This document shows positions 1 through 64,000 of a DNA stretch of 64,000 nucleotides, piece after piece. Source of the DNA: Longimicrobiales bacterium (lineage in GTDB: Bacteria > Gemmatimonadota > Gemmatimonadetes > Longimicrobiales > Gaopeijiaceae); assembly GCA_965202805.1 (NCBI GenBank), contig OZ241869.1:352001-416000 (forward strand). The letters are read 5' to 3'. Under the pieces are notes generated by a model. It made no database searches. It was not told the DNA's origin and saw nothing but the letters and a program-made list of their open reading frames with translations. Position numbers and translations under genes: made by a program. Positions within the stretch are counted from its first letter, which is position 1; every line of letters starts with the position of its first letter.

Positions 1-625
1 TGGAGCCGCGGATGTCCAGGTGGCCCGCGTTGAAGGTCACGCCCTGGGCGAACGGGAGGGCTTCCTTGAGATTGGTGACGTCGCGCCGCTGGAGCTCGTC
101 CCCGCTCAGGATCGCAACGCTTACGGGTGCGTCTCCGGGGCGCAGCGTGGTCCGGCTCGCGGTGACGGTCAGGCCGGGGACGTCGAAGAGCAGCGGCGCG
201 AGCGAGATGCGGAGCGGCTCGGATGCGGTGCTGGCGGGGTCGGCGGTGACCTCCGCGCTGCCGTAGCCTTCGGCGATGACGAAGAGCGTCCAGATGCCGC
301 CCTCCGGCACGGACAGCTCGAAGCTGCCGTCCTCGCCCGTCAGCGCACGCAGCGGCGTCGACTGCACCAGCACCTCCGCGCCCATGACCGGGGCGCCTTC
401 GTCGTCGTCCACGACCACGCCCCGGATGGTGGGCCCGGCCTGGGCGGCCAGCGGAGCGGGGGCGAGAAGAATGAAGGGCGCGACGAGCGCGATCGCGGCC
501 ACCGGTCCACGGGCGGCCAGCAGCCGTGGCGGGCGGATGCGCGCCGTACGGCGGCCGACCGGAGCGGGGCGCCTGCTGCGCCTTCCCGACCTCTCGGCCC
601 CCGCCGAACGGACCGCACCCGCCAC
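1..625 (-). CDS. TonB-dependent receptor, N-terminal part (signal peptide, carboxypeptidase-regulatory-like domain, start of plug); runs off the window start
   Basis: Not in the ORF track. Manual translation from GTG at 625 gives ...APLAAQAGPTIRGVVVDDDEGAPVMGAEVLV...TGEDGSFEL...LTVTASR...APVSVAILSGDELQRR...LPFAQGV...LDIRGS, a typical TBDR N-terminus. Exact start uncertain. Confidence 0.85.
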   Translation of the reverse strand, partial: MAGAVRSAGAERSGRRSRRPAPVGRRTARIRPPRLLAARGPVAAIALVAPFILLAPAPLAAQAGPTIRGVVVDDDEGAPVMGAEVLVQSTPLRALTGEDGSFELSVPEGGIWTLFVIAEGYGSAEVTADPASTASEPLRISLAPLLFDVPGLTVTASRTTLRPGDAPVSVAILSGDELQRRDVTNLKEALPFAQGVTFNAGHLDIRGS

Positions 626-627
626 CG

Positions 628-1083
628 TCAGTTCTTCCGCCAGACCGTGGTGGAGACGTTGAGCGCGGGTTCGGTGACTTCAACGGTCAGGAGCGGGCCC
701 TGAAGCGTGTAGGTCCCGAGGCCCTGCACCTGCGTGCCGGCCTGCTCCCACGTCCAGTCGAGACGATTGACGTAGGTGCCTTGATCCTCGATCGTGGCGG
801 TCCCGCCCAGACCGTCCGGAAGCATGATGCTGAGCGTCGTCGTGCCCGAGGCCTCCAGACCCGTGACCGAGGTCTGCTGCACCGAAAAGGAACCCGAAAC
901 ATCTGGCGGCGTGAGGGTTAGCCCGCCGGTAACGATGGCGGACAGCGACTCGAGCGCGTAGGTGCCCGTAAGGTCGGGCGGTCGTTCCGGCTCGGGCTCA
1001 ATCGGATCTTCTCCCCCGCAAGCGGTGAGCGTCAGGAAGACGGCGAGGAGGGGGAAAAGCGGGGTTGACCTGGAGGGGAGCAT
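628..1083 (-). CDS. hypothetical lipoprotein (lipocalin-like beta domain)
   Basis: Lipobox LTAC-GG followed by a DLTGTYAL motif and beta-rich sequence. Confidence 0.7.
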   Translation of the reverse strand: MLPSRSTPLFPLLAVFLTLTACGGEDPIEPEPERPPDLTGTYALESLSAIVTGGLTLTPPDVSGSFSVQQTSVTGLEASGTTTLSIMLPDGLGGTATIEDQGTYVNRLDWTWEQAGTQVQGLGTYTLQGPLLTVEVTEPALNVSTTVWRKN

Positions 1084-1269
1084 TGTCTTCTCGCTGTTGA
1101 CGGGACCGACACCAACGATCCGACGTGTCCTCGCGACGCGTGCTCAGCGCGCCCGGGACGCGCCCGGAACCAACGCACCACCCATGATAACCTATTGTCG
1201 ATCCGGGGTTCTCACCAGACGGGGGCGCTCACCAGCCGAGCGGCCCGGACGGCCCGAGGGACCGACGTG

Positions 1270-1308
1270 CCGTTTTGTCGCAACTGCCGGCCGCTTTGTC
1301 GCTACCGC
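1270..1308 (+). promoter_or_regulatory. direct repeat pair (CCGyTTTGTCGCwACyGC, 21-bp period), putative regulator site upstream of the ABC operon
   Basis: ccgttttgtcgcaactgc at 1270-1287 and ccgctttgtcgctaccgc at 1291-1308, in the divergent intergenic region. Confidence 0.5.
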
Positions 1309-1375
1309 GTCTTGAAACTAGATTGTCCGCGCCTTCGGGCGTACAGCCCTTTTCGCTCCGACACAGGACCAGCGC

Positions 1376-2485
1376 GTGACGACTCCGGCAGAGCCCCACG
1401 TCGAGTTCGAGGACATCGCCAAGAGCTACGATGGCCGGGTGTTGGCGGTCCAGGGATTGAACCTCAGCGTGCGCCGGGGTGAGTTCCTGAGCCTGCTCGG
1501 GCCGTCCGGATCGGGGAAGACGACGTGCCTGATGATGCTCGCCGGGTTTGAAACCCCGACTGCGGGAGCCATCCGCATCGCCGGCCGTTCCGTGCACGCC
1601 CTGCCGCCCCGCAAGCGGGGCATCGGCATGGTGTTTCAGGACTATGCGCTCTTCCCCCACATGACCGTCGAGGACAACCTGGCCTTTCCGCTGGACGTGC
1701 GCGGCATCGGGGGCGACCGACGGCGCGAACTGGTCGACCGGGCGTTGCGGCTGGTCCGGCTGGAGGGTTTCGAGAAGCGCCGGCCGGGGCAGCTCTCGGG
1801 CGGGCAGCAACAGCGGGTGGCGATCGCGCGCGCGCTGGTCTTCGAGCCCGAACTCGTGCTGATGGACGAACCCCTGGGCGCCCTCGACCGCCACCTGCGC
1901 GAAGAGCTGCAGTACGAGATCCGGCGCATCCACCGGACGCTCGGCGTGACCGTCGTCTATGTGACCCACGATCAGCAGGAGGCCATGGTCATGTCGGACC
2001 GGATCGCCGTGCTGCGCGACGGCATGGTCGAGCAGGTGGCCCCCCCCGAAGCCCTGTACGAGGAACCGGTGCGCTCCTTCGTCGCGCGCTTCATCGGCGA
2101 GAACAACCGGCTGCACGGGCGCGTCGTCACGGTTGACGGGGATGTGTGCGACGTCAACGTGGACGGCCAGGTGGTGCGCGGTTATCGGGTCGTGGACTGC
2201 CGGCCGGGGGACCCGGTGACGCTCTCGATCCGGCCGGAGCGCATCACGCTGCATCCGGCGCCGGGGCTGTTCTCCAACCAGTTCGACGCGGTCATCGAGC
2301 ACATCACCTTTGTGGGGGACCACCTGCGCATCCACATGCAGACCTGCGGGCGAGAGGACTTCGTGGCGAAGATCTCGAACGTGGTGGGACAGGGCGGGGT
2401 GCTCGAGGGCGACGAAATCCGCGTGGGATGGACGGCGGCGGACTGCCGGGTCCTGGACTACGGCGGTGTGGAGGGGGCGGTGTGA
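1376..2485 (+). CDS. polyamine/opine-type ABC transporter ATP-binding protein (PotA-like)
   Basis: Walker A GPSGSGKT, signature LSGGQQQR, Walker B LMDEP, C-terminal TOBE-like region. Confidence 0.92.
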   Translation: MTTPAEPHVEFEDIAKSYDGRVLAVQGLNLSVRRGEFLSLLGPSGSGKTTCLMMLAGFETPTAGAIRIAGRSVHALPPRKRGIGMVFQDYALFPHMTVEDNLAFPLDVRGIGGDRRRELVDRALRLVRLEGFEKRRPGQLSGGQQQRVAIARALVFEPELVLMDEPLGALDRHLREELQYEIRRIHRTLGVTVVYVTHDQQEAMVMSDRIAVLRDGMVEQVAPPEALYEEPVRSFVARFIGENNRLHGRVVTVDGDVCDVNVDGQVVRGYRVVDCRPGDPVTLSIRPERITLHPAPGLFSNQFDAVIEHITFVGDHLRIHMQTCGREDFVAKISNVVGQGGVLEGDEIRVGWTAADCRVLDYGGVEGAV

Positions 2486-2546
2486 ACCGCCGGCGGGCGG
2501 TGGGCCGTCTGGACGTTTCGGACTGCGCGGATGTGAGGAGCACGGC

Positions 2547-3626
2547 ATGAGGGTGGGATTCGCGTGGCCGGCGGCTGTGGCGCTGGCCATGGGCTGTGGC
2601 GGTGACGCCGGCGACTCTCTGACCGTGGGCGCGTGGGGCGGGGCCTACACGCGCGCCTGCAAGATCGCCTACTACGAGCCGTTCATCGCCGAGACCGGCA
2701 TGGTCATCCGCGACGCCCAATACAACGGTGGCCTGGCCGAGGTGCGGGCCCAGGTCGATGTCGGACGGATTCACTGGGATGTGGTGCCCATGGAGATCGC
2801 CGACGCGGTGCGCGGCTGCGACGAGGGGCTGCTCGAGCCGCTCGATCCCGCGATGTGGGCCCCCGGCGCGGACGGCATTCCGCCGCAGGAGGACTTCTTT
2901 CCCGGCACCCTGACCGAGTGCGGCGTCGGCGCGGAGTTCTACGCGACCGTCATCGCCTACAACCGGGAGAACATACCCGGTCCCACGCCGGCGACCATGC
3001 AGGACTTCTTCGACCTGGAGACCTTTCCGGGACGCCGCGGAATGCGCCGCAAGCCCATGGGCAACATGGAGTTCGCGCTCATGGCCGATGGCGTGCCGCC
3101 GGCGCAGGTGTACCAGGTGCTGGACACCCCCGAGGGGATCGAGCGGGCGTTCCGCAAGCTGGACACGATCAAGGACGAGATCGTGTGGTGGGAAGCGGGC
3201 GCCCAGCCGCCGCAGCTCCTCGCCGACGGCGAGGTGACGATGACCACGGCGTACAACGGCCGCATCTTCAACGCCCAGGTGCTGGAAAACCAGCCCTTCG
3301 AGATCATCTGGGACGGCCAGCTGCTCGATTTCGGCCAGTTGGTGATCGTGGCCGGGACGCCGAACCTGGAGGCCGCGCTCGAGTTCCTGGCCTTCGCGAC
3401 CACGCCGCAGTCCATGGCCCGGATCAGCGCCAACATCTCCTACAGCCCGACGCGCTACTCCGGACTGCCGCTCGTGGGGACCCACGCGGAGGCGGGGATC
3501 GACATGCTGCCGCACATGCCGACGTATCCGGAGAACCTGGAACGGGCGCTGCGCAACGACTGGGAGTGGTGGGTGAACCACACGGACGAGATGAACGAGC
3601 GCTTCAGCTCATGGCTGGCGCGATGA
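2547..3626 (+). CDS. polyamine-type ABC transporter substrate-binding lipoprotein (PotD/PotF-like)
   Basis: GAGGAG RBS then ATG at 2547; lipobox AMGC; WGGAY, DFFDLETFPGRR and YNGR motifs. Confidence 0.9.
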   Translation: MRVGFAWPAAVALAMGCGGDAGDSLTVGAWGGAYTRACKIAYYEPFIAETGMVIRDAQYNGGLAEVRAQVDVGRIHWDVVPMEIADAVRGCDEGLLEPLDPAMWAPGADGIPPQEDFFPGTLTECGVGAEFYATVIAYNRENIPGPTPATMQDFFDLETFPGRRGMRRKPMGNMEFALMADGVPPAQVYQVLDTPEGIERAFRKLDTIKDEIVWWEAGAQPPQLLADGEVTMTTAYNGRIFNAQVLENQPFEIIWDGQLLDFGQLVIVAGTPNLEAALEFLAFATTPQSMARISANISYSPTRYSGLPLVGTHAEAGIDMLPHMPTYPENLERALRNDWEWWVNHTDEMNERFSSWLAR

Positions 3627-3657
3627 CGGGAGGCTCGATGGCGGGCGGTCCGCGACG

Positions 3658-4872
3658 GTGAGCTCCGAATCGATGCGGCAGGGGCGCGACTGGCGGCCCC
3701 GTCTGCGCGCGGCGGGGCTGGCGCTGCCGCTTGTTGCCTTCGTCGGCGTGACCTTCGTGGCGCCTCTCGCCACGATGTTCAGCCGCAGCGTCTACGACGC
3801 CGTGGTGGCGGACGCGCTCCCGGAGACCCTGGCCCTGCTGGAGGGGTGGGACGGGGAGAGCGTGCCGGGCGAGGATGTCTTCGCCGCGGCCGCGGGCGAA
3901 CTGGCGCGCGCCCAGGAGGAGCGGGTGATCGGCCGGGTGGCCGGCCGGGTCAACCGGGTGCAGGGGGGGATGCGCAGCATTGTCGCGGTAACCGGTCGCC
4001 GACTTCCGGCGGCTCCCGAGGGATCGTGGCGCGAGACCCTGGTCGGCATCGATGCGGCCTGGGGCGAGGTGAGCACCTGGCACGCGGTGCGTACCGCCGG
4101 CGAGCGTTACACCAGCCGTCACTACCTGGCCGCGGTCGATCTGCGGCGCCTCCCCGACGGATCGATTGCGCGCCAGGACGAGGACCGCCGCATCTACCTG
4201 CGCCTCTTCGGGCGCACCTTCCTGGTCAGCCTGTCCATTACCGGGCTCTGCCTCCTGTTCGGCTACCCCCTCGCGCATTTCATCGCGCATGCCCCGCCGC
4301 GCCGCGCCGGCCTGCTCCTGGCGCTGGTGCTGGTTCCGTTCTGGACGTCGCTGCTCGTGCGCACCACCTCGTGGATCGTGCTGCTGCAGGGCCAGGGGGT
4401 GATCAACGACATTCTGGTCGCGCTGGGGCTCGTTTCCGACGACGGACGGCTCGCGCTCATCTACAACATGACCGGCACCTTCGTCGCGATGACGCACGTG
4501 CTGCTGCCCTTCATGGTGCTGCCGCTCTACTCCGTCATGCGCGGGATTCCCCGCTCCCACATGGACGCGGCGGCCTCTCTCGGCGCCGGCCCGGCGCAGG
4601 GATTCCTGCGCGTCTACTGGCCACAGACGCTGCCCGGGGTGGGGGCGGGGAGCCTGCTCGTGTTCATCCTGGCCATCGGGTACTACATCACCCCGGCGCT
4701 GGTGGGGGGGAGCACCGGCCAGCTGATTTCCAACATGGTCGCGTATCACATGCAGACCTCCCTCAACTGGGGGCTGGCGTCCGCGCTGGGAGCGATCATC
4801 CTGGCGTGCGTGATCGGCCTCTACCTGCTGTACGAGCGGGTGGCGGGCACCGAAGGCGTGAGGGTCGCCTGA
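3658..4872 (+). CDS. ABC transporter permease (PotB-like, with N-terminal extension)
   Basis: PFWTSLLVRT, EAA-like loop DAAASLGA, GYYITPALVGG. Confidence 0.9.
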   Translation: MSSESMRQGRDWRPRLRAAGLALPLVAFVGVTFVAPLATMFSRSVYDAVVADALPETLALLEGWDGESVPGEDVFAAAAGELARAQEERVIGRVAGRVNRVQGGMRSIVAVTGRRLPAAPEGSWRETLVGIDAAWGEVSTWHAVRTAGERYTSRHYLAAVDLRRLPDGSIARQDEDRRIYLRLFGRTFLVSLSITGLCLLFGYPLAHFIAHAPPRRAGLLLALVLVPFWTSLLVRTTSWIVLLQGQGVINDILVALGLVSDDGRLALIYNMTGTFVAMTHVLLPFMVLPLYSVMRGIPRSHMDAAASLGAGPAQGFLRVYWPQTLPGVGAGSLLVFILAIGYYITPALVGGSTGQLISNMVAYHMQTSLNWGLASALGAIILACVIGLYLLYERVAGTEGVRVA

Positions 4873-4873
4873 C

Positions 4874-5701
4874 GTGCGCGCGCTCAGCAGGGCGGAGCGG
4901 GCGGGAAGGACGATGCACGTCGCGTTCTGCGCGGCGGTGCTGTTTTTTCTGATGGCGCCCATCCTCGTGATCGTGCCGCTCAGCTTCAATGCAGAGCCCT
5001 ATTTCACCTTCACGGAGGGCATGCTGCGACTGGACCCGGAAGCCTGGTCGCTGCGCTGGTACCGGGAGATCGCGACCAGTGACGTCTGGCGGAGCGCTCT
5101 GGTCAACAGCCTGGTGATCGGCACCGCCGCGACGGCGCTGGCCACCTTCCTGGGCACGCTGGCCGCCCTCGGGCTCTCCAGCCCGCACATGCCCGCCCGC
5201 CGCCTCCTGATGGGCTTCCTGGTCTCGCCGCTGGTGACCCCCGTGATCATCTCGGCCGCGGGGATGTTCTTCTTCTACTCCCGGCTGGGGCTGGGCCAGA
5301 CCCACCTGGGGCTGATCCTGGCGCACGCCGCGCTGGGGACGCCGTTCGTGGTGATCACGGTGACCGCCACCCTGACCGCCTACAACACCACCCTGAACCG
5401 TGCAGCCGCGTCGCTGGGCGCGGGACCGCTCCGGACCTTCACCCGCGTGCAGCTGCCGCTGATCGCCCCGGGGGTGGTGTCGGGCGCGCTCTTCGCCTTC
5501 GCCACCTCGTTCGACGAGGTCGTGGTCGTGCTCTTCCTGGGCGGGGTGGAGCAGAACACCATCCCGCGGCAGATGTGGGCGGGCATCCGCGAGGAGATCA
5601 GCCCCGCCATCCTGGCCGTGGCGACCTTCCTGATCGTGTTCGCGGCGGCGCTGCTGCTTACGGTGGGCTGGCTGCGGAGGAGGGCGGCGGGGACGGCCTG
5701 A
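4874..5701 (+). CDS. ABC transporter permease (PotC-like)
   Basis: SLRWY, RAAASLGA, FATSFDEVV motifs. Confidence 0.9.
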   Translation: MRALSRAERAGRTMHVAFCAAVLFFLMAPILVIVPLSFNAEPYFTFTEGMLRLDPEAWSLRWYREIATSDVWRSALVNSLVIGTAATALATFLGTLAALGLSSPHMPARRLLMGFLVSPLVTPVIISAAGMFFFYSRLGLGQTHLGLILAHAALGTPFVVITVTATLTAYNTTLNRAAASLGAGPLRTFTRVQLPLIAPGVVSGALFAFATSFDEVVVVLFLGGVEQNTIPRQMWAGIREEISPAILAVATFLIVFAAALLLTVGWLRRRAAGTA

Positions 5702-5777
5702 CGGGCCCTGCGGGCGGGAGACAGCTCCTTCCCGGGCTCGCAGGGAACCCGGGAAGGGACGCTGGATCGGAAGCCGA

Positions 5778-5856
5778 TTACGGCTTGGGGGTCGAGCCTG
5801 CGGCTCGGAGGGTCTCGGCTTACGGCTCGGGGGTTGCGCCTACGGCTCCGGCGTCG
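5778..5856. repeat. four degenerate ~21-bp tandem units derived from the 3' end of the peroxiredoxin gene
   Basis: Minus-strand units ccggagccgtag / cccgagccgtaa / tccgagccgcag / cccaagccgtaa. Confidence 0.5.
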
Positions 5857-6406
5857 CGGCGTCGACCATCGCCGCCAGTTCCTCGTAGGCGGTCGGGTCC
5901 ACCTGGGCGAACTGCGGGATCACCCCCGCGATGCGTCCGTCCGGGCCCACCACGATGACCGAGCGGCTGTCGGCCATGTCGTTGTCGCGCTTGCCGCCGC
6001 CGAACGCCTCGTAGGTGGCGCCGTTGGTGCCGGCATCGCTGACGAACAGGAAGGGGAAGTCCTCGTCCTTGAGCCAGGATCCCAGCTCCTCCGGGCTGTC
6101 GTTGGAGACCCCGACGACGACGACGTTCTGGCCTTCATTGAACAAGCTTGCGTACTGATCACGGTACGCTCTCATCTGCACCGTTCAGCCACGTGTTCGA
6201 ACGCGGAAGAAGAAGGCGAGGACAACGGTCTCGCCCCGGTAGTCGCTGAGTCGAACCGGGTCCTGCAGCACGCCGAAGCGGGTGGCGCCCGGCAGCTCGA
6301 AGTCGGGAGCCATCTCTCCCACCTCGAGGAGCTGGGCATCCGCCTCCGCGGGGGCCCCGAGCCCGAGTACCCCGGCCAGCAGGAATAGGGCGGCGAACCT
6401 GCGCAT
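5840..6406 (-). CDS. exported AhpC/TSA (BCP-like) peroxiredoxin with selenocysteine (in-frame TGA at 6185-6187)
   Basis: ORFs 6185-6478 and 5840-6181 share a frame: ...VVLAFFFRVRTRG-TGA-TVQM... TGA falls at the peroxidatic Cys of the TxGCT motif. AAGGAGG RBS before ATG 6406; signal peptide; conserved Arg in SRSVIVVGPDG. Confidence 0.88.
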
Positions 6407-6533
6407 GTCTGATCCTCCTTGAAGTCGGTGGGCGATTCGAACGTGCCGCGAGATCGGGCTCGCGACCGTAGCGGACAAAGTGTGCTGTCGATGCCCGTAG
6501 CGACAGGGGTAGACGGCGTTCAGGAGACGGCGT

Positions 6534-7985
6534 TCAGGGCAGTCGCGTCGCGCCCGTCAGCCAGCGGTCGATCTCGCGCGCCGCCTCGCGTCCCTCGCGA
6601 ATGGCCCACACCACCAGCGACTGGCCGCGCCTGCAGTCCCCGGCCGCGAATACGCCCTCCACGTTGGTGGCGTAGGAACCGAATTCCGCGGCGTAGTTGG
6701 AGTACTCGTCGTACTCGATGCCGAGCGGATCGGAACTCGCGTGCTCGGGGCCCAGAAACCCCATCGACAGGAGCACGAGATCCGCGGTCCACTCCCGCTG
6801 GCTTCCCGGAATCTTGCGCAGGCGGCCGCCATGGAAGGTGACGTCGAGGGTGCGCACGCCCGCGACCTTGCCGTCCGGGCCGGCGAAGAAGCTCTCTGCC
6901 GAGATCGCGTATACGCGCGGATCGTGTCCCAGATGCGCGACGGATTCCTCGTGCCCGTACTCCACCCGGAAGATGAGCGGCCAAGTGGGCCAGGGGTTGT
7001 CGGGAGCCCGCTCCCGGGGCGGCCGCGGCAGGAGTTCGAAGTTGATCAGGCGGCGGCACGACTGGCGCAGGGAGGTGCCGATGCAGTCTGTGCCGGTGTC
7101 GCCCCCGCCGATGACGACGACATCAAGACCGGTTGCGGGGATTCGGGGCGGATGATCGCCCAGCACCGCCTGGATGCTGTCGGTGAGATAGTCCATGGCG
7201 AAGTGGATGCCGGGCAGTTCCCGTCCGCCCACCGGAAGGTCGCGCGGCCGGGTCGCTCCCGTGGCCAGGAGCAGGGCGTCGAAGTCCGCGCGCAGCTCAC
7301 GCACGTCCAGCGACCCGTCGCTGCCGTCGGCGACCGCCGCGCTGGTCACGAACTCGACCCCCTCCTCGCGCAGGAGCGAGACCCGGCGCTCCACGATGCG
7401 CTTGTCCAGCTTCATGTTGGGGATCCCGTACATGAGCAGGCCGCCGATGCGGTCGTCGCGCTCGTAGACCGTGACCCGGTGGCCGGCGGAGTTGAGCTGT
7501 GCGGCAGCGGCGAGTCCCGCGGGGCCCGAGCCCACCACCGCCACGGTCCTGCCGGTGCGCGCGGACGGAGGACTCGCTCCCACCCATCCCTCCTCGAAGC
7601 CGCGGTCGGCGATCGCCATCTCGATGTTCTTGATGGTCACGGGCGGGTCGGCGATCCCGAGGACGCACGACCCCTCGCACGGTGCCGGACACACCCGGCC
7701 GGTGACCTCGGGGAAATTGTTGGTCTTGTGCAGGCGGTCGAGCGCCTCGCGCCAGCGCCCCCGGTAGACGAGGTCGTTCCACTCCGGGATCAGGTTGTAG
7801 ACCGGGCAGCCGTCGTCCGACTGGCAGAACGGCACGCCGCAGTCCATGCAGCGCGCGCCCTGGGTCTTGAGCCGATCCTCCGCGTGCGGCGTATAGATCT
7901 CGTCGAAATCCAGGATCCGGGTCGCCGGATCGCGGTACGGGGCCGCCTCGCGGGCGAATTCCTTGAAGCCGGTGACCTTGCCCAT
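6534..7985 (-). CDS. gltD: glutamate synthase small subunit
   Basis: ARCMDCGVPFC, GRVCPAPCEGSC, GSGPAG, GGGDTGTDC, AGDCRRGQSLVVWAI. Confidence 0.97.
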   Translation of the reverse strand: MGKVTGFKEFAREAAPYRDPATRILDFDEIYTPHAEDRLKTQGARCMDCGVPFCQSDDGCPVYNLIPEWNDLVYRGRWREALDRLHKTNNFPEVTGRVCPAPCEGSCVLGIADPPVTIKNIEMAIADRGFEEGWVGASPPSARTGRTVAVVGSGPAGLAAAAQLNSAGHRVTVYERDDRIGGLLMYGIPNMKLDKRIVERRVSLLREEGVEFVTSAAVADGSDGSLDVRELRADFDALLLATGATRPRDLPVGGRELPGIHFAMDYLTDSIQAVLGDHPPRIPATGLDVVVIGGGDTGTDCIGTSLRQSCRRLINFELLPRPPRERAPDNPWPTWPLIFRVEYGHEESVAHLGHDPRVYAISAESFFAGPDGKVAGVRTLDVTFHGGRLRKIPGSQREWTADLVLLSMGFLGPEHASSDPLGIEYDEYSNYAAEFGSYATNVEGVFAAGDCRRGQSLVVWAIREGREAAREIDRWLTGATRLP

Positions 7986-7996
7986 GGCGCTCGGAA

Positions 7997-10900
7997 TCAG
8001 CCGCGCGCCGCGACGGGCAGGGCAGGGGAACGGTCGGCCGCGGCTCGCTCCGTCAGCGCCCGCTTGTAGTCGATCGGCACCACCTTGACGAATTCGGGAT
8101 GGCGGGCCTCCCAGTCGCCGAGGATGCCGTCCGCCACCGTGGAGCCCGTGTACTCGCGGTGCCGTTCGATCAGGCGGCGTATCTCCTCCCGCTCGTCCGC
8201 ATCGGACAGGCGCTCGAGCACCACCAGATCCATGTTGCAGCGGCGCTCGAAGGCGTCTTCAGGGTCCCACACGTAGGCGATCCCCCCCGACATTCCGGCC
8301 CCGAAGTTGATCCCGGTCTGGCCCAGCACCACCACGCGCCCGCCCGTCATGTACTCGCAGCCGTGGTCGCCGATGCCCTCCACCACGGCGGTGGCGCCGC
8401 TGTTGCGCACGCAGAAGCGCTCGGCCGCGATGCCCCGGAAGAAGCCCTCGCCGCTGATGGCGCCGTAGAACACCACATTGCCGGCCAGGATGTTCTCTTC
8501 GGCCCTGAACCGGGACGCCTTCGGCGGATAGAGGATGATCCTGCCGCCGGACAGCCCCTTGCCCACATAGTCGTTGGCGTCGCCTTCCACTTCCAGCGTA
8601 ACCCCGCGCGCCAGCCAGGCGCCGAAGCTCTGTCCCGCGCTCCCGCGGAAGCGGAAGTGAATGGAATCGTCGGGAAGCATGCCCGGCCCCGCGCTGCGGA
8701 TGATGTGGTTGGACAGCATGCCGCCCACCACCCGGTTTCCGTTGGAGATGGCCATGTCGTGGCGCACCGGCCGGCCTTCCTCGATGGCCGGGCGGGCCAG
8801 GCGAATGAGGGTGTGGTCGAGGGCGCCCTCAAGCCCGTGATCCTGTTCGTGCCGGCAGTACACACCCAGGCAGTCCTCCGGCTCCAGCGCCGGCATCAGG
8901 AGCGCGTCCACGTTCACGCTTCTCGCCTTCCAGTGCCCGGGCCGGGGCGCGGCCTGCAGCGCGTCCACCCGCCCGATCATCTCGTTCACGGTGCGGAAGC
9001 CGAGACGCGCCATGATCTCACGCAGCTCGTGCGCGACCATGAACAGGTAGTTGATGATGTACTCCGGCTTCCCGGAGAACTTCCTGCGCAGCTCCGGGTC
9101 CTGGGTCGCCACGCCCACCGGACAGGTGTTCAGGTGGCACTTGCGCATCATGACGCAGCCCAGCGTGATCAGCGGGGCGGTGGAGAATCCGAACTCCTCC
9201 GCGCCCAGCAGCGCGGCGACGGCCACGTCGCGGCCCGTCTTGAGTTGCCCGTCGGTCTGCACGATGACCCGCGAGCGCAGGTTGTTCATCACCAGGGTCT
9301 GGTGGACCTCGGCGATCCCCAGCTCCCACGGCAGCCCCGCGTGCTTGATGGAGGTGAGCGGGGAGGCGCCCGTGCCTCCGCTGTCGCCCGAGATCACCAG
9401 GTGGTCGGCGCGCGCCTTGACCACGCCCGCGGCCACCGTGCCCACGCCGATCTCGGCGCACAGCTTCACGCTGATGCGCGCCTGCGGATTGGCGTTCTTG
9501 AGGTCGTGGATGAGCTGGGCGATATCCTCGATGGAGTAGATGTCGTGGTGCGGGGGCGGACTGATCAGCCCCACTCCCGGCGTGGAATGCCGGATTGACG
9601 CGATGTAGTCGTCCACCTTGCGGCCCGGGAGCTCGCCCCCCTCCCCGGGCTTGGCTCCCTGCACGATCTTGATCTGCAGCTCCTCGGCTGCGGTGAGGTA
9701 CTCGATCGTCACGCCGAAGCGCCCGCTGGCCACCTGCTTGATCGCCGATCGGCGCAATCCCCCGTCCGCATCCGGGACGTTGCGCGCCGGATCCTCGCCG
9801 CCCTCGCCTGAATTCGACTTGGCGCCGATGCGGTTCATGGCCAGGGCGAGCGACTCGTGGGCCTCCTTCGAGATGGAGCCGAAGCTCATCGCGCCGGTGG
9901 CGAAGCGCTTCACGATCTCGGCCTCGGGCTCGACCTGGTCCAGGTCCACCGGCGGACCGGTGGGATGGAACCGAAGGAGGCCCCTCAGCGTCGCCTTGCG
10001 CGTGTTTTCCTCGTTGGCGTGACGGGCGAAGCGCCAGTAGGCCTCCGGGGAGTTGGTGCGCGCAGCGACCCGGAGGCCGCGCACCGAAACGGGATCCCAC
10101 ATGTGGCGCGCGCCCCCCTTGCGCCAGTGGAAGTCGCCGGGGTTGGGCAACGCCCGTCCATTGTTCCGCGACGCGCCGGCGAAGCCCAGTTCGTGGCGAC
10201 GCTCGATCTCCTCCGCCAGCACCCCGAAGCCGATCCCGCCCACGCGGCTTTCGGTATCGGTGAAGCACCGGTTCACCACCTCCACCCCGAGCCCGACCGC
10301 CTCGAAGATCTGCGCCCCCTTGTAGGACTGCAGCGTCGAGATGCCCATCTTGGCCATCACCTTGAGGATGCCCTTGCCGACCCCCTTGCGGTACGCGGCG
10401 ACCACGTCGTCGTCGGAACCGATGTGCCCGTAGTCGTCCATCCGCCTGGCGCGCCGGGCGCGCCAGAGCGACTCGTAGGCCAGGTAGGGGTTGATGGCGT
10501 CCGCCCCGTAGCCCAGCAGCAGGCAGTGGTGATGCACCTCGCGCGCCTCGCCGGTCTCGACGATCAGGGCGATGCGGGTGCGCTGGTGCGTGCGCACCAG
10601 GTGGTGATGCACGCAGCCGACGGCGAGCAGGGAGCTGATGGCCAGGCGATCCGGGCCGATCGCGCGGTCGGAGAGCACGAGCAGGCGGATCCCGTCTCTG
10701 ACCGCGAGGTCGGCATCCCGCTCCAGGCGGGAGAGCGCCGCAAGCAGGCCCTTCTTCCCCGAGCCCCGACGGAAGGTGGCGTCGAGTGTCCGGGACCGCC
10801 ATCCGCGGTGCTTCAGCTCCGAAAGCGCGGCGAACTGCCCGTTGGAGAGGATCGGGTGGGGTAGCCGCAGCCGGTGCGCGTGTTCCTCCGTGACCTCGAG

Positions 10901-12589
10901 CAGATTCCCCTCGGGGCCGATGTAGCACTCGAGCGACATGACCACTTCCTCGCGGATCGAATCGATGGCCGGGTTGGTCACCTGCGCGAAGCGCTGCTTG
11001 AAGTAGTCGTAGAGCATGCGCGGTCGGTCCGAGAGCGCCGCCAGCTCCGCGTCGTTGCCCATGGAGCCGAGCGGATCGCGCCGGTCGCGCACCAGGCTGA
11101 GGAGCATGAACTGCAGGGTCTCGCTCGTATAGCCGAATGCCTGCATGCGGGGGAGCACGGTCGCCTCGTCGTAGCCGTGCGGGTCCCCGGCCTCGCCGAG
11201 TTCCAGGCGCTGCCGTGCCAGCCACTTCCCGTACGGCCGCCGCTTCGCCCACTCCGACTTGAGCTCGTGGTCCGGCACCAGGCGCCCGGCATCGAAGTCG
11301 ATCAGGAAAAGCCGCCCCGGGTGAAGCCGCCCCTTCTTCACCACCCGCTCCGGCGCCACCGGCAGCACGCCCACCTCGGAGGCCATGACGCAGCGGCCGT
11401 CGTCGGTCACGTAGTAGCGGCTCGGGCGCAGCCCGTTGCGGTCGAGCACGGCGCCGATGCAGTGGCCGTCGGTGAAGGGGATGAGGGCCGGGCCGTCCCA
11501 TGGCTCCATCAGGCACGACTGGAACTCGTAGAAGGCGCGCTTGTCGGCCGGCATGTCGGGCCGCTGCTGCCACGCCTCCGGGATCATGGTCATGATCGAC
11601 TCCGGCAGGCTGCGCCCGGTCATGAGCAGGAACTCGAGCACGTTGTCGAAGTTCCCCGAGTCCGAACAGTTGGGCTCGATGATCGGGAAGAGCTTCTCCA
11701 GCTCGTCCCCGAACAGCTCCGAGCGCAGTACGCCCTCGCGCGCGTTCATCCAGTTGCAGTTGCCCAGCAGCGTGTTGATCTCGCCGTTGTGGCACATGGC
11801 GCGGTTGGGCTGGGCGCGGTCCCATGAGGGGAACGTGTTGGTGGAGAAGCGCGAGTGCACCATCGCCATGTGGGACTCGTAGTCGCCGGCCCGGAGATCG
11901 TCGAAGAACTCGAAGAGCTGATGGGGCGTGAGCATCCCCTTGTAGATGACGGTGTTGGACGAGAGAGAGCAGAAGTAGGGGAGCTCCCGGCCCGAGAGGC
12001 GCGGATCGCCCCGCAGACGGTGGCTCGCGTATTTGCGGATGATGTAGAGCTGGCGCTCGAAGGCACGGTCGGCGAAGCCTTCGCCGGCCCCGACGAAGAG
12101 CTGCTCGAGGTGCGGCATGGAGCCAAGCGCGGTCGGCGTCAGCCCCGCGCGTTCCGGGCTGTGCGGGAGCCTGCGCCACCCCAGAAGACGCTGCCCCTGT
12201 CCGGCGATGATGGCCTCGGTGCGCTCCTTGCAGATGCGCCTTTCCCGGCGGTCGCGCGGGAGGAAGGCGATGCCGACCCCGTATTGGCCGGGAGGGGGAA
12301 GGGAGATGCCCAGTTGTTCCCGGGCGACGCGGTCGAGAAGCCGGTGGGGGAGCCCCGTGAGAAGCCCGGCCCCGTCGCCCGTTCCCGGTTCGCAGCCGAT
12401 CCCGCCGCGGTGCCCCATGCGGCAGTTGATGCTGTTGGCGTCGTCGAGGATGGCCCGGCTGGCGCGTCCGCTGATGTCGCACACGAAGCCGACCCCGCAG
12501 CTGTCGTGCTCGTAGCGGGGACTGTACAGGCCGCGCGCCGCCGGCGGACCGGAGCGGCGTACGGATCCTGCGTTCGTCGCCCGTCGCAC
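7997..12589 (-). CDS. gltB: glutamate synthase large subunit
   Basis: [38 protein letters not shown]-terminal GXGXG repeats. Start placed at GTG 12589 after a GGGAGG RBS; the ORF extends to 12709. Confidence 0.97.
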
Positions 12590-12773
12590 GGCGGCCTCCC
12601 CGGCTTGGTACCCACAAAATGTCCCGCCATTCCTGCGCGCAGGTTCGACTGTCACGGGGAATGGGCGGGATGGATCTCGAATATTGGGGCGGGACGTGGC
12701 CGTCCGCAAGCGCTCGAACGCGTGGCACAGGCCACGTCAGGGCCCGAGGTTGGGTCGGGGTGGAGGTGGGATG

Positions 12774-13805
12774 TCAGACGTTCCTCCCGGGGTGGGTTGC
12801 GCTGTCCGCCCGGCTCAGATTGTAGCGCATGATGCGCCCGTGCGGGCCTTTCCGGTCACGCTCGACTCCGAACACTTCTCCCCGGACGGTGTTCGGCACC
12901 GCCGCTTCGAGCCGCTCCAGGTCCGACGGCGTGAGGTGGACGCGGCGGCCGTCCACCGCCAGACCCCTGCGGCTCAACCCGACGATCGCGGCCCCGACGG
13001 CGGGTTGGCTGAGCGCGTAGGCCACCGCCGCGTCCGCCATGGTGGCCCCGTGCCGCGCGGCCAGCTGCGCGAGCACTCGGCGCGCCCGCCCGAGCGCCGC
13101 CCGTCCACCCGCCTCCTCGACGATCAGGCGGTACTTGGTCAGCGACCGGGATTCCAGCGGCACACCGCCGGCATCGGACAGGAGCCCGCCCGCCAGGGCG
13201 CCGTAGGCGAGCACGGTGACCCCCCGTTCCCGGCAGAGCTCCGTCAGGCCCTTCAGGGGACGGCGGTCGAGCAGGGAGAGCTGAACCTGGCTGGACACCA
13301 CCGGGATCCCCGCATCCAGGAGGGTGCGGAGCGAAGCCCGGTCGAAGTTGGTGACGCCGAGATGGCGGATGATACCCTCCTGCCGAAGCTCCGCGAGCCA
13401 CTCGGCCGCACGCACCCACTTAGGTTGCGAGAGGTCCCACCACGCGAACTGCACCAGCTCCAGTGCGTCCATCCCGAGGCGTTCGCATGACCGCTGCACG
13501 ACGCGGCGGACGTAGTCGCGGTCGATGCCGGACAGGGCGTCGAAGTCGGGCACGAACTTCGTGTGGACGACGACGTCGGCGGCGATGTCCGGCCGTCGCG
13601 ACAGCCAGTCCCCGATGAGGCGTTCGACGCCCGTGTAGATGTCCGCGCAGTCCAGCACGAGGGGGTTTGCGGCCGCGGCCGCGGCGTCCAGGGCCGCGAA
13701 CGCGCGCTCCCTGCTCCAACCATCGCCGTGGCCGTCGGAGAGCTGCCAGCAGCCGCGGATCACGCCGGAAGAGGGTAGCCGCAGAGCTGGTCGCGCGGGG
13801 TTCAC
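12774..13805 (-). CDS. aldo/keto reductase
   Basis: GCWQLS, DCADIYTGVE, HTKFVPD, GVTNFD, QVQLSLLDRRP. Confidence 0.9.
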   Translation of the reverse strand: MNPARPALRLPSSGVIRGCWQLSDGHGDGWSRERAFAALDAAAAAANPLVLDCADIYTGVERLIGDWLSRRPDIAADVVVHTKFVPDFDALSGIDRDYVRRVVQRSCERLGMDALELVQFAWWDLSQPKWVRAAEWLAELRQEGIIRHLGVTNFDRASLRTLLDAGIPVVSSQVQLSLLDRRPLKGLTELCRERGVTVLAYGALAGGLLSDAGGVPLESRSLTKYRLIVEEAGGRAALGRARRVLAQLAARHGATMADAAVAYALSQPAVGAAIVGLSRRGLAVDGRRVHLTPSDLERLEAAVPNTVRGEVFGVERDRKGPHGRIMRYNLSRADSATHPGRNV

Positions 13806-14233
13806 CGCTGGGCGTCCGCCGAGGCGTCGCCGGTCGAGGGCGGCGGGCCGTCCGCCGATGCATCGCCGGTTGCCTGCCGCGGGTCGTCGGCGAGCTGCCG
13901 GTCCAGCGGAACGCGCGTGACTTCGCTGTGGCGGAAGGTCGATTTGCCGGTGCGGGTGATGCGGAAGCGGGCGCCGCAGCAGGGGTCGGGGCAGGCGAGC
14001 TCCGTGTCCGTGGTCATCCAGTCGTGCGGGTGGGTCTCGCGCTGTTTGGCGGGGAGGAGGGGCAGGAGGGCGGCCAGGGGGTAGATCGGAAACGTCTGGC
14101 CGGCCGGGAGGGACAGGTTCTCGCCGCTGAGCTCGAAGTAGTCACCCGCCTTGTGGTTGCACACCATGTCCCGCTCGCCGGCGACCACCTCGACCCGCAG
14201 ATCGTAGAGTTCGAAGACGTCGTCGGCACTCAT
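13802..14233 (-). CDS. TIGR04076-family protein
   Basis: FELYDLRVEV...CNHKAGDYFEL...LLPLLPAKQR...CPDP pattern; overlaps the AKR start, a common pairing. Confidence 0.75.
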   Translation of the reverse strand: MSADDVFELYDLRVEVVAGERDMVCNHKAGDYFELSGENLSLPAGQTFPIYPLAALLPLLPAKQRETHPHDWMTTDTELACPDPCCGARFRITRTGKSTFRHSEVTRVPLDRQLADDPRQATGDASADGPPPSTGDASADAQR

Positions 14234-14251
14234 ACGCGTACGTCTTCCTGG

Positions 14252-14767
14252 TTACACCTCATCGTCATCCGACTCAGGAGGAGCTTCGTCCGGAGACCGC
14301 TTCCAGCTGTGCCACCAGTCGGGAAGCCTGGAGAAGACATAGATGCCCGCCAGGAGATAGAGGGCTTGAATGCTCACGCCGGCGTTGCCGCGCCACGCGC
14401 CGACAACGATCACCAGGGTGGAGATCCCAAGCGAAAACCATTGCCCCCTTTCTCTGACCTTCTTGATGTGCGCCGAGGTCTCCTCTGCCATGGCCATGAT
14501 CCGGTCGGCGAGTCCCGGTAGGACCTCTTCGTATCCGGCCATCATCTGCGGGGGCGGCAGAGGGCCTTGGTATGTCTGGGACCGCCGCGTGACGAATGTC
14601 CGTTGCTCCGCTACTACTTCCCCTGCATCAGCATCAGGTGCGGATTGCGGTTGGTCCTCTGACGAATCAGGAACTGGGAGGGGGGATGGCTCGTCTGTTT
14701 TCGTGACCTGCCTGGACCTTTCTCGACGGCGCTTTCCTCTGGCCACGCTCGACCTCCGTGATGGCAT
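14252..14767 (-). CDS. DUF2335-family membrane protein
   Basis: YQGPLPPPQMMAGYEEVLPGLADRIMAMAEE followed by two TM segments. Confidence 0.8.
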   Translation of the reverse strand: MPSRRSSVARGKRRRERSRQVTKTDEPSPLPVPDSSEDQPQSAPDADAGEVVAEQRTFVTRRSQTYQGPLPPPQMMAGYEEVLPGLADRIMAMAEETSAHIKKVRERGQWFSLGISTLVIVVGAWRGNAGVSIQALYLLAGIYVFSRLPDWWHSWKRSPDEAPPESDDDEV

Positions 14768-14915
14768 CCTTGAGCATGTCTCCGGTAGACTGCCATGCTT
14801 CGGCGATCAGCGCTTCACTGGAGGGCGTCCGTGGCCAAATCTCCACCATCGAGCCCAAGTTCCACGCCAAGTGATGGCTAGCGCCTCTGGTCCTTCGCTT
14901 AGCCGTCGAGGCCAA
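14667..14915 (-). CDS. small hypothetical protein of the type found upstream of DUF2335 genes
   Basis: LGSMVEIWP...SEALIAEAWQSTGDMLKDAI pattern; overlaps the DUF2335 gene 5' end. Confidence 0.5.
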   Translation of the reverse strand: MASTAKRRTRGASHHLAWNLGSMVEIWPRTPSSEALIAEAWQSTGDMLKDAITEVERGQRKAPSRKVQAGHENRRAIPPPSS

Positions 14916-15141
14916 TTCTCATGCTCCTTTGCGTTCTGTGGCCGTGTGCCGCGGCTCCACCCCCATACGCAGGCCGCATGGAGTCGTTCCAAGAGCAAAG
15001 TATACGCGCGCTGCGCATTTGGCGGCAACGGGCTTGGAGGCGACGGACGTGGAGGCGTAACCAACTACGGCGGCGCACTACCTCTCCCCATGCCTTGCCA
15101 ACTCCCCACGGCCCAACCCCAACAGGAGATATGCTTCCACG

Positions 15142-15489
15142 ATGCGTGATGAGACCAAGATCAGGTTGATACTGAGCTTCTACGTCCTGAACCAGTACGC
15201 GACCTACACCAAGGAGACGATCATCTTCGAGGGCGACTTCCCCTGCGACTTGGAACTGCCGCTATGCGCCTACGAAGACCCGCGCGGAGGGTTCGAGATT
15301 ACGACGGAAGAAGTGCCCGAGCCACCCGAACTCGAGGGTGATCCGGAGCCCGTGCGTGTTTCCGCCTCGGAGACATTTCAGGTCACTGCGAGGCCTCTGT
15401 TTATCACGCCACGCCTACCTGAGAATCCGACGGCACAGGAGCGGTGGCGGTATCTCCTGGCGGTTCTGAAAGATCAGGGCCGAGTCTAG
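15142..15489 (+). CDS. hypothetical protein
   Basis: AGGAG upstream, protein-like composition; no family recognised. Confidence 0.55.
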   Translation: MRDETKIRLILSFYVLNQYATYTKETIIFEGDFPCDLELPLCAYEDPRGGFEITTEEVPEPPELEGDPEPVRVSASETFQVTARPLFITPRLPENPTAQERWRYLLAVLKDQGRV

Positions 15490-15632
15490 CAGACCAGCGC
15501 CACGGCGCGTGTGGGAGCCGGGTCGTCGGAGTCAAGTAGCTGGCCTGTCCCGGGGGCGTGATGGCGGACGGACATGCCGTCACGCCGCCGCCGGAAACTG
15601 GCCCATCCGGGGCCGATCCTCGATGATAGGGC

Positions 15633-17108
15633 GTGTCCCGTAACCTGGAAAACCCGCCCGGCACCGTGAACTCCGCACCTGATCGGCCACCATCCTCGGG
15701 CTCGGGCGCGCAGCCGGCGGCGCCCCTTCGCTTCCACCTGGGCCTCGCCGGCGCCGCCACCCCCATCCTGGTTTTCGCCGCCGGCGCGGCGTGGCTGGGC
15801 TTCTCGGGCGCCCCCGACGAGCGCGGGCTCTGGCCCATCCTCCTGGGAGCCCTCGCGGTCGGCCTGCTGCTCGCCAGGAGCGCCTCCGCCTACAGCGCGG
15901 CCGCCCTCAGGGGCATGTCCCGCCCGATCGTGATGCTGATGGTCGCCGCGTGGCTGCTGGCGGGCGTCTTCTCGGTCGTGCTGCGCGAGTCCGGGCTCGT
16001 GCACGCACTCGTGTGGGCCGGGGGCGAGCTGGGCGTGCGCGGTGGCGGCTTCGTCCTAATGGCGTTCCTCATCGCGGTCCTGTTCTCCACGGCCACGGGG
16101 ACGAGCCTCGGCACGATCCTGATCTGCGCCCCGCTCCTCTACCCCGCGGCGGGCGTCCTCGAGGCCGGCCCGGTCGCCCTCATCGGCGCCATCCTGGCCG
16201 GTGCCACCTTCGGAGACAACGTCTCGCCCGTGTCCGACACCACGATCGCGTCGGCGAGCAGCCAGGGGGCGCCCATGGGAGGCGTGGTGCGCAGCCGGCT
16301 GCGGTACGCGCTTCCGGCTGCGGCGATCGCGGCCCTCGTGCTCACTCTGCTGGGAGGCGCGGAAGCACCGGTCGCGCAGGCGTCCCGGCCGGCTGCCATG
16401 CTCGAGGGCAATCCGGCCGCGCTCCCCATGCTGCTGGCTCCCCTGGCCGCCTTCGTGATGCTGTGGCGGGGCCGTGGCCTGGTGGAAAGCCTCTTCGCCG
16501 GCGTGGCCGCGGCCGTGGTTCTGGCCCTGGCGCTGGGGCTCGTTGCGCCGGCCGATCTCGTCTACATCGACCGGGAGGCCTTCCAGGCCCGCGGGCTCAT
16601 CCTCGACGGGATGGAGGGCGCCGTGGGGATCGTCGTGTTCACCATCCTGCTGATGGGCATCGTGGGGGCCGCGCAGGAGGCGGGGATCCTGGACCGCCTC
16701 GCGCGGGGTCCCCGGCGGACGGCGGAAGCCGCGCGCGCGGCGGAGCTGCGCATCTTCGGCGTGACCAGCGTGGCGGTCCTGCTGACGACGCATTCGGTCA
16801 TGGCAATCCTCGCCGTCGGCGACTTGGTCCGGGACTCGGGTCGGCGCGCCGGCATCGGGCGTTTCAGGCGCGCCAACCTTCTCGACATGACCGTGTGCAC
16901 CTACCCGTTTCTCCTCCCCTTCTTCATTCCCACCATCCTGGCGGCCTCGGCCACGGCTTCGGGCGAGCCGTTCGGGATCCCCCGGGTGTCGGCCCTCGAA
17001 GCCGGTCTGGCCAACATCTACTCGTGGGCGCTCCTCGGCGTGATGCTGGCGGCGATCTGGACGGGGCTGGGGAGGTCCGGAACCCCATCTCACAAGCCCG
17101 ATTCCTGA
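15633..17108 (+). CDS. NhaC-family (Na+/H+ antiporter / amino-acid transporter) membrane protein
   Basis: STATGTSLGT and GATFGDNVSPVSDTTIASA motifs; many TM helices. Confidence 0.88.
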   Translation: MSRNLENPPGTVNSAPDRPPSSGSGAQPAAPLRFHLGLAGAATPILVFAAGAAWLGFSGAPDERGLWPILLGALAVGLLLARSASAYSAAALRGMSRPIVMLMVAAWLLAGVFSVVLRESGLVHALVWAGGELGVRGGGFVLMAFLIAVLFSTATGTSLGTILICAPLLYPAAGVLEAGPVALIGAILAGATFGDNVSPVSDTTIASASSQGAPMGGVVRSRLRYALPAAAIAALVLTLLGGAEAPVAQASRPAAMLEGNPAALPMLLAPLAAFVMLWRGRGLVESLFAGVAAAVVLALALGLVAPADLVYIDREAFQARGLILDGMEGAVGIVVFTILLMGIVGAAQEAGILDRLARGPRRTAEAARAAELRIFGVTSVAVLLTTHSVMAILAVGDLVRDSGRRAGIGRFRRANLLDMTVCTYPFLLPFFIPTILAASATASGEPFGIPRVSALEAGLANIYSWALLGVMLAAIWTGLGRSGTPSHKPDS

Positions 17109-17137
17109 GCTCCACCACCCGCACGAGGCCACCCCGG

Positions 17138-18580
17138 ATGTCGCCGCACACCTCTCGGATCAGGCTCTTGTCGCCGCTGCCGAGGACATGCTCGATCCAC
17201 TCGATCTCCCGGGCGGGTCTGGCCGCCGTACTGGCCGGAGTTTCCCTCCTCGCCGTGCCGTCGCTCCACGCCCAGTCGGGCGCAGAACAGTCCGCGACTT
17301 CCCCTGCGGGCGAGACAGACTCGGCGGCTCTTTTGACTCTCGCGGTGTGGGCGGATCAGGTGTGGCTGTCCTTGCTCGACCGCGACGGTGCCTACTACGG
17401 CCGCCTGGCAGAGGAGGGCATCTTCCAGCGGCTCAACCCCAGAATGGACCACGAGTACGAGCTGGATGTCCGCTCGACCCTTTTCGATCCCGGTGAAGAC
17501 GCACGCTGGGCCGAGGTGCGCAACGGCTTGCGGATTGCCGGGGCCTCGCTCAGCCATCCGCACATCCTCAACGTCGTGGACTGGCGCCAGGAGATCCACG
17601 TCTCCGGCCCCGTGGACCTGATGGCACGCTACCGCCGCGAGCGATCGTTCACGGCACGGCGCGACTACCCGTGGGTCGGCGTGCGCTGGCGCGACGCGCT
17701 CGGGACGCCGTGGACCGTGCAAGTGGGGCTCGGCGTCCACTTCTTCAAGCCGTCCGCAGACGTGGAGGTCGCGCTGGCACGCTCCTGGAGAGACACGGAA
17801 GACCGGAGCTGGACGCTGGAGGTGCGCCTCGCAGCGCTCGACGCCTTCAGCGAAGCGATCTTCCAGGGCCTGGGAGTGAAGGCGGACGAGGTGGACGCCC
17901 ACTACGACTACGCGGGAGCCCCCCTCGCCGCTCGCACGACCCTGAGGGCCGCGGCGTCACGCTGGCGAGCGGAGCTGCACGCTGGATCGAGCCGAAGAAG
18001 CGAGGTACAGGTGACCTTTCCGGCAACCGGTCGGGCTCCGTTCACCCAGCTCGAACGGGTCGCGTTCCTGGGAGCGCTCCTCCAGGTCACACCGCTCGAG
18101 CGCGTGACGTTGGCGCTGTACGGCACCTGGGCGAGGGCGGACACCGAGCGGCGGGCGCCCGCGAGCGGACTCGGCTTCACTCTGCGCGAGCAGACGGTGA
18201 CCGTGGGCGCCCGCGCACGGACCCGCCTGAACCCGTCGTGGGCGGTCGAGACGGCGCTGGCGCGGGTGCGGCGACCCGAAAGGCGCTCGACGGGAGGGCG
18301 CGCGCCCCGCGAGCACCGTGATCGCGAGGTCTTCGGCTGGGCGGCCCTCGTCCGATACCCGGAGGCGGGATGGACGGGCCGGCTGGCCTACGCCCTTCTG
18401 GACCGCGATGCGGGCTTCTTGGCGCCCTGGCTCACCGCGCAGAATCACCGACTGATCACGGAAGCGGGCTATCGGTTCCGGTCGGGCTTCGAGGTGACGG
18501 CCGGGCTCCGCTGGGACTTGGACGCCCCCCTGCCGGAGCCGTTCGGCGGCGGCCATCTGCGGCTGTCGGCCGCCTGGTGA
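17138..18580 (+). CDS. hypothetical exported protein, probable outer-membrane beta-barrel
   Basis: Signal peptide ending LHAQ, amphipathic beta strands, C-terminal LRLSAAW. ATG 17138 lies within ORF 15791-18580. Confidence 0.65.
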   Translation: MSPHTSRIRLLSPLPRTCSIHSISRAGLAAVLAGVSLLAVPSLHAQSGAEQSATSPAGETDSAALLTLAVWADQVWLSLLDRDGAYYGRLAEEGIFQRLNPRMDHEYELDVRSTLFDPGEDARWAEVRNGLRIAGASLSHPHILNVVDWRQEIHVSGPVDLMARYRRERSFTARRDYPWVGVRWRDALGTPWTVQVGLGVHFFKPSADVEVALARSWRDTEDRSWTLEVRLAALDAFSEAIFQGLGVKADEVDAHYDYAGAPLAARTTLRAAASRWRAELHAGSSRRSEVQVTFPATGRAPFTQLERVAFLGALLQVTPLERVTLALYGTWARADTERRAPASGLGFTLREQTVTVGARARTRLNPSWAVETALARVRRPERRSTGGRAPREHRDREVFGWAALVRYPEAGWTGRLAYALLDRDAGFLAPWLTAQNHRLITEAGYRFRSGFEVTAGLRWDLDAPLPEPFGGGHLRLSAAW

Positions 18581-18726
18581 CGGGCCGCCTCCTTCCGCGC
18601 CAGGGGAGCGGGAACGTCACGCCTGCCTCGGGCGCCCAGTCAGCCAGTCGGCACCTGGACGCTGGAATCCGGCCAACCAAACTCGTAAGTTCGATGCCCA
18701 CTGAAAGCTGCCGATTTACGACTCCT

Positions 18727-18809
18727 GCCGGGATGGCGGAACGGTAGACGCAGGGGACTTAAAATCCCCCGGGCTCAGGCCCGTGTGGGTTCAAATCCCA
18801 CTCCCGGCA
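18727..18809 (+). tRNA. tRNA-Leu (anticodon TAA), CCA not encoded
   Basis: GCCGGGA...TCCCGGC acceptor stem, D-loop GGCGGAACGGTAGACGC, anticodon arm GGGGA-CTTAAAA-TCCCC, long variable arm, T-arm GTGGGTTCAAATCCCAC. Confidence 0.96.
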
Positions 18810-18978
18810 TTCGGTTTCCGGTGGGGCTCATGTGGGTGCCCGATCGAGGCGCCTGATCGAGTGAACGCGCGCTCGCGTGAAAAACCGCGCGCGAGGCGTT
18901 ACTATGCCCGTCGAACATCCGACAACAACTCGGAAACGAGGAAAACGTTTCCCCGGGACACAACGGCGAGGAGGCCCC

Positions 18979-20325
18979 ATGTCGAAGCATCAGTTCAGCC
19001 GCAGAACCTTCTTGAGAGGCGCGGGAGCCACGGCGGTTCTCGGCGCGGTGGGGGCCCGGCCGGGCGGACTCGGGGGGCCGGCCGAACTGCTGGCGTCGAC
19101 TTCGCGGGCCGACTTCGACTTCGACGAGATCTACGACCGCCGCGGCACCGACTGTACCAAGTGGGACCGCGCGATCGAGATGTTCGGGGAAGGCCTCGAG
19201 GTGGGCATGGGCATCGCCGACATGGACTTCCGCGCCGCCCCCTGCATTACCGAGGCCCTCGCGAAGCGCTGCGAGCACGAGAACTGGGGATACCTGGTGC
19301 GACCCGCCTCCTACACCCAGGCCATCGCCGATTGGAACCATCGGCGCTACGGCCTCGAGGTCGACCCCTCCACCATCGAGCTCACCACGGGCGTGCACCC
19401 CGGGCTGATCGCGGCGCTCCACGCCTTCTCGCCGCCGGGGTCGCGGGTGCTCATGAACACCCCCACCTACAACGGCTTCTACAGCGACCTGCGCTTCACC
19501 CGCACGATCGCCGAGGACAGCGAGATGTACGTCGAGAACGGCCGCTACATGGTCGACTGGGACGACTTCGAGCGGCGCGCCACCCGCGTCAACAGCTTCC
19601 TCCTGTGCAATCCCCAGAACCCCACGGGCAACTGCTGGTCCGAGGAAGATCTGCTGCGCATGGGCGAGATCTGCCTCAGGAACCGGGTCATCGTGCTCGC
19701 CGACGAGATCCACTGCGACTTCGTGACCGCCGACAACAAGTACACGCCCTTCGCGAGCCTGCCCGACAAGGAGATCGTCGACAACAGCCTCACCTTCAAG
19801 GCCGCGAGCAAGACGTTCAGCCTCGCCGCCATGAAGGCCGCCTGGTACTTCTCCACCAACGCCAATCTGATGGCGCGCGCCCGCTCCTACACCCGGGCCG
19901 ACCTGAGCACGCTGGGCATGGAGGCCAACCGGGCCGCCCTCACCGACGGCGACGAGTGGCTCGACCAGCTTCTGCTCTACCTCGACGGCAACCACGACCT
20001 CGCCGAGTCCTACCTGAAGAACGTCCCGGGAGTGAACTACACCAAGGCCCAGGGCACCTATCTGGCCTGGCTGGACGTGAACGGGCTGATGGACAAGGTG
20101 GGCGCCCGGGAGAAGGCGGCAGAAGAGAACAAGACTTCAGAGTCCGTGGTCACGCCCGAGCAGATCATGCAGCGCTGGTTCGCCGAAAACGCCAGGATCT
20201 ATCTGAATCCCGGGCACTCCTACGGCACCGGCGGCAGCGGCCGCATGCGCATGAACCTGGCCACCTCGCGCGTCCTGGTGGAGAAGGCGCTCGACAACCT
20301 TGGTGAGGCGGTGGCGGCGGTTTAG
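18979..20325 (+). CDS. PatB/MalY-like PLP-dependent aminotransferase / cystathionine beta-lyase with Tat signal
   Basis: FSRRTFL Tat motif, IADMDF, LCNPQNPTG, ADEIHCD, ASKTF (PLP lysine), RMNLAT; GAGGAGG RBS. Confidence 0.9.
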   Translation: MSKHQFSRRTFLRGAGATAVLGAVGARPGGLGGPAELLASTSRADFDFDEIYDRRGTDCTKWDRAIEMFGEGLEVGMGIADMDFRAAPCITEALAKRCEHENWGYLVRPASYTQAIADWNHRRYGLEVDPSTIELTTGVHPGLIAALHAFSPPGSRVLMNTPTYNGFYSDLRFTRTIAEDSEMYVENGRYMVDWDDFERRATRVNSFLLCNPQNPTGNCWSEEDLLRMGEICLRNRVIVLADEIHCDFVTADNKYTPFASLPDKEIVDNSLTFKAASKTFSLAAMKAAWYFSTNANLMARARSYTRADLSTLGMEANRAALTDGDEWLDQLLLYLDGNHDLAESYLKNVPGVNYTKAQGTYLAWLDVNGLMDKVGAREKAAEENKTSESVVTPEQIMQRWFAENARIYLNPGHSYGTGGSGRMRMNLATSRVLVEKALDNLGEAVAAV

Positions 20326-20365
20326 AGCGGGAGCGCGGGACGGCCGGGTTTGCCGGTCGAATAAG

Positions 20366-20407
20366 AAGACGGCGGCGGGTCGCACTTATCGGACCCGCCG
20401 CCGTCTT
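20366..20407. terminator. 16-bp-stem hairpin, probable intrinsic terminator
   Basis: aagacggcggcgggtc ... gacccgccgccgtctt, 40 bp after the stop codon, with A/T-rich flanks. Confidence 0.7.
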
Positions 20408-20423
20408 GTTCGGAGTTCGCGAA

Positions 20424-20466
20424 CTGATGATTACTGTCGGATACTGTCTTTTACTGGTAATATCGA
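20424..20466 (+). repeat. left boundary repeat (three TACTG units, 10-bp period)
   Basis: ctgatga ttactgtcgg atactgtctt ttactggtaa tatcga; 37/43 identical to 43703-43745. Confidence 0.85.
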
Positions 20467-20637
20467 GGTACTGGTTGAGTGCCCCGGGATCGACGCCGTC
20501 GATCTGGACGTTTGCGAGCCCCGGGTGAGACGGAGAGGCTGCTTGAGAGTATACTGGGGAGCGGCGGCGTCCGCCGGGATGAGATGCAAGAGACCGGGAG
20601 CCATCGGAATGCGTGAGATCATCTGGAGTTCGACGGT

Positions 20638-20790
20638 TTGAGTCCCCAGCGCCCCTACTGGAGCCCCGAAGCCCTTCGGCAGCAGATCGAGCTGGGCGAA
20701 GACAGCCAGTTCGAGCTCAAGGAGGCGTTCTTCGAGAAGGGGCGCGTCACCGAGCCGCGGAAGGAGCGGGTCGCGAACGAGTTGGCGGCA
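20638..20790 (+). pseudogene. truncated AlbA_2 (Schlafen-like) DNA-binding domain gene
   Basis: LRQQIELGEDSQFELKE...VANELAA, then the similarity breaks off. Confidence 0.7.
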
Positions 20791-20921
20791 ACAGGGGTTG
20801 GTACGCAGCGTGGATCGTAGCCGTCAAGAAGGAGTACGGTATGTCGGTCGACCCCGCCGAACGCGACTCGCTGGCCGCGATGCTAGCAGCGGACTCAAGC
20901 CGCAGCGTCACCTGCCCTTGA
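20790..20921 (+). pseudogene. C-terminal relic of a DUF1524/HNH-type nuclease gene
   Basis: WYAAWIVAVKKEYGMSVDPAERDSLAAML resembles the C-terminus of DUF1524 nucleases. Confidence 0.55.
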
Positions 20922-21020
20922 AAAGCACAGGAGCAGCGGCTATCCACTGACACGGGCTGTTCCTGATCCCTCACGCACGGGCCGTTTTGCTGCCCGTAAA
21001 CCCATTTTGCGCCCTCGGGG

Positions 21021-21049
21021 TTGAAAACTCTGTCTGGAGGGCCTATCCT
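21021..21049 (+). promoter_or_regulatory. sigma70-type promoter
   Basis: TTGAAA-17 bp-TATCCT. Confidence 0.5.
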
Positions 21050-21054
21050 TGTGG

Positions 21055-21240
21055 TGCAGGAGCGCAAAACGCGACGCGGGCCAACTCCCGGTAGAGCGAG
21101 ACCCGCGCCGCGCGAGCGCAAAAACACGGAGGAGGGACCAATGAGTCGGCGGTTCCACTTGGACGACATCCAAGCGACAGGGGGGTTCAAATCCCCCGGT
21201 AGCGGCTGCGCTAGCAACGCAGCCGCTACCCCCTCCATCC
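21055..21240 (+). ncRNA. candidate structured RNA / leader with a tRNA T-arm-like hairpin
   Basis: Four hairpins including GGGGG-TTCAAAT-CCCCC and a perfect 13-bp stem; closing helix GGAGGG/CCCTCC. Confidence 0.4.
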
Positions 21241-21301
21241 TGTTTACGCTATAGCAACTAATACAAGGTATGCGGAGAGGAACGCAACCGAGGGAAGAAA
21301 C

Positions 21302-21775
21302 ATGAACGAGTCTTTTGGAGCCCGCGTGGCGCGATTCGAGCGACATGTGACGGAAGCGCAGGAGTATTTGGCAAACCTCGCTAGCGCAGAGCGGGCGCAC
21401 CTAAAATCCGCCGAGCGGCTTGAAGCAGCCAAGATTGCGCTCGAAGAACATATGGCTAGATGGCTTGTACCCGAGGAATCCGAGACTCGACAACAGAGCA
21501 GAGAGGTGGCAGTGTTGGACATCTTGGCCAAGAGACAAGGTGAAATCATCGCGAACTCGCAGATCATCGAGGCATTGATAGCGCGACGAGACGACGCGTC
21601 GCCCAAGACGCTCAACTCGGCCGTGTCACGTATTCTGTCCAAGTTGGCGGAGCGGGGTGAGATCCGGCGCATTGGGCAGGGTAAATGGCAGTACGACGTA
21701 CGGTTGCCCGCGCGGGAAGTTTTCGGTGCCGTGGCCGAAGTGAAAGCCCCAGTTTCTCGTTCTGTTCATGGATAA
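21302..21775 (+). CDS. hypothetical coiled-coil + winged-helix DNA-binding protein
   Basis: N-terminal heptad pattern; C-terminal AVSRILSKLAERGEIRRIGQGKWQY wHTH-like motif. Confidence 0.65.
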   Translation: MNESFGARVARFERHVTEAQEYLANLASAERAHLKSAERLEAAKIALEEHMARWLVPEESETRQQSREVAVLDILAKRQGEIIANSQIIEALIARRDDASPKTLNSAVSRILSKLAERGEIRRIGQGKWQYDVRLPAREVFGAVAEVKAPVSRSVHG

Positions 21776-21856
21776 CTCCAACCAAAACCGTGACGAACGG
21801 AGGTTGCTGCGAGCGATGATTTGGCCGATCTTGGACCCCCTCCCGAGGAGGGGTTG

Positions 21857-22213
21857 ATGGAGTGGTGGCAGGTGATGATCTGCCTGGTGGTGGCGATCCT
21901 AACATTCAGGGTAACCGCCACGATCAACGTCACCGAGTTGATGAAACTCCGAGATGAGAGAAGGATAAGACATCTCCGAAGCCTGTGCCCTCACACAGAG
22001 CTTGAGGTCAAGGGTGACGAAATCAGGGTCCAGTCAACGGTTATCAGTCCGATGATGACCCCGGATTGGATCTGCAAGAATTGCGGGATGCGCTTCCGTG
22101 GAGGACGGGAACAAGCCGCAGATGTCGCTCACTACTGGGGTCAGAACCCCAAACTGTGGATACGTCAGATCAAGAAGTACCAGAAGTACTTCCGCAAGCA
22201 CTTCCGCACCTAA
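21857..22213 (+). CDS. hypothetical membrane-anchored protein with Cys/His motifs (CPH, CKNC)
   Basis: GAGGAGG RBS, N-terminal TM helix, possible Zn ribbon. Confidence 0.6.
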   Translation: MEWWQVMICLVVAILTFRVTATINVTELMKLRDERRIRHLRSLCPHTELEVKGDEIRVQSTVISPMMTPDWICKNCGMRFRGGREQAADVAHYWGQNPKLWIRQIKKYQKYFRKHFRT

Positions 22214-22354
22214 AAATAGCACCCCTCCCCGCGTCCTGATTCCGGGCCGTTTCGAGCCCGAAAACACCCACGGAAAGCACCGATTCATGGTCTATTTATG
22301 CCGTAAGGTATACCATCCGGTATAGGCCCCTTCTCATTCCACTCCGAACTACCG

Positions 22355-22708
22355 ATGACCGTGTTCTGCGCCGCGCCGGGCCATCGAGCCGGGGTGACGC
22401 GCGACTGGCGCGCGACTTCCGAACTGTCGGTGGAGCTGGAGCCCCTGAGGGAGGGCGGCTCGATGGTGTTCACCGAGGGCACCCAGCACCTTCCGGCCTT
22501 GCAGGGGCGTCTCAACCCGATCCTGGACGACCTGGACCGCATGTACGTCTACGTTACCAACGTGGGCATCGACGGCGGCAAGCGGCATCCGGTCCACTTC
22601 AAGCTGGGTCAGACGCTGCGCATGACGGACGTGCACGGTTTCCGCCTGATGGTGCGATTCGTGGATATGGGGGGAGATCGGCGCTGGTGGAGTACTGGCC
22701 GGGGTGAG
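22355..22708 (+). pseudogene. gene relic with a frameshift in a G run
   Basis: Coding-like ...RLMVRFVDMGG continues as RSALVEYWPG* if one G is added at about 22670-22674; 5' end unclear. Confidence 0.35.
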
Positions 22709-23039
22709 GGATGGCAGCGGGGATTGTGCCGTTGCGTTTCGGTGGTCCCGTCGCGTCTCACGGCGGGTGCTTAGCCGGACCGCCAGCGTGACCGGGGTGT
22801 TGTCGGTTCGCTTGTGTGCCGAACCTTGACGGGGCGTTTACCGACGACCCCGTTCTAACCTCTCGTACACGGCATCCAAAACGTGGTGGATCACAGCGTT
22901 CGTCACCGCCAGCGCTTCTAGGGTAGGGTCGATCTGCCCCCCTGATCTCGACGCGCGGCTGGAACATCGCGAGCTTTCCTTAAGGAGTCCGCGGTTGCGG
23001 CGCGGCCGAGCGATAACATTAGGGAGACCCAGAATCGTG

Positions 23040-24311
23040 ATGCTCGAGGAGGAGCCACTCGACCGATTCCGGCAGCGTGCCCTCGCCCTAGCGTGCCGGA
23101 TGCGGTTCGATCCGTTCTTGGTGAACGAAGCGATCGCCACGCTGACCTGTAGCCTCGGGACGGAGTGGGTTGCCAATGAGGCTAACACCCAACAGCGCGG
23201 GACGCCGTGGCCGTTCCGGGACCATCCCGTCGGGCAGATGATTCACGTAGCGGGAGAGCGATCCGTTGCAGAGGCCCTTGAACTCGCTCACTACCTTAAG
23301 ACAGCGGCTAGTTCCCAGGCATTTCCGACCTTGGTAGCCGGGATCAAGGCGAGAGACAACGCGCAGTACCGGCATACACTGCTCCAGTTGGCCTTTCACG
23401 ATCGGTTCGCCCTGTTGGCGGATGATCCTCCGATACTTGAGCCGCCTACCGACGGAGGGCGCGTCGCTGATATCCAGTTTCGTCGATTGGACCGCCTCTA
23501 TCTGGTAGAGTGCTACGCGCGGAGGGAGGGGACTAGGGCGGCCGACGAGACGGACTGGCTCATGGAGAAAACGCTGAACGCGATCAACGACTTGGAGGGA
23601 GTCTTCTCGATCGCGATTCAGCTTCATTCGATGCCGAACGCTGCGGAGCGGAAGGAATTGCGCGGGCAGATCGTCGCGGCAGCAAAGCGACTCGACGCGA
23701 TGTGCCGAAGTGGCGCGCGGGCTCCCTCGGAACTGATCGAGTCGGATGCTGCTCGCACCTCCGTATGGAAGAGGCGTCCCAGTCGGCTGGGACGGCGTTC
23801 CCCCCTTTATGTGCATCCCTCTTTCCCAGACTTAGGGGATCCTGATCGACTCATCGTGGGAGAGGAGGTCTCCGAGAGGGCCATAAGGGGACTCAATCCG
23901 ACTACAATGCGGGGCACGCTCGTAGGCCATGTAGCTGTCTGGTTGCCCGCCGGTCAGGTGGGCGTACCGGAAACCGTTGACGAGCAAGTACTTCAGCTCG
24001 TAGGGAAGATGAGGACCAAGCTGGCCCAGACGCGTTCGAGGGACGCTCACCGAGTGCTGATCGTGGATACATGGACGGCACACTCGCAATTCAGGCTTTC
24101 AGAGGAAGCTGAAGCGAAGGTGAAACGAGCTATCTTTGGCGGGCATTCGAATGTGGCCGGTGTGCTCTTGGTGACAAGGCACTTCGACGAGCATGTGAAG
24201 CGCCACAGGTATGAGATGAAGCCTCTCGCGAACGTCGTGTTGGGCGGTTCCGCGATTGTAGATCTTGTTGCGCTAGAGTCTGAGTTGACAGTTCCGGAGA
24301 TCCTGTCCTGA
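23040..24311 (+). CDS. hypothetical protein, probable PD-(D/E)xK nuclease-like fold
   Basis: LEPPTDGGRVADIQF...YLVECY motif; atypical codon usage; island context. Confidence 0.6.
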   Translation: MLEEEPLDRFRQRALALACRMRFDPFLVNEAIATLTCSLGTEWVANEANTQQRGTPWPFRDHPVGQMIHVAGERSVAEALELAHYLKTAASSQAFPTLVAGIKARDNAQYRHTLLQLAFHDRFALLADDPPILEPPTDGGRVADIQFRRLDRLYLVECYARREGTRAADETDWLMEKTLNAINDLEGVFSIAIQLHSMPNAAERKELRGQIVAAAKRLDAMCRSGARAPSELIESDAARTSVWKRRPSRLGRRSPLYVHPSFPDLGDPDRLIVGEEVSERAIRGLNPTTMRGTLVGHVAVWLPAGQVGVPETVDEQVLQLVGKMRTKLAQTRSRDAHRVLIVDTWTAHSQFRLSEEAEAKVKRAIFGGHSNVAGVLLVTRHFDEHVKRHRYEMKPLANVVLGGSAIVDLVALESELTVPEILS

Positions 24312-24673
24312 CCAGTGGCTCTCGCCGATGTTCCTTCCGCCGTGACCTAGCTCGACACGCCGGGGTGGAGACGGGGGTTGCGAATCGGTTCGGTCCCGGG
24401 TCCTCTCGTGGCACCATGGGACTTCAGTCACTCCAGGTCAAACACGGGCGACCGACCTGCCCTTGACGGAGCGCGCCGGGACGAAGAGAGTTCGTCGTCC
24501 ATCCGAAGGCTGGCACGACTAGTGGAAGGCCACCATCCGAAGGCGCATCGGTGAGAGCCCACAGCCGTTTCCTCTAACTGTGCCACACCACCTACTCATG
24601 TATCGAGTCGGCTAGGGCGATCTGCGTTTCCGCAGCCATCGGGTGAGGACCGTTTGGGTGAGCCGTCTGGCGG

Positions 24674-25344
24674 TTGATGTCGCGCTCAGCCGGGCATAGG
24701 GCTGCCGGCAGGGTGACAGGTGCAGGACCAACGGGCGACGGCCGAGTATCCGTGGGTGTGGCCGGGGTTACCATCGCAACGCTCGGCGGACAGCTGCGAT
24801 GGTGGTCAGGAACCAGCCCAGTGGTCGGCGACCTGTGTATCCCGATGGGCCTCCAGTACCTCCGTTGGACGAACCACCAGCACGAACACACGTTGGCGAT
24901 CTGCTGCGATGCGCCTCACCATGTCCTGACTCGTCTGGAGACCGAACGGCGTGGGGCACCCCTCGTCCTTCGGATGGACCTGGCAGGCTCGTGGGCATTG
25001 GAAGGAAGCATCCAGCCAATCTACCGACCCTTGGCGGTTCGAAGTGCGTCGGTGAGGCTCTCCAAGCCCAGCGCCACGCCCATGCCGAGTGGCGGACCGG
25101 ACGGGCCGAACCTTGGCGTGTCGATTGGTCGGAGTCGAGGGCTGAGCTTGGACGGCGTCGCAAGTTGCATCCCGACGCTGCCGAGTGGTTGCACTATTCT
25201 GAGGTGGACGAGGTCCTGGACGTGTTTGGGGAAGCGCCTGCTAGGAAACTCGCTTTCCGTTTGCTATCCGATCCTGAAAAGCCCGGAATGCGGTATCGAA
25301 TGGCGGGAATCGGGGAGGGTGGCCTTGCCGCCGGGTCGAGGTAG
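24674..25344 (+). pseudogene. fused fragments of hypothetical genes
   Basis: Protein-like stretches in two frames (LTRLETERRGAPLVLRMDLAGSW; LHPDAAEWLHYSEVDEVLDVF) with no credible start. Confidence 0.3.
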
Positions 25345-25394
25345 TCGGGTAACCCATCAGGCCGTTTTCGTACAGCCGGTTCCGTGTCCTCCGC

Positions 25395-25889
25395 TCACCT
25401 GAACTGAGCTGCACGTAACCTCGTCCATGCCCGCCTCCACGGCGGAAGCCGTGCGCGGTCATAACGCTCGCCCGTTCGCTTGACGCGGTGCCTCATCACA
25501 TCGCGGAGGGGCATCTTCAGCCTGCGCGTGGCAAACCGCAGGGCGTGCTCCGGGTCATGCTCCTCCAGCCACATCCAATAGCCGCGATCCGCTTCCTCTG
25601 AAAACTGTCTGACCTCTGGAGCGAGCTTCCTGTAGGACTCGTACATGGCTTCCGCGTAGTCGGCGTTCCGAGCCCGTCGAATCCTCTTGGCGATCTTACG
25701 GCCATCATGGCTGACCGGGAGCGGCAATAACCGCTTGGGACCGGTAAACCACAGAAGCCAAGCGGCCAGAGAGCCGATCCCGGCGATTACAAGCCAACGC
25801 CAGTCGCCGAGCGGAAAGATGGGCTCCATGAAAAAGGATGCAGCCGCTGCCGCGACTACGCTGACTCCAGAGATGACCGCGTACCGCAT
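25395..25889 (-). CDS. hypothetical membrane protein (2 N-terminal TM helices)
   Basis: GGAGGT RBS before MRYAVISG; hydrophobic N-terminus. Confidence 0.55.
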   Translation of the reverse strand: MRYAVISGVSVVAAAAASFFMEPIFPLGDWRWLVIAGIGSLAAWLLWFTGPKRLLPLPVSHDGRKIAKRIRRARNADYAEAMYESYRKLAPEVRQFSEEADRGYWMWLEEHDPEHALRFATRRLKMPLRDVMRHRVKRTGERYDRARLPPWRRAWTRLRAAQFR

Positions 25890-25916
25890 GCCTACACCTC
25901 CCACTCGGCGACGCTC

Positions 25917-26537
25917 TTAGAAGAGACCTCGGATAAGCTCGCAAAGGAGCTCGAAGGCAGCCTGTTTAGCGATAAACTTGACGGTTTTCTCGACCAGTCC
26001 TCGTTGTACCCATCGTCTCTTGTCAGCATGAGTAGCTATCTCTTCGTGAACATATTGTGCGGCGGATTCCTCGGGCTCCCCTTGATCCATCCGCTTCATG
26101 GCTTCGTTGGCGATCCCCCGCGCTCGTCGCTCGATCACGAGGTTGAATGTCGGAGCGTCTCGCGTTAGCTGCTCCATCACACGGTTGAACACCACAGCGT
26201 TCCGCGCTAGCTGGTCCATCGCCCGGTTGAATGCCGGAGCGTCCCGCGCTAGCTGCTCCATCACACGGTTGAAGGCCTCAGCCGCCCGCGCTGTTTGCAC
26301 TATCGCCCCACGATTTGCCATCGCTTGCGTGGATGCTTCAGCCACCCGCGCTGCCTGCTCCATCGCTGGCGCAGCTGCCTCAGCCGCCCGCGCTACCTGA
26401 TCGATCACCCCGCGATTTGCCATCGCTTGCGTGGATGCTTCAGCCGCCCGCGCTGCCTGCTCCATCGCTGGCGCAGCTGTCTCAGCTGCCCGCGCTACCT
26501 GATCGATAATGCGCCTTAGTTCGCTATTGTCCATCAC
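25917..26537 (-). CDS. hypothetical helical repeat protein
   Basis: About 2.3 copies of a 34-aa unit followed by about 4 copies of a 14-aa unit; repeats visible at DNA level. Confidence 0.65.
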   Translation of the reverse strand: MMDNSELRRIIDQVARAAETAAPAMEQAARAAEASTQAMANRGVIDQVARAAEAAAPAMEQAARVAEASTQAMANRGAIVQTARAAEAFNRVMEQLARDAPAFNRAMDQLARNAVVFNRVMEQLTRDAPTFNLVIERRARGIANEAMKRMDQGEPEESAAQYVHEEIATHADKRRWVQRGLVEKTVKFIAKQAAFELLCELIRGLF

Positions 26538-26649
26538 CTGTCATTCCCCCCAAAGCCGGTTTTCCGCAAGAAACCGGATGGAACCCGAAAGGTGACCCCC
26601 ACCGGAACCCCGCATCGCTGCCAGCCCGTGTTCACCCTTTCAGACCCGG

Positions 26650-29226
26650 TTACACTCTCCCCCGAAACAGCATCCCATTCAACCTTGCCTGCCACTCGTC
26701 CTCGTCCACGACCTCGAAGCGCATCACCTTGCTCCGCATCGCGGGCGCGAACTCGGCCCAATCGGCCTTGCGGGCATGTTCGCTGCAGATGTCGAAGACG
26801 GAGCGCTTGTACTCGGTGTCCTCCGCTTCCTTCAGGTGAACGCCCTTGGTTTCGACCACGAACACCTGGTGGAAGCCATCGTCCGCCCCGGCTTCGTCGT
26901 CCCTCAGCGCCACGACGAAATCCGCGTAGATCCGGCGCGGCTTCCAGCCCTGCACGAAATAGTCCTTGCGGGCGCGGTTGCGGTACCAGAAGAAGAGGCG
27001 CGCCTGCTGGTCCAGATAGGTCGCGACCTTGTTCTCGAACTGGTTGAGATCGTCCTCCGTGGTGACGTCGAAGAGGTTGCGCTGGTACGGACTGCCATCC
27101 TCCCGGTTGGCCCGCTTTGTCTTCGGAACCTCGATCTTCGCGGGAAGGCGATTGGATTGGAGATCCTCCGTAACGACCAGAAAACGCATCCGCCCCGACT
27201 CCAGGAGATTGCGGAAGACCTCGCGGGACAGGCGATCCCGTTCGCTCTCGAGGTGTCGGCGGAGTTCTTCTAGCACGAAGACGTGGTTGGCGGTGACGCG
27301 CTCGGCGGAGTAACGCTCAAGCAGGGCCTCGAAGGCGCGCCGGGCCAGATCGCGACCGCGCCACGGGTTGGGAACCAGGTCCAGGAGGTGGCTGGCGGCG
27401 AAGAAGTAGTCCACCGGTGGCCCGCCGTTGCCCGACTCGACATCGTCGGAGGCTTCGACGTTTCCGGTATCGCTGCCAATGCCCTCCGGCTCCAAGACCG
27501 GCCCCGCCTCGATCAGGTTCGTCCGTAGCAGCACATCTCCACCCCGCCTCTTGTCCAGCGTCAGATCGTCCAGCGCCGAGAGGTCGATGTCGTCCCAGGG
27601 CAGCCGCGAGAGAATGTCCGCCTCGTAGTGGACGAGACGCCAGCCGTCCACGTCCCGGATCATGAAGGCGGGAAGGACGAGATCGCGAACCGCCGCTTGA
27701 TACCGCTTCCGCTGCCGGGTGGCCAGCTTCTCCGTTGGGCGGGCCGGGCCGCCGTCGGAAACCACCCTGCCTTCGAGGCCCTGCAACCCCTCCAGCCCGA
27801 ACCCCTTCCTGACCTCCTTCAGCAGCTCGTTTCCCCGGCGGCTGAAGCAGAAGACGTAGCTCTCGTCAAGCAGGGGCACACCCGTCTTGCATGCGTAGGG
27901 CTGCCGCAGGATCCGGCCCACCAGCTGGGTGATACCGGTCTTCGACATCGGGTTGGTGAGGATGGTGAGAATGTAGGCGAACGGGCAGTCCCAGCCTTCC
28001 TGAAGCGCTTGCTTGGTGATGATGAATCGGATCGGGCAGTCGCGGGACATGAGACCGCCAACGTCGTCCACCTCCTTCAACTCGTCCTTCGCGCTCGTCT
28101 TGACCGCAACATGCTCCCGGCTGATTCCCGGGTGCTGGAGCAGGTATTCGCGCACGTCGTCGGTGTGGATGTACCCGGGCTTCCGCTGCTGCCTGCCGGT
28201 TCTCTCCACCTGGATTACACAGATGGGCCGGATGTACGTCCCGGACTCGGCTTCATGATGCCGCGCCGCGGCCTCCAGATGCTCCCGGTGTTCAACAGAC
28301 TCCAGCAGTGTGCCCCGCCAGTCACTGCTCGCCTTGTTCCGGATGTGCAGATCGAGCTTGATCATCTCCTCGTCGTTGAGTTCCCGGCCCAGGATCTCGA
28401 CCAGCACGTTGGCGCCCCTGGCCGGAGTGGCCGAAAGCTCGACGATCATGCACGGGTTGAACCCTTCGAGCGTCTTCTTCGCGTTGACGCTGTACGCCTT
28501 GTGTCCCTCGTCGAGGATGATCAGCGGCCGCAGCCACCGTACCGTATTCCCGAGGGAAGTCTTGATGTACCGGCCCCAGAAGCCTGCGGATTGCTCGAAA
28601 GTGTCCAGATTGGGGTTGTCCTCCAGCATTCCGGCATGCGCCGTGGGATCGTCGTCCGGAGGAAAGAACCGGTCGAAACCCCCGCTGTCGCGGAACATCC
28701 GGAGGGTGTCCTTCGTTTTCCGGTTCGCTGACGGGAGCATCAGCACAAGAACGCAGAGGTTCTCGGCGACATCGCGCGGGCCGAACGCCGCGGTCTTCTC
28801 GAAGATGCGCGTGCGCTGACCCGAAGACAGATCGAGTTGCTGGCGGTAGGGATGGTCGCGGTCCTTGAGCGCCCTGAGCGTCTGGTTGTAGATCTGCGTC
28901 GTGGGCACGATCCACAGCACCAGGCCGCGCCGACTCTGCCGGAAGTGCGCGTTGACGAGATCGATTACCCGCGTGGCGAGCAGCGTCTTGCCGCCACCGG
29001 TCGGGATCTTGAGGCAGAAGGCGGGAAAACGCTCGCCGAGTCCATTGCGACGGGAGTGGAACGGCCGCCCACGGACGGTCCTCCTCCACGCCTTTCCCAC
29101 CCAGTCCGTACCCCAGTTCGGATTGTGCCGTCGCGCCTCTTGGTCTTCAGCCCGCGACTTCGCCAACTCCGCGACGAAGCGGCGGACCGTAGCCAACGTC
29201 CGTTTCTGATATTCCTTAAGGATCAT
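26650..29226 (-). CDS. res: Type III restriction endonuclease subunit (SF2 helicase + PD-(D/E)xK)
   Basis: MILKEYQ (Q motif), IPTGGGKT, LDEGHK, LQEGWDCP, QLVGRILRQP, YADFVV...VETKG. ATG 29226 overlaps the mod stop. Confidence 0.9.
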   Translation of the reverse strand: MILKEYQKRTLATVRRFVAELAKSRAEDQEARRHNPNWGTDWVGKAWRRTVRGRPFHSRRNGLGERFPAFCLKIPTGGGKTLLATRVIDLVNAHFRQSRRGLVLWIVPTTQIYNQTLRALKDRDHPYRQQLDLSSGQRTRIFEKTAAFGPRDVAENLCVLVLMLPSANRKTKDTLRMFRDSGGFDRFFPPDDDPTAHAGMLEDNPNLDTFEQSAGFWGRYIKTSLGNTVRWLRPLIILDEGHKAYSVNAKKTLEGFNPCMIVELSATPARGANVLVEILGRELNDEEMIKLDLHIRNKASSDWRGTLLESVEHREHLEAAARHHEAESGTYIRPICVIQVERTGRQQRKPGYIHTDDVREYLLQHPGISREHVAVKTSAKDELKEVDDVGGLMSRDCPIRFIITKQALQEGWDCPFAYILTILTNPMSKTGITQLVGRILRQPYACKTGVPLLDESYVFCFSRRGNELLKEVRKGFGLEGLQGLEGRVVSDGGPARPTEKLATRQRKRYQAAVRDLVLPAFMIRDVDGWRLVHYEADILSRLPWDDIDLSALDDLTLDKRRGGDVLLRTNLIEAGPVLEPEGIGSDTGNVEASDDVESGNGGPPVDYFFAASHLLDLVPNPWRGRDLARRAFEALLERYSAERVTANHVFVLEELRRHLESERDRLSREVFRNLLESGRMRFLVVTEDLQSNRLPAKIEVPKTKRANREDGSPYQRNLFDVTTEDDLNQFENKVATYLDQQARLFFWYRNRARKDYFVQGWKPRRIYADFVVALRDDEAGADDGFHQVFVVETKGVHLKEAEDTEYKRSVFDICSEHARKADWAEFAPAMRSKVMRFEVVDEDEWQARLNGMLFRGRV

Positions 29227-30929
29227 CCTTCCAGCCTGTCGATCGCTTTGTAGATCTGGAACGGCAACTGCTGGAAGTCGATCCGGTACCGGTGAAGGAA
29301 ATCGCGGTCCAGGTACTTGGTCGGCGCGAAGACGAGCTTTCGCCTCGATCCGGCGGGAAGGGCGCGGGCCTCGGCCAGCGACAGCGCGAGACTCTTGAGC
29401 TTGTCGACATCCGGCTCGTAGAAGAGGAAGACATCGTGGGACGCCGTGCGCCCGATGAACCCGGTTCTCCGGTCGGTCTCGGACGGGTCGAACTCCTGCC
29501 CGGTCGCGGTGAAGAAGATGTAGGACGCGAGCTTCTCCCACGACGGCAGGTGGGAGCCGTCGAGGAGCGACTCCTGACGCATGGGACGCCCGAGCTCGAA
29601 GTAGCTGAAGGTGCCGCCGAGGCCGGTCTTGAGGGCGTCGTCCCTGGCGGTCGGAACCCCCTTGATGACGCGGCGGACGCGCTCGGCGGTGATGTTGTCC
29701 GCGTAGTCTTCACACTCGACGAGGATGAAGCGCCGGTTGCCACCGTCTTCCCGGTTCTGGGCGAGGACGGCGTGCGCCGTGGTGCCGGAACCGGCGAAGG
29801 AGTCGAGGACGATGGAGTCTCTATCGGTTGCGAAGGAAAGCAGGTCACCGATGAGTGTGGACGGCTTGGGGTTCTTGAAGATGCGACGGTTCTCTGGGAA
29901 GATCTCTCCGATTTCGTTTGCCCCGCGACGGGAGTCGATCCCTTGGATGATGCTACCCAGCTTCGCTTTATAGTCGTCGACGTATACCTTGAGCTCGATG
30001 ATCTTCGTCTCGTCCTTTCCAAACAGGACTCGCTCTTCTGACAGCAGTCGCTCCATCGTGGATGGCGGGAAGCGATAGCCCATCAGTGGCTGCCTGCATG
30101 GCTTGCCGGTCACCGGATGGAGCACGTCATAGCGGTAGCCCTCCCGGCCCGGGTTGTGGACGCTCTGGCTACCCGTGAAGACTCCCGCATCGTCGATGAA
30201 TTTGTAGCGATCCAACGGCTTGAGCTGCGCTCGATGTTCCTTTAGCCAGCGGGAGTACTCTCGCTGGCGCTTGGCCGGATCTGGATGCGAGTCGACAAGC
30301 TCGGCGCCAATGCGCTGAAGCGCCCCCTTCGGCCCGAAGGCCGCCGACTTCCACTGCTCCTCAAGCTCGTCCTTGTTGACGGCATAGCAGACGATGTACT
30401 CGTGCTCCGTGGCGATATTCGTCGGGTTGTTGTCGGTAGAGCCGTGCCAGATGATTTGCCCGACACGGTTCCGCTCTCCGAACACCTCGTCCATCAGACA
30501 GCGCAGGTGGTGCAGCTCGTTGTCGTCGATGGACACGAAGATCACGCCATCCTCTCGAAGCAGCTCGCGCAGCAGCTTCAGGCGCGGCATCAGCATGCAG
30601 GACCACTTGTCGTGGCGGGTCAGATCATCTCGGTCCACGACACGTCCCAGCCAAGCCCGCATGAGGGGCGAATTCACCTTGTCGTTGTACGCCCACCCCT
30701 CCTTGCCCGTGTTGTAGGGCGGGTCGATGTAGATGCACTTGACCTTGCCGTGATAGGTCGGCAGCAGCGACTTAAGGGCGGCCAGGTTGTCGCCGTGAAC
30801 GATCAGGTTGTCGCGCAGGCTGGCCTTCTCGCTCAGCCCCTTCTCGCGCACCGGCAGCAGTTCGTGGAAGGGTACGGCCAAGTGATGGTTCTCGACGAAG
30901 ACCTTCCCCTTGAATTGGAGCCGTGGCAA
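29223..30929 (-). CDS. mod: Type III adenine-specific DNA methyltransferase
   Basis: GDNL, IYIDPPYNTG, FVSIDDNE, NPKPS, LDSFAGSGTT (beta-class motif order). Confidence 0.92.
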   Translation of the reverse strand: MPRLQFKGKVFVENHHLAVPFHELLPVREKGLSEKASLRDNLIVHGDNLAALKSLLPTYHGKVKCIYIDPPYNTGKEGWAYNDKVNSPLMRAWLGRVVDRDDLTRHDKWSCMLMPRLKLLRELLREDGVIFVSIDDNELHHLRCLMDEVFGERNRVGQIIWHGSTDNNPTNIATEHEYIVCYAVNKDELEEQWKSAAFGPKGALQRIGAELVDSHPDPAKRQREYSRWLKEHRAQLKPLDRYKFIDDAGVFTGSQSVHNPGREGYRYDVLHPVTGKPCRQPLMGYRFPPSTMERLLSEERVLFGKDETKIIELKVYVDDYKAKLGSIIQGIDSRRGANEIGEIFPENRRIFKNPKPSTLIGDLLSFATDRDSIVLDSFAGSGTTAHAVLAQNREDGGNRRFILVECEDYADNITAERVRRVIKGVPTARDDALKTGLGGTFSYFELGRPMRQESLLDGSHLPSWEKLASYIFFTATGQEFDPSETDRRTGFIGRTASHDVFLFYEPDVDKLKSLALSLAEARALPAGSRRKLVFAPTKYLDRDFLHRYRIDFQQLPFQIYKAIDRLEG

Positions 30930-31115
30930 GGAGCTTCTCCTCTGGAAACGTTCAGGGTATCTTACGCGCCCCGCCCGCTGGTACCGGACGGATCTACTCC
31001 CTCCAAACTAACTCCCACGCCACGGTCGAGCAGGCCATCAGGCCATCGTGCGCGGCTAACGCCCCTACACGGAAGAGGCCGGCGCGATGGCTTGCCCCAA
31101 CCAGGCACGGTACCT
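30918..31115 (-). repeat. ~200-bp leader of mod, copy 1
   Basis: Homologous to 36780-36978; shares identical blocks ctccctccaaactaactc and accaggcacggtacct. Confidence 0.85.
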
Positions 31116-31204
31116 GAAGACGCTCAGTGGCATGCAGCGGCGGGCGGTTTCGCCTGCTCAGGCGGGAGAGCCAGCCCACGAGGCGGTGCCGTCTTCTTCA
31201 GGGG

Positions 31205-31253
31205 TTGATGGACTGGTAAATACTGGTGTCTACCAGCGTTTACTGTCGATATG
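31205..31253 (+). repeat. internal degenerate TACTG 10-bp-period repeat
   Basis: ttgatg gactggtaaa tactggtgtc taccagcgtt tactgtcgat atg. Confidence 0.55.
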
Positions 31254-31469
31254 CTATCGCAACTCTGTCCTCCGTCGGCGCCTCTCGCCGGGTGCAGGGC
31301 AACGCCGCTCCTACAGGACTTGGCAGGCGAGCTTCGAGACTAAGCAGGCGGTCGCAGCCGGGGCGCTGGTACACCGGTCCTGGAAGCCGAGGATGCGTCG
31401 GGCGACTTCGTCCCATGCTCGTTCCCAGGAGTCAAAGCGAGCCGCAGAACAGCGGTCTCACAGACCGTT

Positions 31470-32801
31470 TCAAGAGGACAACTCATGCCTTGGGGCTCCC
31501 AGAGCCATGTTAACCGCGTCCCGGCCAGGCTGTTCGGTCTCCGCAAGACGTTTCAGAATCCCCTTGCGGCAAGCGCGCTGCGCGGCGGCGAGAGTGTCGC
31601 GGTTGGCCGGCGTATCCTTGACGTCTCCGGTGTGCACGGCTGCCGACCCGAAATCGTAAGCCTTCCCGAGCAGCTTGTAGTACCGGCGCCGCTCCTCGAA
31701 GTCGGCACCCAGGTGCCATGCACCCAAGAGCGCGAGGCGGAACCGTAATTCGCCTCTGCCCGGGGGCAGAAATAGTACCTCCAACGCGATCCGGAGATCG
31801 ATGTAGCGGTCAGCCAAGGTGGCGCCGGGACGCTTGGAGCTGATCCAACGCTTGATAGCCATGTCCACAGCCTTCGATGACTGCGCACGGGCATGACGCT
31901 GAACATCGATGTCACGGGCGGTTTCCAGATGTTCCTGCCGAAGAAGAACTGTATCGTCCCACGACGATTCATCGGTCGAGGCCCTATGGCTAGAGCCGTC
32001 GAAGACGTTGAAGGCTGCAAGGTCGCCGGAATCAAGCCAATCGTGCGTCCACCGCACACAGTGGTCGCTCGCGAGGGACAGCGCCTCGGTGATTCGCTCG
32101 CGCCAGTTGTTGGTGGTCAGGCAGGGGATCTTTCCACCGGCCCACACCTCCCGAAGATTCCGTTCCGGCTCGTCGCCGTGGCCCCGCCTCGGTTGGTAGA
32201 GAGCGGGAGCAGCCGTGCCGTCGATCGACAGCACGGTGCGGCCTTTAAATCGGAAGACGTCGGTCTCGTACGGGGTGAGAGAATACGGCAGATGCGGTGC
32301 CAAATCGGCTACGTACCCTCCCTCTGGCAGTTGCGTGACCCGCACGCCCTCCTCCAGCGCCAGCGGCTTCTCACACCGAACGCCCGCAAGTAGAACCTTA
32401 ATGCGGTAGCGGTAGGGTTTCTCGTCAAGCCAGCCACGCAGGATCTCCACCGCGCGCGCTGAGCCGAGAATGGCCGCAGCCCTGACCAGAGTGCGAGCGA
32501 ACTCGGTAACCGTAGGCTCGGCCAAATCCAGCCTGCCGCCCATCAAGGCGATCAATCCGGTCCCGATACGCTGGGTCTCGGGGTCGATGTAAGCTTGCAG
32601 TTCGCGACCGAGTCTCTCGACGAGCACGGCGAGACGAGCTTCCGGAATGACGGCTTTGGCACTGCGCACCAAGCGTTGTCCGGTCGGATCGCGGGGGGCG
32701 TGAAGGCTCCGCATCTGGGCAGCAGTATACGTCCCGTAGCGTCTCGCGTCGAATCGAGTTTCCCTCAGAATCTGGTCCACCAAGTCTGTAAGTCGTGGCA
32801 T
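31470..32801 (-). CDS. ApeA-like HEPN-domain protein
   Basis: C-terminal RYIDLRIALEVLFL...ELRFRLALLGAWHLG...KAYDFGSAAVHTG. Confidence 0.75.
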   Translation of the reverse strand: MPRLTDLVDQILRETRFDARRYGTYTAAQMRSLHAPRDPTGQRLVRSAKAVIPEARLAVLVERLGRELQAYIDPETQRIGTGLIALMGGRLDLAEPTVTEFARTLVRAAAILGSARAVEILRGWLDEKPYRYRIKVLLAGVRCEKPLALEEGVRVTQLPEGGYVADLAPHLPYSLTPYETDVFRFKGRTVLSIDGTAAPALYQPRRGHGDEPERNLREVWAGGKIPCLTTNNWRERITEALSLASDHCVRWTHDWLDSGDLAAFNVFDGSSHRASTDESSWDDTVLLRQEHLETARDIDVQRHARAQSSKAVDMAIKRWISSKRPGATLADRYIDLRIALEVLFLPPGRGELRFRLALLGAWHLGADFEERRRYYKLLGKAYDFGSAAVHTGDVKDTPANRDTLAAAQRACRKGILKRLAETEQPGRDAVNMALGAPRHELSS

Positions 32802-32847
32802 TGTTGGGAGCTGCGGGATGGGGTCAAAGACTGTCCGAGTCTTCCAG

Positions 32848-33462
32848 TCAAGATGGTCCGGCGGTCAGTACAGGACGGCTGTCTTTGATGCCGTGCGCCT
32901 CCAAGTGGCGGATTGTATCCTCGGTCCTTTGACTCTTGATCTGATTGCTGTATCTGATCCGCGCGCCGTCGTAGGTGGAAGGGAATTCCTGCTTGGCCTG
33001 CCGGTATTGTTCCTGCCGCATGAGCCTGCCTACTTGCCTCACCGCCAATCCGATCTCTCGGATGCGCTCCTTGCCCAGTTCGAGTGAGCATCTTCCGTCC
33101 TGCAGGGGCTTATCTTTGGCTCTCAACCAGTGTGTCGTCATTTCGGATTCCGAAAACAGGTTAACTCCCAACGGTCTCAGACTGTCTTGAAGGTCGCGGA
33201 GCATCTCGACGATAGTGTCGGCGGTCTCCACCGCGTAGGAAGCGCGAGCGTCGAGGTCTTGGCTTTTCACTCTGGACTGCTGGTAGAACGAGATAGCTCG
33301 GACTACCTCCACTGCATCGCCGCGCAACATCTTGAAGCGATGCTTCTTGTTGAACCGCTGGTGACTCCACTTGATCGCCGCCCAAAGCAGGCCGCCCACG
33401 GATACTAACGACACGGTAGCGAGGTTTTCGGTGATCGCGTTCCAGATGGCGGAGAGGTCCAT
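32848..33462 (-). CDS. hypothetical protein with an N-terminal TM helix
   Basis: GAAAGGG RBS, hydrophobic residues about 15-32, helical remainder. Confidence 0.6.
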   Translation of the reverse strand: MDLSAIWNAITENLATVSLVSVGGLLWAAIKWSHQRFNKKHRFKMLRGDAVEVVRAISFYQQSRVKSQDLDARASYAVETADTIVEMLRDLQDSLRPLGVNLFSESEMTTHWLRAKDKPLQDGRCSLELGKERIREIGLAVRQVGRLMRQEQYRQAKQEFPSTYDGARIRYSNQIKSQRTEDTIRHLEAHGIKDSRPVLTAGPS

Positions 33463-34102
33463 CCCTTTCTTCTCCCGTGTCAGGTATCATTGAGGAGCCA
33501 GCCTCAGATGATGTGCTGAGTCCGCACCAAATCGGTGACCGGCCCTTTGGTCAGGGACTCCAATCTGGCAGGTCGGGTCACTCCCGACCTCCCCAAAACG
33601 GGAGCCAGTTGCGGCACCAGGGATCTGGAAGACCCCCTCCCGGCACCACTTCCGGCTCCATGTAGAGTCTCTAGGCGTTCATGACAGGCTGTCAACCCCT
33701 TAGTGCCGCCAGCTCGGCGCCAGCGAGAGAGCTCCCAGGATCAGCCGATGCGCCAGGCCTGCCGCTCGATTAACGCGGCGCGGAGAGACCGGGCCCGCTC
33801 CAGGCTCTCGGGGTGGGGCCGGTATCGCCACGTGGAGGCCTCCAACCAGGTCCGGGCGGCGGTGCGCTCCGGGCGCCGGGTCGAGGTCCGGCCGGAGCCT
33901 CCGGATGTAATCGGCGAGGAACTGGTCGATGGCGCCGAGGGGGAGAGTCCAGGACCCGCCGGGCCGAAAACCCGAGACCAGGGCCGAGAATTCGAGGAGG
34001 AGGCAGCTATCGGCCACGGACGGTCGAGGAGGACGGCGGCGGCCAGCTGGGTCGGATTCGGTGGAGGTTGAAGGGGTGGTCGTGATCCGCATCCCCGACC
34101 TG

Positions 34103-34570
34103 TTACCCGCGCTGCCGCACCAGAATGACGTTCAGCGTCATCGGATTCGGCTCAATCCGCGCGCCAATCGGCCGGCCGTCCGGTCCCGTGCCCCGTGCCT
34201 CTCCGAACTCGACCACCAGGGTTCCCGAGATCCGGTTGCCCGAAAACGTTCCTCGCAGGCGCGAGTCCGCGGGCATTGGGGTGTCAAGTCCCGCATCCAG
34301 CTCAAGCGCCGCGTCCAGCGCGACCTGCGCGCCGACGAGGTTGCCCGCTACCGCTCCATCGCCTTCGAGCGTGCCGGGCGCGACCAGAGACATGGTGCCG
34401 CGGACCGTGCCGTCGGTCTCCGACAGCTCGTAGCGGTACGTCATCGCCCCAACGGTGGCACTCCAGGTGCCCGTCAGGCCGTTGGGCTCCGGGTCGGTGG
34501 TCGCTGGATCGCCACCCCCACAGGCGGCGAAGGCCAGCAGCGACAGGAGTGCGAGCGTCGTCGTGTACAT
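34103..34570 (-). CDS. hypothetical lipoprotein
   Basis: Lipobox FAAC-GG, LTGTW motif. Confidence 0.7.
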   Translation of the reverse strand: MYTTTLALLSLLAFAACGGGDPATTDPEPNGLTGTWSATVGAMTYRYELSETDGTVRGTMSLVAPGTLEGDGAVAGNLVGAQVALDAALELDAGLDTPMPADSRLRGTFSGNRISGTLVVEFGEARGTGPDGRPIGARIEPNPMTLNVILVRQRG

Positions 34571-34579
34571 GATCCTGCG

Positions 34580-35056
34580 TCAGCCGCGTACATGCGCGGC
34601 GAGGATGAACGACAACCGGCGCCTGGCGTCACGTGGCGCATCGCGCATCACGATATACTTGCCGCCAACGGCCACGCCGCCACCGATGTCCAACAGGAAA
34701 CCTGAACCCCCCCGGCCAACCAACAGCCACTCCAAGGCATCAGGGAACTCCTCCGCCACCACCGGCAACACCGCCGGGAATCCCCCCAGGAACACACTCA
34801 CGAACAGCCTGTCCCTGATACGGAGTCCGACGTGTGCTTCATAGTACACGAGGTGATAATCTCCGAGGGGATATTCTTCGTAGAATCCGCGCATGATGCC
34901 GAGCTCGCCGCCCCATGTGTACGAGCCCGGGATGTCCACGAAGCCGACACCGATGTCGTCCCCGCCGACGCCGTAGACGACGAAACCCTGGTTGTCGTCC
35001 TGTCCGGCAAGCGGCGCGGCCGCCAGCAACAGGGTCGCGAGGAGTGTGCGTTTCAT
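34580..35056 (-). CDS. hypothetical exported / outer-membrane beta protein
   Basis: Signal peptide MKRTLLATLLLAAAPLAG-Q; beta-strand pattern; coupled to the upstream gene. Confidence 0.65.
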   Translation of the reverse strand: MKRTLLATLLLAAAPLAGQDDNQGFVVYGVGGDDIGVGFVDIPGSYTWGGELGIMRGFYEEYPLGDYHLVYYEAHVGLRIRDRLFVSVFLGGFPAVLPVVAEEFPDALEWLLVGRGGSGFLLDIGGGVAVGGKYIVMRDAPRDARRRLSFILAAHVRG

Positions 35057-35610
35057 CCTGGTACCGGAATGCCGATTCCGGCCGTCGCCAGGGCGGTCTC
35101 CGTCCAGGTCGTCTCGTCGATCCGAACAAGCCCGCGCAGAAAGGCGAGTTCCGCGCCGAATGACCAGCCTTCAGCCCATGGAATCGGGACCGTGAAGCCC
35201 GCACCCAGCGTGCCGCTGAAATCGTAGGGCTTCTCGCTGTGGAAACAGCCTATCACCACGTCGAAGCACATGGCGCGGATTCCGAGCGAGGCCCCCACGG
35301 CAACAAACAGGTCCACGCCGTCGTTGTCGGGATCCCGTCCGAAAAGCACCATGACGGGCAACTCGACGTAGTGGGCCAATCCCTTCCGTATCCAGAGCGC
35401 GCCGAAGCGGGTCGTGACGCCGCTCCCCGGGATGTCGAGGTAGACTGCGCCCGCCGGCGCGGACGAATGGTCTATAACGACCTTGCCAACATCTTCGTCG
35501 GGCCGGAAGACGAATGCGTCAGCGGCTCCGATCCGAAAGTTGACGCTCTGCCCCGAGAGCGGGGTCGCGCCCAAGAGGGCGACGACGGCCAGGATCGCCA
35601 GCTTTCGCAT
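35053..35610 (-). CDS. small outer-membrane beta-barrel (porin-family-like) protein
   Basis: GGAGGT RBS, signal peptide, HYVELPVM and YDFSGTLGAGF strands. Confidence 0.65.
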   Translation of the reverse strand: MRKLAILAVVALLGATPLSGQSVNFRIGAADAFVFRPDEDVGKVVIDHSSAPAGAVYLDIPGSGVTTRFGALWIRKGLAHYVELPVMVLFGRDPDNDGVDLFVAVGASLGIRAMCFDVVIGCFHSEKPYDFSGTLGAGFTVPIPWAEGWSFGAELAFLRGLVRIDETTWTETALATAGIGIPVPG

Positions 35611-35715
35611 TGCCTCACCTCCTGCTCTTCGGCACCCCGGGCGGGACACAAAGGTCCTTGAACTGGCAGGCTGACAGGGAGCGGAAGCCGGAAACGCTCT
35701 GACGGATCCCGAGAA

Positions 35716-36390
35716 TCAGGCGCGATCGCGCGGCCGAACGGCGAACTGGTTGAACCAGGTAACGACTGCGGCCCGGCGAGTGTTGGTGTTGTGCAAGGCG
35801 CGAGCCACCTCGTAGAGGGACACGGCGCCGCGGGGTAGGATTCGGCGAAGGTCGAAGGGGTGGATGCAGGCGAAGACGTGCCATACCTGGGACCAGGGCT
35901 GGCCAGCGAGTTCGGGAGAGCGGAAGTAGTGCCGGAGTTGTGGTCCGGAAGGACGGTCGGGCATGCCGGCCAGGTAGGCGCCGGACAGGGAGGCCAAGAA
36001 GGTGTGCGCCTCCCCGGTGCCAGCTGGCGGGACGAGGCGGGTGTGGCCTCGCGGGTGGTCGAACCATGAGAGGGGTAGTGGATCGAGCTTGGCGCGGTCC
36101 TCCGGGAAGCCGTGGAAAACGGTAAGCGGCTTGCCCGGTCCGCCGATGAGAGAACCATGTGGGCCGAGACCTTCGGCCTCGGGATCGCCGCCGCGGAGGA
36201 GGCAGTTCTCGAAGCGCTCGCGTTCATGGCGAGCGTAGAGCTCCTCGCGGGTCGGGATCCGAGGGCCGGTCCGAAGGCGGCGGATCGAAGTAGAAGGCGC
36301 GGACCTTGGCGAGCTCGAGCATGGCAGATCAGCGGCCGCGGGGGGCCGGGGAGATGGAGGGATGCCGGGGTGTGGGCGGATCTCTTCCAT
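35716..36390 (-). CDS. hypothetical protein (paralogous relic at 43585-43694)
   Basis: Open frame with protein-like C-terminal two thirds; start uncertain. Confidence 0.5.
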   Translation of the reverse strand: MEEIRPHPGIPPSPRPPAAADLPCSSSPRSAPSTSIRRLRTGPRIPTREELYARHERERFENCLLRGGDPEAEGLGPHGSLIGGPGKPLTVFHGFPEDRAKLDPLPLSWFDHPRGHTRLVPPAGTGEAHTFLASLSGAYLAGMPDRPSGPQLRHYFRSPELAGQPWSQVWHVFACIHPFDLRRILPRGAVSLYEVARALHNTNTRRAAVVTWFNQFAVRPRDRA

Positions 36391-36705
36391 CGAGGTGGCG
36401 GCCGATCACGCGGTGGACGATGGCGACGGAGTCGGCGGCGTCCCGGGAATGGATGGGCTGGAGCAGGGGCTTGCTGTGGTCCCTCACCCAATCCCGACCG
36501 AGGAGAGCGAGGTTCGTGCGGATGTCGTCGAGGGCCGGCGCCGGAATCGTGGCGAGTGCGGTGTCGAGGGCCTTGGGGTCGAGGCGCCGGGCGATGGCGA
36601 TGTCGTAGAGATCGCGGGGTGTTCGCCGCCGAGATGCCGGCCGATGGGCTTTCGGACGGCCTTGAGCAGCTCGGCCGGTCCGGGCGGCAGATCCAACTCG
36701 GCCAT
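36329..36705 (-). pseudogene. internally deleted AbiEii/AbiGii-type nucleotidyltransferase toxin gene
   Basis: N-terminus MAELDLPPGPAELLKAVRKPIGRHLGGEH jumps out of frame to the C-terminal PRDLYDIAIA motif; catalytic core missing. Confidence 0.55.
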
Positions 36706-36779
36706 CAGACGGGGATCCGTTCGACCAGGTTGCGGGTGACCGGCTTGGAGCGGCGGTCGTAGATCGGGGTCGTCGAAGG

Positions 36780-36978
36780 GAGCCGCGGCAAGGAGCCCTC
36801 CTGTGGCATGTCCAGGGTATCTTGGGCGCGCCGCCCGCTGGCACCGGATGGATCTTCTCCCTCCAAACTAACTCGCACGCCACGACCGAGCAGGGTATCA
36901 GGTCATCACGCGCGGGCGATGCCCCCCTGCAGCCAACCGGATGTCACGAGGAGCGCGCCTCGACCAGGCACGGTACCT
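36780..36978 (-). repeat. ~200-bp leader, copy 2 (includes the first four mod-like codons TTG CCG CGG CTC)
   Basis: Homologous to 30918-31115. Confidence 0.85.
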
Positions 36979-37043
36979 CAATTGATCCCGAGACCCTCCG
37001 CCAAAGGACAGGTTCGGGATCGCGAAGATCACGGCAAAGAAGC

Positions 37044-37445
37044 CTATGCAGCACCACCGGCGTGTTCCGTGATCAGAAAGCGCCAGCGTAGCTGTAGCCC
37101 GAACCAGAGCAGGGAAGCGACGGCCAGAATCAGGGTGCCGAGCGCGGAGCTGAGGAGCGCGACCTTGATGCCTCCCCAGACCAGCCCGGCCGAGAGTCCC
37201 TCCATGGTCTCGATGGCCTGAGCGGCGATGATAATGCCGACCAGCGTGCTCAGTACTCCGGTAATGACCGCGAATCCTCCCCAGAACAGAATGGCGTCGA
37301 TCCAGGCCTTGGCATGCCGGTCCGGCATGGCGTCGGGCTTGACGAGCCGGAACGACCTGAGCGCGAGGGCAACGACGGCCAGCAGGGAGAACGCGAGGGG
37401 CCAGCGCATGACGCCCATGGCTTGAAAGGCTTCGATAGCGCTCAT
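37044..37445 (-). CDS. small MotA/TolQ/ExbB-like membrane protein
   Basis: Three TM helices; GVLSTLVGIIIAAQAI...LVWGGIKVALLSSALG pattern; ATGA overlap with the upstream gene. Confidence 0.75.
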   Translation of the reverse strand: MSAIEAFQAMGVMRWPLAFSLLAVVALALRSFRLVKPDAMPDRHAKAWIDAILFWGGFAVITGVLSTLVGIIIAAQAIETMEGLSAGLVWGGIKVALLSSALGTLILAVASLLWFGLQLRWRFLITEHAGGAA

Positions 37446-38329
37446 GATGATTCTCCTGGCGACTGGGGATGGTTTGGATGCGCAGGGTCGGGCGACCGCG
37501 GCGCTCCGGGGCGGATGTTCGGCAGGGGATGGCCCAGCAGCTCGGCGTGCGCCCCGGATACGAGTGCGAGCCGGTGTGCCGGAATGAACCAGGCCAGCCC
37601 TCCGGCCAGGGCCAACAGCAGCGAGAACGAGAGCAGGACGCAGCTCCCGGCCAGCCACTCGGGGAGGAGCGACGCGCCCAGCCCGGGTTCGGCCTCCAGT
37701 ACCCCGGCGAGCCGGAAGAAGTCGGCGAAGGCGCCGAAGATGCCCGTGGCAAGCGTCAGGCCGGACAGGAACAGGATGACCCGGAAGTCCGCTGCCGGAT
37801 CCTGATGATCGTGCTTGACCCATAGCCTGAACGACTGGGTGGCGATAGCCGCGAACAGGATTGCGCCGAGTCCGAGAACCGGCCACAGGAAGGGCGACGC
37901 ATGACGGAGCCAGTCGACCCGCAGGAGCAGGAAGGTTCCCGCGAGAAGCACGACCGCGGTGCCCAGGGCGAGAGCCGAGCGCTCGATGGTTCGCAGACGG
38001 CCGGGACTGAAGTGGCGGGTGAGTCGGCGGTAGTGCGGGGCGTGCAGCCGGTCGAGTTCGCGGAGCGTCGCCCCGTCGGGCACGAGGGCATCCAGCGCAC
38101 GAGCGCGAGCCTCCGCCGCCGGCGTGCCCCGGGCTTTGATTTCGTCCGTGAGCGCCTCGAGGTCGAACTCGAGTTCGCGCAGGATCCTGAGGCGGTCCGG
38201 CATGGGGACCGTCAGATCCCGATCCAGCCTGCGCAGCGTAGCCTGGAATGGCTTCGGGTCGGCTGGCTTCGCGTGCGCCAATTCCGGTGGCCGCGACGGC
38301 CACTCCCGCGGCGGGACTTCGGCGTTCAC
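37442..38329 (-). CDS. membrane protein: N-terminal HAAS-like helical domain + MotA/ExbB-like TM domain
   Basis: LRRLDRDLTVPMPDRLRILRELEFDLEAL...EARARAL resembles PadR-partner domains; TM part aligns by eye with 37044-37445; GTGA overlap with the padR stop. Confidence 0.65.
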   Translation of the reverse strand: MNAEVPPREWPSRPPELAHAKPADPKPFQATLRRLDRDLTVPMPDRLRILRELEFDLEALTDEIKARGTPAAEARARALDALVPDGATLRELDRLHAPHYRRLTRHFSPGRLRTIERSALALGTAVVLLAGTFLLLRVDWLRHASPFLWPVLGLGAILFAAIATQSFRLWVKHDHQDPAADFRVILFLSGLTLATGIFGAFADFFRLAGVLEAEPGLGASLLPEWLAGSCVLLSFSLLLALAGGLAWFIPAHRLALVSGAHAELLGHPLPNIRPGAPRSPDPAHPNHPQSPGESS

Positions 38330-38697
38330 GCCGGGAGTTCCCGCGCCCGGCGCAGCATTCGCGTGAGCCCGGACAGGATCTCCTGAACCCGGTCCGTTTG
38401 TCCGCTGAGATGCCTGCGGCCGGCATCCGTCATGGAATAGACCTTCTTCCTGCGCCCTGGTCCGCTCGACCACCGGCCCAGGATGAGCCCGTCCACGTCC
38501 ATCCGGTGCAGGATCGGATACAGGGTGCCGTGCCGGAACCGAAAGACCCCGTTGCTGTGCGCCTCCACATCCAGGGCGATCTGGTAGCCGTGCCTGGGAC
38601 CCTCCCGCAGGGCGGCGAGGATCAGCAGTTCGTGAATTCCCCGGGCGAAGCCCTGGGCGTCGAATTCGCGGGTGCTGCGGGAGCCTGGTTTGGTCAT
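38326..38697 (-). CDS. PadR-family transcriptional regulator
   Basis: LLILAALREGPRHGYQI...GTLYPILHRM...RRKKVYSMTDAGRRHL. Confidence 0.92.
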   Translation of the reverse strand: MTKPGSRSTREFDAQGFARGIHELLILAALREGPRHGYQIALDVEAHSNGVFRFRHGTLYPILHRMDVDGLILGRWSSGPGRRKKVYSMTDAGRRHLSGQTDRVQEILSGLTRMLRRARELPA

Positions 38698-40814
38698 GGC
38701 CGATCTTGCCTCCGTGAGTGCAGTTCGAGCTCCGACTCTTCCGCCTGGTTGGATGTGATGTCTCTCACGATACGAAAACCATACATGTTGTAGCGGTCAC
38801 TCCAGGGACCCGGCCAGTAGAAACCGCGGTAGGCAGCCGTTACCGACCACGAATAGGATGACCAGAAACCGCCTCGCCTTACGGGCCGGACACAGGTGCC
38901 ATCCTGCCACCATGGAGAATCCTCCGTCCTCGCGGAGCCATCGCCGGGATTCCCTTCATGAGTGTCGTTCCAGCAGTCGGCAACCCATTCCCGCGCGTTC
39001 CCGAGCACGTCGTGGAGTCCGAACGGGTTGGCCGGAAACGACCCGGCGGGGGTCGTCGTTCGGAGTTCCCATTTACCCCGGCAGCCTTCACAGGTGACCA
39101 TGCCGGCGCCGGGCCCATCGCCCCAATAACGGGTTGTCGTCGTACCGCCTCGCGCGGCGTATTCCCACTCGGCCTCGCTGGGCAGTCGGTAGGTTTGACC
39201 GGTGAGGTCGCTGATCCATGTGACGTACTGGTCGGCATCGGGACGGGAGAGGTTGACCACCGGCCGGTCGCCGCGTCCCCAGCCGTTGTCGTCGGGCGCA
39301 TACGTGCACCCTCCGGCGTCGACGCAGAGGTCCCATTCCGCGAATGTCACTTCATACTTCCCGATGGCGAAGGGATACGCAATTCGCACCTCGGTGGGCG
39401 GGTTCTGCGCCTCGACCGTCCACTCGGGTTGCGGCGCGTCCGCGGGATCCGGCTTCTCGTGCGCGCCTCGTCCCATCACGTATTCGCCTGGAGGCAGTTC
39501 AACCATCAAGGGACATTCCGGACAGTCGCGAAACTCACGAAATCCGGACGAAGTCGGAATCCGCGGGTTGGTGGAAGCACCGCCTTCGGTCGTCGGCACC
39601 GCAGCGGCATCCGCAGGGCGCAGGTGGTAGAGAGAGACGATGGTCTCTCCGACCGACTCCAGCCGAAGACCCGCGAAGACCGAGTCGGACAGCACGGCAA
39701 CCGGAACCCCGGGTGCGTCGAACGACCCCGTGTACTCTCCCGAGGAATCGAAGATGTCGACGAAGTGGGGCGTCATCCCGTCCGTAGTGCGGGTCACCCA
39801 AAGATCGCCTCCGGGTGCTGCAGTCATCGACAGCACGGGCGAGACCTGCTCCTCGTATCCGACCGCCATCACGATGTCCTCCGCCTCCAACCCGAAGCGT
39901 CGCATGAATATGCCGTAGGGACCGGGGCCGAACTCCGCACCCCTCACGGCCATCTCCCGCGTGACTTCGATGGGATCCACCGACCATCTGATGCTCGCCA
40001 CCACCGAGCCGTCTACATGCTTGTCGATGCGGTAGCCCGGCCCGTTCAGGAAGAAGATGGAGTCTCCCCGGTGCGTCCAGATGACCGAAGGAGCAAGCAC
40101 TCGGGGCGCCGGAATGGAGCTGCCGCCCAGCTCCATCGTCGCCAGTTCCATCGCGACTTCATGCAGCGTCGTCGTATTCTGTCCTCCCTCGACGACAAGT
40201 CGCTGCTCCGTAACCGTCCCCGAAGACGAGGTGGTACTCGTCACCGTGGCGAGCCAGTCGCTTCCGATCGCGAATCCCGGACCCCAGTAGGGCAGTTCCG
40301 GTCGCTGCTCGCCCAGGAGTTCGCCCTCGCTCGACCAGCGGCTCAGCATCTGTCGGCCGGTATCCCACACGGTCAGTATTCCGTCGGGATCCAGGGAGAC
40401 GGCGGAAGAGTTCCGAAACTCTCCGGGTCCGTCCCCTGAACGTCCATAGCTGCCCGCGTAGGCCCCTGAAGCGTCGAAGGCCGCGACTCTCTGCCCCGTC
40501 CAGTCCGCCAGGTAGATCCGGCCTGACGTCGGGTCTGCGGCCACGCCCCACGGAACTGCCGTAAGCGCACTGTCGGGAGGGATGAGATCGATCATTCGCT
40601 CCGCTCGGATGCCCAGCAGTTCCTCCGGACCGATGTTGTCGACTACCGTCACGCCTGCGGAATCGCGCACAAGCGCGGCCCGAACGTCGCGAGACGTCGG
40701 CTCGCACGAGCTGGTAGCCAGCGCCAGCATCACGGCGATCCATGGAGTGGCTGTTGGAGATGAATGGCGTAGCGGGGCGGCGCATGGCGGGTGGGCTCGC
40801 GTTCGTGCTTGCAT
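38694..40814 (-). CDS. lipoprotein: 6-bladed beta-propeller + FGE-sulfatase (SUMF1/EgtB/PvdO, C-lectin fold) domain
   Basis: LATSSC lipobox, RDSAGV, GRSGDGPGEF (NHL-like), FRDCPECPLMV, YRLPSEAEWEYAARGG, NPFGLHDVLGNAREW, GFRIVR. Confidence 0.88.
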   Translation of the reverse strand: MQARTRAHPPCAAPLRHSSPTATPWIAVMLALATSSCEPTSRDVRAALVRDSAGVTVVDNIGPEELLGIRAERMIDLIPPDSALTAVPWGVAADPTSGRIYLADWTGQRVAAFDASGAYAGSYGRSGDGPGEFRNSSAVSLDPDGILTVWDTGRQMLSRWSSEGELLGEQRPELPYWGPGFAIGSDWLATVTSTTSSSGTVTEQRLVVEGGQNTTTLHEVAMELATMELGGSSIPAPRVLAPSVIWTHRGDSIFFLNGPGYRIDKHVDGSVVASIRWSVDPIEVTREMAVRGAEFGPGPYGIFMRRFGLEAEDIVMAVGYEEQVSPVLSMTAAPGGDLWVTRTTDGMTPHFVDIFDSSGEYTGSFDAPGVPVAVLSDSVFAGLRLESVGETIVSLYHLRPADAAAVPTTEGGASTNPRIPTSSGFREFRDCPECPLMVELPPGEYVMGRGAHEKPDPADAPQPEWTVEAQNPPTEVRIAYPFAIGKYEVTFAEWDLCVDAGGCTYAPDDNGWGRGDRPVVNLSRPDADQYVTWISDLTGQTYRLPSEAEWEYAARGGTTTTRYWGDGPGAGMVTCEGCRGKWELRTTTPAGSFPANPFGLHDVLGNAREWVADCWNDTHEGNPGDGSARTEDSPWWQDGTCVRPVRRGGFWSSYSWSVTAAYRGFYWPGPWSDRYNMYGFRIVRDITSNQAEESELELHSRRQDRP

Positions 40815-40838
40815 GGGGGACTTCCTCCGTTCGCATCC

Positions 40839-40883
40839 TATCGAGATACGACATAACGATAGTCATTATAACGAGTGCCGATA
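40839..40883. promoter_or_regulatory. paired TATCG-N5-CGATA palindromes around a sigma70 promoter (minus strand TTGCCT-16-TATAAT)
   Basis: tatcg-agata-cgaca (40839-40853) and taacg-agtgc-cgata (40869-40883), 30 bp apart. Confidence 0.7.
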
Positions 40884-41052
40884 GAAAGGCAACATGATGA
40901 AGCCCCTCCGGCGAGGGGAGACCGATGGGCACGTTGCCACACGACGCAGGGCGGCGCGTTTGCGGGGGGATTGGTGGAGACCTGTGTTCCAGGGCGCTAT
41001 GGCACCCAGGCGCGTGCAGCGACACCGCAGGCGAGTATGAGTCAGTTGCGAT

Positions 41053-42231
41053 TCAAGGTGCTGGCTTCTCCGCTGGGTCCGATGCGATGGATCGAACCAG
41101 GCGAAAGCCGGTCATGGTTTCTCGGTCGTCCCACGGGCCCGGCCAATGGTAGTGCCGAAAGGCAGCTGTTACGGACCAGGAGTAGGACGACCAGGAACTC
41201 CCTCGCCGCACGGGCCGTATGCAGGCGCCATCCTGCCACCATGGAGAATCCTCCGTCCTCGCGGAGCCATCGCCGGGATTCCCTTCATGAGTGTCATTCC
41301 AGCAGTCTGCGACCCATTCCGTCACGTTCCCGATTGTGTCGTGGAGTCCGAACGGATTGGACGGGAACGACCCTGCGGGAGTTGTGTTCCTGAGTTCCCA
41401 TCGGCGGCCCGGGCAGCCTTCACAGGTGAGCATGCCGGCGCCGAGCCCGTCCCCCCAATAGCGGGTTGTCGTCGTGCCGCCTCGCGCGGCGTATTCCCAC
41501 TCCGCCTCGCTGGGCAGGCGATAATCCTGACCCGTGCGGTCGCTGATCCATGTGACGTACTGGTCGACGTCGGGACGGGCGAGGTTGATCACCGGCCGGT
41601 CGTCGCGCCCCCAGCCGTTGTCGTCGGGCACATACGTACACCCTCCGGCGTCGGCACAGAGGTCCCATTCCCCGAACGTGATCTCATACTTTCCGATGGC
41701 GAAGGAGTACGCGATCCGCACCTCGGTGGGCGGGTTCTGCGCCTCCACCAGCCACTCGGGTGGCGGCGGGTTTCCGGGATCCGGCTGCTCGTGCGCGCCT
41801 CGTCCCATCACGAACTCACCCGGAGGCAGTTCGACCATCAGGGGGCATTCCGGACAGTCGCGAAACTCGTGAAATCCGGACGACGTCGGGATTTGCGCGT
41901 TGACGGCCGCGCCCGTCTCCCCTGAGGGGTCAATCGCCGTGCCCCGCTCGTTCGATTCGAAGTTCGCGATTCCCGTCACGCCTGCGGAGTCGCCCGCTGG
42001 TGCGGACTGCTCGTCGCGAGGCGTCGGCTCGCACGAGCCGGTGGCCAGCGCCAGCACGGCGGCTATCCATGGATTGGCTGTTGGAGATGGATGGCGCCAA
42101 GGGGCGTCGCATGGCGGGTTGGCTCGCGTTCGCCCTCCCGGGCGGCGGCGAGGACCAGCAGCTCGTGGAGCCCCCGGGCGAAGCCGTGCGCGTCGCATTC
42201 CAGGCCGGACGGCGAGATCTGGTTTGCTCAT
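41053..42231 (-). CDS. FGE-sulfatase-domain lipoprotein whose 5' end derives from a frameshifted padR relic
   Basis: Same FGE motifs; 42133-42231 is homologous to padR 38600-38697. Confidence 0.8.
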   Translation of the reverse strand: MSKPDLAVRPGMRRARLRPGAPRAAGPRRRPGGRTRANPPCDAPWRHPSPTANPWIAAVLALATGSCEPTPRDEQSAPAGDSAGVTGIANFESNERGTAIDPSGETGAAVNAQIPTSSGFHEFRDCPECPLMVELPPGEFVMGRGAHEQPDPGNPPPPEWLVEAQNPPTEVRIAYSFAIGKYEITFGEWDLCADAGGCTYVPDDNGWGRDDRPVINLARPDVDQYVTWISDRTGQDYRLPSEAEWEYAARGGTTTTRYWGDGLGAGMLTCEGCPGRRWELRNTTPAGSFPSNPFGLHDTIGNVTEWVADCWNDTHEGNPGDGSARTEDSPWWQDGACIRPVRRGSSWSSYSWSVTAAFRHYHWPGPWDDRETMTGFRLVRSIASDPAEKPAP

Positions 42232-43340
42232 GGCTGATCTTGCCTCCGTGAGTGCAGCTCGAGGTCCAACTCTTCCGCTTGGCTGGATGTGATGTCTCGC
42301 GCGAGACGAAAACCAGACATGTTGTAGCGGTTACTCCAGGGGCCCGGGTGGTAGAAGGTGCGGTAGGCAGCCGTTACGGCCCACGAATAGGATGTCCATG
42401 TACCGTCTCGCCTCACCGGTCGGATGCAGGTGCCGTCCTGCCACCACGGAGATTCCTCTATCCTCGCGGAGCCATCGCCGGGATTCCCTTCATGTGTGTC
42501 ATTCCAGCAGTCTGCAACCCATTCCCGTGCATTCCCGATTACGTCGTGGAGCCCGAAGGGATTGGCTGGAAACGATCCAGCAGGGGTGGTGTGATTGTCC
42601 GATCGGCCTGGACAGCCCTCACAGGTTACCATGCCGGCGCCGAGCCCGTCCCCCCAATACCGGGTTGTCGTCGCGCCGCCTCGCGCGGCGTATTCCCACT
42701 CCGCCTCGCTGGGCAGGCGGTAGGTCTGACCCGTGAGTCCGCTGATCCACATGACGTACTGGTTGACATCGGGATGGGCGAGGTTGATCACCGGCCGGTT
42801 GTCGCGCCCCCAGCCGTTGTCGTCGGGCACATACGTACACCCTCCCGCGTCAACGCAGAGGTCCCATTCCCGGAACGTTACTTCGTACTTGCCGATGGCG
42901 AAGGAGTATGCGATTCGCACCTCGGTGGGCGGGTTCTGCGCCTCCACCATCCACGCGGGTTGCGGCGGGTTCCCGGGATCCGGCTTCTCGTGCACGCCTC
43001 GTCCCATCACGTATTCGCCCGGAGGCAGTTCCACCATCAGGGGGCATTCCGCGCAGTCGCGAAACTCGTGAAATCCGGAAGAGGTCGGGATCTGCGGGTT
43101 GGCGGCTGCGCCCGTCTCCCCTGAAGGGTCGATTGCCGTAACCCGTTCGTCCGGTTTGAAGTTGGCGGTTTCCGTCACGCCTGCGGAGTCGCGTGCAAGT
43201 ACCGACTGCTCGTCGCGAGGCGTCGGTTCGCACGAGCCGGTGGCCAGCGCCAGCATGGCGGCGATCCATGGCCTGACTGTTGGAGGTGGATGGCCCCAAG
43301 AGGTGTCGCGTGGCGGGTTGGCTCGCGTTCGCATGTGCAT
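42228..43340 (-). CDS. FGE-sulfatase-domain lipoprotein
   Basis: LATGSC lipobox, FRDCAECPLMV, RLPSEAEWEYAARGG, GFRLAR. Confidence 0.88.
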   Translation of the reverse strand: MHMRTRANPPRDTSWGHPPPTVRPWIAAMLALATGSCEPTPRDEQSVLARDSAGVTETANFKPDERVTAIDPSGETGAAANPQIPTSSGFHEFRDCAECPLMVELPPGEYVMGRGVHEKPDPGNPPQPAWMVEAQNPPTEVRIAYSFAIGKYEVTFREWDLCVDAGGCTYVPDDNGWGRDNRPVINLAHPDVNQYVMWISGLTGQTYRLPSEAEWEYAARGGATTTRYWGDGLGAGMVTCEGCPGRSDNHTTPAGSFPANPFGLHDVIGNAREWVADCWNDTHEGNPGDGSARIEESPWWQDGTCIRPVRRDGTWTSYSWAVTAAYRTFYHPGPWSNRYNMSGFRLARDITSSQAEELDLELHSRRQDQP

Positions 43341-43359
43341 TGCGAGATCTCCGGCGTGC

Positions 43360-43404
43360 TATCGATGGTCGTTATTAGGACTCACAACATATCGATACAC
43401 GATA
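43360..43404. promoter_or_regulatory. paired TATCG-N5-CGATA palindromes
   Basis: tatcg-atggt-cgtta (43360-43374) and perfect tatcg-ataca-cgata (43390-43404), 30 bp apart. Confidence 0.7.
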
Positions 43405-43584
43405 GGTGGTGGCAACCTGATCAGCCCCGGTCTCGGCCGGCGTCGGCCGCACCTGTCCGCAGCAGCCGGCAGGTGGCGGTCGCGGTGAGTCGGCGCGGAT
43501 CCGATGAAAACACGTCACCTCGCCCGGTATCCGGGCGGGGCCGTGCATGGGTGCCCTCGTGCCAGCAGGCACTCCTCCGCGAGT

Positions 43585-43694
43585 CACGAGAGGGGCAGTA
43601 GATCGAGCTTGGCGCGCTGCTCGGGTAAGCCGTGGAACACGGTAAGCGGCTTGCCCGGTCCGCCGGATGAGAGCACCATGCGGGCCGAGACCTT
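43585..43694 (-). pseudogene. relic paralog of the 35716-36390 gene
   Basis: Closely matches 36065-36173 (ggtaagcggcttgcccggtccgccg identical), with a 1-bp insertion and TGG->TGA. Confidence 0.75.
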
Positions 43695-43702
43695 TCGGTC
43701 TC

Positions 43703-43745
43703 CTGACGACTACTGTCGTATACTGTCTATTACTGACAATATCGA
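43703..43745 (+). repeat. right boundary repeat (three TACTG units, 10-bp period)
   Basis: ctgacga ctactgtcgt atactgtcta ttactgacaa tatcga; 37/43 identical to 20424-20466. Confidence 0.85.
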
Positions 43746-43835
43746 CGCCGCTCTAGACCCCCCATCCGCGCCCGTTGCCGGGTGCCGGGAGACGGCCCGC
43801 GTGCGCCTCAGGCAGAGGCCGGACCCGCCCCCGCG

Positions 43836-45146
43836 TCAGGCCGGTAACCCGTGCCGGATCACGTGCTCCATCGCGTCCCCGAAGCGGTCGAGCTCCTCGA
43901 GCGTCGTGTACACGCTCGGGGTGATGCGCGAACCGGTGCACTCCTCGTGGCCGATGCCGACCGCGATGATGCGGTGTTCGTTCCACAAGTACTGGTTGAG
44001 CGCCCCGGGATCGACGCCGTCGATCTGCACGTTGGCGAGCCCGGCCGCGAAACCCGGCTTGCGGCTGGTGTGCAGGCGTACCCGGTCGTGCTGGAGCAGC
44101 CGGTCCGCCCAGTAGTCGCGCAGGTACACCATCCGTGCTTCCTTGCGCGCGCCGCCCATCCCCTGGTGGAACGTGAGCGCCTCCGCGATGGCCAGGTAGT
44201 TCGCGGCGGGATGGGTGCCGATCTCCTCGAATTTGCGGATGTCGCCGTCCCGGCTCTCGGGGGCGGCGGTGAGCGGCCAGACCTCCGGGATTCTCTCCCT
44301 GCGGATGTAGAGCAGGCCGGTGCCGTGGGGCGCGAACAGCCACTTGTGCAGCGAGGTGGCGTAGAAGTCCACGTCCAGTTCGCCCAGATCGAAGTCGAAG
44401 TGGGCGAGTGCGTGGGCTCCGTCCACCAGCACGGGGATGCCGTGGCGGCGGCCCAGGGCGGTGAGCTCCTTCACCGGCAGGATCTGGCCGGTGAGGTTGA
44501 TCATGTGGCAGCACAGGATCATTCGGGTGCGCGGGGTGATGGCCTCCTCGAACAGCCGCACTATTTCCGCCGGATCCTCGGCGGGCACGGGGATCCGGAT
44601 CTGCTTCAGGACGATGCCGTCGCGCCGCTCCCGCTGCCGGAAGGTGGTGATCATGCGCCCGTAGTCCTGGGTCGTGGTCAGGACTTCGTCGCCCGGCTCC
44701 AGGTCGAAGCCGTGCTGCAGGATCTGAAGCCCCTCGGAGGCGTTGCGGGTGAGGGCGATTTCCTCGGCGTCCACGCCCCACTCGCGGGCCAGGCGCGCGC
44801 GCACCGTCTCGCGCTGCGGCTCCAGGATCTGCCACATCGTGTAGGTGGGGGCCTCGTTGGAGTAGTCGAGGTGGCGCTTCATCGCCTCCTGCACCCAGCG
44901 CGGCGAGGGGCTCACCCCTCCGTTGTTCAGGTTGATGAGGCTCCGGTCGACGGTGAACGCACGGGCCACCTCGACCCAGAAGTCCTCGTCGCGCGCGATC
45001 TGCCCGGGGGTCCCGGACCAGCCGCCCAGCTCGTCGGCGATCTCGCGGGCGCCCGCGGAGAGGCGGGTGGGCAGAAGAGGGAGTCCGGCGGCGGCCGCGG
45101 CGGGCACGGCCATGGAACCGAGAAACTGGCGGCGGCTGGGCATCAT
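43836..45146 (-). CDS. class V PLP-dependent aminotransferase (isopenicillin-N epimerase/selenocysteine lyase-like) with Tat signal
   Basis: MMPSRRQFL Tat motif, LNNGGVSPSP, TRNASEG, VDGAH, SLHKWLFAPHGTG. Confidence 0.9.
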   Translation of the reverse strand: MMPSRRQFLGSMAVPAAAAAGLPLLPTRLSAGAREIADELGGWSGTPGQIARDEDFWVEVARAFTVDRSLINLNNGGVSPSPRWVQEAMKRHLDYSNEAPTYTMWQILEPQRETVRARLAREWGVDAEEIALTRNASEGLQILQHGFDLEPGDEVLTTTQDYGRMITTFRQRERRDGIVLKQIRIPVPAEDPAEIVRLFEEAITPRTRMILCCHMINLTGQILPVKELTALGRRHGIPVLVDGAHALAHFDFDLGELDVDFYATSLHKWLFAPHGTGLLYIRRERIPEVWPLTAAPESRDGDIRKFEEIGTHPAANYLAIAEALTFHQGMGGARKEARMVYLRDYWADRLLQHDRVRLHTSRKPGFAAGLANVQIDGVDPGALNQYLWNEHRIIAVGIGHEECTGSRITPSVYTTLEELDRFGDAMEHVIRHGLPA

Positions 45147-45252
45147 CGGGTCTCTCCTGCGGGGGATGGGCGCTCGCTCCGTTGCAGCCACGATACGACG
45201 CGGAGCATCGAATGTCACCTGCCCATGGCCGCAGTCGACGACGGGCAGAGGA

Positions 45253-45339
45253 GCGGCCCCGGGCGTGAAGCAATGCGTGGCCCCGTTACGCAGGCGCATC
45301 CGGTTCTGCGGGGCGGCCCCGGGCGTGAAGCAATGCGTG
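45253..45339. repeat. two identical 27-bp direct repeats, 60-bp period
   Basis: gcggccccgggcgtgaagcaatgcgtg at 45253-45279 and 45313-45339. Confidence 0.85.
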
Positions 45340-45516
45340 CCTCAGGTGCCTCTGCGGGCGTCCCGAACCGGGAACATTTCGACCGTCGACGGGCTATTCC
45401 GGCGTCGTCTTCGTGCTTGCCAGCAGCCCATCCGGTCCCACGCGGCCCATCCCTCGAAACCTCACCCGTCTTGCGCGGTGCGAGGCAACCCAGGCATGAA
45501 CAGGAAGAGGATTGCG

Positions 45517-47736
45517 ATGCCGAAGTTGCCTTGTCCGGTCTGCGTCCGGGTCTGGGCGGCCGCCCTCCTGGGCGCTGCCTGTCCCGCCGTGGCGCAGGCG
45601 CCGCCGGATGAGACGGATCCGGACTCGACGGCCTTCCAGCTGGATCCCCTGGTGGTGACCGCGACCCGCCTGGCGACCACCACCGACGAGCTCGCCGTGT
45701 CGGTCAACCTGGTGGGGCGCGCCGAACTGCGCGGCCAACCCAACCGCCTCCTCCTCGATGCGCTGGTCGCCGAGCCCGGCGTGCTGGTGCAGCAGACCAC
45801 CGCGGGGCAGGGAGCCGCCTTCGTGCGTGCGCTCACGGGCAGCCAGGTGCTCCTGATGGTCGATGGCGTGCGGCTCAACAACGGCACCTTCCGCCAGGGC
45901 CCGAGCCAGTACCTGTCCTCCGTGGACCCCGAGATCATGGAGCGCATGGAAGTCGTTCGGGGCGCTTCCTCGACGCTTTACGGCTCTGATGCCATGGGGG
46001 GGGTCATCAACGTGATCACGCGGCGCGCGGGCGACCTGCTCGAGCCGGGCGAGAGCTGGATGACGGAGGGTTCCTATACCTTCGACGGGGCCACCAGCGG
46101 GAGCCGCGCGCGGGTCTCGACGGCAGCCGCGGTGCCGGGTTTTCTGTCGGGCCTGGAGCTCTTCGGAGGCGGCAGCTTCGGCTCCTGGTCGCACCTGAAG
46201 CCGGGCGGGGGTCTCCCGCCCCAGGATCCGACCGGCTACGACCAGTGGAGCGGCGACCTGCGCCTCGACCTGCAGGCCACCCGCCGGCTGCGCATCGAGA
46301 TGGCCGGCCAGCATGCCGAGCAGAGCGACGTCCCGCGCTACGATCGCTACGTCGACTTCCGGGCTCCCGGTGTGGCCGGAGGAGGGGTGGGCCGCAGCGC
46401 GCTCTATCTCTTCGAGCCCCAGGACCGCTCGCTCGCGCGCCTGAAGGGGACCCTTGCCACGAGCCGGCCCTGGATGTCCACCCTGGACGTGCAGGTGTCC
46501 TGGCAGGTTCAGCGCGAGGGCCGCTCGATCCGCGGGCAATCGCTCAGGGACGACATCCTGGTGCCCTCCGACCGCGTCCGCTACGTGACCGACGACGTGC
46601 GCTCGGTGGCGCTGGATGTCCAGGGGCAGGCGATTCACGGCGATGGCCGAGGCGGCGTCACCTACGGGCTGGAGGTCTGGGACAACCTCACCCGCTCGCA
46701 CGGCCGCGAGGAGAACCTGGCCACGGGCGCAACGACCGCGTCGCTCCGTTGGAGCGGGGGGGAGGCCGTGCCCACGGGGCGGTTTCCCGACGGCTCCCGC
46801 TTCGGCGGCGGCGCGCTGTATGCCTTCGCCGACGAGCCCTGGGGGAGGTTGCGGGTGCAGCTTGGCGGCCGCGCGAGCGTCTACCGGACCACCACCCGCG
46901 TGGGCGACGACTTCGGCGGGGACGTGGACTCCCGGGTCGGCAACGTCACCGGCGAACTCGGCCTCGTCTACCGGGCCGCCCAGGGAGTGTCGCTGCGGGC
47001 GCGGGCGGCCCAGGCCTTTCGCGCGCCCAACATCTACGATCTCACCCTGGTGGGCGACGTCCCCGGCGGCATCGCCCTGCCCAATCCGGACCTGAGTCCG
47101 GAGCGCAGCTACACCCTGGAGATGGGAGCCGCCTGGACCCGGGGCTCCACGACGGCGGAGCTGACCGTCTTTCGCATTGGAATCGATGATTTGCTGGAGC
47201 GCACCTTCGGGACGTTCCAGGGGCAGAGCATCTACGGGCCCGACGAACTCCCCGTGCTCACCATCCAGAACGTTGGCTCGGCCACCGTCGACGGTGTCGA
47301 GGGAGGCTTTTCCGGATCCCTCCCCGCCGGCGGACAACTGGACCTTTCGGCTTCGTGGACCCTGGGAGACGCGGTGGTCGCGCGCGACGGCGTGCTCGCC
47401 GAGGAGCCGCTCAGCCGCGTGCCCCCGGCAACGCTGTCGTATCGCGTGCGCTGGCCGTTGTCCCGCGACGGCCGGTCGGGCTGGATCGAGTATTTCGGCA
47501 AGGTGGCGGGCGGCCAGGACCGGCTCGGCTTCCGCGACCGGATCGACAGCCGCATCCAGGATGGGGGGACGCCCGCGTACCATGTGCACTCGCTTCGGGG
47601 AGGCGCCTCCTGGAGTGATCGTTTGCGCATCTCCGCGGGGATCGAGAACCTCTTCGACGAGCTGTATCGCGTTCACGGCTCGGGCATCGACGCCCCCGGC
47701 CGACACCTGTTCGTGCGGCTGGACGTGCGCAGCTGA
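45517..47736 (+). CDS. TonB-dependent receptor (heme/siderophore-receptor-like)
   Basis: LVVTATR TonB box, plug motif MERMEVVRGASSTLYGSDAMGGVINVIT, FRAPN, NPDLSPE, ENLFDELY. Confidence 0.9.
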   Translation: MPKLPCPVCVRVWAAALLGAACPAVAQAPPDETDPDSTAFQLDPLVVTATRLATTTDELAVSVNLVGRAELRGQPNRLLLDALVAEPGVLVQQTTAGQGAAFVRALTGSQVLLMVDGVRLNNGTFRQGPSQYLSSVDPEIMERMEVVRGASSTLYGSDAMGGVINVITRRAGDLLEPGESWMTEGSYTFDGATSGSRARVSTAAAVPGFLSGLELFGGGSFGSWSHLKPGGGLPPQDPTGYDQWSGDLRLDLQATRRLRIEMAGQHAEQSDVPRYDRYVDFRAPGVAGGGVGRSALYLFEPQDRSLARLKGTLATSRPWMSTLDVQVSWQVQREGRSIRGQSLRDDILVPSDRVRYVTDDVRSVALDVQGQAIHGDGRGGVTYGLEVWDNLTRSHGREENLATGATTASLRWSGGEAVPTGRFPDGSRFGGGALYAFADEPWGRLRVQLGGRASVYRTTTRVGDDFGGDVDSRVGNVTGELGLVYRAAQGVSLRARAAQAFRAPNIYDLTLVGDVPGGIALPNPDLSPERSYTLEMGAAWTRGSTTAELTVFRIGIDDLLERTFGTFQGQSIYGPDELPVLTIQNVGSATVDGVEGGFSGSLPAGGQLDLSASWTLGDAVVARDGVLAEEPLSRVPPATLSYRVRWPLSRDGRSGWIEYFGKVAGGQDRLGFRDRIDSRIQDGGTPAYHVHSLRGGASWSDRLRISAGIENLFDELYRVHGSGIDAPGRHLFVRLDVRS

Positions 47737-47760
47737 CCGGGCCCGCCTCAGGCGCGAGAG

Positions 47761-48708
47761 ATGATTCGAGTCACGTTTCTGGGCACGTCGGCCGCGTGTC
47801 CGACCGTGCGCCGCAACGTGAGCGCGATCGCCGTGCAGCGGGAGGGCGACCTCATGCTCTTCGACTGCGGCGAGGGCACCCAGCGGCAGATGATGCGTTA
47901 CGGCACGGGGTTCTCCCTGTGGGCGGTGTTCATCTCGCACATGCACGCGGATCATTTCGTGGGCGTGACCGGGATGCTGCGCACGATGGCGCTTCAGGGG
48001 CGGAACGAGCCGCTGCTGCTGACCTGTCCGGTCTCCGGGCGGCGGGTGCTTGAGGATGCCGTCCACCTCGGGTTCGACCGCCTGAGCTTTCCGGTCGAGG
48101 TCCGGGAACTGAGGCCGGGGGACTGCGTCTCGCGGGACGGCTATGAGGTGCGCGCCTTCCGGGTGAACCACGGCATGCCGGCGCTCGGCTACGCGCTGCG
48201 CGAGGATGACCGGCGGGGGCGGTTCGATGTGGAGAGGGCACGCGCGCTGGGCGTTCCCGAAGGCCCCGCCTTCGGCCTTCTGCACCGGGGCGAGGTGGTG
48301 GAGGTCGGCGGGCGGCGGGTCCGTCCGGAGGAGGTGGTCGGGCCGAGCCGGCCGGGTCGGACGGTGGTCTACACGGGCGATACCCGTCCCGTGCGTTCGA
48401 CGGTCGAGGCCGCCGCGGGAGCGGAGCTGCTCATCCACGAGTGTACGTTTTCCCGCGAGCAGCGCGCGCGGGCGCGCGCGACCTTCCACTCCACCGCCGC
48501 GGGCGCCGCGCGCGTCGCCCGCGACGCTGGAGTGGCCCGTCTCGCGCTCACGCACATCTCGGCCCGCCACTCGGAACAGCCGGCGCGCCTCGAGCGCGAG
48601 GCGCGCCGGCTGTTCCCGGCGACGGTCGTAGCGGCGGACGGGATGACCCTGGAAGTACCCTACCGGGACGACCCCGCCGCCTCCCCGCCCGCCGGAGAGG
48701 GAGGGTGA
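47761..48708 (+). CDS. rnz: ribonuclease Z
   Basis: FLGTSAACPT, FDCGEGTQRQ, SHMHADH, exosite GVPEGP, YTGDTRP, HECTF, LTHISAR. Confidence 0.93.
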   Translation: MIRVTFLGTSAACPTVRRNVSAIAVQREGDLMLFDCGEGTQRQMMRYGTGFSLWAVFISHMHADHFVGVTGMLRTMALQGRNEPLLLTCPVSGRRVLEDAVHLGFDRLSFPVEVRELRPGDCVSRDGYEVRAFRVNHGMPALGYALREDDRRGRFDVERARALGVPEGPAFGLLHRGEVVEVGGRRVRPEEVVGPSRPGRTVVYTGDTRPVRSTVEAAAGAELLIHECTFSREQRARARATFHSTAAGAARVARDAGVARLALTHISARHSEQPARLEREARRLFPATVVAADGMTLEVPYRDDPAASPPAGEGG

Positions 48709-49751
48709 GCGACGTGCACCCCGCGAGCGGCGACCGCGCCCCCTCGGCCCGCGACCGGCGCGATACAGCCGCCGGCGAACGACTTCCGCGGCCCGCGAGC
48801 GACCGGCGTGCCCCCGCGACCGCCGACCCCGCCCCCTCGGTGGACCGCGCCCCCGTCCCCTCCGGTGACCCTTCACCCTCCCACACCCCCGACCACCCCT
48901 TCCGCACGGTCGCCATCGTGGGCCTCGGACTGATCGGCGGGTCGCTGGCCCGGGCGCTCGCGGCGCGCGACCGGCCGCCGCGCGTGATCGCATCCTCGGA
49001 CTCGGCGTCCGACCTGGAGCTGGCCGCGCGCGCGGGTGTCATCGAGGCCGGGTTCACCGACCCGGAGGCCGTGCTCGTGGACGCCGACCTGGTCGTGTAC
49101 GCCACCCCCCTCGACGTGACCCTGCGGCTGCTCGCGGACCACCGCGGCCGCTGGCCGGCGGGGGCGGTGGTCACCGACGTGGCCGGTCTGAAGGCCCCGG
49201 TGGAGGGGGCGATGGTGGCCCTCGGCGAGAGCGCCCGCTACACCGGGGCCCACCCCATGGCCGGTGGGGAGGGGTCGGGGTTCGGCCACGCCGCGGCCGA
49301 CCTGTTAGCGGGCGCGACCGTCTGGCTGACGGGGCGGGGGGCGGGGGCGGCTGCCGTGGAGGCGCTCTGGCGGTCGGTCGGCGCCCGCCCGCGCTGGACG
49401 ACCGCCGCCGAACACGACCGGCTCATGTCGTGGTGCAGCCATCTCCCCCAACTCACCTCCAACGCCCTCGCGCGCGTGCTGGAAGAATCCGGTCACGCCC
49501 CTTCCGATCTGGGCACCGGCGGCACCGACATGGTGCGGCTCGCGGGCAGCTCTCCGGACATGTGGCTTCCGCTCCTGAAGCGCAGCGGGGCCGGGGACGC
49601 GCTTCGGGACCTCGCGCGCGCAGCAGGTGAACTCGCGGACGCCGTCGACCGCCGCGACCTGGAGGCCATCGAGAGCTGGATGAAGTCCACCCGCTCCTGG
49701 CGCGCGGGCGCCGCCGAACCCTCGCCACCGCCGCCGGCCCCGGCGACATGA
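48705..49751 (+). CDS. tyrA: prephenate/arogenate dehydrogenase with a low-complexity N-terminal extension
   Basis: GLGLIGGS, HPMAG, HDRLMSWCSHLPQ, RLAGSSPDMW. Confidence 0.88.
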   Translation: MSDVHPASGDRAPSARDRRDTAAGERLPRPASDRRAPATADPAPSVDRAPVPSGDPSPSHTPDHPFRTVAIVGLGLIGGSLARALAARDRPPRVIASSDSASDLELAARAGVIEAGFTDPEAVLVDADLVVYATPLDVTLRLLADHRGRWPAGAVVTDVAGLKAPVEGAMVALGESARYTGAHPMAGGEGSGFGHAAADLLAGATVWLTGRGAGAAAVEALWRSVGARPRWTTAAEHDRLMSWCSHLPQLTSNALARVLEESGHAPSDLGTGGTDMVRLAGSSPDMWLPLLKRSGAGDALRDLARAAGELADAVDRRDLEAIESWMKSTRSWRAGAAEPSPPPPAPAT

Positions 49752-49764
49752 GCGAAACCTCGCC

Positions 49765-51831
49765 GTGATGACCGAGTTGAAGGTGCCGGGCGACAAGTCC
49801 ATCTCCCACCGGGCGCTGCTGGTGGCCGCGCTGGCGGGCGGAGAGAGCCGCATCCGCGGCATCCTCACCGGAGAGGATCCCCAGGCGACGGCCTCCATCC
49901 TCCGCAAACTGGGCGTGCGCGTGCCGCCGCTGGTGGCGGACGGGGAACTGCGCATCAGCGGGGTGGGGGTGCGCGGCATGCGTACCCCGCGCCGGACCCT
50001 CGACTGTGCCAACAGCGGCACGACCGCGCGCCTGATGCTGGGCGTCCTGGCGGGGCAGAAGCTCGAAGCGACCCTCACCGGCGACGACTCCCTGCGGCGC
50101 CGGCCGATGCGACGCGTGACCGATCCCCTGTCGCGGATGGGCGCGCGCTTCGATCCGCTTGCCGCTCCCGGCCGTCTCCCGCTGCGCGTGACGGGCGGAG
50201 CCCTGCGCGCCCTCGACTATCGCCTCCCGGTGGCCAGCGCCCAGGTGAAGAGCGCGCTCCTGCTCGGCGGGGTGACCGGCGGGGTACCCGTCGAGCTGGT
50301 CGAGCCCGGCTTCTCGCGCGACCATACCGAGCGCATGCTGGCGGCCGCGGGGTGTGCGCTCGCCAGCTCCCGCGAAGGCGTCGCCAACCGGGTGCGCCTC
50401 ACCGCCTCTCCCTCCGCGCTCGATCCCGTGGACGTGGTCGTGCCGGGTGATTTCTCGTCCGCCGCCTTTCCGATCGCGCTCGCTCTGCTGGGCGGGGCGG
50501 GTGAGGGGATCGTGCTGAGGGGCGTCGGGCTCAACCCGACACGGACCGGGCTGCTTCCCGTACTGGACAGGATGAACGCGCGCATCGAAGTCCACGAGCG
50601 GTCCGCCCCGGAGCGCGGAGAGCCGGCCGGCGACCTGGTCATCCACCCCTCCGACCTGACCGGCACCGAAGTTCGCCCCGGGGAGATTCCGGGCCTCATC
50701 GACGAAGTTCCCGTCCTGGCGGCGCTCGCCGCCCGCGCCCGGGGGACCACGCGCATCACCGGTGCGGAGGAGCTGCGGGTCAAGGAATCGGACCGGCTGG
50801 GCGCCCTCGCGGCCAACCTTTCCGCCCTGGGCGTGGGAGTGGAGGAACTGCCCGACGGCCTGGTGATCGAGGGAACGGACCACCCGCTCTCCGGTCCCGT
50901 CGAGGCGTACGGCGACCATCGCATCGCGATGGCCTTCGGCGTGCTCGGAGCGCTCGCCGAAAACGCCGTCACCGTCGATGCCCCCGCGGCGGTGGACGTG
51001 AGCTACCCGGGGTTCTGGGAGATGCTCGCGCGCGTCTCCGTGCCGGCCGCGCGGTCCTCCGCCCGGGACTCCGGCGAGGAGGCCGGTGGGTCCGCGCAAC
51101 CTGTCCGCGGGCGCAAGCGCGGACCGGTGATCGTCATCGACGGCCCGGCAGGTTCCGGCAAGTCCACCACGGCCCGCGAGGTGGCGCGCCGGCTGGGCTT
51201 CCGCCACCTGGACTCGGGCGCGCTCTACCGTGCCCTCACCTGTGCGCTGCTCGAGTCGGGCCGGCCGCCGGACTCGTGGCCCACGCTCACGGAATCCGAC
51301 CTGAACGTCCATCCCGTGCGCATGACCGCCGCGGGGTCCGCCTTCCGGATCATGCTGGGCGCGCGCACGCTGACCACGGAGCTGAGGAGCCCCGAGGTCG
51401 ACGCGCACGTCTCCGCCGTGGCGCGCCTGCCCGCGGTGCGCGGGTGGCTTCTCGACCGGCAGCGGCAGGCGGGCGAGGAGGGGTCGCTGGTGGGCGACGG
51501 ACGCGATCTGGGCACGGTCGTGTTCCCGGGGGCGGAGGTGAAGATCTTCTTGGTGGCCGGTGTCGACGAACGTGCCCGACGCCGCCTGCTGCAGACGGGG
51601 CGCGCGCCCGACTCGGAAAATGAAGTGAAGGCGGAGGCCGCACGCCTGCGCGCCCGCGACCGCATCGACGCGACCCGCGGGATCGCCCCGCTCAAAAAGG
51701 CGCCCGACGCGCTCGAACTCGACGGAACCCACCTCTCGTTCGAGGAGCAGGTGGACGCCATCCTCCGGGAGGTGCGCGCCCGTGTCGGCGACCGGGGCGC
51801 GGAGGTTCCGGGCTTCCGGACCATGAAGTGA
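49765..51831 (+). CDS. aroA: bifunctional EPSP synthase / cytidylate kinase (AroA-Cmk fusion)
   Basis: PGDKSISHR, SAQVKSA, RDHTE, LRVKESDR, DHRIAM, then IDGPAGSGKST, DSGALYRA, DGRDLGTVVFP in one frame. Confidence 0.92.
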   Translation: MMTELKVPGDKSISHRALLVAALAGGESRIRGILTGEDPQATASILRKLGVRVPPLVADGELRISGVGVRGMRTPRRTLDCANSGTTARLMLGVLAGQKLEATLTGDDSLRRRPMRRVTDPLSRMGARFDPLAAPGRLPLRVTGGALRALDYRLPVASAQVKSALLLGGVTGGVPVELVEPGFSRDHTERMLAAAGCALASSREGVANRVRLTASPSALDPVDVVVPGDFSSAAFPIALALLGGAGEGIVLRGVGLNPTRTGLLPVLDRMNARIEVHERSAPERGEPAGDLVIHPSDLTGTEVRPGEIPGLIDEVPVLAALAARARGTTRITGAEELRVKESDRLGALAANLSALGVGVEELPDGLVIEGTDHPLSGPVEAYGDHRIAMAFGVLGALAENAVTVDAPAAVDVSYPGFWEMLARVSVPAARSSARDSGEEAGGSAQPVRGRKRGPVIVIDGPAGSGKSTTAREVARRLGFRHLDSGALYRALTCALLESGRPPDSWPTLTESDLNVHPVRMTAAGSAFRIMLGARTLTTELRSPEVDAHVSAVARLPAVRGWLLDRQRQAGEEGSLVGDGRDLGTVVFPGAEVKIFLVAGVDERARRRLLQTGRAPDSENEVKAEAARLRARDRIDATRGIAPLKKAPDALELDGTHLSFEEQVDAILREVRARVGDRGAEVPGFRTMK

Positions 51832-51836
51832 AATGA

Positions 51837-51865
51837 TTGACGCATTGACGGGGGGCTCATACCTT
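51837..51865 (+). promoter_or_regulatory. sigma70-type promoter of rpsA
   Basis: TTGACG-17 bp-TACCTT in an AT-rich patch. Confidence 0.6.
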
Positions 51866-51984
51866 CAAATGCTGAAAAATAGTCGTTTGCCGACATTATC
51901 CGTAAACCCTGAACCCGGACCGCGCCATGCGGGGCCGGCCGGAAACGGCGCTCCCTTCCGGGGGTGCGCCAGGGACAACAACCG

Positions 51985-53967
51985 ATGACCGACCAGACAG
52001 AAGGCACTCACCCTCCTTCGCCGGAACCCATGTCCTCCTCCGCCCTCCCCTCCGGCGGTTCTCAGGACACGGATTCCCCGGAAGGTGGTGATTCCGACGA
52101 TACCGCCCGAGTGGAGGCCTCCCCGGGCCAGGCCTTCGGAGACTTCGCGGCGTTCGACGCTCCCGACGAGCTCTTCGCCGATCCGCGAGGCGACAGCGGC
52201 TTCGAACTTTCGGACGACCCCAGGGGCGGCGACGATCCGTCCATGTCGCGCGACGACTTCGGCACCATGCTCCAGGACTTCCAGTCCGGGATTCAGGAGG
52301 TGCGCGAGGGCGAGATCGTGCAGGCCAAGGTGGTGCGGGTAACAGACACTACCGTCATCCTCGAATTCGGCTTCAAGAGCGAGGGCGCGGTCCCGCGCGA
52401 GGAATTCCGGGACACCGAGGCCCTCGCGCCCGGCTACGAGGTGGAGGTCCTGCTCGAGAGCCTCGAGGACGACGACGGGGTGGTCGTCCTGTCGAAGAAG
52501 AAGGCCGACTTCCTGCGGGTCTGGGAGAAGATCCGCGAAGCCTACGAGAGCGGGTCACCGATCGAGGGCACGCTGGTGCGCAAGATCAAGGGCGGCATGA
52601 CCGTGGATCTCATGGGCGTGGACGCCTTCCTTCCGGGCTCGCAGATCGCCTTGCGCCGGGTCCCCAACATCGAGGACCTGGTTGGCGACGTCTACGACTT
52701 CAAGATCATCAAGCTGAACAAGAGGCGCCGCAACATCGTGGTATCGCGGCGCGTGATCCTTGAGGCCGAGCGCGGCAAGAAGCGCGAGACCCTGGTCAAG
52801 GAACTGCTGGTGGGCCAGGTGCGGGCGGGCATCATCAAGAACATCACCGATTTCGGCGCCTTCATCGACCTGGGCGGGCTGGACGGGCTGCTGCACATCA
52901 CGGACATGTCGTGGGGACGGGTGGGACACCCCTCCGACATGGTGAACATCGGCCAGGAGCTGGACGTCAAGGTGCTCGACATCGACTGGAAGCGGGAGAG
53001 GATCTCGCTCGGGCTCAAGCAGCTGCTTCCCTATCCGTGGACCGACATCGACCTCAAGTACCCGGTCGGCGTGCGCGTACACGGGAAGGTGGTGTCGATC
53101 ACCAACTACGGGGCCTTCGTCGAGCTGGAGAAGGGCGTCGAGGGGCTGGTCCACATCTCGGAGATGTCGTGGACGCGCAACATCCGCCATCCCTCGAAGC
53201 TGGTGTCCATCGCGGACGAGATCGAGGCCGTGGTGCTGAAGGTGGATCCGGGGGCCGAGAAGATCTCGCTGGGCATGAAGCAGATCGAGGAGGATCCCTG
53301 GCTGGCCCTCCCGCTCAAGTACCCGACGGGGACGCGGCTCCAGGGGAAGGTGCGCAACCTGACCTCCTTCGGCGCCTTCGTGGAGATCGAGCCGGGGATC
53401 GACGGGCTGGTGCACGTGTCCGACATGAGCTGGACCAAGCGGGTGGAGCATCCTTCGGAGATCGTCGGCAAGGGCCAGGAGCTGGAAGTGATGGTTCTCG
53501 ATGTGGACGGCGAGAACAAGCGCATCTCCCTCGGAATCAAGCAGGTCCTCGACGATCCGTGGCCCTGGCTCTCGGAGCGCTTCGCACCGGGCGTGGAGTG
53601 CGAGGGCAGCGTCGTGCGGGTTCAGGAGAAGGGGGTCGTGGTCGATCTGGGGGACAACGTGGAGGCGTTCGTCCCCATCTCGCACAGCCGCGTGCGGGAC
53701 AACCAGCCGCTCGAAGACCACTATGGGCCGGGGGACGAGGTCGACCTCAGGGTGCTCGAGTCGGATGCGGGCAACCGCAGAATCGTGGTGGAGATCACGG
53801 CCGAGCCGCGCCGGCGCATCGAGGAGGAGCCCGAGGTCGAGCCTGTGTCCGACGCTCAGCCTGTGCCGGGCGATGGCGAGGGGGGCGCCCCCGACTCGGC
53901 AACCGCCCCGGCCGCCCCCGGGGCCCCGCCTGCTCCTTCCGGGAACGTGCCCGACACCGAGAGCTAG
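51985..53967 (+). CDS. rpsA: 30S ribosomal protein S1
   Basis: Six S1 repeats (AFLPGSQ, FGAFIDLGG, DGLLHITDMSW, EGLVHISEMSW). Confidence 0.96.
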   Translation: MTDQTEGTHPPSPEPMSSSALPSGGSQDTDSPEGGDSDDTARVEASPGQAFGDFAAFDAPDELFADPRGDSGFELSDDPRGGDDPSMSRDDFGTMLQDFQSGIQEVREGEIVQAKVVRVTDTTVILEFGFKSEGAVPREEFRDTEALAPGYEVEVLLESLEDDDGVVVLSKKKADFLRVWEKIREAYESGSPIEGTLVRKIKGGMTVDLMGVDAFLPGSQIALRRVPNIEDLVGDVYDFKIIKLNKRRRNIVVSRRVILEAERGKKRETLVKELLVGQVRAGIIKNITDFGAFIDLGGLDGLLHITDMSWGRVGHPSDMVNIGQELDVKVLDIDWKRERISLGLKQLLPYPWTDIDLKYPVGVRVHGKVVSITNYGAFVELEKGVEGLVHISEMSWTRNIRHPSKLVSIADEIEAVVLKVDPGAEKISLGMKQIEEDPWLALPLKYPTGTRLQGKVRNLTSFGAFVEIEPGIDGLVHVSDMSWTKRVEHPSEIVGKGQELEVMVLDVDGENKRISLGIKQVLDDPWPWLSERFAPGVECEGSVVRVQEKGVVVDLGDNVEAFVPISHSRVRDNQPLEDHYGPGDEVDLRVLESDAGNRRIVVEITAEPRRRIEEEPEVEPVSDAQPVPGDGEGGAPDSATAPAAPGAPPAPSGNVPDTES

Positions 53968-54053
53968 AGGCGGCCCGTGGACGAACTCTCCCCGGCATTA
54001 GAGCGACGATGGATCCGCGCTTCATCCACGGACCGCCGGGGTAGCGCCTATCC

Positions 54054-55268
54054 GTGATGCGTAGCCCGCTCCGTGTCCGAGCCCAGGCCGTCCTGACGGT
54101 CATCGCCGGCTGCGTGCCGGTGGCGACAGGGCCGCCGGCGCCCGAGACCCTGCCGGCGGAAGCGGAACCCCCAACTCTGAGCGCACCCGAACCGGAGGTG
54201 CCCCGGCCCGAGCCCGAGCCGGAGCTCGCGGCCCCCCTGGTGGGGGTCATGCTCCCCATGTCCGGCTCCCCGTTCATGCGGCAGTATTCCGAGCTGATCG
54301 AGGAGGGGGTGCGCGCCGCCGTCGCCTCGGCTCCGGACGGCGACGGTCTGCCGATCGTGCGGGTCGTCGACAGCGGGGGAGGCCTGGACCGGGTCCGCCG
54401 GGCCCTCGCCGAACTGGAAGCGGCGGGCCTGTCGGCAATTGTGGGGCCGCTGCAGGAAGCTGCGGTGGCACGCGTGGCCGCGGGCCGCAGGCGACCTGTG
54501 CCGATGATCGCTCCGGCCGCCCGGCAACTGCCCGAGGACGAGACGGGCGTATATTCGCTGGCCGGGCCGGATCCCGGTCCCGCACGGGTGCTGGGCCGTG
54601 CGGCCTGGGAAGAGGGCATCCGGCGTGTTGTGGCCATCGCGCCCTCCACCGCGTACGCGCGCTTCGAGGTGGAGACCTTCGGCGAGGCGTTCCGCGTCGG
54701 AGGCGGGAGGCTCGCCGGAGCCTTCTACTATCCCCCGGGCCAGGTCGACTTTCGCGCGGAGGTCGCGGAGCTGATCCGCATCGATCCGGATGCCGTGCTC
54801 CTGCCCCTTCCGTCCCTGCCCGCGATGGACATCCCGCAGGTGGCGGGGCAGGTCCAGCACTACGGCCTGGACGATTCGCTGAGCGTTGAGGTGCTGGGGA
54901 CCGCCGGCTGGTCGACGCCCGACGTGCTCCGTGATGTCGACGTCAACTTCACCGAGGGCGTCCTGACGGTGACTGCCCGCCCGCCGGGACGCAGCGAAGC
55001 GGCGTACGACGAGTTCGTGCGCGCGTACGAGGCCGTGCACCGGAAATCCCTGCGCAGCGGCGTTCCCGCGCTCGGGTGGGATATCATGGGCCTGCTCCTC
55101 GAGGCATTCCGCACGGGCGCTCGCGGGCCGGCGGAGGTACGCGCCGCGCTGGAGGAGATCGACGGTTTCGAGGGGGCGACAGGGACCATCGCCGTGGAGA
55201 ACGGCCGCATCACGCGTGTCTACGAGGTCGTCGTGATCCGGGATCGGGAGCTGGTCCAGGTCTACTGA
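54054..55268 (+). CDS. lipoprotein with periplasmic-binding-protein type I fold (LpoA/branched-chain SBP-like)
   Basis: IAGC lipobox, [23 protein letters not shown]. Confidence 0.7.
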
Positions 55269-55329
55269 TGTCCTGGTGTGCGCCCGCCCTCACCCGGGTG
55301 ACGCCGGTCCTCCCCGAGCCTCGCCTCCA

Positions 55330-56880
55330 GTGAGCACGCGCGAGGAGCTGGACCGCCTGCGGCGCCTGCGCCGGGAGGCGGAGCGGGGCGGAGGGGAGGA
55401 ACGCCTTGCGGCGCAGCACGCGCGCGGCAAGCTCTCGGCCCGCGAACGCCTCGATCTGCTCCTGGATCCCGGGAGCTTCGTGGAGCTCGACCGCTTCGTC
55501 ACCCATCGCTCGACCGGTTTCGGGCTGGAGGAGCGGAGGATCCTCGGGGACGGGGTGGTCACCGGCCACGGGCGCATCGACGGGCGGCTGGTCTACGTCT
55601 TCTCCCAGGACTTCACCGTCTTCGGCGGCTCACTCTCGGAAGCGCACGCCGAGAAGATCGTGAAGGTGCAGGACCTCGCGCTGAAGACCGGGGCGCCGGT
55701 GGTGGGGCTGAACGACTCCGGGGGCGCCCGGATCCAGGAGGGAGTGGCCTCACTCGGGGGCTACGCGGACATCTTCCTGCGCAACACCCTGGCCTCGGGC
55801 GTGATCCCGCAGATCAGCGTGATCATGGGGCCCTGCGCGGGCGGGGCCGTCTACTCTCCCGCCATCACCGATTTCGTCTACATGGTGCGCGGCACCAGCT
55901 TCATGTTCGTGACCGGGCCGGAGGTGGTGCGCACGGTGACCCACGAGGATGTCGACATGGAGAGCCTCGGCGGGGCCGGCACCCACGCCTCCACCTCGGG
56001 CGTGGCGCATTTCGTCGGGGACTCCGAACCCGAAACCCTGGCCTCCGTGCGCGAGCTCTTCCGCTACATCCCGCAGAACAACACCGAACCCGCGCCGCGC
56101 CGGGAGACACGGGACCCGGTGGATCGAGCGGACGAGGCGCTCGTGGATGTCGTCCCGTCCAACCCCAACAAGCCGTACGACATGAAGGACGTCATCGGGC
56201 GCGTCGTGGACGACGGCGCGTTCTACGGGGTGCACGCCCGCTTCGCCCCCAACCTGATCACCGGCTTCGCCCACCTGGGCGGACATGCGGTGGGGGTGGT
56301 GGCCAACCAGCCCGCGGTTCTCGCAGGCGTGCTGGACATCGATTCCTCGGACAAGGGGGCGCGCTTCGTACGCTTCTGCGACGCCTTCAACATCCCGCTG
56401 GTGGTCTTCGAGGACGTGCCGGGGTTCCTCCCCGGGGTCGGTCAGGAGCATGGCGGGATCATCCGCCACGGCGCCAAGCTGCTGTATGCCTTCGCCGAGG
56501 CCACCGTGCCCAGGGTCACCGTCATCACGCGCAAGGCGTACGGCGGCGCCTACGACGTGATGAATTCGCGGCACATTCGCGGGGACATGAGCCTGGCGTG
56601 GCCCACCGCGGAGATCGCGGTCATGGGGCCCAAGGGCGCCGTCGAGATCCTCTTCCGCAAGGAGATCGCCAGGGCCGACGACCCTGAAGCCGCGCTCAGG
56701 GAGCGAATGGAGGAATACCGCGAGCGCTTCGCGCATCCCTACATCGCCGCGGCGCGGGGGTATGTCGACGACGTCATCGACCCGCGCGAGACCCGTGCCC
56801 GGCTGGCCGGCGCCCTCGACATCCTCGAGAACAAGCGCGACGCCAACCCGTCCAGGAAACACGGCAACATTCCGCTCTGA
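55330..56880 (+). CDS. pccB: acyl-CoA (propionyl-CoA) carboxylase carboxyltransferase beta subunit
   Basis: [46 protein letters not shown]. Confidence 0.93.
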
Positions 56881-56890
56881 GGAGCCGCCG

Positions 56891-58396
56891 GTGCTCGAAT
56901 CGGTTCTGATCGCCAACCGGGGCGAGATCGCGCTGCGCATCGTGCGCGCCTGCCGGGAACTGGGCGTGAGGAGCATCGCGGTGTACTCGGAGGCGGACCG
57001 CGCCGCGCCCCATGTGCTCGCGGCGGACGAAGCCCACGAGATCGGGCCCGCGCCATCGGCGGAGAGCTATCTGCGCATCGATCGCCTGCTCGAGGTCGCG
57101 GCGCGCTCGGGGGCCCGGGCGGTGCACCCCGGATACGGCTTCCTGTCGGAGCGGGCCGTGTTCGCGCGCGCGGTGCGGGACGCCGGGCTGGTGTTCATCG
57201 GCCCGAAACCTGACACCATCGGCGCGATGGGCGACAAGGTGCGGGCCCGCAGGCTGATGCAGGGGGCGGGCACGCCGGTGATTCCGGGTTCCCCGGGCCC
57301 GGTGCGCGACCCGGACGAAGCGCGCCGTCTGGCCCGCGAGATCGGCTTTCCGGTGTTGCTCAAGGCGGCAGCCGGGGGCGGCGGCAAGGGGATGCGCGTG
57401 GTGGAGGGGCCGGACGGGCTCGAGCGGGCGCTCGCGGCGGCCGGCCGTGAGGCGCAGGCGGCGTTCGGCGATCCGGCGGTGTATCTGGAGCGATATCTGA
57501 ACGCGCCCCGGCACATCGAGGTGCAGGTGCTGGGCGACGAGCACGGCAACCTGGTCCATCTGGGGGAGCGCGAGTGCTCCATCCAGCGGCGGCACCAGAA
57601 GCTGGTGGAGGAGTCGCCCTCCCCGGTGGGCACGCCGGAGCTGAGGGCGCGCATGGGCGAGGCCGCGGTGCGGGCCGCCCGCGCGGTCGGCTACGTCGGC
57701 GCGGGCACGGTGGAGTTCCTGTACCTCGACGGCGAGTACTACTTCCTGGAGATGAACACCCGACTGCAGGTGGAGCACCCGGTCACCGAGCTGGTCACCG
57801 GGATCGACCTGGTCGAATGGCAGCTGCGGGTAGCGGCGGGGGAGGCCCTCTCCTTCGGCCAGGAGGATGTGCGCCTGGACGGCCACGCCGTCGAATGCCG
57901 CATCACCAGCGAGGATCCCTTCCAGGGCTTCCTGCCGGCCACCGGGCGGGTGGAGGTGCTGGAGGTGCCGTCGGGCGCGGGGGTGCGCTGGGACGGCGGC
58001 ATTCGCGCCGGGTTCGAGATCGGCCGCCACTACGACCCGCTGCTGGGCAAGCTGGTCTCGTGGGGGCCCGACCGCGCCGCGGCGGTGCGGCGCATGGCGC
58101 GCGCGCTCGACGAGCTGACCGTCGTGGGGGTGCCCACCAGCGTGCCCTTCCACCGGCGGGTGATGCGGCATGCCGCTTTCCGGCGGGGCGACCTGAGCAT
58201 CCGGTTCATCGAGGACCATCCCGGGCTGACCGCCGGAGACCTCGATGCGGAGGAGCTGGCCGTGGTCGTGGCGGCCGCGGCGCTGCTGGCGGACCGCGAG
58301 CGGGGACGGCACCCGGCGCGGAGGCCGCATGCGGACGGGCGTCCCGCCTTCTCGCCGTGGCGCAGGGCGGGAGCGAAGTGGGCGGTGCTGCCGTGA
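56891..58396 (+). CDS. accC: biotin carboxylase subunit
   Basis: LIANRGEIA, HPGYGFLSE, GGGGKGMR, RECSIQRRHQK, EMNTRLQVEHPVTE. Confidence 0.93.
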   Translation: MLESVLIANRGEIALRIVRACRELGVRSIAVYSEADRAAPHVLAADEAHEIGPAPSAESYLRIDRLLEVAARSGARAVHPGYGFLSERAVFARAVRDAGLVFIGPKPDTIGAMGDKVRARRLMQGAGTPVIPGSPGPVRDPDEARRLAREIGFPVLLKAAAGGGGKGMRVVEGPDGLERALAAAGREAQAAFGDPAVYLERYLNAPRHIEVQVLGDEHGNLVHLGERECSIQRRHQKLVEESPSPVGTPELRARMGEAAVRAARAVGYVGAGTVEFLYLDGEYYFLEMNTRLQVEHPVTELVTGIDLVEWQLRVAAGEALSFGQEDVRLDGHAVECRITSEDPFQGFLPATGRVEVLEVPSGAGVRWDGGIRAGFEIGRHYDPLLGKLVSWGPDRAAAVRRMARALDELTVVGVPTSVPFHRRVMRHAAFRRGDLSIRFIEDHPGLTAGDLDAEELAVVVAAAALLADRERGRHPARRPHADGRPAFSPWRRAGAKWAVLP

Positions 58397-59007
58397 GCGG
58401 GGCGGCGCGCCAGGGGCGAGAGCGGCCCGTACGCTACCATGTAGCCGTCGAGGCGCGCGTCGTGCAGGTGGAAGTGGACGGCGACACCGTGCGGCTGGAA
58501 GGCACCGGCGACCAGGCGCGGGTGCTCGAATACGGCCGCGGCGGGTCGCTCTGCCTTTCGGTCGGAGGCCGCCCGCACCGCGTGTACGGCGTCCGGGTCG
58601 GCGAGACCGCCTGGGAGATCCACCACCGCGGCCGCTCCCACCGGGTCGAGGTCGCGGATGAGCGAAGCTGGCGCATGCGCCGGGCGCAGGGGGATGGGGC
58701 CGCCGCGGCCGCCGGGCTCGAGCCGCTGCGCGCGCCCATGCCGGGGCTCGTACTGCGGGTCGACGTCGAGGAGGGGCAGGAGGTCGCCGAGGGCCGGGGA
58801 TTGCTGATCGTGGAAGCGATGAAGATGGAGAACGAGTTGCGCGCGCACGCCGCGGGACGGGTTCGCCGCGTGCACGTCACGGCCGGGGAGTCCGTCAGGC
58901 GCGGCGACCTCCTGATCGAGTTCGAGCCGAGCGCGGACAGCGGCCGGGACAGCGGCGGCGCCAGCGCCAATCCCCCGGGCGACGCGAGCCAGGGGGGCGG
59001 ACGATGA
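58393..59007 (+). CDS. biotin carboxyl carrier subunit
   Basis: APMPG...EAMKMENE biotinylation motif. Confidence 0.9.
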
Positions 59008-60590
59008 GCGCCGGTTCCCGCGGGACCGGCGATCCGCGCCCCGCCACCGACAGCGGCATCCCGGTCGAACGGCTGTACGGCCCCGATGCGTCGGCTCCGG
59101 CCGCGCGCGACCCGGGCGAAGCGGGGGAGTTTCCCTTCACCCGCGGCATCCACCGCACCATGTACCGGGGCCGTCCGTGGACCATGCGCCAGTACGCCGG
59201 CTTCGGCACCGCGGCCCGGACCAACCGGCGCTACCGCTACCTGCTCGAGAGCGGCACCACCGGGCTCTCGGTCGCCTTCGACCTCCCCACGCAGATGGGC
59301 TACGACTCGGACGACCCCATGGCCGCCGGCGAGGTCGGGCGGGTCGGGGTCGCGATCGACTCGATCGAGGACATGCGCGTGCTCTTCGAGGGGATTCCCC
59401 TGGAGGACGTCTCCACCTCCATGACCATCAACTCGACGGCGGCCATCCTGCTCGCGCTCTACGTCGCCCTGGCCGACGAACGGGGCGTGCCGCGCGCGCG
59501 GCTGGCCGGGACGGTGCAGAACGACATCCTCAAGGAGTACGTCGCCCGGGGCACCTACATCTACCCGTCGGAGCCCTCGCTCCGCCTGGTGTCGGACGTG
59601 ATCGCCTTCTGTTCGCGCGAGCTGCCGCGGTGGAATCCCGTGTCGATCTCCGGCTATCACATTCGCGAGGCCGGCTCGACCGCGCCCCAGGAGGTCGCCT
59701 TCACCTTCGCCAACGGGCTCGAGTACGTGCGCCGCGCGCTCGGGTCGGGAGTGGCACTCGAGGACTTCGCGCCGCACCTGTCCTTCTTCTTCGCCGCGCA
59801 CAGCGACGTGCTGGAGGAGGTGGCCAAGTTCCGCGCCGCGCGCCGGCTCTGGGCGCGGCTGATGCGCGAACAGTTCGGGGCTTCCGACCGAAGCGCGCGG
59901 CTGCGCTTCCACACCCAGACCGGCGGCTCGACGCTCACCGCCCAGCAACCCCTCAACAACGTGACCCGCACCGCCCTGCAGGCGCTCGCGGCGGTGCTGG
60001 GGGGGACGCAGTCGCTGCACACCAACGGCTACGACGAAGCGCTCGCGCTCCCCACCGAGGAATCCGTCCGCGTCGCCCTGCGCACGCAACAGATTTTGTT
60101 GCGCGAGAGCGGGGTGGCCCGCACGGTCGATCCTCTGGGAGGAAGCTATTTCATTGAAGCGCTTACAGATGAGATCGAAGGGAGAGCGCGCGTTCACCTG
60201 GATCGCATTGGCGAATCCGGCGGGGCCGCGCAATCTCTCGACTACATGCGCGACCACATCCACCGGTCTGCGTACCGCACCCAGCTCGCGGTCGAGTCGG
60301 GCGAGAGGGTCGTGGTCGGGGTGAACCGCTACGTCGAGGAGGGCGCGGATCCGTCCGTTCGTGCCCCCGACTACGGGGCGCTCGAGGCCGAGCAGCGCGC
60401 CAGGCTGGCGGAGCTGCGCGCCCGCAGGGACGGCGCCGGGGCCGCGCGCGCCCTCGACCAGGTGCGGGAGGCGGCGCGCACGGACGCCAACCTGGTGCCT
60501 CCCATGGTGGCCGCCGTGCGCGCCCGTGCAACGCTCGGCGAGATCAGCGACGTCCTGGTGCGGGAGTGGGGGAGATACGCGGGGCAATAG
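59004..60590 (+). CDS. methylmalonyl-CoA mutase family, substrate-binding large subunit
   Basis: [55 protein letters not shown]; no B12-binding domain. Confidence 0.93.
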
Positions 60591-60702
60591 GCGTCCTCCG
60601 CCACAACCCGGCCGGATCCCCTCGAGCGGCTCTCCCCGATTTCCCGTCGTCTGCAAAGACGATTAGTTTGGCGGGTCGAACCAACCCCGATCTCCGTCAT
60701 CC

Positions 60703-61107
60703 ATGCCTACCTACGACTACGAGTGCAGCGGCTGCGGGCAGGCCTTCGAGGTCTTCCAGCGAATGTCCGACGAGCCGCTCTCCAACTGTCCCGACTGCGG
60801 AGCCCCCGCGCAGCGCAGGATCTCCGGCGGGGCGGGCTTCATCTTCAAGGGCGAGGGCTTCTACATCACCGACCACCGCAGCCAGGAGTACAGGGACAGG
60901 GCCGCGGCCGACGCGGGGAAGGAGCCTGCCGCCGCATCCGGCGCGAAGGCGTCCGGCGGCGACTCGGCCGCGTCCGCGAAGAAGAGCGAGGCGGGGACTG
61001 CGTCGTCCTCCTCCGCTTCGGGCACGAACGGCTCGGGGGGCGATTCGGGTGGGTCTCCGTCCGCAAGCGGCACCGGCAGTCGGGCAAAGACCGGTTCGGA
61101 GCAATGA
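60703..61107 (+). CDS. FmdB-family zinc-ribbon protein
   Basis: MPTYDYECSGCG...CPDCG...FKGEGFYITD. Confidence 0.9.
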   Translation: MPTYDYECSGCGQAFEVFQRMSDEPLSNCPDCGAPAQRRISGGAGFIFKGEGFYITDHRSQEYRDRAAADAGKEPAAASGAKASGGDSAASAKKSEAGTASSSSASGTNGSGGDSGGSPSASGTGSRAKTGSEQ

Positions 61108-62801
61108 GCCGGCCCGCGCTGCGCGAGATGCTCGAACGGGCACTTGGCGAAATGGGCGTTGCCGGGCACGAAGTCCGGCTGGAGCGGCCGCGCGACCCGG
61201 ACCACGGCGACATCGCTTCCTCGGTGGCGCTCACGCTCGCCTCCCGGCTGCGGCGGCCTCCGCGCGGCATCGCGGACGAGATCGCGGGACGGCTGGAGCT
61301 GGAGGGCACCGGGATCGCGTCGGTGGAGGTCGCCGGCCCGGGGTTCCTGAACTTCCGCCTCTCGGCCTCGCGCGTATCCGCGGTGATCGAGGAAATCCTC
61401 CGCCGGGACACCCGCTACGGTCGATCCGGGGACGGGCAGGGAAGGGCCATCATGGTGGAGTTCGTCTCCGCCAACCCCACCGGTCCCCTGCACCTGGGCC
61501 ACGGGCGCCAGGCCGCGCTCGGCGACACGCTGGCCAACCTGCTGGAGTGGACCGGGTGGGCGGCGTACCGGGAGTACTACTACAACGACGCGGGCCGCCA
61601 GATCGAGCGGCTGGGCGAGAGCGTCGCCTCCCGCTACCTGCGGCACTTCGGCGTGGACGGCGGTTTCCCGGAAGACGGATACCACGGGAAATACGTCTTC
61701 GAGATCGCGGAGCGCCTCGCGGCCGCGGAGGGTGACCGGCTCCTGCATGCCGCGCCCCGGGAACGGCACGCCGCCTGCGAGCGCTTCGCGGTGCGCGTGC
61801 TGCGCGAGGAGCAGGATCGCGACCTCGCCGACTTCGGCGTGCACTTCGACTGCTACTTCCTCGAGTCCTCGCTCTACACGGACGGCGCGGTCGACGCGAC
61901 CATCGCGGCGCTGCGCGAGACCGGGTACGTCTACGAGCGCGACGGCGCCACCTGGCTCACCACCACCGCCTTCGGCGACCAGAAGGACCGGGTGATGGTC
62001 AAGAGCGACGGCAGCCCCACCTACTTCCTGCCGGACGTCGCCTACCACATGAGCAAGTGGCGGCGCGGCTTCCACGAGGTCGTCAACGTGCAGGGCTCGG
62101 ACCATCACGGCACCGTCGACCGGGTGCGCGCGGGGCTCGAGGCGCTCGGCCGCCCGCGAGGATACCCCGAATACCTGCTGCACCAGATGGTCACCGTGGA
62201 GCGCGGCGGGGTCGAGGTACGGCTCTCCAAGCGGTCGGGGGGCTACACCACGCTGCGCGAGCTGGTCGATGCCGTGGGCGCGGACGTGGTCCGCTACTTC
62301 TTCGTGATGCGCAAGCCGGAGGCGCACCTGGTTTTCGATCTGGATGCCGCCCTCGACCATTCCGACCGCAACCCGGTCTACAAGAGCAAGTACGCGCACG
62401 CGCGCATGTGCAGCATCTTCCGCAAGGCGGGGATGGACCCCGACGCCATGTCGCCGGACCAGCTCACCCCGGAAGGCCTCGACCTGTCCCTGCTGGAGCA
62501 CCCGCGCGAGCGGGAGGTGATGGGGCGGCTGGGCGAGTTCCCGGAGCTGGTGCTCCGGGCGGCCCGCGCGCGCGCGCCGCACCTGGTGTGCGAGTACCTG
62601 GAGCACACCGCGGGCATGGTCAACTCGTGGTATCACGCCGGGAATCCCACCCGCAACCCCGGCCTCGCCGTGCTGGCCGCGGATCCGGCGCTGAGGGCCG
62701 CGCGCCTCGCCCTCGCCGGAGCCGTGCGCGTGGTGCTGCGCAACGCGCTCACCCTGTTGGGCATCGAGGCGCCGACCCGCATGGCCCGCCGCGAGGACTG
62801 A
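61104..62801 (+). CDS. argS: arginine--tRNA ligase
   Basis: AGPGFLNF, VEFVSANPTGPLHLGHGR, LSKRSG, YAHARMCSI. Confidence 0.96.
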   Translation: MSRPALREMLERALGEMGVAGHEVRLERPRDPDHGDIASSVALTLASRLRRPPRGIADEIAGRLELEGTGIASVEVAGPGFLNFRLSASRVSAVIEEILRRDTRYGRSGDGQGRAIMVEFVSANPTGPLHLGHGRQAALGDTLANLLEWTGWAAYREYYYNDAGRQIERLGESVASRYLRHFGVDGGFPEDGYHGKYVFEIAERLAAAEGDRLLHAAPRERHAACERFAVRVLREEQDRDLADFGVHFDCYFLESSLYTDGAVDATIAALRETGYVYERDGATWLTTTAFGDQKDRVMVKSDGSPTYFLPDVAYHMSKWRRGFHEVVNVQGSDHHGTVDRVRAGLEALGRPRGYPEYLLHQMVTVERGGVEVRLSKRSGGYTTLRELVDAVGADVVRYFFVMRKPEAHLVFDLDAALDHSDRNPVYKSKYAHARMCSIFRKAGMDPDAMSPDQLTPEGLDLSLLEHPREREVMGRLGEFPELVLRAARARAPHLVCEYLEHTAGMVNSWYHAGNPTRNPGLAVLAADPALRAARLALAGAVRVVLRNALTLLGIEAPTRMARRED

Positions 62802-62810
62802 GCGGCCGGC

Positions 62811-63740
62811 GTGTCCGCCCTGGTTGTGGGGAGCCTGGCGCTCGACACCGTCGAGACCCCGTACGGAAGGGCCGAGGAGGTGCTGGGGGGGTCGGCTTCG
62901 TTCTTCGCGGCGGCGGCGAGCCTCTACCAGCCGGTCCAGGTGGTGGCGGTGGTCGGCGACGACTTCCCGCTGGCCCAGCTGGACTTTCTGCGGGAACGCG
63001 GCGTCGATTTCTCGGGGCTGCAGGTCGCTCCCGGGGAGAGCTTTCGCTGGGGCGGGGCGTACAACGCCGACTTCAGCGCGCGGGAGACCCTCTTCACGAC
63101 GCTGGGCGTCTTCGCCGATTTCAGCCCCGCCATTCCCGCGTCCTTCCGCAAGGCGCGCATCGTCTCGCTGGCCAACATCCACCCGACTCTCCAGGGAGAG
63201 GTGCTGGACCAGGTGGAGAGACCCGAACTGGTGGTGTGCGACACCATGAACTACTGGATCGAGCGGGAGCGGGGTGCGCTCATGTCGCTGCTGCAGCGCA
63301 TCGATCTGCTGATGGTGAACGACACCGAGATCCGGCAGCTCTCCGGCATTGCCGATCCCGTTCGGGCGGCGCGCTGGGTACGCGAACGCGGCCCCCGGCA
63401 CGTCATCGTAAAGCTGGGTGCGAGGGGCGCGCTGCTCTTCGACGGAGATGCCGGCTTCCGATGCCCCGCGTACGCGGTTCCGCGGGTGGTGGACCCCACG
63501 GGAGCGGGAGACGCCTTCGCCGGAGGGTTCGCGGGGCACCTTGCGGGGGTGGGAAGCTGTACCGGAGATGCGCTGCGGGAGGCGCTCGTGCAGGGCTCGG
63601 TGATGGGGTCCTTCGCCGTCGAGTCGTTCTCCCTCGATCGCCTCCGGAACCTGGAGGCCCGCGAGGTCGCCGAGCGCGCGCGTGTCCTCGGCGAGCGAGC
63701 CGCCCTCGAACCATGGCCGACAGGAGCGAGCCTTGTCTGA
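62811..63740 (+). CDS. PfkB-family carbohydrate kinase
   Basis: LGGSASF, DTMNYWI, DPTGAGDAFAGG. Confidence 0.9.
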   Translation: MSALVVGSLALDTVETPYGRAEEVLGGSASFFAAAASLYQPVQVVAVVGDDFPLAQLDFLRERGVDFSGLQVAPGESFRWGGAYNADFSARETLFTTLGVFADFSPAIPASFRKARIVSLANIHPTLQGEVLDQVERPELVVCDTMNYWIERERGALMSLLQRIDLLMVNDTEIRQLSGIADPVRAARWVRERGPRHVIVKLGARGALLFDGDAGFRCPAYAVPRVVDPTGAGDAFAGGFAGHLAGVGSCTGDALREALVQGSVMGSFAVESFSLDRLRNLEAREVAERARVLGERAALEPWPTGASLV

Positions 63741-64000
63741 CGATTCCCCGAAACTGGACTACCGCGCGGCGGGCGTCGACCTGGACGCGGCGGACCGGGC
63801 GAAGAAGGCCATCAAGTCGCTGGTGGCGAGCACCCACGACCGCCACACCCTTTCGGGGATGGACTCGTTCGGGGGCATGTACGCCGTGCCCGGGGGGATG
63901 GAGGCGCCGGTGCTGGTCTCGAGCGCGGACGGGGTGGGCACCAAGCTCAAGGTGGCCTTCCTCTCCGGCCGCCACGACACGGTGGGGGCGGATCTGGTCA
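63733..64000 (+). CDS. purM: phosphoribosylformylglycinamidine cyclo-ligase, partial
   Basis: Not in the ORF track. TTG 63733: MSDDSPKLDYRAAGVDL...FGGMY...LVSSADGVGTKLKVA. Confidence 0.92.
   Translation, partial: MSDDSPKLDYRAAGVDLDAADRAKKAIKSLVASTHDRHTLSGMDSFGGMYAVPGGMEAPVLVSSADGVGTKLKVAFLSGRHDTVGADLV

What the first reader, a model, noticed from the sequence alone, without database searches (positions are those of the whole stretch)
37044..43404. Candidate undescribed envelope-sensing module: C-lectin-fold lipoproteins + PadR + two MotA/ExbB-like proteins without a MotB/ExbD partner
Seen: a translationally coupled chain (ATGA/GTGA overlaps) running propeller-FGE lipoprotein -> padR -> membrane protein -> small MotA/ExbB-like protein, preceded by two more FGE lipoprotein genes. 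The two membrane proteins look paralogous (FLWPVLG...QSFRL...ILFLSG...TGIFG...LAWF versus MRWPLAF...RSFRL...ILFWGG...TGVLS...LLWF), and no MotB/ExbD/TolR or TonB gene is nearby. Known: MotA/ExbB/TolQ normally work with a B subunit; PadR regulators are often paired with membrane proteins bearing HAAS-like domains; FGE-type CLec domains can be non-catalytic ligand binders. Inference: surface lipoproteins bind a ligand, a hetero-oligomeric MotA-like complex relays the signal, and its cytoplasmic domain controls PadR, which autoregulates the operon.
Basis: partly seen in the sequence, partly recalled or inferred. Interest (0 to 1): 0.75.

Follow-up and report, generated by a model that had tools for sequence, protein, structure and literature searches.

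The report
PadR switch with shrunken ExbB pair
A gene-repressor is coupled to two cut-down relatives of a bacterial proton-motor subunit that have lost the motor's moving parts and have no partner subunit beside them, so they look like a motor repurposed as a membrane sensor; in some lineages, including this one, surface lectin-fold lipoproteins sit under the same control.

Summary
The conserved core has three genes: padR, a 4-TM protein with an N-terminal HAAS-like domain, and a 133-aa mini-ExbB. All 39 GTDB loci found with the 4-TM protein have padR before it and the mini gene after it; no ExbD was detected in 102 loci.

Both membrane proteins derive from ExbB/TolQ. The mini is ExbB without its cytoplasmic domain. 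It lacks both pore prolines (0/96) and mostly keeps the Thr/Ser ring. A conserved 17-bp palindrome with a 15-bp period overlaps the promoters; the genome's two best triple arrays lie in front of the FGE genes.

The lipoproteins are accessory (FGE in 30/102 loci). They are still linked: shared operator, attachment on four branches of the tree, and direct fusion to the mini-ExbB in one clade. One Bacteroidota mini-ExbB sits beside a membrane-anchored LytTR regulator.

Best reading: an autoregulated HAAS-PadR signalling system whose membrane sensor is a repurposed ExbB oligomer (about 0.6). That the lipoproteins supply the input signal is unproven, and use of ExbD in trans is not excluded. I found no description in the papers searched; an earlier AI note in this scan flagged the triad.

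The parts
43359..43405 (.). Three palindromic 17-bp boxes at a 15-bp period (putative PadR operator) over a sigma70-like promoter (-35 at 43415, -10 ending 43386) for FGE1
   Evidence: Second-best triple array in the 4.02-Mb genome, score 42.4, with a matrix trained without this genus; promoter scan
42228..43340 (-). FGE1: lipoprotein (Cys37) with an FGE-type C-lectin-fold domain, no FGE catalytic cysteines
   Evidence: PF03781 E 1.8e-38; lipobox; C-terminal segment
41053..42231 (-). FGE2: recent duplicate; N-terminus (about 42231-42126) is a frameshifted padR 5' remnant, lipobox Cys67
   Evidence: Repeat D4, tblastn padR 70%, DNA alignment; absent from the two closest relatives L001 and L016
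40838..40884 (.). Three palindromic boxes at a 15-bp period (putative PadR operator) over the promoter TTGCCT-16-TATAAT of the four-gene operon
   Evidence: Best triple array in the genome, score 53.4; eight column-shuffled matrices score this promoter below zero; promoter scan
38694..40814 (-). Lipoprotein: 6-bladed beta-propeller plus FGE-type C-lectin-fold domain, first gene of the operon
   Evidence: PF17170, PF01436, PF03781; closest solved relative PvdO 5hha, E 1.4e-30
38326..38697 (-). Short PadR-family repressor (123 aa)
   Evidence: PF03551 82 bits; best NCBIfam padR_acidobact, below cut-off
37442..38329 (-). HAAS-like N-terminal domain + one extra TM + ExbB-derived 3-TM domain with an Asp/Glu in the pore-lining helix (D203)
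   Evidence: perm_prefix_1 in 103 of 115 homologs at E<=0.05, below cut-off here; profile's best PDB sequence hit is TolQ, E 0.0012; model pLDDT 79.6; column counts
37044..37445 (-). Mini-ExbB: three TM helices of ExbB without the cytoplasmic domain, prolines lost, Thr/Ser ring mostly kept
   Evidence: PF01618 over cut-off; alignment to the genome's own ExbB; VIA Z 10.4, rmsd 2.5, 132 aligned to ExbB 6ye4; residue counts

Best explanation
An autoregulated HAAS-PadR membrane-signalling system whose membrane part is a repurposed ExbB. Shown by sequence: padR, the HAAS-ExbB protein and the mini-ExbB form a conserved, translationally coupled unit behind a promoter covered by tandem palindromes. 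Inferred: PadR binds those boxes and represses its own operon; the two ExbB-derived chains form a mixed ring in the inner membrane that no longer turns an ExbD axle; a change sensed by that ring (a membrane-active compound, or the state of the membrane) is passed to the cytoplasmic HAAS domain, which binds PadR and lifts repression. The propeller/FGE lipoproteins are a swappable cassette under the same operator. They most likely dock on the periplasmic face of the ring as ligand-binding modules; whether they feed the signal in or are the induced output is open.
For: Triad in 39 of 39 loci found with the 4-TM protein (one has an internal deletion, two are cut by contig ends); padR and mini both present in 100 of 102 distinct loci with unrelated flanks, and in a 33%-GC metagenome contig. 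The N-terminal half of the 4-TM profile also finds a padR-adjacent ADOP MacB/FtsX permease (E 3e-9), a defined HAAS class (PMC11237479, section read). Operator: 15-bp spacing in 66 of 70 loci with a second site; genome ranks 1 and 2 are the two promoters here; best site lies upstream of the propeller gene in 16 of 16 held-out loci of the genus. Motor features lost: cytoplasmic domain deleted; prolines 0 of 96 against 19 of 19 in full-length ExbB; ExbD in 0 of 102 loci. One Bacteroidota mini-ExbB lies head-to-head with a membrane-anchored LytTR gene. Lipoprotein link: close-type propeller attached on four branches, upstream in one clade and downstream in others; fused to the mini-ExbB through a fourth TM in P0395 (4 members), L086 and L131; a second, separate fusion to a periplasmic domain in L072.
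Against: No experiment, no ligand and no expression data. The HAAS match stays below the curated cut-off and the GxP motif's Gly is mostly absent (Gly in 13 of 115 at the column before the Pro). The Thr/Ser ring is kept in 84 and 81 of 96 minis, as if a B-subunit Asp were still served. Full-length ExbB without adjacent ExbD is usual here (16 of 20 loci), so lacking a neighbour is weak evidence. My ExbD scan used three queries from this genome and could miss divergent B subunits. The lipoproteins are missing from about two thirds of loci and from this genome's second copy. The LytTR case is a single example. The held-out loci are close kin, not independent.
Confidence: 0.6

Rival explanations
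1. Sentinel or modifier subunits: mini-ExbB and HAAS-ExbB are built into the cell's ordinary ExbB/ExbD motors, with ExbD supplied in trans. They report motor occupancy or proton-motive force to PadR, or damp the motor.
For: The mini's pore hairpin is very close to the lineage's own ExbB. Thr/Ser ring kept in most minis. In the genome's second copy, 60 nt of the hairpin loop match the exbB gene 15 kb away at 53/60 against 34/60 to the window copy, while the flanks match the window copy: apparent gene conversion. An ExbB with no adjacent ExbD is conserved in the lineage.
Against: Both prolines and the cytoplasmic domain are lost; the HAAS paralog has also lost both hydroxyls (Thr in 8 and 14 of 115); nine minis carry Gln at the T148-equivalent; distant minis diverge to about 30% identity while ExbB hairpins stay nearly invariant.
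Confidence: 0.2
2. Effector, not sensor: PadR binds a small molecule directly, as drug-binding PadRs do, and the two membrane proteins are the induced output, for example a small channel, leak or resistance pore, with lipoproteins and other cargo as helpers.
For: Cargo downstream of other triads includes OmdA, DUF4287-AHSA1, PEMT, CMD and beta-lactamase-family genes. In Listeria the DUF1700 membrane protein Lmo0600 is the harmful effector when its PadR is lost (PMC6624303, section 8 read). An acidic residue lies in the pore helix in 95 of 115 HAAS-ExbB proteins.
Against: A HAAS domain is proposed to be a PadR-binding signalling module (PMC11237479). The acidic residue is Gly in 14 of 115 and may only mark the periplasmic edge. 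Pairing of a mini-ExbB with a membrane-anchored LytTR (one case) fits sensing better than efflux.
Confidence: 0.13
3. The lipoproteins are passengers: propeller and FGE genes are abundant in these genomes and landed behind a regulated promoter on a mobile cassette, with no physical link to the membrane pair.
For: More than 30 propeller-like tblastn hits in this genome; lost from the second copy, which relatives show once had them; the 6.4-kb unit has other flanks in L001 and L016 and here lies at the edge of a lower-GC stretch beside tRNA-Leu.
Against: The same propeller subfamily (E 1e-86 or better) is attached on four branches in two gene orders and is fused in frame in one; duplicated FGE1 kept its own operator array.
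Confidence: 0.3

Closest known systems
HAAS-PadR-like wHTH dyads (PMC11237479; section 28 and passages read), e.g. padR + ADOP MacB/FtsX permeases and Listeria LltR-Lmo0600-Lmo0601 (PMC6624303; abstract, sections 8 and 10 read)
   Same: Stand-alone short PadR directly before a multi-TM protein with an N-terminal three-helix domain; self-regulated operon; an exported protein may follow (Lmo0601).
   Different: The TM domain is ExbB-derived and comes with a second, HAAS-less paralog. MotA and ExbB do not occur in the main text of PMC11237479, nor MotA/ExbB/TolQ in its one supplementary file held as text; its larger tables and web app were not seen. The GxP motif is mostly xP or absent.
ExbB-ExbD(-TonB) and TolQ-TolR 5:2 proton motors (PMC12905483, passages read)
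   Same: Three-TM fold, GxxGT..G pore hairpin, hydroxyls at the T148 and T181 positions in the mini; nearest relative is the lineage's own GGIKVALLTT-type ExbB.
   Different: No cytoplasmic domain, no pore prolines, no adjacent ExbD or TonB, one paralog fused to a regulatory domain, operon coupled to a repressor.
LytTR regulatory systems (PMC6193735; search listing and start of abstract only)
   Same: By recall: a transcription factor plus a small membrane protein in an autoregulated operon, signalling without phosphorylation.
   Different: Different regulator family in this window and an ExbB-type membrane domain; the Persicobacter case has the LytTR itself membrane-anchored.
FGE-subtype C-lectin-fold proteins: PvdO, GldK/GldJ, DGR variable proteins TvpA/TaqVP (PMC6328139, passages read)
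   Same: [quoted passage not shown]
   Different: All NCBIfam matches are far below cut-off; variation is about two-fold, by duplication and reshuffling; I did not search for a DGR reverse transcriptase.

Membership tests
HAAS-PadR dyad | Stand-alone PadR-like wHTH gene next to the HAAS gene | tested here: met
   39 of 39 loci; 101 of 102
HAAS-PadR dyad | N-terminal three-helix HAAS domain fused to a multi-TM domain | tested here: met
   Helices 29-38, 45-66, 71-82 in the model; perm_prefix_1 in 103 of 115 members, best 7e-8, below cut-off in the window protein; profile finds a padR-adjacent ADOP permease N-terminus; Pfam HAAS only 2 of 115
HAAS-PadR dyad | GxP kink motif in helix 3 | tested here: not met
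   Pro84 in 95 of 95 close and 60 of 115 wide homologs; Leu, not Gly, two residues before it; Gly directly before it in 13 of 115
HAAS-PadR dyad | HAAS binds PadR and controls it | not tested
MotA/TolQ/ExbB family (PF01618) | Three-TM fold with pore-lining hairpin | tested here: met
   Mini: Pfam over cut-off; VIA Z 10.4/rmsd 2.5/132 aligned to ExbB and Z 10.1/2.8/132 to TolQ, tied with CorA Z 10.8/5.0; Foldseek top five TolQ, E 0.014-0.036. 4-TM protein: TolQ E 0.0012 by profile; fold searches inconclusive
ExbBD/TolQR/MotAB 5:2 motor | Cognate B subunit with the essential Asp encoded alongside | tested here: not met
   0 of 102 loci (the same scan found ExbD in 4 of 20 full-length ExbB loci); supply in trans not excluded
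ExbBD/TolQR/MotAB 5:2 motor | Thr ring (ExbB T148, T181) | tested here: inconclusive
   Mini: Thr/Ser in 84 and 81 of 96; HAAS paralog: Thr in 8 and 14 of 115
ExbBD/TolQR/MotAB 5:2 motor | Conserved prolines in both pore helices and a cytoplasmic domain | tested here: not met
   Pro in 0 of 96 minis at both sites; 19 of 19 and 6 of 6 aligned in full-length ExbB; about 70 residues between TM1 and TM2 missing. The numbering P141/P190 is recalled
ExbBD/TolQR/MotAB 5:2 motor | Pentameric ring and ion flux | not testable with these tools
   Needs cryo-EM and flux assays
Formylglycine-generating enzyme | Ser-Cys-Cys catalytic triad (hFGE S333, C336, C341; PMC6328139) | tested here: not met
   The matching segment after RRGG has no cysteine in any of 33 distinct domains; PDB FGE hits stop before it
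Zorya ZorAB | ZorA tail, ZorB OmpA-like partner, ZorC/D/E effectors | tested here: not met
   133-aa chain without tail; the genome's OmpA matches lie elsewhere; PADLOC was not scanned

The most novel reading that the evidence does not exclude
A B-subunit-free MotA/ExbB ring has been turned into a general transmembrane signalling receptor. Mini-ExbB and HAAS-ExbB form a mixed ring whose empty pore or periplasmic face, fed by swappable propeller/C-lectin lipoproteins with a variable binding segment, switches a transcription factor; the HAAS chain's own Asp/Glu replaces the B-subunit Asp. The same module is reused with PadR in Gemmatimonadota and with membrane-anchored LytTR in Bacteroidota.
Probability: 0.25. 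Interest if true: 0.85.

Novelty: new variant of a known kind. Interest (0 to 1): 0.62.

Why it matters
All characterised MotA/ExbB/TolQ proteins I know of work as rotor rings around a B-subunit dimer (recalled; see PMC12905483). A stripped version tied to transcription factors would show the motor scaffold being reused for signalling. It also gives the proposed but untested HAAS-PadR mechanism a compact test case: three small genes, a predicted 17-bp operator and natural fusions that point to the input domain.

Tried and rejected
Complex prediction of four minis plus one HAAS-ExbB chain gave no answer (score 0.23, mark 0.32, controls not run); it counts neither way. Fold searches with the 4-TM model gave only generic helical bundles and did not test the N-terminal domain. 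No RNA holder was listed for the locus. The Atlas gave only unnamed Gemmatimonadota clusters for the 4-TM protein. The 460-aa ORF read through to 38426 and similar long calls (P0393, P0394) are shadow-frame extensions, not fusions. A 13-bp operator period was tried first and dropped for 15 bp. A D203-R228 salt bridge was considered; Arg stays when D203 is Gly, so it has no support. The hairpin tree is too short to root the origin of the minis. A Bacteroidota-wide survey could not be run: the plasmid record has no relatives handle, the viral scan found nothing and the plasmid search gave only Persicobacter. No terminator was found. The DNA search with the promoter hit 5 of 19 genus genomes and added nothing. 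Literature searches that found no description of the module; PadR and HAAS do not occur in PMC12204202, PadR not in PMC12505986.
Full report
OBSERVATION. The six minus-strand genes and their four-base overlaps are as described. Pfam gives FGE-sulfatase for the three lipoproteins, a 6-bladed propeller in the largest, PadR, and MotA_ExbB over cut-off for the 133-aa protein; the 295-aa protein has no family. Short-read contigs cross the duplicated junctions without differences (one study, possibly the source). Named relatives are mostly Gemmatimonadota and Longimicrobiales bins. FGE2 arose by duplication of an FGE-padR junction, and its first ~35 codons are a frameshifted padR remnant.

THE CORE IS THREE GENES. 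The genome has a second padR / 4-TM / small copy at 2581877-2583437 with no lipoprotein beside it. In all 39 GTDB loci found with the 4-TM alignment, padR precedes it and the small gene follows (L039 has an internal deletion, L018 and L032 are cut by contig ends). Over 102 distinct loci, padR is present in 101, the small gene in 101, a propeller in 34, an FGE domain in 30 and ExbD in none. Some of these loci were picked by the small gene and some are only 3 kb long, so the small-gene count is partly by selection and the cargo counts are lower bounds. The wide profile matches 103 of 401 genomes sampled from the class and 542 clusters at 50% identity, including a KSB1 protein. A 33%-GC metagenome contig carries the same triad. 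Flanking genes vary freely.

BOTH MEMBRANE PROTEINS COME FROM ExbB. The small-protein profile matches the genome's own full-length ExbB in two pieces, TM1 (E 5e-9) and the pore hairpin (E 3e-19), with about 70 cytoplasmic residues missing between them. Its model (pLDDT 86) aligns over 132 residues to ExbB (Z 10.4, rmsd 2.5) and TolQ (Z 10.1, rmsd 2.8), tied with unrelated bundles such as CorA; Foldseek's top five rows are TolQ at E 0.014-0.036. The 4-TM protein's wide profile has TolQ as best PDB hit (E 0.0012). Its TM part scores 63 of 63 minis at a median of 35 bits (reversed: -5) and full-length ExbB/TolQ at 25-28 bits. Fold searches on this protein were inconclusive.

WHAT WAS KEPT AND LOST. 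ExbB T148 and T181 pair with the ExbD Asp (PMC12905483, passages). Among 96 minis these sites hold Thr/Ser in 84 and 81; the two pore prolines are gone in all 96, while 19 of 19 full-length ExbB keep the first and 6 of 6 aligned keep the second. The 4-TM paralog has lost both hydroxyls and has Asp/Glu one turn further out in 95 of 115, Gly in 14. That residue could stand in for the B-subunit Asp or could just mark the membrane edge; I could not tell. No B subunit is adjacent, but 16 of 20 full-length ExbB loci that I fetched also lack an adjacent ExbD, and the genome encodes three ExbD/TolR elsewhere.

THE REGULATORY LINK. The N-terminal domain is helical and matches perm_prefix_1 in 103 of 115 homologs, below cut-off in the window protein. 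The same profile half finds a padR-adjacent ADOP permease, a HAAS class named in PMC11237479 (section read). The GxP motif is not kept as such. Upstream of padR in loci where it is the first gene lies a 17-bp palindrome, ATAT(A/C)GA-N3-TC(T/G)ATAT, repeated at 15 bp in 66 of 70 loci with a second site. A matrix trained on 75 loci without this genus ranks window 40838 and 43359 first and second among triple arrays in 4.02 Mb (53.4 and 42.4). Eight column-shuffled matrices reach at most 17.3 anywhere and score both promoters below zero. Both arrays cover sigma70-like promoters. In 16 of 16 held-out loci of the genus the best site lies 157-183 bp before the propeller match. That PadR is the binder is inferred. 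A third array precedes a DinB-like gene in an AT-rich stretch; otherwise no wider regulon was seen.

THE LIPOPROTEINS. They have lipoboxes and lack the FGE catalytic cysteines (triad from PMC6328139). Among 16 close domains the segment 646-685 is about twice as variable as the rest (0.62-0.67 against 0.02-0.41 bits); I recall this as the C-lectin binding region. They are accessory but not random. The same propeller subfamily sits upstream in this genus, downstream in a genus of another family, downstream in G446, and fused in G205 and G410: four places on a quick IQ-TREE tree, on both sides of its deepest split (horizontal transfer could explain part of this). The fusion P0395 (830 aa, four members from several sources) joins mini-ExbB, a fourth TM, propeller and FGE in a consistent topology. 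L072 has a separate fusion of mini-ExbB to a periplasmic domain that looks like a propeller but had no Pfam match. Other triads carry other cargo.

BEYOND THIS PHYLUM. The Atlas puts the mini with 124-131-aa PF01618 clusters, mostly Bacteroidota. The one such locus I could read, on Persicobacter plasmid NZ_AP025293.1, has a 123-aa mini-ExbB head-to-head with a gene for TM helices plus a LytTR domain and no ExbD-sized partner beside it. This is one case.

MECHANISM. Most likely (0.6) this is an autoregulated HAAS-PadR switch in which a mixed ring of ExbB-derived chains acts as membrane sensor. Operon structure, homology, residue losses and operator are shown by sequence; repression, ring formation, HAAS-PadR contact and the signal are inferred. 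The main rivals are sentinel subunits inside ordinary ExbBD motors (0.2), favoured by the kept hydroxyls and by apparent gene conversion from exbB into the second copy, and an effector pore under a ligand-binding PadR (0.13). Separately, the lipoproteins may be passengers (0.3).

NOVELTY. It works like a HAAS-PadR dyad and is a member by context, though one motif is not met. It is not a 5:2 motor by the tests run. Searches and term look-ups in PMC11237479, PMC12204202 and PMC12505986 found no description; the library lacks most subscription papers, and the large tables of PMC11237479 were not seen. An earlier AI note (e1-7743058) reached the same reading for the triad in another genome; it is not independent support. 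Not in the lines of that note that I saw: the operator, the link to the lineage's own ExbB, the lipoprotein fusions and the LytTR case. Verdict: real, new variant of a known kind, interest 0.62.

Noticed in passing
G000:C1:2583036-2583437 and 2567866-2568585: The second mini-ExbB gene carries a 108-nt tract 87% identical to a full-length exbB 15 kb away, while its flanks match the window copy: apparent gene conversion of the pore hairpin.
   Followed up: partly
G000:C1:2567866-2568585; L144-L163: A conserved second full-length ExbB without adjacent ExbD (16 of 20 fetched loci), alongside an exbB-exbD-exbD operon elsewhere; suggests mixed ExbB rings in this lineage.
   Followed up: partly
G000:C1:2071805-2071851: A third strong triple operator-like array, in an AT-rich stretch before a 186-aa DinB-like gene (family by appearance, not scanned); possible regulon member.
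   Followed up: no
L164:3990-5270 (Persicobacter plasmid NZ_AP025293.1): 123-aa mini-ExbB transcribed away from a multi-TM LytTR regulator gene; Gln at the T148-equivalent.
   Followed up: partly
P0371, P0391; L130: Single-chain hybrids with a HAAS N-terminus and a mini-type C-terminal helix, as if the two paralogs had recombined into one gene.
   Followed up: no
L034:8765-9546; L109:4807-5661: Two mini-ExbB genes in tandem after the HAAS-ExbB gene.
   Followed up: no
L105:4583-5032, L107:5337-5807, L165:386-859: A PEMT/ICMT-family gene lies next to the triad both in Gemmatimonadota loci and in the 33%-GC contig.
   Followed up: no
window 18726-44000: Lower-GC stretch (0.61-0.68 against about 0.70) starting after tRNA-Leu, with a DNA methyltransferase-like gene at 29223-30929; the 6.4-kb unit lies at its right edge and has other flanks in L001 and L016.
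   Followed up: partly
G000:C1:645304-647888: A weak MotA_ExbB match followed by an OmpA-domain gene, resembling a Zorya zorAB pair.
   Followed up: no
G000:C1:2556815-2558041: Propeller-only lipoprotein 56% identical to the window's propeller, 24 kb from the second triad.
   Followed up: no
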